Positions 1-56,863 of a stretch of 56,863 nt of DNA are shown here, piece after piece. The position numbers and the translations under genes were made by a program. The notes beneath the pieces are model-generated. The model ran no database searches and had not been told where the DNA came from. It was given only the letters and a program-made list of their open reading frames with translations. The DNA is from an uncultured Muribaculaceae bacterium (GTDB lineage Bacteria; Bacillota_I; Bacilli_A; RF39; UBA660). The first letter of the stretch is position 1. Each line of letters opens with the position of its first letter. The stretch covers positions 1 through 56,863 of the forward strand of contig CAYWED010000001.1 in NCBI GenBank assembly GCA_964457135.1, given 5' to 3'.

Positions 1-101
1 TATAAATAAAGGAAAAAGTCTATCTTTTACAAAATATTCATGTTTTTATCCTGATTGTTTAGCAAATTTTTTTATCACTATTCTTTATTATTTTGAATAT
101 A

Positions 102-599
102 TTATCTTTTTTTAGATTTATTATCTTGCTCTTCATCAGTAGTTACATTATTAAAAGTTATTGGTATGCCTTTAATTTCTGGACTAGAATGTATTTCTTT
201 ATAAAGACTCCTAAAATAATTTATATAATTAATATATTTATCTTGTTTTTCATTAAATATCCATATGCCTATAAGTGTTTCAAAAGGTATTGCGCCAATT
301 TGTCCATCTTTTACATCTTTTTCTAATGCTTCTAAAATTACTCCCGACTCTCCAAAGTAAAATAGTTTTTCCCCTCCTCTTGTCCAAAAAATCTCATTTT
401 TATGTCCACCACTTATTCCATATTTTTTTGGTCTTACGTATCCACACATCATTATATCTTTAATTTGTTCTATTCCAGTTATTCTATAAACTGATGAATA
501 GGTTGTACACATTTTATTTTTTGCATTTTTTCCAATTGCAAGATTTTGATTAAAAACTCTATTTTTAGGTGATATTATACGGTCTTTGTCTATTTCCAT
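102..599 (-). CDS. hypothetical protein, no recognisable family
   Basis: 165-aa ORF. AGGAG RBS lies about 7 nt upstream of the ATG at 599. I cannot place any motif. Confidence 0.45.
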   Translation of the reverse strand: MEIDKDRIISPKNRVFNQNLAIGKNAKNKMCTTYSSVYRITGIEQIKDIMMCGYVRPKKYGISGGHKNEIFWTRGGEKLFYFGESGVILEALEKDVKDGQIGAIPFETLIGIWIFNEKQDKYINYINYFRSLYKEIHSSPEIKGIPITFNNVTTDEEQDNKSKKR

Positions 600-717
600 A
601 ATAGTCTCCTTTTTTTCATTTTATCATCATATTTTTAACTTATCAAATTATTTCCATCTCACATTTACAAAAGTGTGAATAAATGTGGTAAAATTATGTT
701 TATAATGAGGTGGTTAT

Positions 718-1671
718 GTGATTTTAAATATCATTTTATTGGTAATTGGTTTTATTTTGTTGATAAAAGGGGCTGACATTTTTGTTGATGGGGCTTCATC
801 TACTGCACAAAATTTTAAAGTTTCTAAAATGCTTATAGGTCTTACGATAATTGCATTTGGTACTAGTGCTCCTGAGTTTGCTGTTTCTATGAGTGCATTA
901 GCAAGCGGAAACACTGATATGGTTTTAGGTAATGTAATAGGGAGTTGTATTTTAAATATCCTTTTAATTCTTGGTATTGCTGCAGTTATTAAGCCTATTA
1001 AGTTAAAAGACAACACTGTTAAAAAGGAACTTCCGTTATGTATGTTAATATCTACTTTATTAGTTGTTTTATTTTTAGATATTAAACTTGGAGAGGCAGT
1101 TGTTAATCAAATTACTAGATTAGATGCTTTAGTTATATTATTATTTTTTACTGTATTTGTTTACTATTTAATTACTTTAGTTAAACAAAAAAAAGAGAGT
1201 AATGAAGAAGAGCAAGCGAAATTTAAATTAGGGAAGTCTTTATTATTTGTAATTATTGGACTATTAGGAATTATTATTGGTAGTGATTTAGTTGTTGATA
1301 GTGCTTCTAGCATTGCTACTACTTTAGGACTTAGTGAAAGAGTTATATCTCTTACTATTATTGCATTTGGTACGTCTTTACCTGAACTTGTTACAACTAT
1401 TGTTTCTTCTAAAAAAGGTGAGCAAGATTTACTAGTTGGAAATATTATAGGTAGTAATATATTTAATATTTGTGTTGTTTTAGGTATTCCTGTCGCTTTA
1501 TATGGAGCTATTACTCCAAGTACTTTTCAATCAACTGATTTAATTGTCTTGATTGGCTCTTCTATACTTTTGTTTATTTTTTCTAAAACTAAGAAGACTA
1601 TTAGTAGATATGAGGGAATACTTATGTTAATCACTTTTGCATTATATTATATATTTGTGTTTGTTGTTTAA
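718..1671 (+). CDS. Ca2+/Na+ (cation) antiporter, CaCA/YrbG family
   Basis: 317-aa polytopic protein with two internal alpha-repeat signatures, GTSAPEF..GNVIGS and GTSLPEL..GNIIGSN. GTG start is preceded by GAGGTGG. Confidence 0.85.
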   Translation: MILNIILLVIGFILLIKGADIFVDGASSTAQNFKVSKMLIGLTIIAFGTSAPEFAVSMSALASGNTDMVLGNVIGSCILNILLILGIAAVIKPIKLKDNTVKKELPLCMLISTLLVVLFLDIKLGEAVVNQITRLDALVILLFFTVFVYYLITLVKQKKESNEEEQAKFKLGKSLLFVIIGLLGIIIGSDLVVDSASSIATTLGLSERVISLTIIAFGTSLPELVTTIVSSKKGEQDLLVGNIIGSNIFNICVVLGIPVALYGAITPSTFQSTDLIVLIGSSILLFIFSKTKKTISRYEGILMLITFALYYIFVFVV

Positions 1672-1674
1672 ATT

Positions 1675-1695
1675 GATGAGTAATATCATCTTTTT
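1675..1695 (+). terminator. weak candidate terminator after the antiporter
   Basis: GATGA-gtaata-TCATC followed by TTTTT. The stem is only 5 bp. Confidence 0.3.
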
Positions 1696-1850
1696 AGTAA
1701 AAATAATGATTACCTTAAAAATCTCTTTTTTAAAATGATATTTATAAAATTTTAAATAATATTTACTACTAATTTATTATTTTAAAAATAAAATTAATAA
1801 TCAGTTAAAAATTGCAATATTATTAATAATAAGAAAAGGAAGGTGAAAAA

Positions 1851-2126
1851 ATGAGTTTTAAAGAAGCAAAAGCAAATGCCGAAATTGAAGCAAGCAAAGT
1901 CGGAAAAGTAATAATGAAAATTCAAGAAAATAATGATTATTGGTTTTTTGATGCTGGTTTGCCTAATGAACGTTTTTTTGATGATGGTGCTGGGTCTAGT
2001 TATATAAATAAAAAAGATGGCACAATAATTCAGATGCACCTATGGTTGCCAGAAGTTCAAAAATTAAATGCTATGTTTAAAGAAAATTCAAATACAATTT
2101 ATGATTATTATAGCGAAAAAAAATAG
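1851..2126 (+). CDS. small hypothetical protein, possibly a YrhB/Imm-like immunity-type fold
   Basis: 91-aa ORF with RBS AAGGAAGGTG. The pattern YWFFD...INKKDGTI is reminiscent of small immunity proteins, but I cannot verify this here. Confidence 0.45.
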   Translation: MSFKEAKANAEIEASKVGKVIMKIQENNDYWFFDAGLPNERFFDDGAGSSYINKKDGTIIQMHLWLPEVQKLNAMFKENSNTIYDYYSEKK

Positions 2127-2201
2127 TGATTTAAAAATATTGTTACGCATATGTGAATTTATAAAAATATAGCATAGATTTAAAATGTTTTTCATTATAA
2201 A

Positions 2202-2219
2202 AGAAGTCTTTTGACTTCC
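2202..2219. terminator. bidirectional hairpin between convergent genes
   Basis: AGAAGTC-tttt-GACTTC(C), flanked by an A-rich run upstream and a T-rich run downstream. It lies between the convergent ORFs ending at 2126 and 2226. Confidence 0.5.
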
Positions 2220-2225
2220 TTATTT

Positions 2226-2942
2226 TTATAAATTTACGTTATGATAAACATTACTTACATCATCTACATCATCTAGCATAGTAAGTATTTTGTTGAATGC
2301 TACTAAATCATCACCTTCAAGTGTTACCATATCTTTAGCATATTTCCCTATTTCATCAACTTCAAATGTTATTCCTGAATATGCTTCTTCTAATGCTTTT
2401 TTCATGTTTGAATAATCACTTGGTTCAGCATATATCAAAAGTATATCTCCGTCAGTTTCCATATCTTTCACATCAATATCGGCATTAAATAATACATCCA
2501 TTACTTCATCTTCAGTGTGTCCTTTTATTCCAAGTACACATAGATTTTCATACATGAATGATACTGCACCTTGTCCTGCTATTTTTGCTGCTGTTTTATT
2601 AGCTACTGTTTTAATGCTTGCAACTGTTCTATTAACGTTATCAGTTAAACATTTAATTATTAAGTTACTTCCTCCTGGACCAAATGCTTCGTATTCACAT
2701 ACTGTATAGTCTTCAGTAACTCCTTTATTAACTTTATCAATACTTCTATTAATAACATCACTTGGGACTTGTTCTTTTTTAGCCTTTTCTATTAATCTTT
2801 TAAGTGCAGGGTTTGCTTCTGGATTAGCCCCTCCATTTTTTGCTACTTGATAGATTTCTTTTGCATATATTGAATATAGTTTTGATTTTGCAGCAGCAGT
2901 TTTAGCCATTGAGGCTGCTCTTACTTCATGCGCTCTTCCCAT
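2226..2942 (-). CDS. YebC/PmpR-family transcriptional regulator
   Basis: 238 aa. The N-terminus MGRAHEVRAA..KTAAAKSKLYS and the overall length and layout are typical of the YebC/TACO1 family. Confidence 0.85.
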   Translation of the reverse strand: MGRAHEVRAASMAKTAAAKSKLYSIYAKEIYQVAKNGGANPEANPALKRLIEKAKKEQVPSDVINRSIDKVNKGVTEDYTVCEYEAFGPGGSNLIIKCLTDNVNRTVASIKTVANKTAAKIAGQGAVSFMYENLCVLGIKGHTEDEVMDVLFNADIDVKDMETDGDILLIYAEPSDYSNMKKALEEAYSGITFEVDEIGKYAKDMVTLEGDDLVAFNKILTMLDDVDDVSNVYHNVNL

Positions 2943-2959
2943 AAATTACATCTCCTTTT

Positions 2960-4957
2960 TTAATCTAAACTTTTAATCTCGTCTATTATTTTATAATAAT
3001 TCTTGTAATTTTTAAAGTTATTTCTTATATTTTCTAATAAAAATATGTTTGAATCTTCTTTTGCTTGCATTAAAACTTTGAAATCTCTCTTTATATCTGC
3101 TATTTTAAAGTCCATGTCTCCACTTTGTTTTACTCCGAATAAGTCTCCTTCTTTTCGCATTTCAAAGTCTTTTTCGGTTATGTAAAATCCATCTGTGCTT
3201 TCTTCTAATACTTTAAGTCTTTTGTTATTGCTTGCCCCTACTAGGATACAGGTTGAATCTAGAGAGTTTCTTCCAATTCTACCACGAAGTTGATGAAGTG
3301 TTGCTAGACCAAACATTCCTGCATCAAAAATTACCATCATTGTCGCATTTGGTACATCTACTCCGACCTCTATCACAGTAGTTGATACTAGAATCTTTGT
3401 ATTTCCATTTTTAAAGTCAAGCATTACTTTTTCTTTTTCTGACTTGTCTAATTTACCATGTAATAGTCCTGTTTTAACTTTATGATTAAATGCTACATCA
3501 ATTTTATCTTTTAAGTCAGTTACAGTCGTTAAGTCACTTGTTTCACTTTCTTCAATTAATGGAGTTACTACATATATTTGATGCCCTTTTTTTATTTCTT
3601 CTAACATCATGTATAAAATGTCTTTAATTTCATTTGGATTTTTTATTATTGTTTTAATTTCTTTTCTTCCACTTGGCTTTGTTTTTATTAGTGATACATC
3701 CATATCTCCATAAACAGTTAGGGCATATGTCCTTGGAATAGGAGTTGCTGACATATATAATATATCTGGAAGATTTCCTTTGTTTCTAAGTGAGTTTCTT
3801 TGATTTACTCCAAACCTGTGTTGTTCATCTGTTATTACTAATCCTAAATTTTTAAATGTTACTTTTTCGCTAAGAAGAGCGTGTGTACCAATAAGCAAAT
3901 CTATTTCTCCATTTTTAAGTCTTTCATAAATCTCATCTTTATCTTTTCTTTTCGTACTTCCAAGTAAGACTTCTACTCTCATACCAGTTTCTGTAAGTAG
4001 TTCTTTTATATTTTCATAGTGTTGACTTGCTAATATTTCAGTAGGCGCCATTAGGGCTGTTTGGTATCCACTTAGGAAGCATATATAAGACGCAACTACA
4101 CCTACTATAGTTTTACCACTTCCTACATCTCCACATAATAGTCTATTCATTCTAACTTTACTTGTTAAATCTTTATGTATTTCTTTAATTGCTTCTTTTT
4201 GGTCTTTTGTTAATTCAAATGGAAGACTTCCTAAAAATGCTTGTATGTCTTCGATTTCACAAACTTTAGGTGTTTTTTTACTTTCTTTAGTTTTTGCATA
4301 TTTTAAGTAATTTATTTTAAACATGAATTTAAATAATTCTTCATATATTAGTTTTACTTTTGCATCTTTTATATCTTTTAAAGAAGCAGGTCTATGAATT
4401 TTCTTTAGTGCTTCACTTTTTGATAAAAATTTATATTTTTCATTAAACATTTCTGGAACATAATCATCAACTATTATGCTGTAACCTAAAGCATTATCTA
4501 TGTATTTTGATAATTGTTTATTGGTAATTCCCGATACAAGATGATATTTACTTTCTATGCTTCCTTCTTTTACAGATTCTAAAATTATATTATTTGCCGT
4601 CACTGTATTTTTTCTTTCATCATATTTTCCCATTATTGTTATTAATTTTCCAGGGGTTAAACTCCTACTTAGAAATGCACGATTATAAATTACAACGTTT
4701 ACTATTTTATTACTTGAATAAATTCTAAAACTAAGACTATTTAGTTTAGCACGAAATCTTCTTACAATTGGAACACTATCTATTTTTCCTTCTATTATAA
4801 CAGCCTCTCCATCAACTGCCTCTTTTATATCATTTAATTTATATTCAACATATTTATAAGGGTAATCTTCTAGTAAATCTTCTATACTATATATACCTAA
4901 TTTATTTAAAATAAGTTCATTTTTTTCTCCTAAACCCTTTAATGCTTTTAAATCCAT
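2960..4957 (-). CDS. recG: ATP-dependent DNA helicase RecG
   Basis: 665 aa. An N-terminal wedge/OB region precedes the SF2 helicase motifs GDVGSGKT (Walker A), DEQHRFG (motif II) and QLRGRIGR (motif VI). RBS is AAGGAGGG. Confidence 0.93.
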   Translation of the reverse strand: MDLKALKGLGEKNELILNKLGIYSIEDLLEDYPYKYVEYKLNDIKEAVDGEAVIIEGKIDSVPIVRRFRAKLNSLSFRIYSSNKIVNVVIYNRAFLSRSLTPGKLITIMGKYDERKNTVTANNIILESVKEGSIESKYHLVSGITNKQLSKYIDNALGYSIIVDDYVPEMFNEKYKFLSKSEALKKIHRPASLKDIKDAKVKLIYEELFKFMFKINYLKYAKTKESKKTPKVCEIEDIQAFLGSLPFELTKDQKEAIKEIHKDLTSKVRMNRLLCGDVGSGKTIVGVVASYICFLSGYQTALMAPTEILASQHYENIKELLTETGMRVEVLLGSTKRKDKDEIYERLKNGEIDLLIGTHALLSEKVTFKNLGLVITDEQHRFGVNQRNSLRNKGNLPDILYMSATPIPRTYALTVYGDMDVSLIKTKPSGRKEIKTIIKNPNEIKDILYMMLEEIKKGHQIYVVTPLIEESETSDLTTVTDLKDKIDVAFNHKVKTGLLHGKLDKSEKEKVMLDFKNGNTKILVSTTVIEVGVDVPNATMMVIFDAGMFGLATLHQLRGRIGRNSLDSTCILVGASNNKRLKVLEESTDGFYITEKDFEMRKEGDLFGVKQSGDMDFKIADIKRDFKVLMQAKEDSNIFLLENIRNNFKNYKNYYKIIDEIKSLD

Positions 4958-5055
4958 GACTACCCTCCTTAACTTACATTCTACTATGCGAAGATATGTT
5001 TGTCAATGAAGTTTTTGTGAAAGTTTAGAGAAAATAAAATGTTTGTTTTTTATTA

Positions 5056-5451
5056 CTAGAGCTCATTAAATATTAGTGGATTTCCATCTAATTCATCTAC
5101 TATATCTTCTAGTGATTCTCCATTTTGAATTCTCTTCTTTATGTAATTCTCTAAATCAGTTGGATTTACATTCAATATGTAAGGGTTAGAATCTATTAAA
5201 ATATTTAATGTGTCAAAACTATAAGTATATAAAGTTTTAAATAACAAAAGTATTTCCTTATTATTTGCAGATAGAAATAATGAATTACTGCTTATAATAT
5301 TCCTAATCATTCCATGTGTACAACCAATATTTTCTAGTAATATTTCTTTTTCAATTATTTCATTATTAGAAATATTTTTAATATTAGGATTTAACTCGAG
5401 CATGCTTTTTATTGTGTTTTCACTTAAGTTTAAGTTGTATAATTCTTCCAT
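5056..5451 (-). CDS. short mTERF-like repeat protein (about 3.5 degenerate units, no C-terminal module)
   Basis: 131 aa. A strong RBS AAAGGAGAA lies inside the 3' end of the upstream gene (32-nt overlap). It has degenerate 35-aa units with a central NP/SN..L pattern. Confidence 0.6.
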   Translation of the reverse strand: MEELYNLNLSENTIKSMLELNPNIKNISNNEIIEKEILLENIGCTHGMIRNIISSNSLFLSANNKEILLLFKTLYTYSFDTLNILIDSNPYILNVNPTDLENYIKKRIQNGESLEDIVDELDGNPLIFNEL

Positions 5452-6952
5452 AACTTTCTCCTTTTATATATTCTTCATAGTTATATTTTTCTAGTATTTC
5501 TTTTTTTGTTATTTGGTATATACTTTCAAATTTCTTTTGACAGGTAAATAATCTACTATAGTTTGATTCATTTATTATTATATCTTTTTCTTCAAAAAAC
5601 TTTAATCTAGCGTAACTTAAGTGTACACTTTGTAATAATATTTCAGGGTGTGTAATAATTACATTTCTTAATTCTATTTTAGTATAAAAATTAACTTTTT
5701 CTTTTATATTTTCTATACTCATTTCTAATATTCTAGGAAATGTTTTTAACATATTTAACACTTCAAATCTTGTGAATCCTAAACTTTCTAGAGTATTTGT
5801 TTTATTCTTTATTGTTTCTATACTTAAGCCAAAAATATTTGGAGAAATTGTTATTATTCTTAGTGTTTCGTCTTTTGTGAAACCTAAATTTTGTATAGCA
5901 TTAAATTTTTCTTTTAGATTGCCATTGCTTCTTAAAAATATAAATCCACATCTTTTTACTATTTTGCATATTGAAGAGTTAGATAAGCCTAAGTTTTTGA
6001 GTTCAACTATTTTATTTTTGATATTATCTATGCTTAAATTAATTATAGTAGGACTAACGAGTAATATTTGATTTATTTCTTTTTTATTTAATCCATAAAA
6101 ACTAAATAATGTGTAAATTTCATCTGATTTATTAGGAAAATTTTCTTCTTTTTCTTTATTATTTTTAGTTTCTAAACTATTGTTATAATTATATTTTTCT
6201 ATTAATTCTTTTTTTGTTATTTTATAGATTTTTTTAAATGTCTTTTCATCCCAAAATAATTTTTCATAGTTTTGCATGTTTATTTTTAAATCTAATTCGT
6301 TTTTAAAAAACTCTAATCTTGCATAAGTTAAAGAAATACTTTGCATTAAGTTTTTAGGTTTAATAATAATCATTTCTTTTAAACCTAAATTAATGTAAAA
6401 TTCAATTTTCTCTATTATTGTATTAGTGCTTAAATCAAGAAAATTTGGAAAAGACAAAATAATTTTTAATGTTTCGTCTTTAGTAAAATAATTTAGTATA
6501 GTATTTATTTTAGATTCTATTGTTTTTATGCTGTAACCTAAAATACTAGGGTTATCTTTTATTAGTTTTAATGTTTCGTCTTTTGAAAATCCTAAGTTTA
6601 TGAAGAAATTTATTTTATTATTTATAGATTTTGTGCTTTCAGTAAATACTGATAAACACTTTGATATGATTCTTAATGTAGCAGCCCCGTCAAAACCATT
6701 TGCTCTTATGTTGTCTACTTTACTCTTTATGTTTTCTACACTATTCATAAGTATGCTAGGTTTTAATTTAACAATTCTTTGTATTTGTTTTTTAGATAAG
6801 CCTAATTGATAAAGATTGGCTATTTTTTCTTGTTTATTTTCAATAGTGTGAGTTAATATTATTGGATTATCTTTAATTAACTTTGATATTTCTTTTTCAT
6901 TTAAATCTAATGATTTTAAGAAATATTCTAAATCTATATTGGTTGTTTTCAT
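5420..6952 (-). CDS. mTERF-like repeat protein, head-to-tail fusion of two complete paralogous units
   Basis: 510 aa made of 35-aa units, e.g. LGFSKDETLKLIKDNPSILGYSIKTIESKINTILN. The C-terminal module appears twice, near aa 200-258 and aa 450-500. The start overlaps the upstream stop as ATGA. Confidence 0.75.
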   Translation of the reverse strand: MKTTNIDLEYFLKSLDLNEKEISKLIKDNPIILTHTIENKQEKIANLYQLGLSKKQIQRIVKLKPSILMNSVENIKSKVDNIRANGFDGAATLRIISKCLSVFTESTKSINNKINFFINLGFSKDETLKLIKDNPSILGYSIKTIESKINTILNYFTKDETLKIILSFPNFLDLSTNTIIEKIEFYINLGLKEMIIIKPKNLMQSISLTYARLEFFKNELDLKINMQNYEKLFWDEKTFKKIYKITKKELIEKYNYNNSLETKNNKEKEENFPNKSDEIYTLFSFYGLNKKEINQILLVSPTIINLSIDNIKNKIVELKNLGLSNSSICKIVKRCGFIFLRSNGNLKEKFNAIQNLGFTKDETLRIITISPNIFGLSIETIKNKTNTLESLGFTRFEVLNMLKTFPRILEMSIENIKEKVNFYTKIELRNVIITHPEILLQSVHLSYARLKFFEEKDIIINESNYSRLFTCQKKFESIYQITKKEILEKYNYEEYIKGESYGRIIQLKLK

Positions 6953-8061
6953 AATTTTAAAGTTTTGCCCTCCTTATTATATATGTATTTTTCCATAAGT
7001 TCTCTATTAGTGACTTTATATTTTTTGGCAAATGATGCACTTCCTAAAAATAATTTTTTAAAGTTAGTCATGTCTATTTGTAAGTTTAGTTCAGTTTCAA
7101 AATACATAAGTCTTGCATAACTAAGAGTTACACTTTGAATTAAATTTTTAGGGAAAAGTGTGAAAATGCCTAATAATTCATGAGAGGCATAAAAACTTAA
7201 CTTTTCATTTAAATTTTCTATACTGAATCCAAGTACTGATGGAAAATATTCTATGATTTTTCTTATTTCTTTGTCTTCAAATCCAAAAGACTTTATAGTA
7301 TTTATTTTTTCTTTTATAGTAGTTAAACTATAACTTAATAAAGTAGGTTCTTTTTTTAATATTTCTAGTGTTTCTTCTTTACTAAAACCATAATTAATTA
7401 GAAAGTTAATTTTTTGTTTTATTGAGGCAACACTGTAACTTAATATAGTTGGACATGACAGTAAAATACTTGGAATATCTTCTTTTTTAAATCCTAAATT
7501 TATAATGTCATTTATTTTTTTATTTAATGTTTTTTTACTTAAACATAATATGGTTGGACTTATTTTTATTAATTTAATTACTTGTGGATAAGTGAAACCT
7601 AACTCTTCTATGTTTTGCATTTTATTTTTTAAATAGTCTACTCTATACGTTAGTAATGCTGGGTATGCTCTTAAGAATTTTTTTACATCAATACTCTCAA
7701 ACCCTAGATTAATCATATCTTCTATTCTTTTATTTAATGATTCTATGCTTACTCCATAAATATCTGGAAAGTGACTTGTAAAGTTTAATATTGTTGCTTT
7801 TGAAAATCCTAAATCAGTAAAATATTTTTCTTTTGAATTCATGTTTTCTTTACTAAATCCAAATAACTGAGGTGCACGAAAAGTCATGCTTATTACTTTT
7901 TCTTTTGTGTGACCTTTAGTTAGTAAATGTTCATAGATATCAATTACTTTATTATATAGGCTTTCTTCAGTATACCTTTTTAGTGCATAATGAGATAAGA
8001 TTTTTTGTGTTTGTTCTATAGAATAACCTAGTTCTAATAATAATTTTTCTACTTTATTCAT
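6949..8061 (-). CDS. mTERF-like repeat protein
   Basis: 370 aa with at least six consecutive 35-aa units, e.g. LGFKKEDIPSILLSCPTILSYSVASIKQKINFLIN and YGFSKEETLEILKKEPTLLSYSLTTIKEKINTIKS. RBS is AAAGGGGA. Confidence 0.75.
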   Translation of the reverse strand: MNKVEKLLLELGYSIEQTQKILSHYALKRYTEESLYNKVIDIYEHLLTKGHTKEKVISMTFRAPQLFGFSKENMNSKEKYFTDLGFSKATILNFTSHFPDIYGVSIESLNKRIEDMINLGFESIDVKKFLRAYPALLTYRVDYLKNKMQNIEELGFTYPQVIKLIKISPTILCLSKKTLNKKINDIINLGFKKEDIPSILLSCPTILSYSVASIKQKINFLINYGFSKEETLEILKKEPTLLSYSLTTIKEKINTIKSFGFEDKEIRKIIEYFPSVLGFSIENLNEKLSFYASHELLGIFTLFPKNLIQSVTLSYARLMYFETELNLQIDMTNFKKLFLGSASFAKKYKVTNRELMEKYIYNKEGKTLKL

Positions 8062-8082
8062 AAAAGTCCCCTTTCAAGTCTT

Positions 8083-9000
8083 TTAATTTAGTTTAAGTTG
8101 TAATTTTTGTTCGTTTTCTTTTTCTTTATATTCTTCATAATTATACATACTTAGCAATTCTTTTTTTGATATTCCATAATGACTCTCAAAAGGTTTTTGA
8201 CCATAGAATAATTTTTTATAATTACTCATATCTATAGTTACACCTTTGTCTTTAAGGAACATATATCTTGCATAACTAAGAGATATACTTTGCATTAGAT
8301 ATTTAGGACTTAGAACTGCTACTTCATGTAATCCTACTTCATCATAAAACTTTATTTTTTCTTTTATGTTTTCTATGCTTAGTCCAAATAAAGTTGGTAG
8401 TTCAGTAGTCATTTTTAATACTTCTTCTTTAGTGTATCCAAGGCTCATTAAGTCATTTATTTTGTTTGTTATGCTCTCTATGCTAATAGATAGTAATGAT
8501 GGAAAAGTAAAAATCATTTTTAGTACATCTTTCTTTGTATAGCCTACTCTTATTAAGCAATTTATTTTATCCATAATATTTTCTATGCTAAGATTGCATA
8601 ATTCAGGTGCTGATATAATCATTTTTAGCACTTGTTCTTCAGTATATCCTAGGTTGATTAGAGCTTCGATTTTTCTTTCAGTTTTTTCTAAAGCATAACT
8701 AAAAAGTGTTGGCATAGTTTTTGTTATTTTAATTATATTTAAGTTAGATAAATCTAGTTTAAGAAAATAAAAATATATTTCTATAACTTTATAATATAAT
8801 GTTTGTTCTTTTAAGTCATTTAATGGATATTTGTTTACTATTTTTTGATATTCACTATCTTTATAACTTAATTTAATAAAAAGTGTTTCTAGTTTATTTT
8901 CTTGTTCTTCTTCATATTCCTTTAAATTATAAGTATTTATTATTTCTTCTATTTCATTACTCTCATATCTTAATTTTTTTAATATTGTATTTATGTTCAT
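8083..9000 (-). CDS. mTERF-like repeat protein, first gene of the operon
   Basis: I place the start at the ATG at 9000 (MNINTILKK), which has RBS GGGGG 7 nt upstream and a consensus promoter just upstream. The longer ORF to 9108 would run through that promoter. Units include LGYTEEQVLKMIISAPELCNLSIENIMDKINCLIR. Confidence 0.75.
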   Translation of the reverse strand: MNINTILKKLRYESNEIEEIINTYNLKEYEEEQENKLETLFIKLSYKDSEYQKIVNKYPLNDLKEQTLYYKVIEIYFYFLKLDLSNLNIIKITKTMPTLFSYALEKTERKIEALINLGYTEEQVLKMIISAPELCNLSIENIMDKINCLIRVGYTKKDVLKMIFTFPSLLSISIESITNKINDLMSLGYTKEEVLKMTTELPTLFGLSIENIKEKIKFYDEVGLHEVAVLSPKYLMQSISLSYARYMFLKDKGVTIDMSNYKKLFYGQKPFESHYGISKKELLSMYNYEEYKEKENEQKLQLKLN

Positions 9001-9022
9001 AATAACCCCCAAATTGAGATGT

Positions 9023-9051
9023 ATTGTACCATAAAAAGCAAGTGATGTCAA
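9023..9051 (-). promoter_or_regulatory. sigma-A-type promoter of the mTERF-like operon
   Basis: On the minus strand: TTGACA, 17 nt, TACAAT, with an extended TG (TGgTACAAT). It lies about 20 nt upstream of the RBS of the gene starting at 9000. Confidence 0.6.
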
Positions 9052-9101
9052 AAAGTGCAAAATGGCTTTTGTGAATTTTTTGTGTAAATTTTGTAAGGCT
9101 A

Positions 9102-9130
9102 TTGACAAAATAAATATATGAGCATATTAT
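9102..9130 (+). promoter_or_regulatory. sigma-A-type promoter of the MarR-ABC operon, with a possible operator
   Basis: TTGACA (9102-9107), 17 nt, TATTAT (9125-9130). An imperfect palindrome ATATG-ag-CATAT sits in the spacer, where MarR-type autorepressors commonly bind. Confidence 0.55.
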
Positions 9131-9165
9131 GTTATAAGGCGACTATATTAAGGAGACGAAAACTC

Positions 9166-9612
9166 ATGAATAAAATTAGTGTTTTATTTGAGATTAAGAG
9201 TTTAGAGAGTATGATTGCTAGAGACTTTTTTACTAAGATTCTTGATGAAGAAAAAATTAAGGTAAATATTCCTACTCCAACTCAAATGAGAATAATAGAT
9301 TACATTTTAAAAAGTGAAAAAGATGTGGAGCAAAAAGATTTAGAGAAAGTATTTAATTTAAGAAGGGCTACTATTTCTGGAGTACTACAAACTATGGAAA
9401 AGAATAACCTTATTATTAGGACTACTTCTTTAATTGATACAAGAACTAAAGTTATTAAACTTAGTAATCAGACTAGGAGTATTTTTGAAAAAAATAAAAA
9501 AAGAATGCTAGAACTTGAAAAAGTTATAACTAAGGATATTAGTGAAGATGAACTCGAAAACTTTATTAATGTTGTAAATAAAATGAAAGAAAATATTAAA
9601 AATATTAATTAG
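9166..9612 (+). CDS. MarR-family transcriptional regulator
   Basis: Start placed at the ATG at 9166, after RBS AAGGAG. About 148 aa with a winged-helix core (..QMRIIDYIL....DLEKVFNLRRATISGVLQTMEKNNLIIR..D.R.K.I.L). Confidence 0.8.
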   Translation: MNKISVLFEIKSLESMIARDFFTKILDEEKIKVNIPTPTQMRIIDYILKSEKDVEQKDLEKVFNLRRATISGVLQTMEKNNLIIRTTSLIDTRTKVIKLSNQTRSIFEKNKKRMLELEKVITKDISEDELENFINVVNKMKENIKNIN

Positions 9613-9645
9613 AAGTTACCAATAAGTATAAGAGGAGGATAAAGT

Positions 9646-11409
9646 ATGTTTAAGTTGCTTAAAAATTTTAATAAGAAAGATTGGGCACTGGTAATAGTTA
9701 TTTTGTGTTTAGTTGTAGTTCAGGTCTGGTTAGATTTAAAGATGCCTGATTATATGAGTGCGATTACTAGACTTGTTCAAACTGAAGGAAGCGAAATGAG
9801 TGAAATCATTAAAAATGGTGGATATATGCTTTTATGCGCTTTTGGAAGTTTAATTACAGCGATTTTTACTGGTTATTTAGTTTCTGGTGTGGCTTCAACT
9901 TTTTCTATGAATGTTAGAGAAAAGTTATTTAAAAAGATTGGAAACTTATCAACTAGTGAAATTAAAGAATTTTCTACGAGTAGTTTAATTACTAGAACTA
10001 CTAATGATATTACTCAAGTAGAGATGGTTATTACAATGGGACTACAACTTATGTTAAAAGCACCTATTACTGCTGTTTGGGCTGTTTCTAAGATTCTTAA
10101 TAAAAGCTGGGAATGGAGTGCTGTTACTGGAATTTCTGTTGTAATATTACTTAGTGTTATTGGGATTTTGATGTTAATTGTTTTACCTAGATTTAAGATT
10201 GTTCAAAAGTTAACTGACAGGCTAAATAATGCTACTCGTGAAAATTTAACTGGTATTAGAGTTGTGCGTGCTTTTAATGCTGAAACATATCAAGAGGATA
10301 AATTTGATGAAGTGAATCAAAGTCTTACTAAAACTCAATTATTTAACCAAAAGATGTTTGCGATTATGCAACCAGTTATGTATTTAGTTATGTATGGACT
10401 TACTTTGAGTATTTATTTTATAGGTGCAAATTTAATTAAGGATGCTTTAATGGCTGATAAGATTACATTGTTTGGAGATATGGTAGTTTTTAGTAGTTAT
10501 GCTATGCAAGTTATTATGTCTTTCTTAATGCTTGCCATGATATTTATGATGGTTCCAAGAGCTAGTGTGTCTGCTAACAGAATTAATGAGGTATTAGATA
10601 AAGAAACTAGCATTAAGTATGGGAAGTTTAAGGGAGAGGCGAATTTAGTTGGAACCGTTGAATTTAAGAATGTGAGTTTTAAGTATCCTGATGCTGATGA
10701 GTATTTACTTAAGGATATTTCATTTAAGGCTGAACGCGGAGAGACAGTTGCATTTATAGGTTCTACTGGTAGTGGTAAGTCTACTTTAATTAATTTAATT
10801 CCAAGATTTTATGATGCAACTGATGGAGAGGTTTTAATTGATGGAGTCAATGTTAAAGATTACGAAGAAGAAGCACTTAATAATAAACTTGGCTATGTTT
10901 CTCAAAAAGCAGTTATGTTTAATGGTACTGTAAAGTCAAATGTAAGTTACGGAGATAATGGCAAGGGTAAAATAAGTGATGATAAAATTAAAGATGCCAT
11001 TAGGGTTGCTCAGGCAGAAGAATTTGTGACAAAAATGGATGATGGGTATGACTCACATATTGCTAGTGGTGGTACTAATGTAAGTGGTGGTCAAAAGCAA
11101 AGATTATCTATTGCAAGGGCTATTGCTAGAGATCCTGAAATTTATATTTTTGATGACTCTTTTTCAGCACTTGATTATAAGACTGATAGTGTTTTAAGAA
11201 AAGAGTTAAAGAAATATACAAAAGATGCAACTAGTTTGATAGTAGCACAGAGAATTGGAACTATTATGAATGCTGATAAAATCGTAGTTTTAGATAATGG
11301 AAGTGTAGCTGGAATAGGTAAACATAAAGATTTATTAAAAACATGTGAGGTATACAAGCAAATTGCTTTATCACAATTATCAGAGGAGGAATTAGAGAAT
11401 GAAAGATAA
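9646..11409 (+). CDS. ABC exporter half-transporter (permease plus NBD), degenerate-site subunit (BmrC/YheI-like)
   Basis: 587 aa. Six-TM exporter domain, Walker A GSTGSGKST, signature VSGGQKQ. Walker B is IYIFDDS (Asp in place of the catalytic Glu) and the H-loop is VAQR (Gln in place of His). Confidence 0.9.
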   Translation: MFKLLKNFNKKDWALVIVILCLVVVQVWLDLKMPDYMSAITRLVQTEGSEMSEIIKNGGYMLLCAFGSLITAIFTGYLVSGVASTFSMNVREKLFKKIGNLSTSEIKEFSTSSLITRTTNDITQVEMVITMGLQLMLKAPITAVWAVSKILNKSWEWSAVTGISVVILLSVIGILMLIVLPRFKIVQKLTDRLNNATRENLTGIRVVRAFNAETYQEDKFDEVNQSLTKTQLFNQKMFAIMQPVMYLVMYGLTLSIYFIGANLIKDALMADKITLFGDMVVFSSYAMQVIMSFLMLAMIFMMVPRASVSANRINEVLDKETSIKYGKFKGEANLVGTVEFKNVSFKYPDADEYLLKDISFKAERGETVAFIGSTGSGKSTLINLIPRFYDATDGEVLIDGVNVKDYEEEALNNKLGYVSQKAVMFNGTVKSNVSYGDNGKGKISDDKIKDAIRVAQAEEFVTKMDDGYDSHIASGGTNVSGGQKQRLSIARAIARDPEIYIFDDSFSALDYKTDSVLRKELKKYTKDATSLIVAQRIGTIMNADKIVVLDNGSVAGIGKHKDLLKTCEVYKQIALSQLSEEELENER

Positions 11410-13525
11410 TGAACATAAAAATAGACCTCCTAGAAAAGGCCCTATGGGAAGAGGAATGAACACAGGAGAAAAAGCAAATGATTTTGGTGCAGCAATAAAA
11501 AGATTGTTCAAAGAAATGAGTAAACATAAAGTTCTTATATTTATTGGGTTATTTTTAGCAGTAGGTAGTTCTATTTTATCAATACTTGCACCTGATAAGT
11601 TATCAGATTTAACTGATGAAATATCAAAAGGACTTGTTGTTAATACTAAAAACGCTGAAATTTTGTCTAGTAAAATTAATGAAAGTTTAACTGTTAATAT
11701 GCCTAGTACAGGTATGGATAATACTGATAATAATCTTCAAAATAGCGTAGTAGCAAATATGGATAAAAATTACTTAGCATTTTTACTTAACGATTTTGTA
11801 ATAGATGGCAAAAATATTAGTGTAGAAGACCAAATAGAGTTTTTAAATATTTTTGGAAATGTTACTGAAGAGACTGAAGCAAGTGAGATTTATGCTTTAA
11901 TAGATAAGTTGCCAGAGAATATTCAAAGTGTAATTAAACCAGTTATGGATATAGATGCTATTAAAGGAATTGTTATGTTTTTAGTGATTCTATATGCAAG
12001 TAGTGCTTTGATGGGATTTTTTGAAAGTATTTGTATGACAGATGTTTCTAATAAATTTGCAAGAAGTCTTCGTACAAGAATTTCTAAGAAAATAAATAAA
12101 TTGCCTCTTAAATATTTTGATAAACATCAAACTGGAGATTTGCTTTCTAGAGTTACAAATGATGTAGATACTATTGCACAAACTATGAATAATTCGCTTA
12201 GTAGTTTGGTTAGTGCTGTTACTTTATTTATAGGTACTATTATAATGATGTTTACTACAAATGTACTTATGTCTATTACTGCTATTGTGGCTAGTTTAAT
12301 TGGATTTATTGGTATGATGGTTATTTTAAGTAAGAGTCAAAAATATTTTAAAGAAAGACAAGAAGAATTAGGTAACTTAAACGCTCATATTGAAGAGGTA
12401 TATTCTGGATTAAATGTTGTTAAAGTATATAATGGAAAAAATGAAGCTAATAATAAATTTTATGAATATAATAAGAATGTTTGTAATGCAAATAGAAAGA
12501 GTCAATTTTTATCTGGTATGATGATGCCTATTATGAACTTTATTGGTAATTTTGGGTATGTTGCTGTTTGTATAGTTGGGGCTCTTCTTACAATGAATGG
12601 AAGTATTTCATTTGGAGTTATAGTTGCGTTTATTACTTATGTAAGACTATTTACTTCTCCTTTATCGCAAATTGCACAGGGGCTTACAAGTTTACAATCT
12701 ACTGCTGCTGCTAGTGAGAGAGTATTTGAATTTTTAGATGAAGAAGAGATGAGTGACCAAAGTAATATTTCTAAAATACTTGATAAATCAAAAGTTAAGG
12801 GAAACATTGAGTTTAGAAATGTAGTGTTTAAATATGATGGAAATGAAATGCCTACTATTAATAACTTTACTGCTAAGGCTAAACAAGGTGAAAAAATTGC
12901 AATTGTTGGGCCTACTGGTGCAGGCAAGACTACTATGGTAAATTTACTTATGAAATTTTATGATATAAATCAAGGCGAGATATTAATAGATGGGGTTCCA
13001 ATTAATGAATTAACACGTGAAAATATTCATAGTTTATTTACAATGGTTCTTCAGGACACTTGGTTATTTAATGGGACTGTTAGAGAAAATATTGTTTATA
13101 ACCGTGAAAATATAAGTGAAGAAAGAATTAAAGAGGTGTGTAAAGAAGTCGGGCTTGACCATTTTATTAGGACACTTCCGAATAGTTATGATTCTGTAAT
13201 AAATGATTATGATAGTGTTTCAGCAGGACAAAGACAACTTATTACTATTGCTAGAGGTATGATTGAAGATAGTCCATTCTTAATTTTAGATGAGGCTACA
13301 AGTAATGTTGATACTAGAACTGAGGAGTTAGTTCAAAAGGCAATGGATAAGTTAACTGAAGGCAGAACATCATTTATAATAGCGCATAGGTTATCTACAA
13401 TTAAGAATGCTGATTTAATTCTTGTTATGAAAGATGGAAATATTGTTGAACAAGGTAATCATGAAGAGTTGATGAAGAAAAACGGAAGTTATGCTGCGCT
13501 TTATAATTCACAGTTTGAGTTATAG
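11399..13525 (+). CDS. ABC exporter half-transporter (permease plus NBD), consensus-site subunit (BmrD/YheH-like)
   Basis: 708 aa, overlapping the upstream gene by 11 nt. Walker A GPTGAGKTT, Walker B LILDEATS, H-loop IAHR, signature degenerate (VSAGQRQ). There is an approximately 115-aa hydrophilic insert between TM1 and TM2. Confidence 0.9.
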   Translation: MKDNEHKNRPPRKGPMGRGMNTGEKANDFGAAIKRLFKEMSKHKVLIFIGLFLAVGSSILSILAPDKLSDLTDEISKGLVVNTKNAEILSSKINESLTVNMPSTGMDNTDNNLQNSVVANMDKNYLAFLLNDFVIDGKNISVEDQIEFLNIFGNVTEETEASEIYALIDKLPENIQSVIKPVMDIDAIKGIVMFLVILYASSALMGFFESICMTDVSNKFARSLRTRISKKINKLPLKYFDKHQTGDLLSRVTNDVDTIAQTMNNSLSSLVSAVTLFIGTIIMMFTTNVLMSITAIVASLIGFIGMMVILSKSQKYFKERQEELGNLNAHIEEVYSGLNVVKVYNGKNEANNKFYEYNKNVCNANRKSQFLSGMMMPIMNFIGNFGYVAVCIVGALLTMNGSISFGVIVAFITYVRLFTSPLSQIAQGLTSLQSTAAASERVFEFLDEEEMSDQSNISKILDKSKVKGNIEFRNVVFKYDGNEMPTINNFTAKAKQGEKIAIVGPTGAGKTTMVNLLMKFYDINQGEILIDGVPINELTRENIHSLFTMVLQDTWLFNGTVRENIVYNRENISEERIKEVCKEVGLDHFIRTLPNSYDSVINDYDSVSAGQRQLITIARGMIEDSPFLILDEATSNVDTRTEELVQKAMDKLTEGRTSFIIAHRLSTIKNADLILVMKDGNIVEQGNHEELMKKNGSYAALYNSQFEL

Positions 13526-13533
13526 AGTTTTAT

Positions 13534-13568
13534 AAACAAATCAATATGTTTTATTGGTTTGTTTTTTT
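13534..13568 (+). terminator. rho-independent terminator of the ABC operon
   Basis: AAACAAATCAATA-tgtt-TATTGGTTTGTTT (13-bp stem with one G-U) followed by a T-run. Confidence 0.7.
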
Positions 13569-13618
13569 GTGGTAAAATAAGTTTATAACGATTAGTTTAA
13601 TAAGGAGAGTGTTTATTT

Positions 13619-14776
13619 TTGATAAGTGCAAAATATAAAAAGATTTATGAAGAATTTATTAACAAATATAAAGAGATTCATATTAATCCATGGCATGAAA
13701 TAACAGAAGAAGAATTAAATAAAATTGTAAGCGAGTTGATATCAAAAATGGAAATAAATGATATATATGGTTTTAAATATTTTATAGATTATATAATAAA
13801 AAGATTAAGTGGAAAGTCAGACGCACATACTAAATCTGCAATAGAGTTTCCGTTACCAATTAACTTTAAAATTTTTAATAATGATGTACTTATTAACTAT
13901 CCAAATGAGTTAAAAACAGGAAAATTAATTTCTATAAATGATGTTAGTATTGAAAAAATCATTGAAGAATTAGATAGTGTGATTACTTATGGGACAGAAG
14001 GAAAGAGAAGATATGAACTTGAAAAATATTTATTTAACTCTATAATTTTGTTTGGTTTGCCTTCATTAAGAAAATGTGATAAACTGACTTTTAAAATTTT
14101 AACTTTTGATGGAAAAGAAATAACAAGAACTTTTAAAAAAGATGAAGAATATAAAGATAACTTTGATTATGATAAATATTTATATGGAGATAATGCAACT
14201 TTCAGAATAGAAGATGACGTATTAATATATAACCATAGTTCAGTTCAACCAAAATTTAAACAACAAATAGAAACTGCAGTAAATAATATGAGAAAGTTGG
14301 ATTTGATTAATATAGACAAAATAATCATAGATTTAAGAGGTAATACAGGTGGAAATTCTGCTTTTAATAAAATTCTAATGGATTTTTTATGTGAACATAA
14401 AGATAAAGAGTTAATTGCATTAACTGATTATAGAGTTTTTTCTGCTGGAAGATATGCTTTAATGGATTTAATTAAATTAGGGGCAGTTACTATTGGAGAA
14501 GAAATAAGTACTCCTATTAATTGTTTTGGAAATTCGCATTGGATAAATATTGATAATTATAATTTTTCAATTTCAGAGTGTTATTTTCATCCAGTCTATG
14601 ATATAGGAATTAAATCTAAAGAAGAATTTAATTCTAAAGTAACAGAAGATATTTTAAAACCATACATTTATCGGCCTGATATTGTAGTTGAGCAAACTGA
14701 AGAAGATTATATTTATGGTGTTGATACAATATTAAATTATGCAATAAAATATAGTAATCAAAAACAAAGAAAGTGA
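13619..14776 (+). CDS. S41 (C-terminal processing peptidase)-like protein, apparently cytoplasmic
   Basis: 385 aa, TTG start after AAGGAGAG. IIIDLRGNTGGN matches the S41 DLRxNxGG box and a ..FSAGRY.. Ser segment lies downstream. There is no N-terminal hydrophobic signal. It ends in TGA. Confidence 0.5.
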   Translation: MISAKYKKIYEEFINKYKEIHINPWHEITEEELNKIVSELISKMEINDIYGFKYFIDYIIKRLSGKSDAHTKSAIEFPLPINFKIFNNDVLINYPNELKTGKLISINDVSIEKIIEELDSVITYGTEGKRRYELEKYLFNSIILFGLPSLRKCDKLTFKILTFDGKEITRTFKKDEEYKDNFDYDKYLYGDNATFRIEDDVLIYNHSSVQPKFKQQIETAVNNMRKLDLINIDKIIIDLRGNTGGNSAFNKILMDFLCEHKDKELIALTDYRVFSAGRYALMDLIKLGAVTIGEEISTPINCFGNSHWINIDNYNFSISECYFHPVYDIGIKSKEEFNSKVTEDILKPYIYRPDIVVEQTEEDYIYGVDTILNYAIKYSNQKQRK

Positions 14777-14797
14777 ATTTGTATAGGAGAGGTTTTT

Positions 14798-15418
14798 ATG
14801 AAAAAGAAATTTAAAAATATAATTATTAATTATGATAAAGAAGCTATTAATTTTATTGATGAGGTATTTACTTATCTTATTTCTGAAGTCGAAGATATTT
14901 ATTCATTTTTTAATATCTATCCTTATAAAAATGAAATTAATATTACAGTAGTACCAACTAAAAAAAAATTAGATAATGATTATTGGTGTTATGAAGGTAC
15001 TCCACATGATTGGGTAGTAGGATTTACTGTATGTGGTAATAACGCTTATAAAATTTACTTGGTTTCATTTAATGATTATAAAAATACAACTCATAAGAGT
15101 GAAAGTTTAGAAGACTATAAAAAAGTTTTAGTTCATGAGTTTGTCCATGTAGTACACTCTATCTTTTGTAAGGGGAATTATCCTGCTAATTTTATTTGGG
15201 AAGGTGCTGCATGTTATTTAAGTGGACAATGGGTAAATAAAAATGTTGATATGCCTAGTAAGGATGATGCTCTTAATGGTGTTTGTGATGATAATCAGTA
15301 TGCTTTCCTTTTTGATATGATTTTAAAAAATTATGATAAAGATACTTTTGTAAAAATATTGAAAAATGAGATTAATGGTGAAGATATATTATATGATATT
15401 TATCAAATTAAAAAATAG
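14798..15418 (+). CDS. putative zinc metallopeptidase-like protein (HExxH)
   Basis: 206 aa, RBS AGGAGAGG. It has a single LVHEFVHVVH HExxH motif and no signal peptide. Confidence 0.45.
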   Translation: MKKKFKNIIINYDKEAINFIDEVFTYLISEVEDIYSFFNIYPYKNEINITVVPTKKKLDNDYWCYEGTPHDWVVGFTVCGNNAYKIYLVSFNDYKNTTHKSESLEDYKKVLVHEFVHVVHSIFCKGNYPANFIWEGAACYLSGQWVNKNVDMPSKDDALNGVCDDNQYAFLFDMILKNYDKDTFVKILKNEINGEDILYDIYQIKK

Positions 15419-15446
15419 ATTATTTTGATATTAAATTAGTGGTTAA

Positions 15447-15475
15447 TTGAAAATAAAATTATTTATTGCTATACT
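15447..15475 (+). promoter_or_regulatory. candidate promoter of the ccdA-thioredoxin operon
   Basis: TTGAAA (15447-15452), 17 nt, TATACT (15470-15475). Confidence 0.45.
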
Positions 15476-15501
15476 TATAATATGAATTAGGAGAGTTATT
15501 T

Positions 15502-16155
15502 ATGGAGTATTTAATAACATTTGTTGAAGGTATTGCATCTTTTATATCACCTTGTGTTTTACCAATGATACCTGTATATTTATCATATTTTATGGCTGAA
15601 AGTAAAAGCACTAAAAAGGCTTTAATTAATTCTTTAGGATTTGTTTTGGGGTTTAGTATAATTTTCATACTTTTAGGAGTTTTTGCAGGAAGTTTTGGGA
15701 GGCTCATTCATAGTTATTCAAATTATATAAATATTGTTTTAGGAGTACTATTAACAGTAATAGGCCTTAATTATATGGGAGTTATATTTGTTAAATTTCT
15801 TAATAAAACGAAAGGAATGAAACAAAGAGATACAAACTTAACTTTTATTACATCTACATTATTTGGTATGCTTTTTTCTTTAACTTGGACGCCATGCATA
15901 GGAGCATTTTTATCTTCTGCATTAATTCTTGCTAGTTCTACTGGAAGTGTTTTAAAGGGCGCATTACTTTTATTTATATATTCAGTAGGTTTAGGTTTAC
16001 CATTTATAGTAACAACTTTGTTTATGGAGAAGATAAAAGGAACTTTTGATTTTATAAAAAAACACTACAATATTATAAATAAAATAGCAGGTGGTTTTCT
16101 TATATTATATGGGTGTTTTAATATTATTAATGGTATAATAGGAATAGTAAAATAA
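15502..16155 (+). CDS. ccdA: cytochrome c-type biogenesis / thiol-disulfide electron transfer protein CcdA (DsbD-family core)
   Basis: 217 aa, six TM segments. Conserved Cys-containing motifs are ISPCVLPMIPVYL and WTPCIG. Confidence 0.85.
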   Translation: MEYLITFVEGIASFISPCVLPMIPVYLSYFMAESKSTKKALINSLGFVLGFSIIFILLGVFAGSFGRLIHSYSNYINIVLGVLLTVIGLNYMGVIFVKFLNKTKGMKQRDTNLTFITSTLFGMLFSLTWTPCIGAFLSSALILASSTGSVLKGALLLFIYSVGLGLPFIVTTLFMEKIKGTFDFIKKHYNIINKIAGGFLILYGCFNIINGIIGIVK

Positions 16156-16168
16156 AGGAGTAAAGATA

Positions 16169-16606
16169 ATGGATAAGAAAAAAATAAAATTAATAATTGA
16201 GGTAATATTATTTGTACTAGTATTATGTGGGATAACTTTTTTATATTATTTTGTAGGTAATGAAACTGCAAATGAAGATGATATGGCAGGTGCTAATATA
16301 ATACATGTAACTGATGAAAATTTTGAGGAAGAAGTAATAAATGCAGATAAACCTGTAATACTAGAATTTTTCTCTAATAGTTGTCCGCCTTGTTTGACAA
16401 TGCTCCCTACTATGATAAATATTGCTAAAAATAATGAAGACATTAAAGTAGTAAGTGCTAATGCTAGTGTGGATGATACTAAAGAAATAGTTAGCAAATA
16501 TAATATACAAGCATACCCTACTATTCTAATTATAAAGAATGGAGAGGTTACAAAAGAGTTTGTAGGCGCTACTAATGAAGAAACTATAATGAAAGAGGTT
16601 AAATAA
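16169..16606 (+). CDS. membrane-anchored thioredoxin-family protein
   Basis: 145 aa. An N-terminal TM helix is followed by a thioredoxin fold with a CPPC active site (FFSNSCPPCLTMLP) and ..AYPTILI.. Confidence 0.85.
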   Translation: MDKKKIKLIIEVILFVLVLCGITFLYYFVGNETANEDDMAGANIIHVTDENFEEEVINADKPVILEFFSNSCPPCLTMLPTMINIAKNNEDIKVVSANASVDDTKEIVSKYNIQAYPTILIIKNGEVTKEFVGATNEETIMKEVK

Positions 16607-16619
16607 TAGGAGGCTAACT

Positions 16620-17024
16620 ATGAAAAAAAGACATATTTTAATGATTATTACAGTAGTATTATTTGCACTGGTGATGTTTAGTATAAAAGATTCTAAAAAT
16701 ACTAAAACATTAACATGTAGTGTTAATGGAGAGTTTTATGAAATGGAAAGTGTTACTACTTTAAAAGCTAAAGTAAATAACAATAAAGTAAGAAGTATGT
16801 TTATTTCTATAGATGTTATAATACCTGAAGAATATAAAGACTATAAACAAAATTTAATAAGTCAAATGAAGGCTAGTGGAAAAATGCAAGTAGAAAGTAC
16901 AAGTAAAGGAATAAGATTAAGTACAGGTACTAATAAATATTTTGATTCATTAGGTCTTAATAGAGATAGTTCATATAGTGAACTTAAAAGTGCATTAGAG
17001 TTACAAGGCTATAGTTGTGAATAA
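16620..17024 (+). CDS. membrane-anchored or secreted hypothetical protein
   Basis: 134 aa, RBS AGGAGG. It has an N-terminal hydrophobic helix and is co-operonic with ccdA and the thioredoxin. Confidence 0.5.
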   Translation: MKKRHILMIITVVLFALVMFSIKDSKNTKTLTCSVNGEFYEMESVTTLKAKVNNNKVRSMFISIDVIIPEEYKDYKQNLISQMKASGKMQVESTSKGIRLSTGTNKYFDSLGLNRDSSYSELKSALELQGYSCE

Positions 17025-17036
17025 CTAGCCTTTTTT
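17005..17036 (+). terminator. candidate terminator overlapping the end of the 134-aa gene
   Basis: AAGGCTA, 14-nt loop, TAGCCTT, followed by TTTTAT. Confidence 0.4.
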
Positions 17037-17141
17037 ATAGATTTAAATTTTTACTATTTGAGGATTTAAGAAGTGCAACTGAAAGTTGATAGTTTGATTA
17101 TATAATTTATTTTAAAATTACTACATGAAGGAGGAAATCTA

Positions 17142-18059
17142 ATGAAATTTGGAGATAATTTAAGAAAGCTTAGAAAATATAAGAAAATATCTCAAGAAGA
17201 GCTTGCAGAGAAAGTTAATGTATCAAGACAAAGTGTATCTAAGTGGGAAACAGGAGACGCATATCCTGAGATGAATAATATTTTAGAGTTGTGTAAGATT
17301 TTTAAATGTAATATTAATGATTTGGTAAATGATAGTATTATTGATATGGATTCGTTAGATGAAGATGTAAAGATGAGTGTAGTTAAATTTAAAAAAGAAC
17401 AACAAAGTAAGATGAAAGGACTTAGTAAAGCAATTTCTATTATTGCCAAAGTATGTAGAATTTTTGTTTTTATTGGTATAGGGCTTGTTGGAATTAGTAT
17501 GTTAGTAGTTCCTTTTATTGTTAATAGTTTTGATGTTAACGAGAATGAAATTAGTTTTAAGTGGTCTAACGATAAAATTGTTATAACTGAAACTGCCAAA
17601 GACGTTTCAATAAAGTATAAGGATATGGTAATAGCAGATGAAAGTGAAATTAGCACTTTAATGAAAATTAAAGAAGTGTTTGATAATAATTCTAAAATTA
17701 TGATAATAGGATATGTAGAATGTGGTTTTGCTATTTTGATTGTTACTTTGGTGCTTGGTAGTTTTACTTTTAATCATTTAGGACAATTATTTAATAATAT
17801 ATATGTAGGCGATACACCATTTACTTTAGAAAATGTTGAGCATATTAAAAGAATGGCCTATTATTTAATTAGTCTTATTGCTTTACCTTATTTGGGTGGT
17901 TCTATTTTTGAAATCCTTATGGGTATTAATCTAAACGTTCAGTTTGAGTTATTTGATTTAATTCAAATATTGTTCTTATTCAGTATGGCTTATATTTTTC
18001 AATATGGATATTTAATCCAAATTGATTCTAATGGAAAGATGTATGGTGATGAGAAGTGA
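17142..18059 (+). CDS. XRE-family HTH regulator with C-terminal transmembrane domain
   Basis: 305 aa. The N-terminus LRKLRKYKKISQEELAEKVNVSRQSVSKWETG is a classic HTH_3. At least four hydrophobic helices follow in the C-terminal two thirds. RBS is GAAGGAGG. Confidence 0.8.
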   Translation: MKFGDNLRKLRKYKKISQEELAEKVNVSRQSVSKWETGDAYPEMNNILELCKIFKCNINDLVNDSIIDMDSLDEDVKMSVVKFKKEQQSKMKGLSKAISIIAKVCRIFVFIGIGLVGISMLVVPFIVNSFDVNENEISFKWSNDKIVITETAKDVSIKYKDMVIADESEISTLMKIKEVFDNNSKIMIIGYVECGFAILIVTLVLGSFTFNHLGQLFNNIYVGDTPFTLENVEHIKRMAYYLISLIALPYLGGSIFEILMGINLNVQFELFDLIQILFLFSMAYIFQYGYLIQIDSNGKMYGDEK

Positions 18060-18316
18060 ATAAACGCGAGTTTGTTAACATTTTATCTGAGAGGCTTGAA
18101 ATTAGTGTGGATAAAGCACTAGTTATTAACAGTATTTTTGAGAGTAAGTTTTTTATAAGCAAGAAAAATAAGGATATTATTGTAGAAGATATTGTTAATA
18201 AATTAGATGTTAGTGAAAAGGATGCTTTGCATATATATGATGAAGCAGTTAATATTTTAAAAAGTGAGATTAAAAATAAACTAAAGCATCCTTTTGGTAA
18301 ACAAGGGTTAAATTAA
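18056..18316 (+). CDS. small hypothetical protein, translationally coupled to the XRE gene
   Basis: 86 aa. The GTG start overlaps the upstream TGA as GTGA. The N-terminus NKREFVNILSERL is faintly HU/IHF-like but too short and divergent to call. Confidence 0.4.
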   Translation: MNKREFVNILSERLEISVDKALVINSIFESKFFISKKNKDIIVEDIVNKLDVSEKDALHIYDEAVNILKSEIKNKLKHPFGKQGLN

Positions 18317-18349
18317 AAACTCATTACAGACTCTTGTAGTGAGTTTTTT
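18315..18349. terminator. bidirectional rho-independent terminator
   Basis: AAAAACTCATTACA-gactc-TGTAGTGAGTTTTTT, with an A-run on one side and a T-run on the other, between convergent genes. Confidence 0.65.
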
Positions 18350-18350
18350 G

Positions 18351-19118
18351 TTAATTTGTAAACTTTCTATTATAGATTTTTGCTGAAGATGGAAAGTCAT
18401 CTTTTAGAGCTAGTAGAGTACCATTTAGTTTTTGATTATATAATTCAGTTGCAAAAGCTGCTATAGCATTTACTATAATATCTGCGTCACTTCTTGTGAT
18501 GTTATATTTTTGACATTCTTCATCAGTAATTTTTACTTCTCTCATGTGAAATTCAAAAAATATGTCAGCAACATCTTTTCCTTCATTTATTCTTTCATTT
18601 ACAAATGGAAGGTATCTTAATTCGGGTATTATGTTTGGATTATTAACATCGATATTAGATTCACTTTGATATTTTATAAATGTAGTAGCACTATGGACTT
18701 TATCGATTATATGTACAATTTTAGCCTCTAAGTCGTTTCTATTTTCATAATTATTTAGGATACTTGAAAAATCTAAAACACTAGAAAATTTACTTACTAA
18801 ATACTCTATAGCAATACTCGTTACTCTTTGTTTTTCTTCATTAGATATACCCTCAAATTTTGTAATATCTCCAGTTATGGCTTCTGGTAAATCATGGCAT
18901 ATTATATAGTCAATAAGTTTGTCAAAATCAATATTTTTTGGAAAGTATTTTTTTAATATTCTTGCTATTAGTATTAAATCTAATATGTGGTCTTTAACAT
19001 CTTCCAATCTTTCTCTTTTAACATACCAAAGTTGTGGACCTGTTCTTATTATATCTCCTAAGATATCAAAAACCATAAATAGTTTAACTTTATTTTTTAA
19101 ATCAAAGTTTTCATTCAT
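18351..19118 (-). CDS. HD-domain phosphohydrolase (YfbR-type 5'-nucleotidase-like)
   Basis: 255 aa. It contains H..D..L.ARIL, then ICHDLPEAITGDI (the HD motif), then a downstream IIDKVHS. Confidence 0.7.
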   Translation of the reverse strand: MNENFDLKNKVKLFMVFDILGDIIRTGPQLWYVKRERLEDVKDHILDLILIARILKKYFPKNIDFDKLIDYIICHDLPEAITGDITKFEGISNEEKQRVTSIAIEYLVSKFSSVLDFSSILNNYENRNDLEAKIVHIIDKVHSATTFIKYQSESNIDVNNPNIIPELRYLPFVNERINEGKDVADIFFEFHMREVKITDEECQKYNITRSDADIIVNAIAAFATELYNQKLNGTLLALKDDFPSSAKIYNRKFTN

Positions 19119-19294
19119 ATATACCCTCCTATAATTTTTATAGTAGAATTTCTTTTTACGAGTAATATAATAACAAAAAATATGCTTTTAAGCAATGGTG
19201 TTATTATCTATATAGATATATGTATGTGTTGGTATTAATTATAGTACAGGATAAATTTTTTTGAGAAAAATAAGCAAAAATAAGCAAAAAAATG

Positions 19295-19323
19295 TTGACA
19301 AATTAACACTTTTAATTTAGTAT
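19295..19323 (+). promoter_or_regulatory. orphan consensus promoter
   Basis: TTGACA (19295-19300), 17 nt, TAGTAT (19318-19323). No ORF follows on this strand. Confidence 0.5.
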
Positions 19324-19329
19324 ATAGAC

Positions 19330-19427
19330 TTACCAATTCACTTTAGGCGAATTGGTGCTAGTATCACACTAGCCAACCCCTTTTTATTCTTTTTTCCGGA
19401 TAGCTCTCAGGGGGGCTATCCTTTTTT
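19330..19427 (+). ncRNA. candidate small RNA of about 100 nt, unknown family
   Basis: Downstream of the promoter are hairpin 1 (ACCAATTC, 9-nt loop, GAATTGGT; 19332-19356), hairpin 2 (GCTAGT-atcac-ACTAGC; 19357-19373), a C/U-rich linker, and a GC-rich terminator GGATAGC(TC)..(GG)GCTATCC plus T6 (19398-19427). There is no ATG and no RBS. Confidence 0.45.
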
Positions 19428-19476
19428 ATGTATTTTAAAACCTTGTAAATTTTTGTGTTTATAAGGTCTTTTTAAT

Positions 19477-22400
19477 TTATATATATTCTTTGTGATTAGT
19501 TGTCTCTTGAAAATCTTCTTTACTTAGTTTTTCATAATATTCATATCTTTCTTTTGCATTTTTCATGTTTTCGTTGTATAGTCTTTCGTATTCTAATTCA
19601 TTTATTAATTCTAGATTTTTATATCTCATTTCTTTTGCAAATACTGTTTCATATAAGCCAAAGTTAGGAACATTAGAGTCGATGTCTAGTTTTTTTGTTT
19701 CAGGATTATATCTCATTAAAATATTGTAGCCACTTTCTACTAATAGTTTTTGTTCTTCTATGCTACTTGATAATCCTCCTTTTATTCCATGTGCAATACA
19801 AGGGCTATATGCAATTATTACACTAGGTCCAATGTGTTCTTCTGCTTCTTTGAATGCTTTTATAGTTTGCATTTGGTTAGCACCCGCACTAATGCTAGCA
19901 ACATATACATTTGGTATATTCATTGCTATTTGGAATAAATCCTTTTTAGGTTTTAGTTTTCCTTTGCTAGAAAATTCAGCAACTGCTCCTGTGCGAGTTG
20001 ACTTTGATGTTTGTCCACCAGTATTAGAATATACTTCAGTATCTAATACTAATACTTTTACGTTTTCATTAGTTCTAAGTACGTGGTCTAGTCCACCAAA
20101 TCCAATATCGTAAGCCCAGCCATCTCCACCTACAATCCAAACAGTTCTTGCTGGAATATAATCTAATAATTCTTTTAAATCTTCTCTTATATTTTTCTTT
20201 TTAAGTTGTTCTTTAATTTCTAGTGTAATTTTAGAGTCTTCCATGTTATCTAGCCATGTTTTGAAAATCGCTTTTGTATCTTTGTCTACTTCGTTTTTTG
20301 TTTCGAACATTATTTCTTTTATTCTGTTTCTTGCTGTTTTATAAGATGTGTGAATTCCTAAACCGAATTCTGCATTATCTTCAAATAGTGAACTAATCCA
20401 TGGAATTTTATATGGTGTACAAGGTAGGCTTGCTCCATATATTGATGAACAACCTGTCGCATTGGCTATTACTATTTCACTACCATATAGTTCGGTAAGC
20501 GTTCTTAAGTATATTGTTTCTCCACATCCTGCGCATGCACCTGGAAACTCAAATACTGGATGTTCAAAACCTAAGCCTTTTACTGTAAATTTAGGAAAAG
20601 GTGTATTATTACTAAAATGTTCAGTTAAATAGTCACATATTTTGTCTTGTTCTTCGTCAGGTTTGTCCATTACAAGAGCTTTTTCTCCGTTTTTGCCAGG
20701 ACATACTTTAGTGCATAGTCCACAACCTGTACAATTATCAGTATTTATTCCTAAGAAGAAGCTTTTATTTTCTTCTCCTATAGAGACAATAGTGTCTTCT
20801 TTTTCAATGACGGAATGTTCGATTTCATTTTCAGTTAGAGAGAAAGGTTTTATTACTGCATGAGGACAAATAAATGCACACTGGTTACATTCGATACAGT
20901 TTTCTTTGCACCATTTTGGGACATTACCCGAAACTTTTCTTTTGTCACTAGCACTAGAGCCACCTTCATATGTTCCATCAGCATGGTCTAAAAAGTCAGA
21001 TACTTTAAGCATATTTCCTCTTCTTGTTAGCATTTGATTAAGTATAGTATCATCTTCTTTTTTGATTTCTTTTGATGGAGTAAGAGTACTTGTGTCTATT
21101 TCTCTTAAGTAGTCTATACTTTCATCTAAAGCATTAAGGTTAGCATTAACTACTGCTTCTCCTTTACCTCTATATAATGACTTGATATTTTCTTTAAAGG
21201 CAACTAAATCACTTTCACTTGCACCTAGCATTTTTAATACATAAATTGCAATTATGTTATTTATTTTTCCTCTTAGATTGTATTTATTTGCTAAGTCTTC
21301 AGCATTTGTTACATAGAATTTTATGTTTTTTTCTTTTATAATTTCTTTTACACTGTTTGATATAAATTTGTTTAACTCTTCATCTGTTTTGTTTGTGTTA
21401 AGTAAGAATATTCCTTTGTTTTTAATATTTTCTAGTACATCATATTTTTGTAGGTAGGAGTCTTTTGATACAACTATTAAGTTAGGTTCTGTTAGGTAGT
21501 ATGGTGCATTTATAGGTGTGTCACTAATTCTTAGATGGCTTATTGTTACTCCCCCGCTTTTTTTAGAGTCATATTCAAAGTAACCTTGTACGTGGTTTCC
21601 ATCTTTAGTGCCTATTACTTTTAAGATGTTTTTGCTTGCACTTACCATTCCATCACTACCAAAACCGAATATTTTGATTTCTTTCCATTTTTTGTCTAGT
21701 TTATAGTCTTTTATTTCTAAGTTTGTGTTAGTTACATCATCTATTATTCCTAATGTGAAGTGGTCTTTCATTTTGTGCTTATTCATATTGTCAAAAACGC
21801 TTTTTATTTCTTTTGGACTTGTGTCTTTGCTAGATAATCCGTAACGACCTCCTACTATTTCTATGTCTTCGCCTTTTAGAGTTGCACATACATCTAGGTA
21901 AAGTGGTTCAGCAAATGAACCGGCTTCTTTTGTTCTATCTAATACTGTTATTTTTTCTGTCGTTTTAGGTAGTACGTTTAGAAAGTATTTTTCACTAAAT
22001 GGTCTATAAAGGTGACCTTCTATTACACCAACTTCTTCGTCGTTTTTATTAAGATCATCCACTACTAACTTTATAGTGTCTATTACTGACCCCATTGCAA
22101 CTATTATATTTTTGGCACGAGGGTTACCGTAGTATGTGAATGGCTTGTATTCAGTGCCTGCTAACTCATTTATTTTTTCCATATATTCGTTTACTATGTC
22201 AGGTAAATTGTTATAGTAAGTGTTTCTTACCTCAGTGTTTTGAAAATATACGTCTTCTGTTTCACTTGTTCCTCTTGTTATGCTTTTTCCTATGTTTATT
22301 GAACGACTTTTAAATTCTTTTAATTTATCTTTGTCGATTAAAGATTTTATGTCTTCTTCACTCAAAATGTTAATTTTGTTTAATTCGTGACTTGTTCTAA

Positions 22401-22917
22401 ATCCATCAAAGAAATGAAGAAATGGGATACTTCCTTTTATTGCTGATAAATGGCTTACTAAGGCTAAGTAGTAGGCATCTTGTACGTTTGTGCTTGCAAG
22501 CAGTGCGAATCCTGTCATTCTTGTGGCATAGATGTCTTGATGGTCTCCAAATATTGAAAGAGCGTGTGTAGATAAACTCCTTGCTGCTACGTGGATAACT
22601 CCAGGGAGTAATTCTCCTGCTATTTTATACATTGATGGAATCATTAATAGAAGCCCTTGAGATGCAGTAAATGTCGTTGTTAAACTTCCACCTTGAAGAG
22701 ATCCGTGAACAAATCCTGCAGCACCTGCTTCACTTTGCATTTCTACTACTTTTACTCTCTCACCAAAGATGTTCTTTTTATTAGAACTTGACCACTTATC
22801 CGTAAGTGTTGCCATTGGACTTGATGGTGTTATTGGATATATTCCACAAACTTCAGTAAAATTATAAGCAGCAGTCGCACAAGCTTCATTTCCATCCATT
22901 ACTTTCATATTTTTCAT
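19477..22917 (-). CDS. nifJ: pyruvate:ferredoxin (flavodoxin) oxidoreductase
   Basis: 1146 aa single-chain PFOR. It has two 4Fe-4S ferredoxin motifs (CIECNQCAFICP and CTGCGLCTKVCP) and a TPP-binding region GGDGWAYDIGFGGLDH. Confidence 0.95.
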   Translation of the reverse strand: MKNMKVMDGNEACATAAYNFTEVCGIYPITPSSPMATLTDKWSSSNKKNIFGERVKVVEMQSEAGAAGFVHGSLQGGSLTTTFTASQGLLLMIPSMYKIAGELLPGVIHVAARSLSTHALSIFGDHQDIYATRMTGFALLASTNVQDAYYLALVSHLSAIKGSIPFLHFFDGFRTSHELNKINILSEEDIKSLIDKDKLKEFKSRSINIGKSITRGTSETEDVYFQNTEVRNTYYNNLPDIVNEYMEKINELAGTEYKPFTYYGNPRAKNIIVAMGSVIDTIKLVVDDLNKNDEEVGVIEGHLYRPFSEKYFLNVLPKTTEKITVLDRTKEAGSFAEPLYLDVCATLKGEDIEIVGGRYGLSSKDTSPKEIKSVFDNMNKHKMKDHFTLGIIDDVTNTNLEIKDYKLDKKWKEIKIFGFGSDGMVSASKNILKVIGTKDGNHVQGYFEYDSKKSGGVTISHLRISDTPINAPYYLTEPNLIVVSKDSYLQKYDVLENIKNKGIFLLNTNKTDEELNKFISNSVKEIIKEKNIKFYVTNAEDLANKYNLRGKINNIIAIYVLKMLGASESDLVAFKENIKSLYRGKGEAVVNANLNALDESIDYLREIDTSTLTPSKEIKKEDDTILNQMLTRRGNMLKVSDFLDHADGTYEGGSSASDKRKVSGNVPKWCKENCIECNQCAFICPHAVIKPFSLTENEIEHSVIEKEDTIVSIGEENKSFFLGINTDNCTGCGLCTKVCPGKNGEKALVMDKPDEEQDKICDYLTEHFSNNTPFPKFTVKGLGFEHPVFEFPGACAGCGETIYLRTLTELYGSEIVIANATGCSSIYGASLPCTPYKIPWISSLFEDNAEFGLGIHTSYKTARNRIKEIMFETKNEVDKDTKAIFKTWLDNMEDSKITLEIKEQLKKKNIREDLKELLDYIPARTVWIVGGDGWAYDIGFGGLDHVLRTNENVKVLVLDTEVYSNTGGQTSKSTRTGAVAEFSSKGKLKPKKDLFQIAMNIPNVYVASISAGANQMQTIKAFKEAEEHIGPSVIIAYSPCIAHGIKGGLSSSIEEQKLLVESGYNILMRYNPETKKLDIDSNVPNFGLYETVFAKEMRYKNLELINELEYERLYNENMKNAKERYEYYEKLSKEDFQETTNHKEYI

Positions 22918-22954
22918 ATCATCACCTATTATAATTATACAATTTTTTATTGAT

Positions 22955-22985
22955 TTTAAAAAGACTATTTGAAGTTAAATAGTCT
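22955..22985 (-). terminator. terminator after the Alg13-like gene, upstream of the nifJ promoter
   Basis: On the minus strand: AGACTATTT-aacttc-AAATAGTCT (9-bp stem) then TTTTAAAA. An extended -10 (TGTATAAT) follows for nifJ. Confidence 0.55.
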
Positions 22986-22989
22986 AACC

Positions 22990-23478
22990 TTAATTATTAT
23001 CAATGAAATTTTCTATTAGATTAATCATATTTTGTGTATTGCTTACATATTTTTTAGGTCTAAAGATTTTTGCCTCTTCTAGTGAAACATCTAGTTTATT
23101 TGGGTCTTTACATGGAATGATGTAGCCCATACTACTAAATTTATTTATTATTTGTAGTTGATGGTCGTTTGTGTGTTCTTTGTATTTTGCAAGTCTTGGG
23201 CACGCGATTACAATTTTATTTTTGTTTATAGAATCTATTATAGTTCCTACTCCTCCATGTGTGATTATAATTCTTGCTTTTTTTATTGTTGATTCAAATT
23301 CATCAGGACTCATATAGTTTACTATTTTCATTTTATCACTAGTGTATTTTGAACATCCACTTTGTACTATAACCTCTTCGTTAATTGTGCCTTTTTTTAT
23401 TTGTTTTTCAACTGCTTTAATTAGTCGATCGAATGATACATCTTGAGTTCCTACTGTTACAAATATCAATATATCCAC
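22990..23478 (-). CDS. Alg13-like / Cps14G-type glycosyltransferase catalytic subunit (GT28 C-terminal domain)
   Basis: 162 aa. It begins ILIFVTVGTQDVSFDRLI and contains ITHGGVGTI, as in PssE/Cps14G/Alg13-type proteins. It overlaps the upstream gene by 13 nt. Confidence 0.75.
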   Translation of the reverse strand: MDILIFVTVGTQDVSFDRLIKAVEKQIKKGTINEEVIVQSGCSKYTSDKMKIVNYMSPDEFESTIKKARIIITHGGVGTIIDSINKNKIVIACPRLAKYKEHTNDHQLQIINKFSSMGYIIPCKDPNKLDVSLEEAKIFRPKKYVSNTQNMINLIENFIDNN

Positions 23479-25067
23479 CCCCCAAATGTAGCTTTGTCAT
23501 AAACACTCAACATACTCTCCCATTGCACTATGAAAAGGTCGGCGAATTTATAGACTGCTTTTCCTGTTACTGTTGGTGTTTCACTGTTTGCAAATGTTTC
23601 TATGTATATTACTTTCTTCTTAAATAGGTGTGCTATACAACACATTGGTCCTGCTGTATGTGCTCCTGTAGTTAGGACAAAGTCTGGTCTAAATTTTAAG
23701 AACAAATATAGGCTTTTAAAACAATTTATTAGTAGTTTAAATGGGTAAGTAATAAAATGTTTTCTAGTTCCATAAACTAAATATTTAACGTTTCTTCTAC
23801 CATATTTTTTCTTTAAATCTTTTGTTGTTGGAGTTTTTTCAGTAATAAGGGAGTATCTATATTTTTTAAACATACTTTTTAGCATCAACATTTCATTTAG
23901 GTGTCCTCCAGTGGATGAGATGAACATTACTTTTTTATTAGACTTTTTGCCAACTTCCTCTAGCATGGAATCCCATTCTTTTTTTATTTCTTTAGAGTCG
24001 AAACTCTTTACTTTTTGTTTTGATTTTTCACTATATTCTTTTAGGTCTTTTTTTGAAGATAGTAAATTTAGAATAGCATTTGCAAATTCAGCTTTATCTC
24101 TATTTTCTATTAGAATTCCAGTTCCATCACCAAGTAATTCTCTTGCACCTGAAGCAGAGTCAAATGCAATTATTGGGAGTGATGAGTTCATTGCTTCTAT
24201 TAGGACAAGTGGTAATGCTTCAGTAAAACTAGTCATTACATATATACTACTGTCTAGCATACATGCTTCAACTTCTTTGGCATTTAGAAAACCTGTTAGA
24301 TTAACATTGCTTTCAAGGTGTAATTCTTTAATTTTCGCTATGATACTTTCTTTTTCAGGTCCATCTCCTACAAGTGTAAGTTTAACATCTTTATCTTTTT
24401 TTACAACTTCACTCATTATATCAAATAAGTCAAGAAATCCTTTTTCTTGTGATAATCTTCCAACCGCAATTATGTTTTTAGTGTTTAGGTTATTTTTTTC
24501 TTTACTTAATTCATCTATGAAATTATAAATACACTCTGCTTTGTCTCCTATTTCATTCTTATAAATTGATTCTATTTCTTTACTTACTGTTATAATTTTA
24601 TCGTAATTTTTTGTTATTTTTAAAAGTTCTTTTTTAAATTTTTTTGTTGGATAACTGTGTGTTGTTGCAATTTTTTTTATGTCACTGCTTTTTAATAATT
24701 TGTTTACAAGTTTTGTTTCATAATTTCTAGTAGTGATTAAATAGTCAGTTTGCATATTTTTAATTGCTTTTTTTGTTTTTGTCTTTTTTAGATATAAAAT
24801 CTTTGCAGCATTAAAGAGTTCTCGGGCTAGTTTAAATATTTTATGTCTTTTTAATGCACGGTGTATTTCTTCTTTGTTTGGTCCTCCGTCTATTAGATAA
24901 GTAATATTCACTTTGTTACTAAAAGAAAAAGATGGAGAGTTATTTAATTTATAGGTTATTACTAATTCTATTTCATAGTCATTTTCAAGTATTTTTGATA
25001 AACTAGAGATGTATTTTTCTATTCCACCTACTCCTAGGTGAAGAGAAAGTATTGTTATTTTTTTCAT
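23466..25067 (-). CDS. fusion protein: GT4 glycosyltransferase (N-terminal) plus Alg14-like / Cps14F-type domain (C-terminal)
   Basis: 533 aa. Residues 1 to about 370 have GT4 features (LGVGGIEKY.., ..SFTEALPLVLIEAM..). Residues about 375-533 begin KKVMFISSTGGHLNEM, characteristic of the PssD/Cps14F/Alg14 membrane-anchor subunit. Confidence 0.75.
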   Translation of the reverse strand: MKKITILSLHLGVGGIEKYISSLSKILENDYEIELVITYKLNNSPSFSFSNKVNITYLIDGGPNKEEIHRALKRHKIFKLARELFNAAKILYLKKTKTKKAIKNMQTDYLITTRNYETKLVNKLLKSSDIKKIATTHSYPTKKFKKELLKITKNYDKIITVSKEIESIYKNEIGDKAECIYNFIDELSKEKNNLNTKNIIAVGRLSQEKGFLDLFDIMSEVVKKDKDVKLTLVGDGPEKESIIAKIKELHLESNVNLTGFLNAKEVEACMLDSSIYVMTSFTEALPLVLIEAMNSSLPIIAFDSASGARELLGDGTGILIENRDKAEFANAILNLLSSKKDLKEYSEKSKQKVKSFDSKEIKKEWDSMLEEVGKKSNKKVMFISSTGGHLNEMLMLKSMFKKYRYSLITEKTPTTKDLKKKYGRRNVKYLVYGTRKHFITYPFKLLINCFKSLYLFLKFRPDFVLTTGAHTAGPMCCIAHLFKKKVIYIETFANSETPTVTGKAVYKFADLFIVQWESMLSVYDKATFGGWIY

Positions 25068-25090
25068 AAAACCTCCATTAAGTTAGTTAT

Positions 25091-25120
25091 ATTATACCAC
25101 AGTGTTAGGTTTAGTTGTAA
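25091..25120 (-). promoter_or_regulatory. candidate promoter of the GT4-Alg14/Alg13 operon
   Basis: On the minus strand: TTACAA, 18 nt, TATAAT, with an extended TG (TGgTATAAT). It lies about 20 nt upstream of the RBS GGAGG. Confidence 0.45.
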
Positions 25121-25210
25121 ATTTTGTTAAAAATTGTAATCATCTTAATTAACATTATTATAAAGATTTATGGATAAAGTTTTTTTATCTTTATGAGATG
25201 TTAAGTTGAT

Positions 25211-25270
25211 TTTTCGTGCATTTTGCACGTTTTTTCTTATTATTTTCGTGCATTTTGCACGTTTTTCTTA
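25211..25270. repeat. two tandem copies (32-bp period) of TTTTCGTGCATTTTGCACGTTTTT(T)CTTA
   Basis: Copies are at 25211-25239 and 25243-25270. Each has the palindromic core CGTGCA-ttt-TGCACG. The stop codon of the P-type ATPase (25240-25242) lies between the copies. Confidence 0.8.
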
Positions 25271-27639
25271 GTTTTCTCGTTATTTTGATGTTTTTTATAG
25301 ATAAGTTTAGTTATATAAAAGTCTAATAATTTATATATGAATACTGATAAAATTGATAAGATTACGAAGATAATTACGGAGGTAATAGAGGTATCTGATA
25401 TATTAAAGAAATCATGGCCAAAGAGAGCACATATTGAGTATCCAATTATTAAAAATGCATATAAGGCTTTTCTATAACCGTTAAATGGTTCACATATTTT
25501 AAATAAGTATATAAACCCAATCATACAAGTTAAGTAAACTGATAATGTGCTTGTTAGTTCATGAGATAAATCTAGTATTGGTTGTAATATTGTGACCAAT
25601 AAAATGTTTATAAATACAGTTAGGGCTACTGGGAGACTTCTACTTAAAATCTTTTTTAGAAAGTTCCCTGTAATACGCTCGCTGTTTGGTTCTAGGGCTA
25701 ATATAAATGATGGAACTCCTATTGTGAAATTTGTTATTAGTGTTAATTGTATTGGTACAAAGAAATATTTACGAGAAAAGATTATACTTAAAATTATAAG
25801 TAGTAATGTATAAATAGTTTTTACAAGTAATAATGAGGCTGAACGTTCAATGTTGTTTACTGTTCTTCTTCCTTCTCTTACAACTTGAGGAAGAGAATCA
25901 AAGTTAGAATCAAGTAAGACTAGTTCACTTACATTTCTTGCTGAGTCAGTTCCATTTCTTAAAGATATGCCACAGTCACTTGCTTTTAAGGCTAAAACGT
26001 CATTAACTCCATCTCCAGTCATTGCTACTGTGTGTCCATTTGCTTGTAAGTATTTTATTATTAATTCTTTTTCTAATGGATTAACTCTTGCAAATATGTC
26101 AGTGTCTTCTACTAGTTCTTTTAGTGAGTTTCCGTTTACTGTACTTACATCAATGCCTTTTAAATTTGTTAGTCCACATTTATTTGATATGGACATTACT
26201 GTTTCTAATGAGTCTCCACTTATTATTTTTACAATTACACCCTCTTTTTGAAAATATTTTATTGTGGAAGAGGCGTTTTTTCTTATTATGTCTTCTATTA
26301 ATATGAAAGCAAGTAATTTTAATCCTTTTGGATTTTTGCTTAGAGTTTTACCTTCGGCTAAGACTAGAACTCTACTTTCACTTTGATATTCTTTAGAAGA
26401 TTCTAAAATTTTTTTATTTTTTGAAAATAGTATTTCTGGTGCTCCTAGGTAATAAACTCCTTTATTTTCAAATTTAATTCCTGAAAATTTTCTTCCACTT
26501 GAAAATGGTATAAATTCGGTTACTTTCCAGTTAGAAGTGCTGGTGTACTCTTCTTTTATTGCATCTATAGTAGCATTAGAGTCTTTTGAATTTGTAGAGA
26601 TTTCTATTAGTATTTTGTTTATTTTTCTTGTATTTGTTTTGTCGTAAGGAATGACTTTAGTAAGTTTCATTTTTCCTTCAGTTAGTGTTCCTGTTTTGTC
26701 TAAACATATTATGTCTACTCTTGCAAGGGATTCTACTCCTTCTAGTTTTTGTACAAGTACTTTGTATTTACTAAGTCTTATTACACTTACTGCCATTACC
26801 GATGTTGTTAGTAATATTAATCCTTCTGGTATCATTCCAATTATGGCTGCAGTTGTTCCAAAGACTGAACTTGTAACATCAAAATTTGAGACATTTAGTT
26901 CTTTTGCAAACATTACAATACCGATTGGGACTATAAATAGAGAGATTATTTTTAAAAGTTTAGTGAATGAACCCATTACTACTGAGTTTGATTTTTTTAC
27001 ATATTTTGCTCCAGTAGAAATTTTAGAGATGTAATTGTCACTTCCTATGTGTTCTACTTTAGCATAACCTGTTCCACTTACTATAAATGAACCACTTAAT
27101 AACATTTCTCCTTTTGTTTTTGTTACAGGAATAGATTCTCCTGTTATGAATGACTCATTTACTTCAATTTCTTCACCTAAGAAAATGCTATCACAAACCA
27201 CTTGTTTTCCTGGGCTTAATATTGTTATGTCATCTAGGACTAATTCATTTATTTCTTTTTCTTCTATTTTTCCATTTCTTACAACGCTTACTTTAGAGGC
27301 TGAGAGAATTGATAATCTATCTATTATTTTTTTTGATATTATTTCTTCTATGATACTAACCATTGTGTTTACAAATATTATTCCCATAAAAAGACAGTTT
27401 TTTATTCCTTCTTTTGGGACATCAAAAAGAAAACCAGCAAGTAATACTGAGATGCCCAGTGTTATATTTAAAAAATTAAAGAATGTAAAAATATTTGAAG
27501 CTAGTATTTCTTTTATAGATTTTGTTTTAGGGCTATTATCACAATTTACTAAACCTGATTTTTTTCTTTCATTGATTTCTACTGTCGTAAGTCCTGTTTC
27601 GGTGTTTGGGTTATATCTTTTTATTTTCATAATTACCAC
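25240..27639 (-). CDS. cation-transporting P-type ATPase (P2-like, HAD-IC)
   Basis: 799 aa. Motifs are TGES (actuator), CLDKTGTLT (phosphorylation site), MTGDGVNDVLALK (hinge) and about 10 TM helices. The start is either GTG at 27639 or ATG at 27630. Confidence 0.9.
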   Translation of the reverse strand: MVIMKIKRYNPNTETGLTTVEINERKKSGLVNCDNSPKTKSIKEILASNIFTFFNFLNITLGISVLLAGFLFDVPKEGIKNCLFMGIIFVNTMVSIIEEIISKKIIDRLSILSASKVSVVRNGKIEEKEINELVLDDITILSPGKQVVCDSIFLGEEIEVNESFITGESIPVTKTKGEMLLSGSFIVSGTGYAKVEHIGSDNYISKISTGAKYVKKSNSVVMGSFTKLLKIISLFIVPIGIVMFAKELNVSNFDVTSSVFGTTAAIIGMIPEGLILLTTSVMAVSVIRLSKYKVLVQKLEGVESLARVDIICLDKTGTLTEGKMKLTKVIPYDKTNTRKINKILIEISTNSKDSNATIDAIKEEYTSTSNWKVTEFIPFSSGRKFSGIKFENKGVYYLGAPEILFSKNKKILESSKEYQSESRVLVLAEGKTLSKNPKGLKLLAFILIEDIIRKNASSTIKYFQKEGVIVKIISGDSLETVMSISNKCGLTNLKGIDVSTVNGNSLKELVEDTDIFARVNPLEKELIIKYLQANGHTVAMTGDGVNDVLALKASDCGISLRNGTDSARNVSELVLLDSNFDSLPQVVREGRRTVNNIERSASLLLVKTIYTLLLIILSIIFSRKYFFVPIQLTLITNFTIGVPSFILALEPNSERITGNFLKKILSRSLPVALTVFINILLVTILQPILDLSHELTSTLSVYLTCMIGFIYLFKICEPFNGYRKALYAFLIIGYSICALFGHDFFNISDTSITSVIIFVILSILSVFIYKLLDFYITKLIYKKHQNNEKTKKNVQNARK

Positions 27640-27735
27640 TTAAATATAATTATACCACTAGAAATATGACTTCTAAATGACAATTTTGTAATATTAAGTT
27701 CTATTTGTCGCTTATTGTACTAATTTCGTCAAAGT

Positions 27736-27772
27736 AAAAGAGAATATGTTTATTTTAATTATATTCCCTTTT
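27736..27772. repeat. hairpin element, copy 1; also the likely terminator of the Rpn gene
   Basis: AAAAGAGAATAT, 13 nt, ATATTCCCTTTT. The left arm is identical to the one at 29058. Confidence 0.55.
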
Positions 27773-27787
27773 AACCTGATTTTATTT

Positions 27788-28915
27788 TTACTCGATCTCT
27801 ATTTTTAGATTATTGATTTCTTCTTCTGTTAAGTCAAGATATTCATTAATTTCATCAAAACTTTTCCCTTTTTCAAGCATTTTCTTAGCTATTTCTATTG
27901 TTTTTCTCTTTTCTCCTTGAGAAAGGCCTTCTTCTTTTGCTTCTTTTAGGTGTCTTTTTTCTCTACTTCTTCTTAATTTCTCATCTGCTTCAAAATTTTG
28001 TATGTAATCTATTTGTTTAAAGCTTTCATAATTAGGATAGACTTTGCCTAAGATTGAATCTTCTTTTACTAACTCATATAGTTCTTCTTTGGTTAATTCA
28101 GTAAACTCGATAATTTCATCAATATCTTTAGCAGATTTCAACATTTTAAAGGCCATTTCCTTTGCTTTTCTTTGTTCTGCCTCTTCTATATGCCTTAGTT
28201 CTCTACTTCTTCTTAACTTTTCATCTGCTTCAAAGTTTTGTACGTAATCTAAATTCATAAATCTTCTACACTCCTTATATGCCTTTGTAAGAACTATATT
28301 TTCTTTTGATACTTCATACATTTCTTCTAATGTATTTGCACTTAAGAATTTCATCCAACTTACAAATCCACTTGGCACTTCTTTAAAATCTTCACAAACA
28401 TATTCAAGGTTTACTATCATTACACTGTATAGTTCAGGTAATATTTTATCGTTTATATCATTTTCGTTTGTTAGGAAATATCTTTGTATTAGTTTATTCT
28501 TCCTATGAGACTTAATTTCCATATTTTTCGTAAATGTTATTCCTGATACTTTCTTTGCTTCTTTGTAGTCTTCTCCTACTTTTAAACTTTTATATATTGA
28601 ACCTGCAAGATACATTGTATTTTTAATTTCTGAATCTTCATCGTATGTATTTTGCATTTCTAATACTATTTCTTCTCCAGTTGCAAATCTTATAAATATA
28701 TCCATTTCAAAATGTTTGTTTTCTACTGTTTCTTTGTTTAATTTAACACTGTTAGTTACTACTGCACCACTTAAACTACCTAGTTCTAAATCAAGAAGTC
28801 GTTCTAACATATCTGTTACAAATTCTATATTTTCCTGTACTCCAAATAAGTTTTTAAACATGATATCTCTATATGCTGGTAGAAATTTATTGTTATTATC
28901 CACTTTTGTTTTCAC
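27788..28915 (-). CDS. Rpn/YhgA-family PD-(D/E)XK recombination-promoting nuclease (putative transposase)
   Basis: 375 aa. The N-terminus ..YRDIMFKNLFG...FV.DMLE.LL.. followed by an E..D core is typical of this family. The C-terminal helical module is duplicated. Confidence 0.75.
   Translation of the reverse strand: MKTKVDNNNKFLPAYRDIMFKNLFGVQENIEFVTDMLERLLDLELGSLSGAVVTNSVKLNKETVENKHFEMDIFIRFATGEEIVLEMQNTYDEDSEIKNTMYLAGSIYKSLKVGEDYKEAKKVSGITFTKNMEIKSHRKNKLIQRYFLTNENDINDKILPELYSVMIVNLEYVCEDFKEVPSGFVSWMKFLSANTLEEMYEVSKENIVLTKAYKECRRFMNLDYVQNFEADEKLRRSRELRHIEEAEQRKAKEMAFKMLKSAKDIDEIIEFTELTKEELYELVKEDSILGKVYPNYESFKQIDYIQNFEADEKLRRSREKRHLKEAKEEGLSQGEKRKTIEIAKKMLEKGKSFDEINEYLDLTEEEINNLKIEIE
27961..28250. 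repeat. internal direct duplication within the Rpn gene (two 50-bp cores, 240 bp apart)
   Basis: 27961-28010 and 28201-28250 match at 46 of 50 positions. They encode DY(V/I)QNFEADEKLRRSRE twice. Confidence 0.85.
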
Positions 28916-29057
28916 CTCCTTCTAATTAACACTTTATCATATGTCCGCTAAAATGTAAACAAAAATATGTTTGAGGCAAAAAAACGGCACGAGTGAATCA
29001 TAATATATACAATTTTTATAATAATTATATATAAGAGTTAGATGCTATTTGTAATGC

Positions 29058-29089
29058 AAAAGAGAATATTCATGTTTATATTCTCTTTT
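29058..29089. repeat. hairpin element, copy 2; also the likely terminator of the galE remnant
   Basis: AAAAGAGAATAT, 8 nt, ATATTCTCTTTT (12-bp stem). It overlaps the galE stop codon at 29076-29078. Confidence 0.55.
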
Positions 29090-30073
29090 CATTTTTTAAT
29101 ATAAAATTATATGAATCACGACACATGTCTTCTATACTTTTTTCTGGCAACCAACTGAGTTCTTTTTGTGCTTTTGAAGAATCCGCATAACAGGAGGCTG
29201 CGTCCCCTGACCTTCTACTCGTAAAGTTATAATTTACTTTTACATTATTTACTTTTTCAAATGTTGTAACGAGTTCTAATACACTAATTCCTTTTCCAGT
29301 TCCTAAATTGTATATGTTTAATCCTTGTTTCTTATTTTCTAGTGCTTTTATGTGATCTTTTGCTAAGTCAACAACACGTATATAATCTCTTACACCTGTT
29401 CCATCTGGAGTATCATAATCGCTACCAAAAATGTTAAGGCAATCTAATTCTTTTGTTGCTACTCTTACGATGTAAGGCATTAGGTTATTTGGTACACCTT
29501 GTGGGTCTTCTCCTAATAGTCCATTTGTTTCAGAACCTAGGGGATTAAAGTATCTAAGTATTGTTATGTTCCATCCGTTACCTGAATTATATAAATCTTT
29601 AAGAATAGTTTCAATCATTAACTTTGTTGTACCATATGGATTTATTGTTGATAGTGGGGAATCTTCTGTTAGAGGAAGAGTCGCAGGAATACCATATACC
29701 GCTGCACTTGAAGAAAATACTATTTTTTTGCAATTAAATTCCTGCATTACTTTTATTTAAGTTAATTGTAGAATTTAAATTATTATCATAATATTTAATT
29801 GGTTTCTCAACTGATTCTCCTACAGCTTTATATCCTGCAAAGTGAATTACTGCATCTATTTTATTTTGCTCAAATATGTTTTTTAATGTGTTATAATCAC
29901 AAACATCTCCTTTTATAAAAGTGAATTTTTTTGTGATAATTGTTTTAATTTTTCTACAACTTCTATTTTCGAATTTGATAGATTATCAATTATTACAACT
30001 TCATAATCATTTCTTAATATTTCTTGTATGTCTACTAGTATATACTGTTCCACCTGTAATTAATAATTTTCAT
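29076..30073 (-). pseudogene. galE: UDP-glucose 4-epimerase GalE, disrupted by at least four frameshifts
   Basis: Only the C-terminal 223 aa is intact (..KKIVFSSSAAVYG..YGTTK..). Upstream GalE segments lie in other frames: MKI(L)ITGG, YEVVIIDNLSNS, FTFIKGDVCDYNTLKNIFEQNKIDAVIHFAGYKAVGESVEKP. The shifts occur at A/T homopolymers. Confidence 0.85.
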
Positions 30074-30084
30074 TGATTTCTCTT

Positions 30085-31971
30085 TTAATTTAAATTGTTA
30101 TCTCTTATATATTCTACTATAACATCTTCATATAAATTTTTAAATTCTTTTGTTTTATTTGAAATTTCATCTAGATACATTTTTGTTTCTATTAAATCTA
30201 CTGGTTTAACCCTTTTATAAATTAGCATATTTATATTGTTATTCATGTTAAATGTTTTTATTAGCTCAAATTTTCCTAACTGGACTAGTTCGTTAAATAC
30301 TTTATTGTAACTTTCTTCTATTGAAACTGGTTCAAAAGGTGAAGTAGTAATAATATAAGTAGCATCAAAAAGGTCTACTGGAAACATATGCGTTCCTAGT
30401 ATTGCTGAACCGTATGGAAGAAAATTACTTATCGTTTTGTCTGGCATATAAAAATTTCTAAATTTATCTGGATTGTGTGTATTATTATGAGTAATCATAT
30501 AAGCTTTGTTATTTTCATTTATGTTTTCTTTTAGCCATTTGCTTATTTTTTCTATTTGTTTGTAATCTTCTTCTTTTTTAGTTTTAAGTGGTACTTTTGC
30601 GAATAAGTTATTATTGTAATTAGAAAGGCCTAGTGAAAAATTAGTGATACAAATTATTATAGTAAACATACACAACAGTTTTTTCTTGCTTGTAAACGTT
30701 ATAAATAAGTATGTAAAATAGATATAAGTAGGGACTAAAAGTAATGAATGATGAAGTCCCATATTTTGAATACGTGTGAATAATAATATAATTAGGAAAT
30801 ATTCTAAGATAGAAAGAAATGTAAGTAGTCTATATTCTTTTTTCATTATTCCATATATTATGCCTATAATCATAAGAAGTGCTGGTAAATATCCAATGTG
30901 AGATATTTGACTTTTTAGTTCACTACTAAATCCACCTGTAAGATAATATGAATAGGCAAAACCAAAGTTACTTTTTATTACATTTAAGAAGAATGGAAAT
31001 ATAGTTATACTAAAAAATATTATTACTATTATTAGATATAGAAGTATATTTTTTAGTGCTTTTGTTAGATTTTTATCTTTTAAATTCTTGATTATAATCC
31101 AAAGTCCATAGCAAATATAGTATGAAAAAATAAAATATATATACCATCTTCTAGTAATTAACAACATAAATGTTAGTAGTAAAATATAGGATAACCTAGG
31201 TATTTCAAGTTTTTTAAAATCGTAATTTATAGTTAGTGATATTATTAAAAAGATGAATGAAAGACCATATAAGTCAGGTTGTCCATATATGAAACTAGTA
31301 TGTAGTAATGGAAAAAGAATTAAACTGATTAATGTGATTATGAAGATTTTTAATTTGTTATTAGGATTAAAAATAGTTTCAAATTTCTTTATTAAAAATG
31401 AAAATGATATTATGATATATGGAATAAAAGTAAATACACAACTTAATAGATATGAATTTATTGTCTTATTTGTAAAATTAAATATAAACTCGGGTATAAA
31501 TGTTAAGAAATTTCAATATTCTCCTGACCAAGTGCTCCCTAGAAAACTTTTTATTCCTTCTATTAGTCCATTACTAAAACTGACTCCTGTTAATGTTTGT
31601 AAATTGTAATAACATGAGAAGTCCCAATAATATATAAACTTTCTATTATATATGCTAATAATATAAAACATATAAATTAAAATAATTGATGCTATTATAA
31701 TTATTTTTTCCATTTTTGAAAAATCTATATTAAGCATTCGTTTAACTTGTTTATATATAATAATTAGAAAAATATTTAATGAAATACTTATAAATGGAAA
31801 AATCATATTATTTATTTTACAAATAGAAAAAACTAATGTTAATAATATTAAAGTTATTAACATTATTATTTCTTTTTTTGCATTAAAATTTTTGAATGCC
31901 ATCGTTATCTTCTTCATTATAACCTCTTTTGTATCCCATAATTTAAATTCTTCAAAAGACATTATGCACAC
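30085..31971 (-). pseudogene. 629-codon polytopic membrane protein (possible GT-C-type glycosyltransferase) interrupted by one in-frame TGA
   Basis: ORFs 31513-31971 and 30085-31167 are in the same frame. The 345 nt between them (31168-31512) is also open. The only stop is TGA at 31513-31515. Confidence 0.65.
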
Positions 31972-31996
31972 CTTTTTAAAGTGTATAATTTATATA

Positions 31997-32890
31997 CTAG
32001 TTAATCACAAGAAATTTCATTTTATATAATATTTTCTTAATTTTTCTTTTTAGGGTATCAGTTAATATATAGTTATAAACTTTTTCTTTTTTTACTTCTT
32101 TTAAGTATTCTTTTTTGTATTTTCCTTTTAAGTTTTTACTTCTTAGAAGAACTCCATTACTATAAAAACTTAATAAATATTCATCAGTTTCATTTTCTTT
32201 CGCTTTTTTGAAGAAGTATAGTGTATCCATTGCTTTTTTGAATTCTTTTTCTTCATTTGTATATGCAGTTATACTTGATTCATTTTCTCTATTGTATATA
32301 TATCCTGGATAGTTTATTGATGTTACTTTAGAAGCGTTGTTTATCATTATGGGAATAAGGCCAAAGTCTTCATGATATTTTCCAACGGTAAATTCATATT
32401 TATTCATATATTCTTTTTTGTATGCATAAAGCCATGCCATTTCAAATAATGTTTTTGATTCTATTAATGTTTTAAGAGCAGTGTGCCCATCTAAACTTTT
32501 GAATTCAATAGTATCGCTTACCACTTGCAACCCCATTTTAAGTTCTTCATATGAAAATTTGATTAAATCTTCATCAGTTATAATATCATTTAATTTTTGT
32601 AATAAATCTTTTTCTATTAAATCATCACTATCTAAAAATAGTATATAATCTCCAGTTGCGTATTTAACTCCTATGTTTCTAGTGTAACTTAAGCCATGAT
32701 TTGTTTGCTCTATAATTCTAATTTTTAAGTTTGATTTGTAATTTTCTAATATGTCTTTACTATTATCCGTAGAGCCATCATTAATTATTATAATTTCGTA
32801 ATATGTATATGTTTGACTTAAGACGCTTTCGATACAACAACTTAAATATTTTTCAGTGTTATATACAGGAATTATTATACTGAATTTCAT
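31997..32890 (-). CDS. glycosyltransferase family 2
   Basis: Start placed at the ATG at 32890, after RBS GGAGG. FSIIIPVYNTEKYLSCCIESVLSQTY..EIIIINDGSTDNS and a DSDD motif are present. Confidence 0.9.
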   Translation of the reverse strand: MKFSIIIPVYNTEKYLSCCIESVLSQTYTYYEIIIINDGSTDNSKDILENYKSNLKIRIIEQTNHGLSYTRNIGVKYATGDYILFLDSDDLIEKDLLQKLNDIITDEDLIKFSYEELKMGLQVVSDTIEFKSLDGHTALKTLIESKTLFEMAWLYAYKKEYMNKYEFTVGKYHEDFGLIPIMINNASKVTSINYPGYIYNRENESSITAYTNEEKEFKKAMDTLYFFKKAKENETDEYLLSFYSNGVLLRSKNLKGKYKKEYLKEVKKEKVYNYILTDTLKRKIKKILYKMKFLVIN

Positions 32891-32944
32891 ATTTGATTCC
32901 TCCAAAATTCAATTTTTTATTATTTTAACTTCATATTCTATTTA

Positions 32945-34249
32945 TTATTTTATACAAAATACTGAATAGATAGGAACTGATTTTATTTTAGATTTTGGAT
33001 TATATCCAAAATCTTTAGTACTTATTCTAATAGAATATTTGGGATTATATTTTTCTATATAGGTTTTCAAACTTTTTGATTGTGTATTATTATCAGCCTT
33101 TACTTCAATTGGTATTATTCCATCTTTTGTGTATATTAAAAAGTCAACTTCGCTAGTATATTCATTTTTCCAAAAATATAAACTATAGCCATTACAAACT
33201 AGTTGATTTGCTACATAGTTTTCAGCTATTACACCTTTGTAAAGTGATATATTGTCATTTAAAATATCATTTATGTTAAGTTTTAACATATTACATAATA
33301 CACCTATATCACTTAAATATAATTTAAATATGCCTTCTTCTATAAATCCTTCTAATGGTATTTCTGGTACTTTAACATTTTTACTTTTAAGTACCATTTT
33401 GCTTGCCTCTAGCCAATCAAGAGCTGTTTCATAATCTCTTAACCTTGCATTTTTTTCAATGTTGGAAAATTGAAATTTTTTTGAATTGTTTGACAATTGT
33501 GAAGGTAAAGAATTATAAATTCTCTTAATTTTTAAGTTTTCATTTTCACTTATAATATATTTTGCCATGTCATTGAAATATGATTCTAAAATATCATTTA
33601 ATATAGTAGTATCATATTTTATATAGTCTCTATTTATATTAATCATATTTAAAATACTTTCCGGCATTCCGCCTGTAACCATATATTCTCTATATAAATT
33701 TAATGCCTTTTCATGTAAAGGTGATGCTAATTGTTTGTTATTTTTATAACAGTCTGTAATGTAATCAATTAGCATTTTTTCATCCATAGCCATGAGAAAT
33801 TCTTCAAAATCCATCGGATACATTGTCAACATTTTTACTTTACCTACTGGAAATGATTCTTTTAATCGCTTTAATTTTACTCCAAGTAAAGAGCCCGCAC
33901 ATATTATTTTTATTTCGTTATGTTTTTCGCAATAATATTTGAGCTCGGCTATTAGTTTTGGTGACTCTTGGATTTCATCAATAAAAATAATTGTATTTTC
34001 TTTTTCTAAATCAAAGTTAATTAATAATTTTAATCTATTAAATTTTTCGTCAGAAGTTAAATTTGATTCATATAATTCAATTACATTTTTTTGTTCAAAT
34101 AAATTAATAGTTATATGATTTTCATATTCCCTATTACAAAATTCCTCAATAATATAAGTTTTTCCTGATTGTCTAACACCTAATACCATCAGTGGCTTTT
34201 TGTTATTTTCTTTCCATTCTAGTAATTGTTTGTATATTTTTCTTTCCAT
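32945..34249 (-). CDS. AAA+ ATPase with DUF4143-type C-terminal domain (COG1373 family), paralogue 1
   Basis: 434 aa. Walker A is GVRQSGKT and Walker B is IIFIDEIQ. The C-terminal half has the ...EVDF(L/V)I....IPIEVKA.. signature of a nuclease-like fold typical of this family. Confidence 0.8.
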   Translation of the reverse strand: MERKIYKQLLEWKENNKKPLMVLGVRQSGKTYIIEEFCNREYENHITINLFEQKNVIELYESNLTSDEKFNRLKLLINFDLEKENTIIFIDEIQESPKLIAELKYYCEKHNEIKIICAGSLLGVKLKRLKESFPVGKVKMLTMYPMDFEEFLMAMDEKMLIDYITDCYKNNKQLASPLHEKALNLYREYMVTGGMPESILNMININRDYIKYDTTILNDILESYFNDMAKYIISENENLKIKRIYNSLPSQLSNNSKKFQFSNIEKNARLRDYETALDWLEASKMVLKSKNVKVPEIPLEGFIEEGIFKLYLSDIGVLCNMLKLNINDILNDNISLYKGVIAENYVANQLVCNGYSLYFWKNEYTSEVDFLIYTKDGIIPIEVKADNNTQSKSLKTYIEKYNPKYSIRISTKDFGYNPKSKIKSVPIYSVFCIK

Positions 34250-34268
34250 TTACTATTCACCTATTTAA

Positions 34269-34297
34269 AATATAACATTTTCTTCTCTATTTTTCAA
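34269..34297 (-). promoter_or_regulatory. candidate promoter of ATPase paralogue 1
   Basis: On the minus strand: TTGAAA, 17 nt, TATATT, with an extended TG. It lies immediately downstream of the repeat array. Confidence 0.5.
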
Positions 34298-34300
34298 TAC

Positions 34301-34399
34301 TTTTCACATTTTTCAAAGAACTTTTTATATCTTATTTCACATTTTTTAAACGACTTTTTGTGTTCGATTTCACATTTTTCAAATGAATTTTGTGCTTTT
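34301..34399. repeat. three tandem 33-bp repeats upstream of ATPase paralogue 1
   Basis: Units start TTTCACATTTTT(C/T)AAA, with the CAC at 34305, 34338 and 34371 (exact 33-bp period). On the gene strand the core reads TTTGAAAAATGTGAAA. Confidence 0.85.
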
Positions 34400-34406
34400 A
34401 TAATAA

Positions 34407-35492
34407 TTATTCTTCATTTTCTATCAACTTATGAATTTTTGTTAATCTTTCTTTATTTAATTTTTTGTAGTCTATTTTTTTTGCTGTAGGTTTAGTTTTA
34501 ATAATTTGCTCGATATTTTTAGCCATTAGATTTATTTCTTTTGGTATTACAAATCCAGAACCTTTAGATAATTTATAATAATCATCTGTTATGTTTAAAG
34601 TTGAAAATACTACTTTATTTAGTATATTTGCTTCATTGAAAACGACTGGAAATCCTTCATAATTAGATGTTAATATTATATAATCGCTTGCTTTCATGTA
34701 TTTGTATGGATTTTTTTTACTTCCTAAAAGAATGATGTTTTTTCCTAAGTTATTTTCTTTTATGAAATCTTTACTTTTTTGATATTCTTCACCATTACCT
34801 ATAATCCATAGTTTTATATTTTTGTTTTTTGTTGTTAAAATTTTGAAGCATTCTAGTAGTCTTGATATTTTTTTTGATTCTTCATCAAGTCTTCCTACAA
34901 AAGAGAAAACTATGTCATTCTTACCTTTTTTTAAATTTATTTTTTCTTTACTTTTTTCTAGTATTTCTTTTATATTTACTATATTGTTAATTACTAATGC
35001 TTTATCTTTTAAATTTGGATAATATTCTAAGAAACCTTTTTTACTTTCATTTGATACAAAGATTATTTTTTTAAAATCTTTAATAAATCTTGTGTCAAAA
35101 AATTCCATAAATTCTTTTTTCTTATATAGATTTCTATAATTTGAGTGAATGTAAATTGCACTATTCTTACTACATATTAAAGATAGTTTAACTGATGAAT
35201 ATAAGTATGATGTGTAGGCACATGAAAAGTCATATTTGTCTTTATGTTTTTTTGTGAATATTAGTCTTCTTGTATAATTTATTGCTTTTCTTATTGGTGT
35301 TAATTTTAAAGATGAGAGTTTATGCTCGATTATTTTAACTTTTTTAGATAAGTCTTTTTTTAATGGACCTTCATTTTTCTCTAAGACTAATGTAGTATCA
35401 TAAGAGTCTACTAAGCTATTTAATAAATTAACTAAAGACTTCTCTATTCCACCAATACTCAAGTCTCTTGCAAAGAATATAATTTTTTTCAT
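34407..35492 (-). CDS. glycosyltransferase family 4
   Basis: 361 aa. It has SIGGIEKSL.., ..SNYEGFPVVFNEA.. (EX7E-type region) and the GT-B layout. Confidence 0.85.
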   Translation of the reverse strand: MKKIIFFARDLSIGGIEKSLVNLLNSLVDSYDTTLVLEKNEGPLKKDLSKKVKIIEHKLSSLKLTPIRKAINYTRRLIFTKKHKDKYDFSCAYTSYLYSSVKLSLICSKNSAIYIHSNYRNLYKKKEFMEFFDTRFIKDFKKIIFVSNESKKGFLEYYPNLKDKALVINNIVNIKEILEKSKEKINLKKGKNDIVFSFVGRLDEESKKISRLLECFKILTTKNKNIKLWIIGNGEEYQKSKDFIKENNLGKNIILLGSKKNPYKYMKASDYIILTSNYEGFPVVFNEANILNKVVFSTLNITDDYYKLSKGSGFVIPKEINLMAKNIEQIIKTKPTAKKIDYKKLNKERLTKIHKLIENEE

Positions 35493-35534
35493 ATGAACCC
35501 TCCTGGAGCTTAATTTGATTATATCAAAGAATAG

Positions 35535-35561
35535 AAAAAAACGCGAGATAATTTTCTCACG
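35535..35561 (-). terminator. rho-independent terminator inside the glycan locus
   Basis: On the minus strand: CGTGAGA-aaatta-TCTCGCG followed by T7. Confidence 0.7.
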
Positions 35562-35627
35562 AATATATAAATTTATCTATTTATATTTAATCTAATAATT
35601 TCTATGTTTTACTATGTTTAAAATCAA

Positions 35628-36761
35628 TTAACTGATTTTATTTATCTCTTCTAATAATTTCTGTGCTGTTATTTTCCATGTAAAATTATTTAATATTCTT
35701 TCTTGTAAGTTATTTTTCATAATTTCTATTTTCTCTTTATTATCTAAAAGACTTTTTAAGTTTTCCTTTAAAGATTCTTTATTCTCTTCCATTATTAATC
35801 CATATTTTGAATCGTTAATTACTTCTTTTGTTCCACCTCTGTCGGTTGCTATTACTGCACATCTCATTAAGCCAGATTCTAATATACTAGTTGGTAAGCC
35901 TTCGGGATACATTGATGGATGAATGAATATATCTATTTGGTTACATAAACTCATAACTTGCTCATAAGATATTTTCCCTTCAAAATGTATATTATTACTT
36001 TTATATTTAGCTTTATATTCTTCTAACTTAGGTCCATCTCCAGCTATGTAAAGTTCAAGAGTTTTGTAATCTTTACTTAATTCTACAATAGTGTCTAAGA
36101 GTAATTCTACTCCTTTTTCTTTTATTATTCTACCTATGTATGCTATATAAACTTTATTATCTTTTTTATTTTTTATATATTCTTGATTTTTAAATTTTTC
36201 ATATGCTTCTTCTGGAACTGAATTATATAAAACTCCTGAAGCTTCTATATTAAAATGTTTAAGCCAATTGTTGCATCTATTAGATACTCCATAAAATAAA
36301 GGATTATGCTTTTTTAATCTGTTAGTTAGGTAATGTTCGTATTTTTCTCCAAAAAAGTCTAACACTCTATTATTAATAGTGAAATGATTGCTTCCATGTT
36401 CAATAATAATTGGTATTTTTTTATGTTTAGAAGCAAGTTTAACACCTACTTGAGATGTTAGATAAAATCTTGTTTGACAAATATATGCGTCAAAATTTTT
36501 TTCTTCTATTTCTTTTATTATTTTTTTATATTTCTTATTAGGTTTTAAAATTGGATATCTATTTTTAAATAAATTAAATACTGGTAAGCGATATATTTCA
36601 TAGTTTTCTTTTTTTTCATAATCAGGATAATTATTGTCATTTGTTGTCACTATAGTTATTTCATTATGTAGTTTGGATAGTTCTTCTACTATTTTATCAG
36701 TGTATCTTTCAACACCACCTAAATGAGGTATAGCGTATCCCGAAAAAATACATATTTTCAT
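35628..36761 (-). CDS. glycosyltransferase family 4
   Basis: 377 aa. It has HLGGVERY.., ..PSMYPEGLPTSILESG.. and the GT-B layout. Confidence 0.85.
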   Translation of the reverse strand: MKICIFSGYAIPHLGGVERYTDKIVEELSKLHNEITIVTTNDNNYPDYEKKENYEIYRLPVFNLFKNRYPILKPNKKYKKIIKEIEEKNFDAYICQTRFYLTSQVGVKLASKHKKIPIIIEHGSNHFTINNRVLDFFGEKYEHYLTNRLKKHNPLFYGVSNRCNNWLKHFNIEASGVLYNSVPEEAYEKFKNQEYIKNKKDNKVYIAYIGRIIKEKGVELLLDTIVELSKDYKTLELYIAGDGPKLEEYKAKYKSNNIHFEGKISYEQVMSLCNQIDIFIHPSMYPEGLPTSILESGLMRCAVIATDRGGTKEVINDSKYGLIMEENKESLKENLKSLLDNKEKIEIMKNNLQERILNNFTWKITAQKLLEEINKIS

Positions 36762-37117
36762 TATTTTCCCCCTATATTTATTATAAAAATTCCGACTAAA
36801 ACAATTATCGTTCCTATTATTCCATATAATGTTACTGTTTCTTTTAATATAAATATAGATAATAGATATATACTTACAGAAGAAATTGCTGATACAATTG
36901 GCATAATATACGTTAAATCAAACTTTGGAAGAATAAGCATGTATATGCAAAAACTACATAAGTAACAAAACAATCCTATTATAGACATAAGACTTAACTT
37001 TATATTTAATACATTATTTGACATGTTTATTAAAAAGTCTTCGTTTGTTCCTTTTTTATATAATATTAATCCAGCAACTGTAAATATAAGATATATAATA
37101 ACCATTAAGTATTTCAT
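36761..37117 (-). CDS. small four-TM membrane protein (SMR/EamA-like; possible ArnE/F-type lipid-linked sugar flippase)
   Basis: Start placed at M29 of the ORF (MKYLMVIIY..), which avoids overlap with the upstream gene. About 118 aa and entirely hydrophobic. The stop overlaps the downstream ATG. Confidence 0.45.
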   Translation of the reverse strand: MKYLMVIIYLIFTVAGLILYKKGTNEDFLINMSNNVLNIKLSLMSIIGLFCYLCSFCIYMLILPKFDLTYIMPIVSAISSVSIYLLSIFILKETVTLYGIIGTIIVLVGIFIINIGGK

Positions 37118-37181
37118 ATATTTTTTCTTTCCTTTCTCTTTTTTATTATTTTTAATTTTTGAAATTGTTACTGTATTTAAA

Positions 37182-37520
37182 TCATGATTTCTTTTTTTCA
37201 TTTTTAGACTCCAAAATTGCCAATCTTTGTGCTAGTTCTATTATTTTTTCTTGTTGTTCAGCAATTTTTTTACTATTTCTAAAATTAATAAATACTAAAA
37301 ATATTATGCAAAAGACAAACAATAAAGATGGTGGATACGCTATTCCAAATAATTTGGCAACCCAGTTAATTGAGTAGGGAAATATAGATAATAGTAACAT
37401 TAAAATAGATGCGATGAACCACCAAAAACTTTCTTTAATAGAAAATTTCTTTTTTCTTACTTCATGAATTATATATAAAGTACATAAAACAGCAATAATA
37501 ATAAAATATATTTTGTTCAT
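37182..37520 (-). CDS. DUF2304-family small membrane protein (GacJ-like partner of the GT2)
   Basis: 112 aa, three TM helices plus a charged C-terminal helix. It lies directly after, and 1 nt from, the polyprenyl-phosphate GT2, the typical GacI/GacJ arrangement. Confidence 0.55.
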   Translation of the reverse strand: MNKIYFIIIAVLCTLYIIHEVRKKKFSIKESFWWFIASILMLLLSIFPYSINWVAKLFGIAYPPSLLFVFCIIFLVFINFRNSKKIAEQQEKIIELAQRLAILESKNEKKKS

Positions 37521-37521
37521 A

Positions 37522-38247
37522 TTATTTCTCCTTTCTCTTTGGCATGATTAGAATGAAGAAAATTGTGTAAAACATATTAATCATATATTTGATAGGTTTT
37601 ATAATTCCACCATGCATACTGACCCCAGCTTCTCTTAAGCGCATTTTAACTGGCACTTCTTTTATGTTATACCCTGATAGAGCCATTTCTATTATTAAAT
37701 TTGCATCAGGAAATTCTGGATAGCCTCCAATGCTGGCATATCTTTTTATTACTTTTTTATTTATACACTGAAAGCCTGACATAGGGTCAGCGATTTTTTG
37801 ATGACAAAATATTTTTATTATCCATTCAAATATTTTTGTTCCTACTCTTCTAAAGAAAGGACAAGGATAACCAGTGTCTACTAAATATCTTGAACCTATT
37901 ACTATATCAGCTTTTTCTTTTTTTATAGTTTCATATAATTTTTCTGCTTCTTTTGCAATATGTTGTCCATCAGCATCCATAGTAATTACATAATCATAAT
38001 CATTAAGACACGCATATTTTATTCCGGTTTGACAAGCCCAGGCATATCTTAAATTAAATATTCCAGTTATGCATTTTACATTGTTTCTTTCTACAATTTC
38101 TTTAGTATTATCTTTACTGCAATCATTAATTACTAGAATGTCTGCATATGAAACATCTTTTTTGATTTCATTTAAAACTTTTTCAATATTCTCGGCTTCG
38201 TTATACGCTGGGATTACGAATAATACTTTATCTTTTTTTTCTTTCAT
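37522..38247 (-). CDS. GT2 polyprenyl-phosphate glycosyltransferase (GacI/DPM1-like)
   Basis: 241 aa. VLFVIPAYNEAENIEKVL.. and ..MDADGQH.. are present and there is no C-terminal TM domain. Confidence 0.8.
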   Translation of the reverse strand: MKEKKDKVLFVIPAYNEAENIEKVLNEIKKDVSYADILVINDCSKDNTKEIVERNNVKCITGIFNLRYAWACQTGIKYACLNDYDYVITMDADGQHIAKEAEKLYETIKKEKADIVIGSRYLVDTGYPCPFFRRVGTKIFEWIIKIFCHQKIADPMSGFQCINKKVIKRYASIGGYPEFPDANLIIEMALSGYNIKEVPVKMRLREAGVSMHGGIIKPIKYMINMFYTIFFILIMPKRKEK

Positions 38248-38281
38248 AACTTACTTCCTCGTCTTTCTATACCAAATACTA

Positions 38282-38617
38282 TTAGTCTTTTTCCTTATTT
38301 AGTTTTTTCTTTAAGAGCGATACTTCTACAGTTAAATCATTTATTTTTTTATTATAATTAATTAAATCTATATGTGCTTTATAAACTAAAATAAGTAAAA
38401 TTACTACACATCCTATAAGTAGAGTTTCTTCTGTACTTTCAATGCCTATTAATAAAGTTAATTTATTTAAGACTATTGGATATATTATCAAAAACAATAA
38501 AACAGCAATAGGAAACAATAAATATCTTAATCCTTTTTTTGTTATTTTTTCTTTTTTTAATTCCAATAAAACATAAATAATAGTACACATTACAATGATA
38601 AAAATAGCGTTTTTCAT
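38282..38617 (-). CDS. second DUF2304-like small membrane protein
   Basis: 111 aa with the same layout as 37182-37520: three TM helices plus a C-terminal coiled helix (DLTVEVSLLKKKLNKEK). Confidence 0.4.
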   Translation of the reverse strand: MKNAIFIIVMCTIIYVLLELKKEKITKKGLRYLLFPIAVLLFLIIYPIVLNKLTLLIGIESTEETLLIGCVVILLILVYKAHIDLINYNKKINDLTVEVSLLKKKLNKEKD

Positions 38618-38620
38618 TTT

Positions 38621-40828
38621 TTATTTCTCCTCACATTTTGTATTAAAATCTTTAATTATATATCCTTGTTTTAATAATTCATTTATTTGATTTATGATAG
38701 GTAGTTCTGATATATTTTTATTTTCTATTAAAAACTCTACTATATTTCTATCTATGATTATAGTTTTTGTCAATAGATTTTTTAGTTTAACATTAAAACG
38801 TAATTTTATTATTATAGAGTAAATTTTGTTTTTTAAAAACTCGAATTTATTTAAATTTCTAGGCATTAATATTACATTTGCTTTTAATATTTTTACTTTT
38901 TCAACTAAATTTTGCATATCTTCTGTGGTAAAATCATATGCCTCGTCTAATAGTAAAACATAATCATATTTATTTTCATATGCATATTTAATAAGAGTTT
39001 GATAAGCTACACTAAAATCTACTTGGTAAGGAAAATTCAAAATACTTATTTTTTCTTCTTTAGCAATATTATTTATTTCTGTTTTTAAGTAATTGTTTAA
39101 AATCAAAGTTTCTATATTATCTTTATTTTTCAACTCCATAACTAATTTTTGAATTTTTGAATGTTCATTAGACGTTAGCCCATATAATATTTTAGGGTTA
39201 TTATTTATTTCTTGCTTAACTGGTTTTACTGAATTTTTTTGATTTATTAATAAAAGTACTAATCCTAATAATGATATTGGATAAATAGGAAAAGCATATC
39301 TATCTATTAGTCCTCCTAAAGCTGCATGCATAAGTATATGAAAAAAAGCAGAGCCAAATATAATAGTACATATATAGTAAATTTCATTATTTTTATTTTT
39401 TATAAATTTTACGAAACAATAAAGTGAAATTGGTAGTGCTAATGCTAATAAAATTTTAAATAATACAAGATATATAGGTGAGATGTCAAATATGAAATCA
39501 CTGAGATTTTCGTTATGTGTTTCTATCCCTTCAAAATTATGATTTCTCATATATTTTACATTTTCTAATTTCCAAATATCTTCACTATGGTCTTGCCACC
39601 ATGTTTTATTCACATTATTATTATATACGTGCAATCCTAAATAATAATTTTCATGAGAGTAATCTAATACCAATTTATGATTAGGCCTATATCCTAATTC
39701 ATTTGATAATAGTTTTGATTCATACAAATCTACTATACTCATATAATTTCTATAGTAAGAATAAAGTGTCAATGTTGGATTTTTAATAGTATTTTTTAAC
39801 CAATAATTAATAGCATTTTCTGTTGATGGAAAATCACCATTAAATGTAATACTAGATTGTCCTATAATTTCTTCGTTTCTTACTATATTATATATTTTGA
39901 TATGAGTACACCAATTAATGTCTTTATTACTTAATTTTAGGATTTCTTCTTTTTCTTCTTCAGGTAGTAATGAATTAGTTATATAATTTATTTGGCAATA
40001 TTCTTCTTTTGGAACTTCATAGTAGTACGCATTTAAACTTTGAATTAACCCTTTTGCTAAAAAGAAGTTATTTCCATTTTTTGCAGTAGTATCTACTCCA
40101 TTACTATTTAATATTTTATTCCATCCAATTATAGATAAGAGAAGCATTACAATTGTAATTATTAAAGTTGATACTTTTTCAAAAAAGATTTTCCAAGATT
40201 TATTTTTTAATCCTATTAAACAAGTGGATATGGTTATTATAAACAAAATTACTGGCATGTAAGGTTGTTTTAAAAACCACATAAAGATTGTTATTAATGA
40301 AAATGCAAGTGTTATTATAATACTTTTAGTTTTGCTGTTTGACCAATTAATATCTTTCCATTTAAAGGCAATAAAAGTAGTTAACATTATAATAGCTGGA
40401 GCAACTGCTTCGGTTAAAAGTGTATGCGAATATCCTATTATAAGAGGATTAAAAATTATCAAAATAATATAGAGCATATAATATAGAAAGTTATTATACT
40501 TATGATATTTATCTAAAATATTTTTTAAAATTAAGAATGAGAAAGTTATTAAAATTAAATATAATATGAAAAATCCTATTAATATTCCGACAGGGTTATT
40601 TCCAAATAATTTTGTAAAGATATATAGTAAAAGTGGAAGAGTAGGTCCTCTAGTAATGTCCCATGTTTCAAATGGAGTAATTCCGTTTAATATACTAATA
40701 TACCAATAATAACCAGTCCCATCATATGTAACAAATAATGAAAATTGAAAATAAAGTAATGCAAATAGCAAAATAACTATTAATATTACTATTAATCTCT
40801 TATAATTTTTTAAAATGTTTTCAATCAT
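38621..40828 (-). CDS. large polytopic membrane protein with cytoplasmic C-terminal domain (possible GT-C glycosyltransferase)
   Basis: 735 aa. There are about 12 TM helices, with an aromatic/acidic first loop YDGTGYYWY, then an approximately 190-aa soluble tail. Confidence 0.45.
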   Translation of the reverse strand: MIENILKNYKRLIVILIVILLFALLYFQFSLFVTYDGTGYYWYISILNGITPFETWDITRGPTLPLLLYIFTKLFGNNPVGILIGFFILYLILITFSFLILKNILDKYHKYNNFLYYMLYIILIIFNPLIIGYSHTLLTEAVAPAIIMLTTFIAFKWKDINWSNSKTKSIIITLAFSLITIFMWFLKQPYMPVILFIITISTCLIGLKNKSWKIFFEKVSTLIITIVMLLLSIIGWNKILNSNGVDTTAKNGNNFFLAKGLIQSLNAYYYEVPKEEYCQINYITNSLLPEEEKEEILKLSNKDINWCTHIKIYNIVRNEEIIGQSSITFNGDFPSTENAINYWLKNTIKNPTLTLYSYYRNYMSIVDLYESKLLSNELGYRPNHKLVLDYSHENYYLGLHVYNNNVNKTWWQDHSEDIWKLENVKYMRNHNFEGIETHNENLSDFIFDISPIYLVLFKILLALALPISLYCFVKFIKNKNNEIYYICTIIFGSAFFHILMHAALGGLIDRYAFPIYPISLLGLVLLLINQKNSVKPVKQEINNNPKILYGLTSNEHSKIQKLVMELKNKDNIETLILNNYLKTEINNIAKEEKISILNFPYQVDFSVAYQTLIKYAYENKYDYVLLLDEAYDFTTEDMQNLVEKVKILKANVILMPRNLNKFEFLKNKIYSIIIKLRFNVKLKNLLTKTIIIDRNIVEFLIENKNISELPIINQINELLKQGYIIKDFNTKCEEK

Positions 40829-40875
40829 AGTAAATTCCTTTCTTTTGTTATAGTGGTGAAAAATTATTTTTAAAA

Positions 40876-41787
40876 TTATTTTTCTAAAAATTCTTTAACT
40901 GATTTCTGACTATTATTAGAATACTCTTTTCTCCATTTTTTATATTCATCAAAAATTATTTTTTTATTATTTTGACAAGTATCTATTTTTTCCACTATTT
41001 CATTTATATCATCATCACTTTTTAATACTAAATAATTTTTAAGTCTAGTGTTGTTATCTAACATTTCGGTATTTCCTAATAAACACAATGTTCCGTTATC
41101 CATACTATATATAAAATGAGATATGTTAGTGTCAAAAAATTTGATATATAGATTGATTTTTGTACTAGACATAAGTTCATATATATCTTTAATTGGTTTG
41201 ATTTCTAAATTAAAATCTTCTCCAAATTTCTTAGTTACATTCATGGCATTTTGAACATATACATTTTTATATTTTGTTAATGTTATTGCACTCAATTCAT
41301 TAAAAAAACTACTCTCATCTGTATAATCTAATCCCATAATACCAATAGCATTTTCTTTTGAAAACTCTTTTTTTAAGTTTATATCTAATTGTAAATAAGA
41401 AAGGTTATATTTTCTTTTAAATGCTAAATATAAATTATAATCTAATACAGCTATTGTATCAATTAATTTTCTCTCTTGATATTCAATTATTTGAAAAAAA
41501 GTTGAGTATAAATCGACGTTAAATAAAGATGCAAGTGAGTATTTAAAAATCCACTTCTTTTTTAAGTTTTTTGATAATAATGGTAGTAATAGATAATAAT
41601 TATAATAAAAATCGAAAAAAATTACTTGGTTATATTTTGAATTAATTTCTTCAGCTAGTTTTTCAATTTCAGGAGGAGTAATATTAAATGGAATAGAAGA
41701 GACTTCACATGATGAAAAAGAATATTTTAAAGGTTCTATATATTCTAATTGATTTTCATCTATAAACAATATTGTTTTATTTTTCAT
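40876..41787 (-). CDS. hypothetical protein
   Basis: Start placed at the ATG at 41787, after GGGGGTG. About 303 aa and soluble, with no clear motif. It overlaps the upstream gene by 11 nt. Confidence 0.45.
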   Translation of the reverse strand: MKNKTILFIDENQLEYIEPLKYSFSSCEVSSIPFNITPPEIEKLAEEINSKYNQVIFFDFYYNYYLLLPLLSKNLKKKWIFKYSLASLFNVDLYSTFFQIIEYQERKLIDTIAVLDYNLYLAFKRKYNLSYLQLDINLKKEFSKENAIGIMGLDYTDESSFFNELSAITLTKYKNVYVQNAMNVTKKFGEDFNLEIKPIKDIYELMSSTKINLYIKFFDTNISHFIYSMDNGTLCLLGNTEMLDNNTRLKNYLVLKSDDDINEIVEKIDTCQNNKKIIFDEYKKWRKEYSNNSQKSVKEFLEK

Positions 41788-43603
41788 TTGTTTCACCCCC
41801 AACTCTTATATATTCGTTAACGCCTTCGATACTTAAATGATTATTATTTTTTTCCCATACTTTATATAGATTAAGAATTTTTTCTTTATTTTTTAAACAC
41901 AATTCTATTTTTGTAGATATTTCTTGTAAATTACATTCGTTATCTACTACAATATACTTTTCTAATTCTTCATTTTTAAAGTAGTGATGGTTATTTCCTG
42001 TTATACATGGTGTTCCTACTGCAAAACTTTCTAATGGAAGCATTGGAGCACATTCTGAGAAAGTCGTATATAAAACTATATCGCAGTTTGCCATATGTTG
42101 TAATAATTCTTCTCTAGGTACAGGATGGTCAATTCCTTCAATTTTTATTCCTATTTTCTTCGCAAATTCTTGTGCTTTTTTATTTATTGGTACCATATCA
42201 ATAATTACTTCTTTATTTAGTTGTGTTAGTGATGCTATTTGTGAAAAAACGTTTTTTCTAAAGTCTTCTGTTTTTGCAGCATATATACCAACACGAAGTA
42301 TATTTTTTTCATTATTTTGTCTTTTAATTTTTAAATTTTTAGGTAAAATCACTCTATTTCTTAAAAATTTTATTTTACATCCCTTATCTTTGTAAAAATT
42401 TACTAAAGATGCTTTACAAGTAGCCATTTCATCTAATATACCTTTTTTAGACAATTCGTATATTTCCATATTTCTTTTCCAACCATATGGTTCAAGAACT
42501 TGAGAATGGCTTCCATGATAGTATGTTTTTACAATTACATTAGCTTGATGAAGTTTTTTAACAAGGTCTTTCCATCCAATGCAAAATCCACTAAAAATTA
42601 CCTCTTTTATATTTGCTTCTATTATTTCATTATAGACTTTTTTTATATCTTTTGACCTTAAAAGTTCAGAACAAGGTATAACATTTTCAAATAGTTCTTT
42701 AGTTGCATTTGTAACTCCTAACCAATTTGGATTAACAAATGCAACATATTTTACTTTATTACTTTTTATATTTTTTAAAGATAATAATGTGTTATTTAAG
42801 TCTTCTAAATATTTTTTTGTTATTTTTGATTTTTTTCGCTTGTATATAATAATTGGGTATAATAATAGTTTTATTCCTTTTTTTATAATTTTTTTTGATT
42901 TACTTACTAATTTTATAAATCTAGTTCCATTTTTTTTACCTAACAATCTATATATTTTATTTTCTCTCTGTTCGTATTTTGGTGTCCAAGATGCATCATA
43001 ATAATGTATCATGCATGTATTTTCAGTAAATACATTAAATTGATGGTTATATGATAATGGATAAAAGTAATCACGCGGATATATAGTTATATTGTGATTT
43101 AAATGTTGGATTGTTAATTTTGATGTATCAAAATCTGTTAGAATATTACTTATTATACGAGGAATACTAATTGTATATAGATTATCAATATCGAAAAAAC
43201 TTTGAGATTGATAAAAATCTAATAATTCTTTTGAAAGATAACTATAAGGCTCTGGTTCATACCATACTCCACACGCTATCATATGTGAGTCTTCTACACC
43301 TAAGAAACTCTCGTTTTTATTAATTAGTTCATCTATTGATTTTGTTACTTCCATGTCAGTGTCAAAATAAATTCCACCCATCTCGTACATAACTTTAGTT
43401 CTTACATAATCTGCTACAAAAGCCCATTTTTTATTTTCGTATGCTTCTTTTACAAATGGACATTCATTTAAATCAACATTGCTTTCATTCCATTCAATTA
43501 TTTTGTAATCGGGTAAATATTTTTCCCAACTTTTTATGCATTTTTTTGCTAGTTTTGGAAGTGGCTTTCCTCCAAACCAACAATAGTGTATATATTTTTT
43601 CAT
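41777..43603 (-). CDS. two-domain glycosyltransferase: GT32 (DXD, Caps_synth-like) N-terminal plus GT4-like C-terminal
   Basis: 608 aa. The N-terminus IHYCWFGGKPLP...IKSWEKYLPDYKIIEWNE...GGIYFDTDME is a GT32 signature. The C-terminal approximately 300 aa is GT-B-like (..TTFSECAPMLPLESFA..). Confidence 0.7.
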   Translation of the reverse strand: MKKYIHYCWFGGKPLPKLAKKCIKSWEKYLPDYKIIEWNESNVDLNECPFVKEAYENKKWAFVADYVRTKVMYEMGGIYFDTDMEVTKSIDELINKNESFLGVEDSHMIACGVWYEPEPYSYLSKELLDFYQSQSFFDIDNLYTISIPRIISNILTDFDTSKLTIQHLNHNITIYPRDYFYPLSYNHQFNVFTENTCMIHYYDASWTPKYEQRENKIYRLLGKKNGTRFIKLVSKSKKIIKKGIKLLLYPIIIYKRKKSKITKKYLEDLNNTLLSLKNIKSNKVKYVAFVNPNWLGVTNATKELFENVIPCSELLRSKDIKKVYNEIIEANIKEVIFSGFCIGWKDLVKKLHQANVIVKTYYHGSHSQVLEPYGWKRNMEIYELSKKGILDEMATCKASLVNFYKDKGCKIKFLRNRVILPKNLKIKRQNNEKNILRVGIYAAKTEDFRKNVFSQIASLTQLNKEVIIDMVPINKKAQEFAKKIGIKIEGIDHPVPREELLQHMANCDIVLYTTFSECAPMLPLESFAVGTPCITGNNHHYFKNEELEKYIVVDNECNLQEISTKIELCLKNKEKILNLYKVWEKNNNHLSIEGVNEYIRVGGETNEK

Positions 43604-43611
43604 AAAACCTC

Positions 43612-44343
43612 CTACTTCATTTGCATATTGTAATATTCATCACATACTTCTTTAGGTTCTCCTATCTTTACTATTTGACCGTGTTCTATCCAAACAACTT
43701 TTGTACATAAGTCTTTTATAGATTGTAGTGAGTGAGAAACATAAAGGACTGTTGTTCCGCCTTTTATCATTTCGAGCATTTTATTTTTACTTTTTTCTTG
43801 GAATTTTATATCTCCTACCGAGAGAATTTCATCAACTATTAGTATTTCAGGATTTACTATAGTTGCTATTGAGAAAGCAAGTTTTGCAGTCATACCTGAA
43901 GAAAAGTTTTTTACTGGGACATCTAAGAATTCTCTTAATTCTGAAAACTCAACAATGCTTTCAAATTTTTCATCTAAGAATTTTTTTGAGTATCCAAGAA
44001 TTGCTCCATTTAAATAAATATTTTCTCTAGCTGTTAAGTTTGGGTCAAATCCTGCACCTAATTCTATCATTGGAGATATTACTCCATTTACTGTAACTTT
44101 TCCTTTAGTTGGTTTCATTACTCCACTTACAACTTTTAATAGAGTAGATTTACCAGCACCATTACTTCCAATAAGACCTACTACTTCGCCTTTGTTTATA
44201 TGGAAGCTTATATCTTTAAGTGCCCAGAATGTTTCTTTTTTCTTTTTCTTTCCTTTGAAAAGATTAACAAATACTTGCTTCATCGAGTTATCTTTTTCTA
44301 TTCCAAGGTTGAATTTCATTGATACGTTTTCTATGTGAATCAT
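43612..44343 (-). CDS. polysaccharide/teichoic-acid ABC exporter ATP-binding protein (TagH/Wzt-like, no C-terminal carbohydrate-binding domain)
   Basis: 243 aa. Walker A is GSNGAGKST, the signature is FSSGMTAKL and Walker B is ILIVDEIL. Confidence 0.9.
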   Translation of the reverse strand: MIHIENVSMKFNLGIEKDNSMKQVFVNLFKGKKKKKETFWALKDISFHINKGEVVGLIGSNGAGKSTLLKVVSGVMKPTKGKVTVNGVISPMIELGAGFDPNLTARENIYLNGAILGYSKKFLDEKFESIVEFSELREFLDVPVKNFSSGMTAKLAFSIATIVNPEILIVDEILSVGDIKFQEKSKNKMLEMIKGGTTVLYVSHSLQSIKDLCTKVVWIEHGQIVKIGEPKEVCDEYYNMQMK

Positions 44344-44358
44344 GTCTTCCTCCTATTT

Positions 44359-44377
44359 TTGCAAGCAATGCTTGCAA
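44359..44377. other. perfect intercistronic palindrome
   Basis: TTGCAAGC-aat-GCTTGCAA, in the 42-nt gap between the permease and ATPase genes. Confidence 0.6.
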
Positions 44378-44385
44378 TTTTTATT

Positions 44386-45204
44386 CTATATGTAGTATAT
44401 AAATTTATCTTGTTTTTTCTTAAATACATATGCACCTAATATTAGCATAAATACAGCCATTAATCCCATTACTAAAAGTCTTAATGGAGTTGGAGAATTT
44501 CCATAAAGCACTATTGTTCTTGCTCCATCTATAAATTGGTATAATGGGTTGAATCTCATAAGCAAAAGCAATTTTGGAGGTAATATTTCAATGCTATAGA
44601 ATATTGGAGTTAAATAGGTCCATAGAGTAAGTACTATTCCATATATATGAAATATATCTCTTAAAAAAACCGATAGACAAGATAGTAGTAACCCTAAGCC
44701 AACTGCAAATAAAAATAAGCATAAAAATATATATGGAAGTAATAAATAATAAATATTAAAATGGCAAGTAAATTGTCCTAAGCCAAAATATGAAAGTGCT
44801 ATTATAGCTAGCCATGGAATTAATGTTAATAGAAAATCTATTCCTACAAATAAACACTTAGAGATTGGAAATATATATTTTGGTATATATACTTTATTTA
44901 TTAATGTAAAGTTTTCTACTACTGAAGTCATTGCTTGATTTGATGCTTGACTAAAATAGTTAAACATTATAATACCAGTCATAAGATAAACTATATAATT
45001 TACTCCAGGAACATTAAATTTAAACATTTGAGAGAATACTATAGTCATTACTGTCATAGTTAGAATTGGGTTTAGTAAACTCCAGAGAATTCCAAGTACT
45101 GACCTTTTATATTTTACTTTAAAGTCTCTTTCTATTAATTGTGTCATTAAAAACCAATAGCGTTTAAAATTGTTTATAATAGCTTTTATCACATTCCACC
45201 TCAC
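44386..45204 (-). CDS. ABC-2 type polysaccharide/teichoic-acid exporter permease (TagG/Wzm-like)
   Basis: 272 aa, six TM helices. The N-terminal LIERDFKVKYKRSVLGILWSLLNP motif is typical of ABC-2 permeases. Confidence 0.85.
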   Translation of the reverse strand: MRWNVIKAIINNFKRYWFLMTQLIERDFKVKYKRSVLGILWSLLNPILTMTVMTIVFSQMFKFNVPGVNYIVYLMTGIIMFNYFSQASNQAMTSVVENFTLINKVYIPKYIFPISKCLFVGIDFLLTLIPWLAIIALSYFGLGQFTCHFNIYYLLLPYIFLCLFLFAVGLGLLLSCLSVFLRDIFHIYGIVLTLWTYLTPIFYSIEILPPKLLLLMRFNPLYQFIDGARTIVLYGNSPTPLRLLVMGLMAVFMLILGAYVFKKKQDKFIYYI

Positions 45205-45220
45205 GATTTTTATATATTTA

Positions 45221-46156
45221 TTATAGCATACGATATAAAGATGTGTATAGTTTTAAGAGTGTTTTATTTTTTATAACTGTTCTTTTTACAGCATTCATAT
45301 TTTGTATATAACTAGACTTTTTCCAATTTGGATATTCTTGTGAAATAATATTGTAAACTGTGTTTATAAATTCTTTTCTTAGTTTTTGATTACTTACATA
45401 TCTCATTTTTAGTGCATAAGTTGTTAATTCTTGAACATATAAGTTTTCTAAATTTTCATGTGTAGCATATTTTTTACAAAGGTTTAGTATTTTAATTATG
45501 TCATATACTCTTTTATCTACTGTTGTTTGTTCACTTTCATTATGGACTAAATAATTATATAAGCATTCATTTATTTTTGAAATTTTATTACATTTTGATA
45601 AATATGCAATAGAAAAGACAATATCTTCATATTTTAAGTCATTTGGAAAAGTAATATTATTTTTCGTTATTATTTCTTTTTTATATAATTTGTTCCATAC
45701 TGCAAAATTGAATTTTTCTAAATTAGTGATTATTTCATTTTGGGTTATGATGTTATTTGGATACACATTTCTGTTAATAACTTTATTTGTGTTTTCGTGT
45801 TTTTCAGTTATATTGCAAATACTTAAATCACTATTATTTTTTTCTATGTCGTTTACTAAAGTTTCGAGCATATTTTTTTCTATATAATCATCACTATCCA
45901 CAAATGCAATGTAGTCTCCATTTGATAATTCAATACCTTTATTTCTTGCTTTACTTAAGCCAGGATTTTCTAGTATTTCTAGTTTTATTTGACTCTCATA
46001 AGACTTAAGAATTTCTAAACTATTATCTGTGCTTCCATTTTCAATTACAATTATTTCAATATTTTTGTATGTTTGATTTAGTATGCTGTCTATGCAAGAA
46101 GCCAAATATTTACTACTATTATGGACAGGTACGATTATACTTACTAATTTTTTCAT
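45221..46156 (-). CDS. glycosyltransferase family 2
   Basis: 311 aa with VSIIVPVHNSSKYLASCIDSILNQTYKNIEIIVIENGSTDNS and DSDD. Confidence 0.9.
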   Translation of the reverse strand: MKKLVSIIVPVHNSSKYLASCIDSILNQTYKNIEIIVIENGSTDNSLEILKSYESQIKLEILENPGLSKARNKGIELSNGDYIAFVDSDDYIEKNMLETLVNDIEKNNSDLSICNITEKHENTNKVINRNVYPNNIITQNEIITNLEKFNFAVWNKLYKKEIITKNNITFPNDLKYEDIVFSIAYLSKCNKISKINECLYNYLVHNESEQTTVDKRVYDIIKILNLCKKYATHENLENLYVQELTTYALKMRYVSNQKLRKEFINTVYNIISQEYPNWKKSSYIQNMNAVKRTVIKNKTLLKLYTSLYRML

Positions 46157-46171
46157 ATATTTTCTCCTATT

Positions 46172-47036
46172 TTATTGTGGCTTTATATTTTTTGTTATTT
46201 CAACAAAAAAGTTTTCACTCCATATATTTAATGATTCTGTGTCTATTATAAAGGGCATTATATCTCTTTTTGCATCTTCATAATCAATTTCTTTAAATTT
46301 TTTATATAACATTTCTTTTAATTCATCTATTGTTATTATTTTATTTTTTAGAATAACTTTAGAATCAATTAGTTTATTAGTAATTAATTCCATATTTACT
46401 TTTATATCTTTTGATAGAAAGAAAATATAGTCATACAGGTCTCTCTTTTACTCTATTCTTCCAACCTCTACATAAAATTGCGTGAATTTTGCCAGCAAGT
46501 AAAGACTCTTCATCATAAAGTTTGATTTCATGAGGTGATGGAAGAAGTTTATATTTAATGTTATAAGTTGCACCTTCAGGAGGATTAGTATCTACTTCAA
46601 ATTTGATTTTTATATTTTTAAAAAGTTTGTCTTTTTTTGTGGATTGCTCGTTTGGAAAAAATAGTAATATATATTCTATAATGTCTCCTTTTAAAAATGC
46701 TGAAGTTATATTACTTTCGGAAGTTTTTTCTTTTTTAGTTAAGGTTAAGTTTAAACCATAAGAGTTTGCTTCTTTTTCTATATATGTAAAATATTTAGAT
46801 ATATTAAAATTCTTATTTGGTCTTATTAGCGAAAAATCTAAGTCTTCAGAAAATCTATTTAATCCATAAAATATTCTTAAAGCAGTCCCACCATAAAATG
46901 CTGCCTCATTAAAAAATCTTCCTCTACTTAATCCTGATAATATTATTTCTTGAATTATTTCTTTAATAGCATTAATTTCATCTTGTTCATTTTTTATATC
47001 ATATTTTTCGAGCATTTGTTTTAAAATATTATTCAT
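46172..47036 (-). pseudogene. AbiEii/AbiGii-family nucleotidyltransferase toxin (type IV TA), frameshifted
   Basis: The 201-aa ORF (..GGTALRIFYGLNRFSEDLDFS..) stops at TGA 46431-46433. The family continues in the other frame (KRDLYDYIFFL..) into the 73-aa ORF. The shift is in the A4 run, shown as T4 on the plus strand at 46446-46449. Confidence 0.7.
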
Positions 47037-47619
47037 TAAGAGTCCTCCTTAAGTATTTCGAAAGTAATTGAACATTTCTAGAGTGATAAAACTTTGCTAT
47101 TTCTTCTATATCTTTTTTGTTTAAGTTATGTATTTCTTCTTCATCTATTCTTAAATCATTAAATAAAATATTTTCTAGTTCTTTAAAGTTATTAAGTGTT
47201 TTTAGTGTATATAGTTTATCGCACAGTGCTTTTTCTTTTGTCGCTATTTGATAAGTATAGTTCCCTTCAGTTTTTAAGCATATTCCTAAATGATAAACAT
47301 TTTTTGGAACATCTCTATATAAGAAAGTTCCAAAGTTATTTGTGAATTTCTTTTTTTTATTTTTTCCAAAAGTTGCACTTGTATAATTAAATACTTTTTC
47401 TGGGATTAATCTATAATATGATAAGGCAAAGTCAAAAGAAAGATAAGATGGGCCGTATATACTTGCCGATAATAAATATCCAGGTGTATTAGGATTAGTT
47501 TCATATAGCCCCTTTTTTAACTTGATTAATTTTCCAGCTTTTATTTCTCTTGAAATTTTATTTTCTTTATTTGCATAATTTGATAATTGGGATTTTATAA
47601 TATTATTTGTTAATATCAT
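47029..47619 (-). CDS. AbiEi-family antitoxin / transcriptional regulator
   Basis: Start placed at the ATG at 47619, after GAGGTG. 196 aa with ..REIKAGKLIKLKKGLYE.. and ..GPSYLSFDFALSYY.. motifs. An 8-nt overlap with the toxin start is the classic AbiE layout. Confidence 0.7.
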   Translation of the reverse strand: MILTNNIIKSQLSNYANKENKISREIKAGKLIKLKKGLYETNPNTPGYLLSASIYGPSYLSFDFALSYYRLIPEKVFNYTSATFGKNKKKKFTNNFGTFLYRDVPKNVYHLGICLKTEGNYTYQIATKEKALCDKLYTLKTLNNFKELENILFNDLRIDEEEIHNLNKKDIEEIAKFYHSRNVQLLSKYLRRTLNE

Positions 47620-47638
47620 ATTTTCACCTCTAAATACC

Positions 47639-47667
47639 ATTATAGAGTATTTTCTGGTGAAAATCAA
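47639..47667 (-). promoter_or_regulatory. promoter of the AbiE cassette
   Basis: On the minus strand: TTGATT, 17 nt, TATAAT. Confidence 0.55.
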
Positions 47668-47676
47668 TAAATGTTT

Positions 47677-47711
47677 AAAAAAAATACTCCTTTTATTGGA
47701 AAGTATTTTTT
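47677..47711 (-). terminator. rho-independent terminator ending the upstream glycan operon
   Basis: On the minus strand: AAAATACTTTCC-aataaaa-GGAGTATTTT followed by a T-run. The A-run on the other side makes it potentially bidirectional. Confidence 0.7.
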
Positions 47712-47713
47712 GT

Positions 47714-47902
47714 TTATCTGAAGATTGTCTTTTTTAAAGTTCTTGTAAGTGAAGCTTCTCTTTGTTGTATTCTATGGGCAATTCCTTCATTAACCCATTT
47801 AACATAGTCAGGTGTTAAAATTTTAGGTATGTCTTCTTCACTAACTTGTGGTAGTTCTTCTTCTGGTGTATCTTCATTATATACTTTTACATCTATTGGC
47901 AT
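47714..47902 (-). CDS. small acidic hypothetical protein
   Basis: 62 aa with a strong RBS AAAGGAGAA. It lies directly downstream of gtrA and has no recognisable family. Confidence 0.45.
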   Translation of the reverse strand: MPIDVKVYNEDTPEEELPQVSEEDIPKILTPDYVKWVNEGIAHRIQQREASLTRTLKKTIFR

Positions 47903-47921
47903 TTTTTTCTCCTTTCATGTT

Positions 47922-48353
47922 TTAATTTTCTATTTTTTTCTTTTTGAAAACAAATAGTTTACTAAATATGTAGTTTAGTATTATTACTACTACTTGGCAT
48001 ACAAGTTTAGATATTTTGTCATTAAGTTTTAGTGTTGTTACCATTATGAACATTATAAACATATCAATAAGTAGAGTTATTACTCTAGATGATGTGAATG
48101 ATACAACTTCTTTTAATATGTTTTTATTTTTACTTTCAAACACAAATATTCTATTAGTTATGTATGCAAATGTTACTGATAAAATCCAAGATATTATGTT
48201 TGCAATTTGAAGTTGTATTCCATTATTTGGGTCTAGAAATGTAGATACACAAATATAGTATGTTACTAAACTTACTAATGTTGTTAATGCTCCTACTATT
48301 AAGTAATTTATAATTTCTTTGTATTTTTTATATAAGTCAATTATTTTTTTCAT
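47922..48353 (-). CDS. GtrA-family membrane protein (lipid-linked sugar translocation)
   Basis: 143 aa, four TM helices, with YLIVGALTTLVSL..Y... and ..NRIFVF.. motifs typical of GtrA. Confidence 0.8.
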   Translation of the reverse strand: MKKIIDLYKKYKEIINYLIVGALTTLVSLVTYYICVSTFLDPNNGIQLQIANIISWILSVTFAYITNRIFVFESKNKNILKEVVSFTSSRVITLLIDMFIMFIMVTTLKLNDKISKLVCQVVVIILNYIFSKLFVFKKKKIEN

Positions 48354-49698
48354 ATTTTAATTCATCCTTTTCTCTTAAAAATCTTTTTAATAAAAATGTT
48401 AGAAAATATGGAAATGTATAAAATTTACCATTAAATCCTATATTTTTATTACACAATTTTATTCCATATTTTATTTCAGGATAAGAATCACTGTTTATTA
48501 GTTTATTAAGAGATGGTGTACTATTATCATTAGCTTTTACTTCTACTGGTATAAGCGAATCAGTATCTCTTACGAAATAGTCCATTTCAAGTGTTCCTTT
48601 TTCATTTTTATAAAAGAAAAGATTATATCCTTCTTTTACTAACATATCTCCTATAATGTTTTCGTATAGTGCTCCTTTGTATGTATTAAGATTTTGATTT
48701 GCTCTTAAATCATGCTGAACTTCTTCATCTAATGAACCTATTAATAGACCTGTATCAGCAAAATATAATTTATAATTATCAGGGTTATAGTTTCCTTTTA
48801 GAGGAAGTTCTAATCCATCTAGGCAATAACAAATATTTATAATTCCGGCTTTATCTAACCAATCAACTACTCCTACATATTCTCTATTTCTTGCTCCATG
48901 TTCTATTTTAGATACTTGAAATTTTTTATTATCTTTGCCAAGAAAAGCTGGTATTTTGTAATAAGTGTTTAGTATTTTAGTTTTATCTAAACCGCCAGCG
49001 TATTTTGTTATATCTTCTTCATAATCTAATAAGATTTGACGCTGCATTTCTAATATTCCACTATAATTCTTATTTTTTATAAAAGTACTTACTATTTCAG
49101 GCATTCCACCTAAAACCATATATTCCTTAAAATTTTCAAGCATTACATTATAAGCAGTTGTACTTAAAGGTTCAACATTTTTCATGCAGGTATATAAATC
49201 TTCTATTTGTTCTTCTCTGTATCCTTTTGCCCATAAGAATTCTTCAAAATCTAATGACCTCATAATGTAATCAGTTTTGTTTCCTACACTATTAGATTCT
49301 ATTTCTTTATAATTAATACCCATTAATGAACCTGAACAAATAACATCATATCTTCTATCTTTGTTAAACGCCTTTAGTGATGTTGCACAATTGATACAGT
49401 CTTGCATTTCATCAAAAAAAATTAGTGTTTCATTAGGTATAAATTTTAAATTGCTATTAATTAAAGAAATATTTTTTATAATTGTGTCTACTTCAAATCC
49501 ATCATCAAATATCACTTTATATTCTTTTTGTAATGCAAAGTTAATCTCAATTACATTTGAATAATTATTTTTTGCAAAATTTTCAATTGCATTTGTTTTT
49601 CCTATTTGTCTTGCACCTTTAATTATTAAAGGTTTTTTATCTTTGTCATTTTTCCAGTTAATTAGGTAATCATCAATTTTTCTTCTTAATCTTTTCAT
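48337..49698 (-). CDS. AAA+ ATPase with DUF4143-type C-terminal domain (COG1373 family), paralogue 2
   Basis: 453 aa. Walker A is GARQIGKT and Walker B is LIFFDEMQ. The C-terminal signature is ..EMDYFV....IPVEVKA.. The 3' end overlaps the gtrA start by 17 nt. Confidence 0.8.
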   Translation of the reverse strand: MKRLRRKIDDYLINWKNDKDKKPLIIKGARQIGKTNAIENFAKNNYSNVIEINFALQKEYKVIFDDGFEVDTIIKNISLINSNLKFIPNETLIFFDEMQDCINCATSLKAFNKDRRYDVICSGSLMGINYKEIESNSVGNKTDYIMRSLDFEEFLWAKGYREEQIEDLYTCMKNVEPLSTTAYNVMLENFKEYMVLGGMPEIVSTFIKNKNYSGILEMQRQILLDYEEDITKYAGGLDKTKILNTYYKIPAFLGKDNKKFQVSKIEHGARNREYVGVVDWLDKAGIINICYCLDGLELPLKGNYNPDNYKLYFADTGLLIGSLDEEVQHDLRANQNLNTYKGALYENIIGDMLVKEGYNLFFYKNEKGTLEMDYFVRDTDSLIPVEVKANDNSTPSLNKLINSDSYPEIKYGIKLCNKNIGFNGKFYTFPYFLTFLLKRFLREKDELKYEKNN

Positions 49699-49719
49699 TG
49701 TATCATCCTTTATAAAAAG

Positions 49720-49748
49720 ATTTTATCACAAAATTCCTGATTTTTCAA
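49720..49748 (-). promoter_or_regulatory. candidate promoter of ATPase paralogue 2
   Basis: On the minus strand: TTGAAA, 17 nt, TAAAAT, with an extended TG. The -10 lies inside the promoter-proximal repeat unit. Confidence 0.5.
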
Positions 49749-49869
49749 TATACTTTTTTCACAAAATTCCAGTGTTTTTTTGCACGTTTTTCACAAAATT
49801 CCAATTTTGTATGTCTTTTATCACAAAATTGGAAGGTTTTAGTGCTCATTTTCTCACAAAACTATTAAA
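49721..49869. repeat. five tandem repeats of about 32 bp upstream of ATPase paralogue 2
   Basis: The TTTT(A/T/C)TCACAAAA(T/C)T core has its CAC at 49727, 49760, 49792, 49822 and 49855, giving spacings of 33, 32, 30 and 33 bp. On the gene strand it reads (GGAA)TTTTGTGA(A/T)AAA. Confidence 0.85.
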
Positions 49870-49878
49870 ACTAGTAAG

Positions 49879-51072
49879 TTAATTCACTAGTTTTGGTTCA
49901 ATCATATCAATATTTTCTAGATATTCTTTTATGTAACTAATTAGTACGATTAATAAAATTATAGATAAAATATATGTAGGAATGAATGTATTATCACTAA
50001 AGTACATAAAGTAAGCATTTAGAGAAAATAATTCAACTATGATTGATTTTATTATTCCTTTTTTGTAAACAAGAGCATAGATAATACAAATGACGTCTGC
50101 TATAAACATATATCTTTCATGCATATGAGGTAAAAAATATACACAAGTTATAACTGAAATTATACTTAGTAACATTATGTTTTTAAAGTCTAGTTTCTTT
50201 TTACTTTTTAGTGTGAAATATAAGAGTAATGCAAATATAATTAAACAGATTGAAATACCAAATATATTAGATACTTCTTTTACAAAATATTTTATATTAA
50301 AATCTATTAAGTTATAAAAGTTTGGAAAGTTTAGTGTTAGTTGTTTATATGTTGATAATTGATTAAAATATACACTAAATACTCCGGTTATACTTTTATT
50401 TACTATTATGCTAGGAAGTGATAATACAATATTGACAAGTGGGAGCCATAAGAAATTTAAAATTGAAAAGTTTTTCTTTTTAAGATACAAAATTATGAAA
50501 AGTGGGAGTATAAATATTGCTTGTAGTTTGAATGCAAAAGATACACCTAAAGATATAAATGATAGTGAGTATTTTTCTTTTTGTAAAAAGTATAGTGATA
50601 ATACTATAAAGAAAGTATATATTACATCACATTGAGCCCACATGGAACCGTTTAATACTATTGTTGGTAAAAAGATAAGTATTAAGAATGCTACTGTTGA
50701 TGATACTTTTTTATTTTCTTTGTCTTCACACAAATTATATACAAACTTTACCCCTAATATGGCGATTAGATAATCAAATATTAAGCTTACTAATTTTATT
50801 GAATAGAGCGACTTTATTGGTAAATATGTTAGTAAAGACATTATAATTACATATGGTGCATTATAGTCCCCTGTGTACATATTTAATCCAAGTATTCCTC
50901 CACTATTTTTTAGTGTATCAAACCATTTACTTAAGAATATTGTATAATCTGTCGATTCAAAGTTTAACATAGTATATCTTAATATAAATGATAATATTAA
51001 TAAGACTCCTATCATTATTATCTCATAGTGATTAGTGATATAATCAACAATATTTTTTTCTATTTTTTTCAT
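49879..51072 (-). CDS. polytopic membrane glycosyltransferase, GT-C fold (DUF2029/GT87-like)
   Basis: 397 aa, about 11 TM helices. The first-loop motif FESTDYTIFLSKWFD is typical of lipid-linked-sugar-dependent GT-C enzymes. Confidence 0.5.
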   Translation of the reverse strand: MKKIEKNIVDYITNHYEIIMIGVLLILSFILRYTMLNFESTDYTIFLSKWFDTLKNSGGILGLNMYTGDYNAPYVIIMSLLTYLPIKSLYSIKLVSLIFDYLIAILGVKFVYNLCEDKENKKVSSTVAFLILIFLPTIVLNGSMWAQCDVIYTFFIVLSLYFLQKEKYSLSFISLGVSFAFKLQAIFILPLFIILYLKKKNFSILNFLWLPLVNIVLSLPSIIVNKSITGVFSVYFNQLSTYKQLTLNFPNFYNLIDFNIKYFVKEVSNIFGISICLIIFALLLYFTLKSKKKLDFKNIMLLSIISVITCVYFLPHMHERYMFIADVICIIYALVYKKGIIKSIIVELFSLNAYFMYFSDNTFIPTYILSIILLIVLISYIKEYLENIDMIEPKLVN

Positions 51073-51080
51073 TTTATCAC

Positions 51081-52046
51081 TTACTTTCTATTTTTGTTTT
51101 CTTCTAAGTTTTCTTCAATAATGTATCTTGGTCTATGTTTTGTTTCACTATAGATTTTTCCTATGTATTCACCAACTATTCCAATTGATAGCATTTGTAT
51201 TCCTGATACTAACCATATTGAACATACGATAAATGTCCAGCCTTCTACTGTGTGTCCTAGTAATTTAACGATTAGAGAATAAATTAACATTATAATGCTA
51301 AGTGCAAATATTAATATTCCTAAGTTTAGTACAAATTTAATAGGTTTTACACTAAAAGATGTTATTCCATCCCAAGCGAATGATAGCATTTTTTTAAGTG
51401 GATATTTAGAAACACCTGCAAATCTTTCATTTCTTTCGTAATAAACTACACCAGACTTGAAACCTACTAATGGAAACATTCCTCTTAAGAATAAATTTAC
51501 CTCTTCAAAGTTTGCAAAGTTTTCTAATACTCTTTTACTTGTTAATCTATAGTCTGCATGATTATATACTACCTCTACTCCCATTAGACTCATAAATTTA
51601 TAGAAGCCTTGAGCTGTTGTTTTTTTAAAGAATGTATCTTTTTTTCTCGAACTTCTAACGCCATAAACTATTTCACAATTTTCGTTATAGTATTTATCTA
51701 ACATTCCATCTATTGCATTTATATCATCTTGAAGGTCTGCATCCATACTTATTACTATATCAGCATAATTTTTGGCTGTCATAAGTCCGGCTAGTAATGC
51801 ATTTTGGTGTCCTCTATTTCTTGATAGAGAAATTCCTGTAAAGAGTTTTTCTTTTTCACTGATACTCTTTATTAAATTCCAAGTGCTATCTTTAGAACCA
51901 TCATTAACATACATTACTTTACTTTTGCTTGAGATTCTCTTTTCTTTGATTAAGTTATTTAATTTTTCTTTAAGTTGTCTTGTAGTCTCCTCTAAAACTT
52001 CTTCCTCGTTGTAACAAGGTATTACTAAATATAATATTTTATTCAT
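51081..52046 (-). CDS. GT2 bactoprenol-phosphate glycosyltransferase (GtrB/CsbB-like)
   Basis: 321 aa. It has LVIPCYNEEEVL.., ..NRGHQNALLAG.., ..MDADLQD.. and two C-terminal TM helices. Confidence 0.9.
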   Translation of the reverse strand: MNKILYLVIPCYNEEEVLEETTRQLKEKLNNLIKEKRISSKSKVMYVNDGSKDSTWNLIKSISEKEKLFTGISLSRNRGHQNALLAGLMTAKNYADIVISMDADLQDDINAIDGMLDKYYNENCEIVYGVRSSRKKDTFFKKTTAQGFYKFMSLMGVEVVYNHADYRLTSKRVLENFANFEEVNLFLRGMFPLVGFKSGVVYYERNERFAGVSKYPLKKMLSFAWDGITSFSVKPIKFVLNLGILIFALSIIMLIYSLIVKLLGHTVEGWTFIVCSIWLVSGIQMLSIGIVGEYIGKIYSETKHRPRYIIEENLEENKNRK

Positions 52047-54241
52047 ATTTCCTCCATTTTCTTGAATACTTTATAGGTATAAATTATAGTTACAAGTAGT
52101 GATATTAAAGATATTAATAATCCTACTTTTAATCCTGGTGTCATATAAGTGAATTCTATAAAGTTTGTTCCTTTATTTATTTTTATAGCCATGAAGCCAT
52201 TGTTTACTTTTTCTATGTCTACAGGCTTTCCATTTATTTTAGCAGTGAAACCTTTATCATAAGGTATTTGATATATAGCTAGAGTTTCACCGGTTGATGT
52301 TATGTTAGATGTGAATCCATTTTTGTCAAATTTAAATTTATTTAATGTGTATTCTACATCGTTTTCAAATAAGTTTTTATATTTTTCTATTTCTATATTT
52401 GTTAGTACTACATTATTATTTAAAGTTCTTATTTTTTCTTCATTAGATAATTTATTAAATTCTTCTTCATTAATATAAGAGTTTACATTGTAACCAAATT
52501 CTTTATAGTCAGGATTTTCATACAATCCATAGATATCATCTTTATTAATTAGTTTATAACCATATTTAGAAACATCTTTGTTTTTACAACTGATTATGTA
52601 TTTTACTCCTAATATGTCATTTAATGTTTTATTTTCTACTGGTACTTCAGTTTTTACTTTTCTATCTAAGCCTATACTTTCAAAGAATTCAAAAGTACTA
52701 CTATTTATGTTAGAATTAAATGACCTTATGTTGTTTGTTTTTAGTATATAACCAAAGTTATGGTCGCAAGTATCAGTGCTATTGGCCCTTGAATTTTGAG
52801 GTATTTCAATTAGTTCGTCGGCTTTTAAGAAATTATTATATGTTTTACTAGTTTTTATGTGTTTTCCTTTATAGTAGAATACATTTATGTTACCCCAGAT
52901 AGTTATAAAAATAAATATGAAAATCATTAATAATTTAATTTTGTCTTCTTTTTTGTTAATGGTATAAAGTATGAATAGATTAATAAACATGAATGAAAGC
53001 ATTAATATAAAGTATGCAGGTTGATATACGATTTTACCAATTTTTAATGTGATTAATATTAAATATATAAGTGCAAATATTAGTGTTGTAAATATTCCTT
53101 TTTTGATACTTATTTTTTCTTCTAGACATTTTATACTCATTAGAGTAAGTATTAGTGTAGGCATGAAGAACCATCTTGCATAATAGTATGTTTGGAATAA
53201 TGTGAAAGTACTATTTAGTATAGGAATAAACATGAATATAATTAATACGATTATTAATTTACTAATCCAACTTTTTTTATTTTTGAATAGATAAGATATA
53301 GCAAGCACACTTCCAACTACAGGTAAATATAATTCTATACTTCTATAATTGTAACTTGTTAATACTGCACGTTTACTCATTATTTCATTTGGAAATATAA
53401 ATGATTTTATAATTTCAGGGTATCTATTTAAAGGTTTATAGATTAACATATTTAATATATTCCATCCATTATCTAGTCTTCCGTTTCCTGTTGTAAATAA
53501 CACTGTAGGTAGTAATACTACGCCTGCAAGAGTAACTCCTAGAATTGATTCAAGTACTAAATACATAAATTTTTTTAAAGTGATTTTATATTCTTTTGTT
53601 AGTACTTTAACGATAAAGTAAATTACTAAGAATATACATTCAGCAATAAAGAAGAACCAGTTAGTGAATGCGCATAAGGCTACTACAAAGACAAATCTTC
53701 CTCTTTTGTTATCATATATTAAATTATCAAATGTATATAAAAGTAGTGGAAAGAAACATACTACATCATGGAAATGATAGAATAATATGTTAGTTAGTTG
53801 GTAACCTGAGAATGTGTATAGTAGTGAACCTAGGACTGCATAATTTTTATTTTTGACATATCTTTTTAAGAATAGATATGAAGTAAGTCCAGTGAAAGCA
53901 TATTTAAGTATGAATACTGGTCCGATTAAATATTCAAACCAACTTTCAGGGAATATATATGTTATTAAGTTAAAAGGACTAAACATATTATAGAAACTAA
54001 ATGTTGGTAAGAAATTACTTCCTAAGTCGTTATACCAGGTCCAAAATATTTCACCATTTTTGATACTATGATTTATAATTTTATTAAATGGAATTTGTTG
54101 TAAGTTAAGGTCTTTTACGAGAGAATAAATTCCATCATTTATTATAATATTAGGTAAGACTATTAGAATTCCTAGTAACCCACAAAGAAGGAATGCTAAT
54201 AATGCTTTATTTTTTGTTATTTTATTTACAAACTTTTTCAA
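52043..54241 (-). CDS. YfhO-family GT-C membrane glycosyltransferase
   Basis: 732 aa. The N-terminal pattern D.N.QQIPF.....I.NGEIFWTW..DLGSNF...FSFYNMFSPF..I...FP is typical of YfhO. There are many TM helices and a C-terminal extracytoplasmic domain. A 4-nt overlap links it to the GtrB-like gene. Confidence 0.65.
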   Translation of the reverse strand: MKKFVNKITKNKALLAFLLCGLLGILIVLPNIIINDGIYSLVKDLNLQQIPFNKIINHSIKNGEIFWTWYNDLGSNFLPTFSFYNMFSPFNLITYIFPESWFEYLIGPVFILKYAFTGLTSYLFLKRYVKNKNYAVLGSLLYTFSGYQLTNILFYHFHDVVCFFPLLLYTFDNLIYDNKRGRFVFVVALCAFTNWFFFIAECIFLVIYFIVKVLTKEYKITLKKFMYLVLESILGVTLAGVVLLPTVLFTTGNGRLDNGWNILNMLIYKPLNRYPEIIKSFIFPNEIMSKRAVLTSYNYRSIELYLPVVGSVLAISYLFKNKKSWISKLIIVLIIFMFIPILNSTFTLFQTYYYARWFFMPTLILTLMSIKCLEEKISIKKGIFTTLIFALIYLILITLKIGKIVYQPAYFILMLSFMFINLFILYTINKKEDKIKLLMIFIFIFITIWGNINVFYYKGKHIKTSKTYNNFLKADELIEIPQNSRANSTDTCDHNFGYILKTNNIRSFNSNINSSTFEFFESIGLDRKVKTEVPVENKTLNDILGVKYIISCKNKDVSKYGYKLINKDDIYGLYENPDYKEFGYNVNSYINEEEFNKLSNEEKIRTLNNNVVLTNIEIEKYKNLFENDVEYTLNKFKFDKNGFTSNITSTGETLAIYQIPYDKGFTAKINGKPVDIEKVNNGFMAIKINKGTNFIEFTYMTPGLKVGLLISLISLLVTIIYTYKVFKKMEEI

Positions 54242-54266
54242 TTTTTTCCTCTTAAAACCAAATTAT

Positions 54267-54893
54267 TCACGAGTATATTTTTGTTAAAGCTATTATGACT
54301 GCTATTATTCCTATAACAGAAAGTAATAATTTTTCTCTTCCAGTGGGTTTTTTTAATTTAAATGGAAGTATAAACATAAGTCCTGTTATTAATAATGTTA
54401 CAGGAAATACTATAGCTTTGTATTTAAATTCTATTAAATATGAAACAAAGTATATAAGTGGTACTATTATTGCACTGGCTGTTATAGGAAGGCCTACAAA
54501 TTCATTTTTTATTCCTCTTTTAGTTGTTGTTAGCATATTAAAGTAAGCAAGTCTTATTACTCCACAAATGCAAAAGAATACACTGATGGCATATGTGAAT
54601 GCATTTAATTCAGTTAAGTTTAAAACTATTGTCATTGGAAGAACACCAAATGCTATGGCATCACTTAGTGAATCTAATTCTACACCGTAAATTTCTTGTT
54701 CTTTTAAACTTCTAAATCTTCTTGCTACTACTCCATCAAATGCATCACATATTGCTGCAAATATAAGACAAAATACTGCAAATGTTGGTTTATGATTAAA
54801 TGAAAATATTATTCCGGTTATTGCAAAGCAAGTTCCTAACATTGTAACAAAATCACATTTCCTATAAACGCCTATTACTTTCATATACTTCAC
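54267..54893 (-). CDS. CDP-alcohol phosphatidyltransferase family protein (PssA-like)
   Basis: 208 aa. It carries the full D(x)2DG(x)2AR...G(x)3D(x)3D signature: CDAFDGVVARRF....GVELDSLSDAIAFG. Confidence 0.85.
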   Translation of the reverse strand: MKYMKVIGVYRKCDFVTMLGTCFAITGIIFSFNHKPTFAVFCLIFAAICDAFDGVVARRFRSLKEQEIYGVELDSLSDAIAFGVLPMTIVLNLTELNAFTYAISVFFCICGVIRLAYFNMLTTTKRGIKNEFVGLPITASAIIVPLIYFVSYLIEFKYKAIVFPVTLLITGLMFILPFKLKKPTGREKLLLSVIGIIAVIIALTKIYS

Positions 54894-54970
54894 CGCTTTC
54901 TTTTATTATTATATCACATTTGGTATTTTCATGTATTTTTTATTGATTTTGTGTGTTTTTATTTGTCAAG

Positions 54971-56479
54971 TTATTGAGGTTCTAGTATTTTTTTTATGTA
55001 GTATTTTGAATTTTTTAATATTTCAGTATTGAATTTTTCTTTTCCTAAAGTTTCAATCATTGTTTTTTTGTTAGAGAATAAGTTCACTCCAAATCCTAGT
55101 TGTTCATCTTCTACTTTTGCTCCAAGGCTTGATAGTATAGTTGGGTACATATCAAGAGAAGAGAATTCTCGATTTTTTGTGTTTTCAGAGTTAACTCTTG
55201 AATTTATGAATGCATTATAAATTGTTCTTGTATAGTTTGGATAATCGTTATAATATTCATTTTGCATGGTTAGGTGGTCGCCTATTAATACTATTGTGGT
55301 GTTTTCATAAAAGTCTTGCTCTTTTAGCCAACTAACAAATTCGTTTACCATTTTTGAAGAGCAAGCATATGAATTAGATAATTTGTCTTCAAATAGTTCT
55401 TCACATGATTCATCTAGATAGCCGTCTTTAAAATGTGTATCCATTGTGAATATTGAAATAGCAAAAGGTTCTTCCTTGCTTGCTAGGTTTAATATCTCAT
55501 TTTTAGAGTATTCAAATAATTTTTTGTCTTCGAAGCCCCACCAAACATTATAATAGGAAGGTATATATCCTCTTTCTTTTGCTGTGTTTATATCAAATAT
55601 TTCATAATTACCGTGTGCTTTAAAGTATTTATCAACACCTGCAAATTTTATATTAGAGCCTTGTATAATTTCAAGATTGTAGTTTTCCTTTTCCAGTAAA
55701 TCTCCGAGTGTTGTAATACTCGGTATAATTCTTTTTTCTTCTTTATATTTGATTTGCTTTTGATTTAGGAGTGGAGTGCCAGATGTGCCTGCTACAGTAG
55801 AGGCGAGTGTCCAACTTGTGAGCGTTAGGTTGTAAGCTCCTCCTAGTTTTTCTGTGTTTGAAAAGTTTATATTTTCTAATGCTAAGTCTTCTAGTTCTCT
55901 AATTCTTGATGTAGGAAATGTTCCACCATTTTCAAGTGATGTTAAGGACGACTCCATGCTTTCTAAATATACAAGTACTAAATTATTTTTTTGTTCTGGG
56001 AAAGTTACTTTTACATTATTTGGTTTTTTATAGTATGTTTCATATATGTTAGTGGTTTTGCTCCTACTTTCTATGAATTTATCAAATGACATAGTTTTAA
56101 AGATTATTAATACACTTGTTATTAAAATTATTATTGAATATAGTAATTTGTGTTCATGAAATATTGTAGGGTAGATATTGATTTTTTTGTTTTTGGTATT
56201 TATAGAAATGTTCTTTTTAAAGTTAGAGATTGGCAAAAGTATGAGAAACATTATTAAGATGAATATGAAGAAACAGGCTTTTATTCCATCTAGAATAATA
56301 TCAGGTCCTGTTCCTGTTGTATCACTTGTAAAATAGTAAATCATTTCATAAAAGTTGACTTCTTTTAGTACTGTGATTATATAGTAAGCAACACAAAAGA
56401 TTATGTTTGATATTATTAGTATTATATATGGTATTGATAGTTTAAATTTTTTTAATACGTTTTTTAATTTAATTTTCAT
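54971..56479 (-). CDS. LtaS/MdoB-like phosphoglycerol (sulfatase-fold) transferase
   Basis: Start placed at the ATG at 56479, after AAGAGGTTGG. The longer ORF would run through the upstream terminator. About four N-terminal TM helices precede an extracellular alkaline-phosphatase-superfamily domain (..SWTLASTVAGTSGTP.., ..FTMDTHF.., ..IGDH..). Confidence 0.75.
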   Translation of the reverse strand: MKIKLKNVLKKFKLSIPYIILIISNIIFCVAYYIITVLKEVNFYEMIYYFTSDTTGTGPDIILDGIKACFFIFILIMFLILLPISNFKKNISINTKNKKINIYPTIFHEHKLLYSIIILITSVLIIFKTMSFDKFIESRSKTTNIYETYYKKPNNVKVTFPEQKNNLVLVYLESMESSLTSLENGGTFPTSRIRELEDLALENINFSNTEKLGGAYNLTLTSWTLASTVAGTSGTPLLNQKQIKYKEEKRIIPSITTLGDLLEKENYNLEIIQGSNIKFAGVDKYFKAHGNYEIFDINTAKERGYIPSYYNVWWGFEDKKLFEYSKNEILNLASKEEPFAISIFTMDTHFKDGYLDESCEELFEDKLSNSYACSSKMVNEFVSWLKEQDFYENTTIVLIGDHLTMQNEYYNDYPNYTRTIYNAFINSRVNSENTKNREFSSLDMYPTILSSLGAKVEDEQLGFGVNLFSNKKTMIETLGKEKFNTEILKNSKYYIKKILEPQ

Positions 56480-56535
56480 TTCCAACCTCTTTATAAAATT
56501 AAATTTTATGGTTATATTATATATGTCTACAATAT

Positions 56536-56559
56536 AAAAGACAACCAAATTGTGGTTGC
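56536..56559 (-). terminator. candidate terminator after the second Rpn gene
   Basis: On the minus strand: CAACCA-caatt-TGGTTG followed by TCTTTTAT. Confidence 0.4.
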
Positions 56560-56594
56560 TTATTGTATATTTTTACGTGCAAGAGTATTGGTTT

Positions 56595-56863
56595 TTACTC
56601 TTCTAAATTTTTCTTTAATGTTTCTACTTCACTTTTTGTTAATCCTGTGTTTAAACTTATCTCTTCTATTGTCATACTAGTATTTTTAAGTAAGTTTTTG
56701 GCTATTTCAAGTTTTCCTTCTTTTAGGCCTTCTTTGCGACCAATAGTTATTCCTTCTCTTTGTGCTTCCTCTACCTCAGTCTCTCTATCACTTTCAATTA
56801 ATGCTTGCTCTCTTGCATAATCTTGTACATAATCATTATTATTAAATCTTACCATTTTCTCTA
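56595..56863 (-). CDS. Rpn/YhgA-family nuclease, 3' part only (gene runs off the window)
   Basis: The reading frame is open to the window edge. The C-terminal module ..EG...G.KEGLKEGKLEIAKNLLKN..MTIEEIS..TGLTKSEVE.L. matches the tail of the Rpn gene at 27788-28915. Confidence 0.6.
   Translation of the reverse strand, partial: EKMVRFNNNDYVQDYAREQALIESDRETEVEEAQREGITIGRKEGLKEGKLEIAKNLLKNTSMTIEEISLNTGLTKSEVETLKKNLEE

Follow-up and report, generated by a model that had tools for sequence, protein, structure and literature searches.

An operon of mTERF-fold repeat proteins with a conserved mini-mTERF in an AT-rich, gut-type bacterium

Organisation and expression signals of the operon

Four co-oriented genes, here called A to D, were found on the minus strand of the window, the 56,863-nt stretch of DNA that was analysed. 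ORF calling placed gene A at 8083-9000, gene B at 6949-8061, gene C at 5420-6952 and gene D at 5056-5451, as the original prediction had stated. The host is a very AT-rich, gut-type bacterium, and the operon lies in a dense bacterial gene order, with MarR/ABC genes on one side and recG on the other.

A near-consensus promoter had been proposed ahead of the operon and is indeed present on the minus strand at 9051-9023 (TTGACA -35 at 9051-9046, a 17-nt spacer, and an extended -10 TG-n-TACAAT ending at 9023). It scores 11/12 plus the TG and is the top minus-strand site within 4800-9700; as a class, promoter-like sites show no enrichment in DNA this rich in A and T (42 vs. 36 ± 6 in shuffles). The divergent MarR/ABC promoter (9102-9130, plus strand) lies back to back with it. 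Mechanical extension takes the ORF of gene A up to a TTG at 9108. We preferred the ATG at 9000 as the start codon, because a GGGGG Shine-Dalgarno sequence is located at 9010-9006 (minus strand), the promoter lies within the TTG extension, and the homologue alignments begin at the ATG.

Both predicted gene overlaps exist on the minus strand: an ATGA stop-start overlap joins B and C at 6949-6952, and the end of C overlaps the start of D by 32 nt at 5420-5451. In most related loci, the large gene and D share 17 nt, compared with 32 nt here. Strong ribosome binding sites had been claimed as well. A has its GGGGG, and D has a GGAG 6 nt upstream of the ATG. Since the GGAGG nearest to gene C is about 15 nt upstream of its ATG, C is probably initiated by stop-start coupling more than by a strong ribosome binding site. 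No intrinsic terminator was found after gene D, and recG has its own promoter downstream of D (5006-4978, minus strand, 11/12 match).

Family membership and architecture of the large proteins

Most of the field still calls the mTERF fold organelle-only. The classically characterised mTERFs are all nuclear-encoded and organelle-targeted, which reflects where they were found and is not a property of the domain. The genes described here are not nuclear genes for organelle-targeted products; they form an operon of bacterial make, in which a sigma-70-type promoter, Shine-Dalgarno sites and gene overlaps are present.

We compared the large proteins with the Pfam profile PF02536, for which the gathering score (membership cut-off) is 23.1 bits. 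Protein A scored 90.5 bits (E 1.3e-25), with a match spanning model positions 40-311 of 314; B scored 154.3 bits (E 4.7e-45), and C scored 170.5 bits (E 5.5e-50) in two stretches. All three are thus well above the cut-off. A sequence search of the PDB recovered MTERF1, MTERF3, MTERF4 and mS93 (E about 1e-7). Recurring helices of about 10, 5 and 13 residues are seen in the model of B that was built with AlphaFold2 (pLDDT 91.8). In Foldseek, the top PDB match of this model was the MTERF1-DNA complex 5crk_O (E 7e-10, TM 0.64), followed by MTERF3 (E 9e-8) and MTERF4, and it did not match TPR, HEAT or PPR folds. The two refuting tests put forward with the original prediction thus both turned out in its favour. 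The profile matches and the predicted structure of B show that A, B and C are true mTERF proteins by family and fold.

Human MTERF1 (PDB 3MVA, 3N6S and the 5CRK series) shares the Pfam family and the fold with the window proteins (Foldseek E 7e-10, TM 0.58-0.65), although they are only about 18-19% identical in sequence. In MTERF1, the motifs are degenerate and interspersed. The human protein is encoded in the nucleus, enters mitochondria by import and works alone at a single site, whereas the window genes lie in a bacterial operon; an operon, a paralog array and a mini-partner are all lacking for MTERF1. The TALE repeat fold (RVD at 12 and 13) was also considered and was rejected: the Foldseek matches of the B model were far weaker than those to mTERFs (BurrH, E 4.8e-4, TMt 0.19; TALE, E 3.3e-3, TM about 0.2), and no TAL-effector Pfam match was found in the four proteins.

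The 35-aa periodicity was confirmed in each large protein. Protein A (305 aa, pI 6.0; identical to P0012) has 4 canonical units and a C-terminal cap, and B (370 aa, pI 9.3) has 7 units and a cap. Protein C (510 aa, pI 9.4) has 5 + 4 units. Its N-terminal module (6167-6952, minus strand) carries 5 units and its own complete cap, with the cap HMM matching ORF residues 162-269; this module can be aligned over its full length with A, B and P0001-P0003. The C-terminal module (5420-6166, minus strand) carries 4 units and a second cap, also matched by the HMM, and then the stop codon. Judged from this arrangement of the sequence, C is a tandem fusion of two complete modules. The unit consensus in the window is LGFtKeeilKIik..PtILg.SIEnIkeKIN. 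The original prediction saw such a unit in every product, which is right for A, B and C, but D departs from the stated consensus as a divergent protein with 3.5 units. The window repeats are old and diverged, with 28-39% identity between units; the A/B/C paralogs are likewise old (34-38% identical), and no recent repeat shuffling was seen among them.

The claim of a lineage-expanded family was borne out by 467 representatives at 50% clustering with E ≤ 1e-30. In the family, the number of units per protein ranges from 1 to 11. The units share a conserved proline and a hydrophobic pattern, and the least variable positions are G2, P16 and K29 (mismatch 15%, 22% and 25%; 719 units). The bacterial-type members of the family have a median pI of 9.0; B and C, unlike A, are similarly basic.

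It had also been stated that no bacterial member was characterised. This is outdated: prokaryotic mTERF-like proteins have been named pTERF and are the first reported bacterial DNA binders of this kind (PMC11417379, Nucleic Acids Res 2024). pTERF1 (MBQ3414883.1) binds ACTNNNAGTC with a Kd of 1.87 nM and pTERF2 binds another motif, both being sequence-specific, nanomolar dsDNA binders (PMC11417379). Like the window units, the pTERF units are 35-aa tandem units (cluster TR_35) with an mTERF motif annotation and three helices each; pTERFs have 3-11 units per protein, compared with 4, 7 and 5 + 4 in the window. In origin, period and unit number, the window proteins agree with what is described for pTERFs, an indirect likeness drawn from described features. 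The pTERF paper deals with single proteins and about 46 homologues, and the word "operon" is absent; the tandem paralog arrays, the double-module fusion and an acidic 131-aa partner are found here and are not described there (PMC11417379). The operon is therefore a richer example of bacterial mTERF-like proteins, not the first.

Gene D, a conserved mini-mTERF

Gene D (5056-5451, minus strand) encodes an acidic protein of 131 aa (pI 4.3) with 3.5 units, without the N-terminal region and without the cap. Its PF02536 score is 21.8 bits (E 1e-4), just below the cut-off of 23.1; a precomputed PF02536 match is present in most D homologues, and the D profile aligned with the large-protein profile at an hhalign probability of 97%. 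The AlphaFold2 model of D (pLDDT 96) matched MTERF3 with a TMq of 0.81 and MTERF1 with 0.78-0.80, and its best structural matches were mS93, MTERF3 and MTERF4 (TMq 0.62-0.81).

Homologues of D form at least 214 clusters; 107 of the best 120 are exactly 131 aa long, and they are 53-66% identical. A large paralog lay directly beside D in all 15 context loci and in 56 of 59 metagenome loci (~95%). In every divergence bin, D was more conserved than the cap, and the cap more than the repeats. In the register given by hhalign of D against the large-protein profile, the D positions matching the would-be contacts are nearly invariant. Four tandem mTERF-like paralogs had been predicted, which stands for A, B and C; D is not of the same kind but a separate, slowly evolving, conserved mini-mTERF that accompanies the large, fast-evolving paralogs.

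D has the mTERF fold in common with MTERF4-NSUN4, MTERF3 and ciliate mS93, which bind rRNA or the ribosome, but is much smaller than MTERF3, MTERF4 and mS93. MTERF4 provides a precedent for an mTERF acting as the obligate partner of another protein; that partner is a methyltransferase, and none is encoded in the window operon.

Repeat variability, genomic context and possible ligands

We placed MTERF1 residues in the register of the bacterial unit: R162 falls at position 14, R169 at 21, R202, F243 and R350 at 17, R251 and Y288 at 25, and F322 at 20. R162, R202, R251 and R350 are direct base-readout residues (PMC4705650). In 719 units from 111 proteins, variability was highest at positions 14, 17 and 15, and in relatives with near-perfect repeats variation occurred only at positions 14, 15, 17, 20, 21, 23, 25 and 26. 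The variable positions 14, 15, 17, 20, 21 and 25 coincide with MTERF1 DNA-contact residues, and they are also the fastest-changing ones from strain to strain. The base-contact and base-stacking residues of MTERF1 thus fall on positions that are hypervariable in the bacterial family. For 4 distinct positions, the probability of all lying by chance among 8 of 35 is 0.0013. This coincidence and the basic pI of B and C are indirect evidence for nucleic-acid binding.

Helical solenoids often mediate protein-protein contacts, and D is acidic and A near neutral, which would suit a scaffold whose solenoids bind proteins or peptides and whose mTERF resemblance is architectural only. However, the mTERF homology is at the sequence level, beyond fold, B and C are basic, and the variable positions overlap the base-contact positions. 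To our knowledge, every characterised mTERF binds nucleic acid. DNA binding by pTERF1 and pTERF2 (PMC11417379) argues in the same direction, and we considered a scaffold role very improbable.

In strains with identical D and flanks that are 96-100% identical, the repeat region of the large partner was a local hotspot (85-91% DNA identity). Substitutions between strains showed a ~2-fold enrichment at the positions predicted to make contact (p = 6e-5), and repeat number differed in 58% of the pairs with identical D; the close strain pairs analysed were few and not independent. Such rapid strain-level change of D's large partner is a poor fit with a fixed housekeeping target. TALE and TALE-like proteins (Xanthomonas TALEs, Burkholderia BurrH/Bat) are built from helical units of 33-35 aa in tandem, in which fixed positions carry the hypervariable residues; one unit corresponds to one base step, and repeat number changes by recombination. 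The likeness to TALEs is one of working principle only, as the fold family is different, and unlike TALE effectors, the window proteins have no secretion signals and are encoded on the chromosome among housekeeping genes. The TALE-like pattern of variation is observed in relatives and not in the window operon itself, because its repeats are old and far more diverged than near-perfect TALE-like repeats.

The strain-level hotspot, the enriched contact-position substitutions, the varying repeat number, and paralog arrays that grow to 5 and to 10 or more in some genomes could also reflect a conflict, in which variable paralogs would recognise foreign DNA (phage, mobile elements) or be contingency regulators reshuffled between strains, with D as a constant effector or adaptor. 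The genomic context argues against this. The module is chromosomal and has varied housekeeping flanks, not defence islands, and contains no nuclease or other effector domain. None of the four proteins matched the PADLOC-DB v2 component models, the PHROG search of the four proteins gave no meaningful matches, and searches for the large/D module in phage, plasmid and IMG/VR sets gave none. In addition, the window paralogs are old, with no sign of recent shuffling, and the close pairs are few. We therefore regarded a conflict-driven role as improbable.

An RNA-directed role has more in its favour but still seems unlikely. The proteins would bind rRNA or other structured RNA and serve in RNA maturation or in assembling ribosomes, in the manner of MTERF3, MTERF4-NSUN4, ciliate mS93 and the plant splicing mTERFs, and D would be a conserved ribosome- or RNA-contacting subunit. 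The top structural matches of D and its housekeeping-like conservation point this way, as do neighbouring genes that work in translation or in modifying RNA: alaS-like, queA and tgt, pheS and a pseudouridine synthase in several lineages, and YebC/TACO1 in the window. However, the flanking genes differ between lineages, the full-length B model is nearest to DNA-bound MTERF1, the hypervariable positions are those of the MTERF1 base-contact residues, and if the target were a conserved rRNA, the reading face would not be expected to diversify between strains. The only bacterial relatives whose binding has been measured are nanomolar dsDNA binders (PMC11417379).

We propose, at about an even chance and on the basis of sequence, models and analogy, that the large proteins are modular, sequence-specific DNA readers, possibly roadblocks or regulators, that work with the conserved partner D. 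The operon provides four mTERF-fold solenoid modules in three proteins (one each in A and B, two in C) and the mini-mTERF D. Each 35-aa unit is predicted to form three helices, of which the second is short and the third long, with positions 14, 15, 17, 20, 21 and 25 facing the nucleic-acid groove. The string of units would read a specific sequence, most likely in dsDNA, as pTERFs do in vitro and MTERF1 does structurally, and different paralogs would have different target sites. Tight binding to the chromosome may then create a sequence-specific roadblock or regulator of transcription and possibly replication; MTERF1, a tight, sequence-specific and polar roadblock to RNA polymerase and the replisome, serves as the model (PMC7939475). 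D, which is translationally coupled to the last large gene, combines the same repeat register with a near-invariant ligand face and an acidic surface. It probably has a constant binding partner, such as a host factor or the conserved end of the large proteins, and probably modulates or couples what the large proteins do and does not itself read variable sequence. The analysis shows the family and the fold, the architecture, the pairing with D, the chromosomal location, and the variability with its correspondence to MTERF1 contacts. That the ligand is DNA and not RNA, that the proteins act as roadblocks or regulators, and that D contacts the large proteins at all is inferred. Counting against the DNA-reader proposal, RNA is also a ligand of mTERF folds, the structures nearest to D (MTERF3, MTERF4, mS93) are ribosome-associated, and protein A, at pI 6.0, is not basic. 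The TALE-like pattern, coming from relatives and not from the old, diverged repeats of the window, also counts against it, and so does the rapid strain-level change of the large partner.

A bolder extension, which we offer as speculation with little chance of being right in full, is an undescribed two-part system: TALE-like mTERF DNA readers that re-specify fast, and a mini-mTERF, acidic and constant, that links them to a host machine, for example RNA polymerase, the replisome or the ribosome. If true, an AT-rich gut Bacilli clade would gain a programmable, protein-based terminator or roadblock, and this clade would be either the prokaryotic root of organellar mTERFs or a lineage that received them from gut protists by eukaryote-to-bacterium transfer. 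In pTERFs, variation between units is limited to a few positions, suggesting programmable specificity, and the relatives found here are alike in this respect. The pTERFs come from Bacillota MAGs of gut and rumen; the related loci here are in Bacilli MAGs of 23-27% GC, and one of them, L003, is from the same ruminant MAG catalogue.

Family, fold and layout of the operon

The proteins of the operon were assigned to the mTERF family by several independent comparisons, as the original prediction had proposed. The three large proteins matched Pfam PF02536 (mTERF) with E values of 1.3e-25 (A), 4.7e-45 (B) and 5.5e-50 (C), and the small protein D, at 21.8 bits, fell just short of the 23.1 cutoff. A sequence-only search with B recovered human MTERF1, MTERF3 and MTERF4 and the Tetrahymena protein mS93, at about E 1e-7. 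The AlphaFold2 model of B (pLDDT 91.8, pTM 0.75) had DNA-bound MTERF1 as its best PDB match (E 7e-10, TMt 0.64), followed by MTERF3, MTERF4 and mS93; TALE and BurrH matched weakly. TPR, HEAT and PPR folds, which the original prediction had named as the outcome that would speak against it, were ruled out, as none was among the fold-search matches of the B model. NCBIfam, PADLOC and PHROGs gave no relevant match for the operon proteins. A, B and C were confirmed to have a 35-aa periodicity, with 4, 7 and 5+4 units, respectively. No 105-bp periodicity was found at the DNA level, indicating that the repeats are old.

The belief that no bacterial member had been characterised did not survive, since DNA binding by two prokaryotic mTERF-like proteins, pTERF1 and pTERF2, is already published (PMC11417379). 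The pTERF proteins come from Bacillota MAGs and have a 35-aa period with 3-11 units (PMC11417379, NAR 2024). pTERF1 (MBQ3414883.1) binds ACTNNNAGTC with a Kd of 1.87 nM, and the motif of pTERF2 differs (PMC11417379). It is shared features that support counting A, B and C among them. That 2024 screen reported bacterial members and their in vitro DNA binding, is silent on genomic setting and biology, and makes no mention of operons or of a small partner (PMC11417379). Publications on mTERF proteins more widely continue to place the family outside prokaryotes, among them a dedicated evolutionary study of February 2026 (PMC12977773). The operon is no longer the first bacterial mTERF case. The features that are undescribed are the paralog arrays, the double-module fusion, the conserved mini-mTERF partner and the pattern of variability on the contact face.

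The four predicted co-oriented ORFs were all present on the minus strand: A (8083-9000, 305 aa counted from the ATG), B (6949-8061, 370 aa), C (5420-6952, 510 aa) and D (5056-5451, 131 aa). The near-consensus promoter proposed for them, TTGACA-17 nt-TG-n-TACAAT (9051-9023, minus strand), was the top minus-strand match in the region (11/12 with an extended -10); promoter-like sites as a class were not enriched in this 26% GC DNA. Both predicted overlaps were found, the ATGA stop-start junction of B and C (6949-6952, minus strand) and the 32 nt shared by C and D. The strong ribosome-binding sites were borne out for A, B and D, in which a Shine-Dalgarno sequence lies 6-8 nt before the start. They were not for C, whose GGAGG is about 15 nt from its start, and C is therefore probably initiated through the ATGA overlap. 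No intrinsic terminator was found after D; recG (2960-4957), with its own 11/12 promoter, lies downstream of D.

On the plus strand, a promoter at 9102-9130 (11/12), as good as that of the operon, precedes a divergent MarR-family regulator and two ABC exporters. Since the two promoters face away from each other inside a stretch of about 110 bp, the mTERF operon could also respond to MarR binding. At gathering thresholds, Rfam gave zero RNA families, tRNA included, in the 56.9-kb window (1-56863). The exact A and D products are NCBI singletons in a collection of 15 billion proteins, and the exact B and C products are absent there; B and C were probably annotated with other starts or as pseudogenes in the source record.

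The double-module protein C and the mini-mTERF D

C is a fusion of two halves (6167-6952 and 5423-6166), and both can be aligned over their full length with A, B and three relatives. Both halves close with the same C-terminal segment, the cap, P.NLMQS..L(S/T)YAR..F...NY.KLF...F..Y.I.K.EL.EKYNY. We considered the cap as a bacteria-specific domain and rejected this. The cap corresponds to the last part of the mTERF model in Pfam, which A matches over positions 40-311 of 314, and an analogous C-terminus is present in the eukaryotic relative P0004; the cap is therefore not confined to bacteria.

D differs in kind from A, B and C. It holds 3.5 canonical units and has neither the N-terminal region nor the cap (hhalign probability 97%), and its model (pLDDT 96) reached a TMq of 0.81 to MTERF3. 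D is acidic (pI 4.3), whereas B and C have pI values of 9.3 and 9.4. Its homologues form at least 214 clusters, and a length of exactly 131 aa is shared by 107 of the best 120. Their identity to the window's D is 53-66%, whereas the best relatives of B reach only 26-32% identity to B. Furthermore, the positions of D that match the variable sites of the large proteins hardly vary, and unit position 15 is Asn in 4/4 units.

In a bioreactor metagenome, the small gene downstream of P0001 that overlaps the large mTERF gene (L004:11319-11612) encodes just 97 aa. Its product is a distant D relative, with about 30% identity and a Pfam mTERF E value of 2.8e-6, and may be a shorter partner variant in a non-gut lineage.

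Variable repeat positions and the proposed role

The large partner in prevalent gut relatives is a string of near-perfect 35-aa repeats (LGYTKEEVIKMTKSLPSIYSYSIENMKQKIEDMIA), which vary only at unit positions 14, 15, 17, 20, 21, 23, 25 and 26. Across 719 units of 111 family proteins, positions 14, 17 and 15 were the most variable within a protein, and G2, P16 and K29 were fixed. The 3D position of the variable residues was deduced from the phmmer alignment of B, through which we carried MTERF1 residues onto the unit register. R162 fell on position 14, R169 on 21, R202, F243 and R350 on 17, F322 on 20, and R251 and Y288 on 25. R162, F243 and Y288, the residues of the MTERF1 "RFY" mutant crystallised as 3MVB, are reported to stabilise the flipped bases (Yakubovskaya et al. 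2010). Direct base readout in MTERF1 is by R162, R202, R251 and R350 (PMC4705650). The coincidence of the variable positions with these contact positions points, at the level of sequence alignment, to the variable face of the bacterial repeats being the nucleic-acid-reading face of MTERF1.

The best-supported reading, which we hold about evenly balanced, takes A, B and C for modular DNA readers. They would recognise specific sequences in the manner of pTERF and MTERF1 and serve on the chromosome as roadblocks or regulators, and D, as a constant partner, would modulate or couple them. A pure protein scaffold is very improbable when set beside variation that gathers at the MTERF1 contact positions. 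We regard an RNA or ribosome role as unlikely.

The evolutionary rates were consistent with D as the constant element beside DNA readers. Conservation followed the order D, cap, repeat region in every divergence bin (903 comparisons, 43 complete pairs of D and partner), for example 0.59, 0.52 and 0.41 in one bin; the window against the others gave 0.54, 0.45 and 0.32. Among pairs with identical D, the partner differed in length by at least one repeat in 58%. Substitutions were enriched at predicted contact positions (13.8% versus 7.2%, Fisher p = 6e-5), in close equal-length orthologue pairs that are few and not independent. Re-specification between strains might instead drive a conflict or contingency role; we consider that role less likely still than one in RNA or ribosome function.

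Two gut strains with an identical D protein (L007:9000-9999 and L010:9000-9999) have a sharp local hypervariable hotspot in the partner repeats. DNA identity between them was 96-100% in the flanks and D and 85-91% in the partner repeats. The units within this partner gene are about 85% identical in DNA, so assembly at k=119-141 is unlikely to have collapsed them. Partner length ranged from 304 to 444 aa among strains that have the same D.

Distribution and genomic setting

Word-seeded homologue searches with the large proteins yielded only 5 and 11 matches, because the repeats have diverged or the candidates were flooded by low-complexity words, and an exhaustive profile search was needed. This search covered 1.84 billion representatives and gave 5625 matches at E <= 1e-3, of which 467 reached E <= 1e-30. 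The top 150 were for the most part bacterial-type and rich in K/N/I/Y/F, and a minority were long GC-rich eukaryotic proteins. A cap-only alignment scan found 3/185,579 species genomes, an underestimate because the two seed patterns were narrow. The named relatives are all MAGs with a Bacilli label, and GC was 23-27% in all bacterial loci. One contig labelled uncultured Muribaculaceae (L002, CAZALI010000001; 26.9% GC) carries the same pair of mTERF and D genes as the Bacilli MAGs, and its placement in Bacteroidota is apparently a mistake of binning or labelling.

A cap-bearing large mTERF gene lay directly before D and overlapped it in 15/15 loci reached through protein look-ups. Among the JGI metagenome loci with upstream sequence, a large gene adjoined D in 56/59 (55 directly upstream, 1 directly downstream). 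None was seen in the other 3, of which 2 end right after D. Loci held 1 to 5 modules, and a rumen-catalogue contig, L003, holds 10 or more tandem paralogs. The flanks are housekeeping genes that vary by lineage, such as cmk with alaS-like, mltG, ruvAB, queA and tgt; cinA; gmk with lon; and pheS. In the window they are recG and yebC. Relatives were absent from 50,697 phage records, 72,556 plasmid records and 2.9 million IMG/VR contigs, and we rejected a mobile-element origin on these searches.

The locus and its relatives thus add a large chromosomal mTERF family in a coherent clade of 23-27% GC. Its arrays range from 1 paralog to 10 or more, almost always with the conserved mini-partner, and its fastest-changing residues align with the base-reading ones of human MTERF1. 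The in vivo function of a bacterial mTERF, the existence of a readable recognition code usable as a compact programmable DNA binder, and the origin of the organellar family can now be tested. The bacterial genes may represent the root of the family or may have come from eukaryotes by transfer.

The largest array seen was that of L003 (L003:1-11509; JAGALD010000034, Bacilli bacterium RGIG8542, water-deer cecum). Its 10-11 head-to-tail mTERF-like genes (265-516 aa, each with its own cap) fill the whole 11.5-kb contig, which stops before a D gene could appear. One lineage has cytidylate kinase joined to the large mTERF partner in one uninterrupted 588-aa ORF, found in two independent assemblies (L014:6465-8231 and L015:6464-8230); in sister lineages the cmk and mTERF genes are adjacent and separate.

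In two GC-rich eukaryotic relatives, P0004 and P0005, the tandem mTERF repeats are near-perfect and about 36-37 aa long. The P0004 gene (L020:8001-9899) lies on a gene-sparse 1.16-Mb contig, where its neighbours are a further mTERF gene and a reverse-transcriptase ORF of 1411 aa. Common to both proteins is an N-terminal domain of about 200 aa that has no annotation and contains an EYDGYWRH motif. This domain had no Pfam match, and our impression is that it resembles a nuclease.
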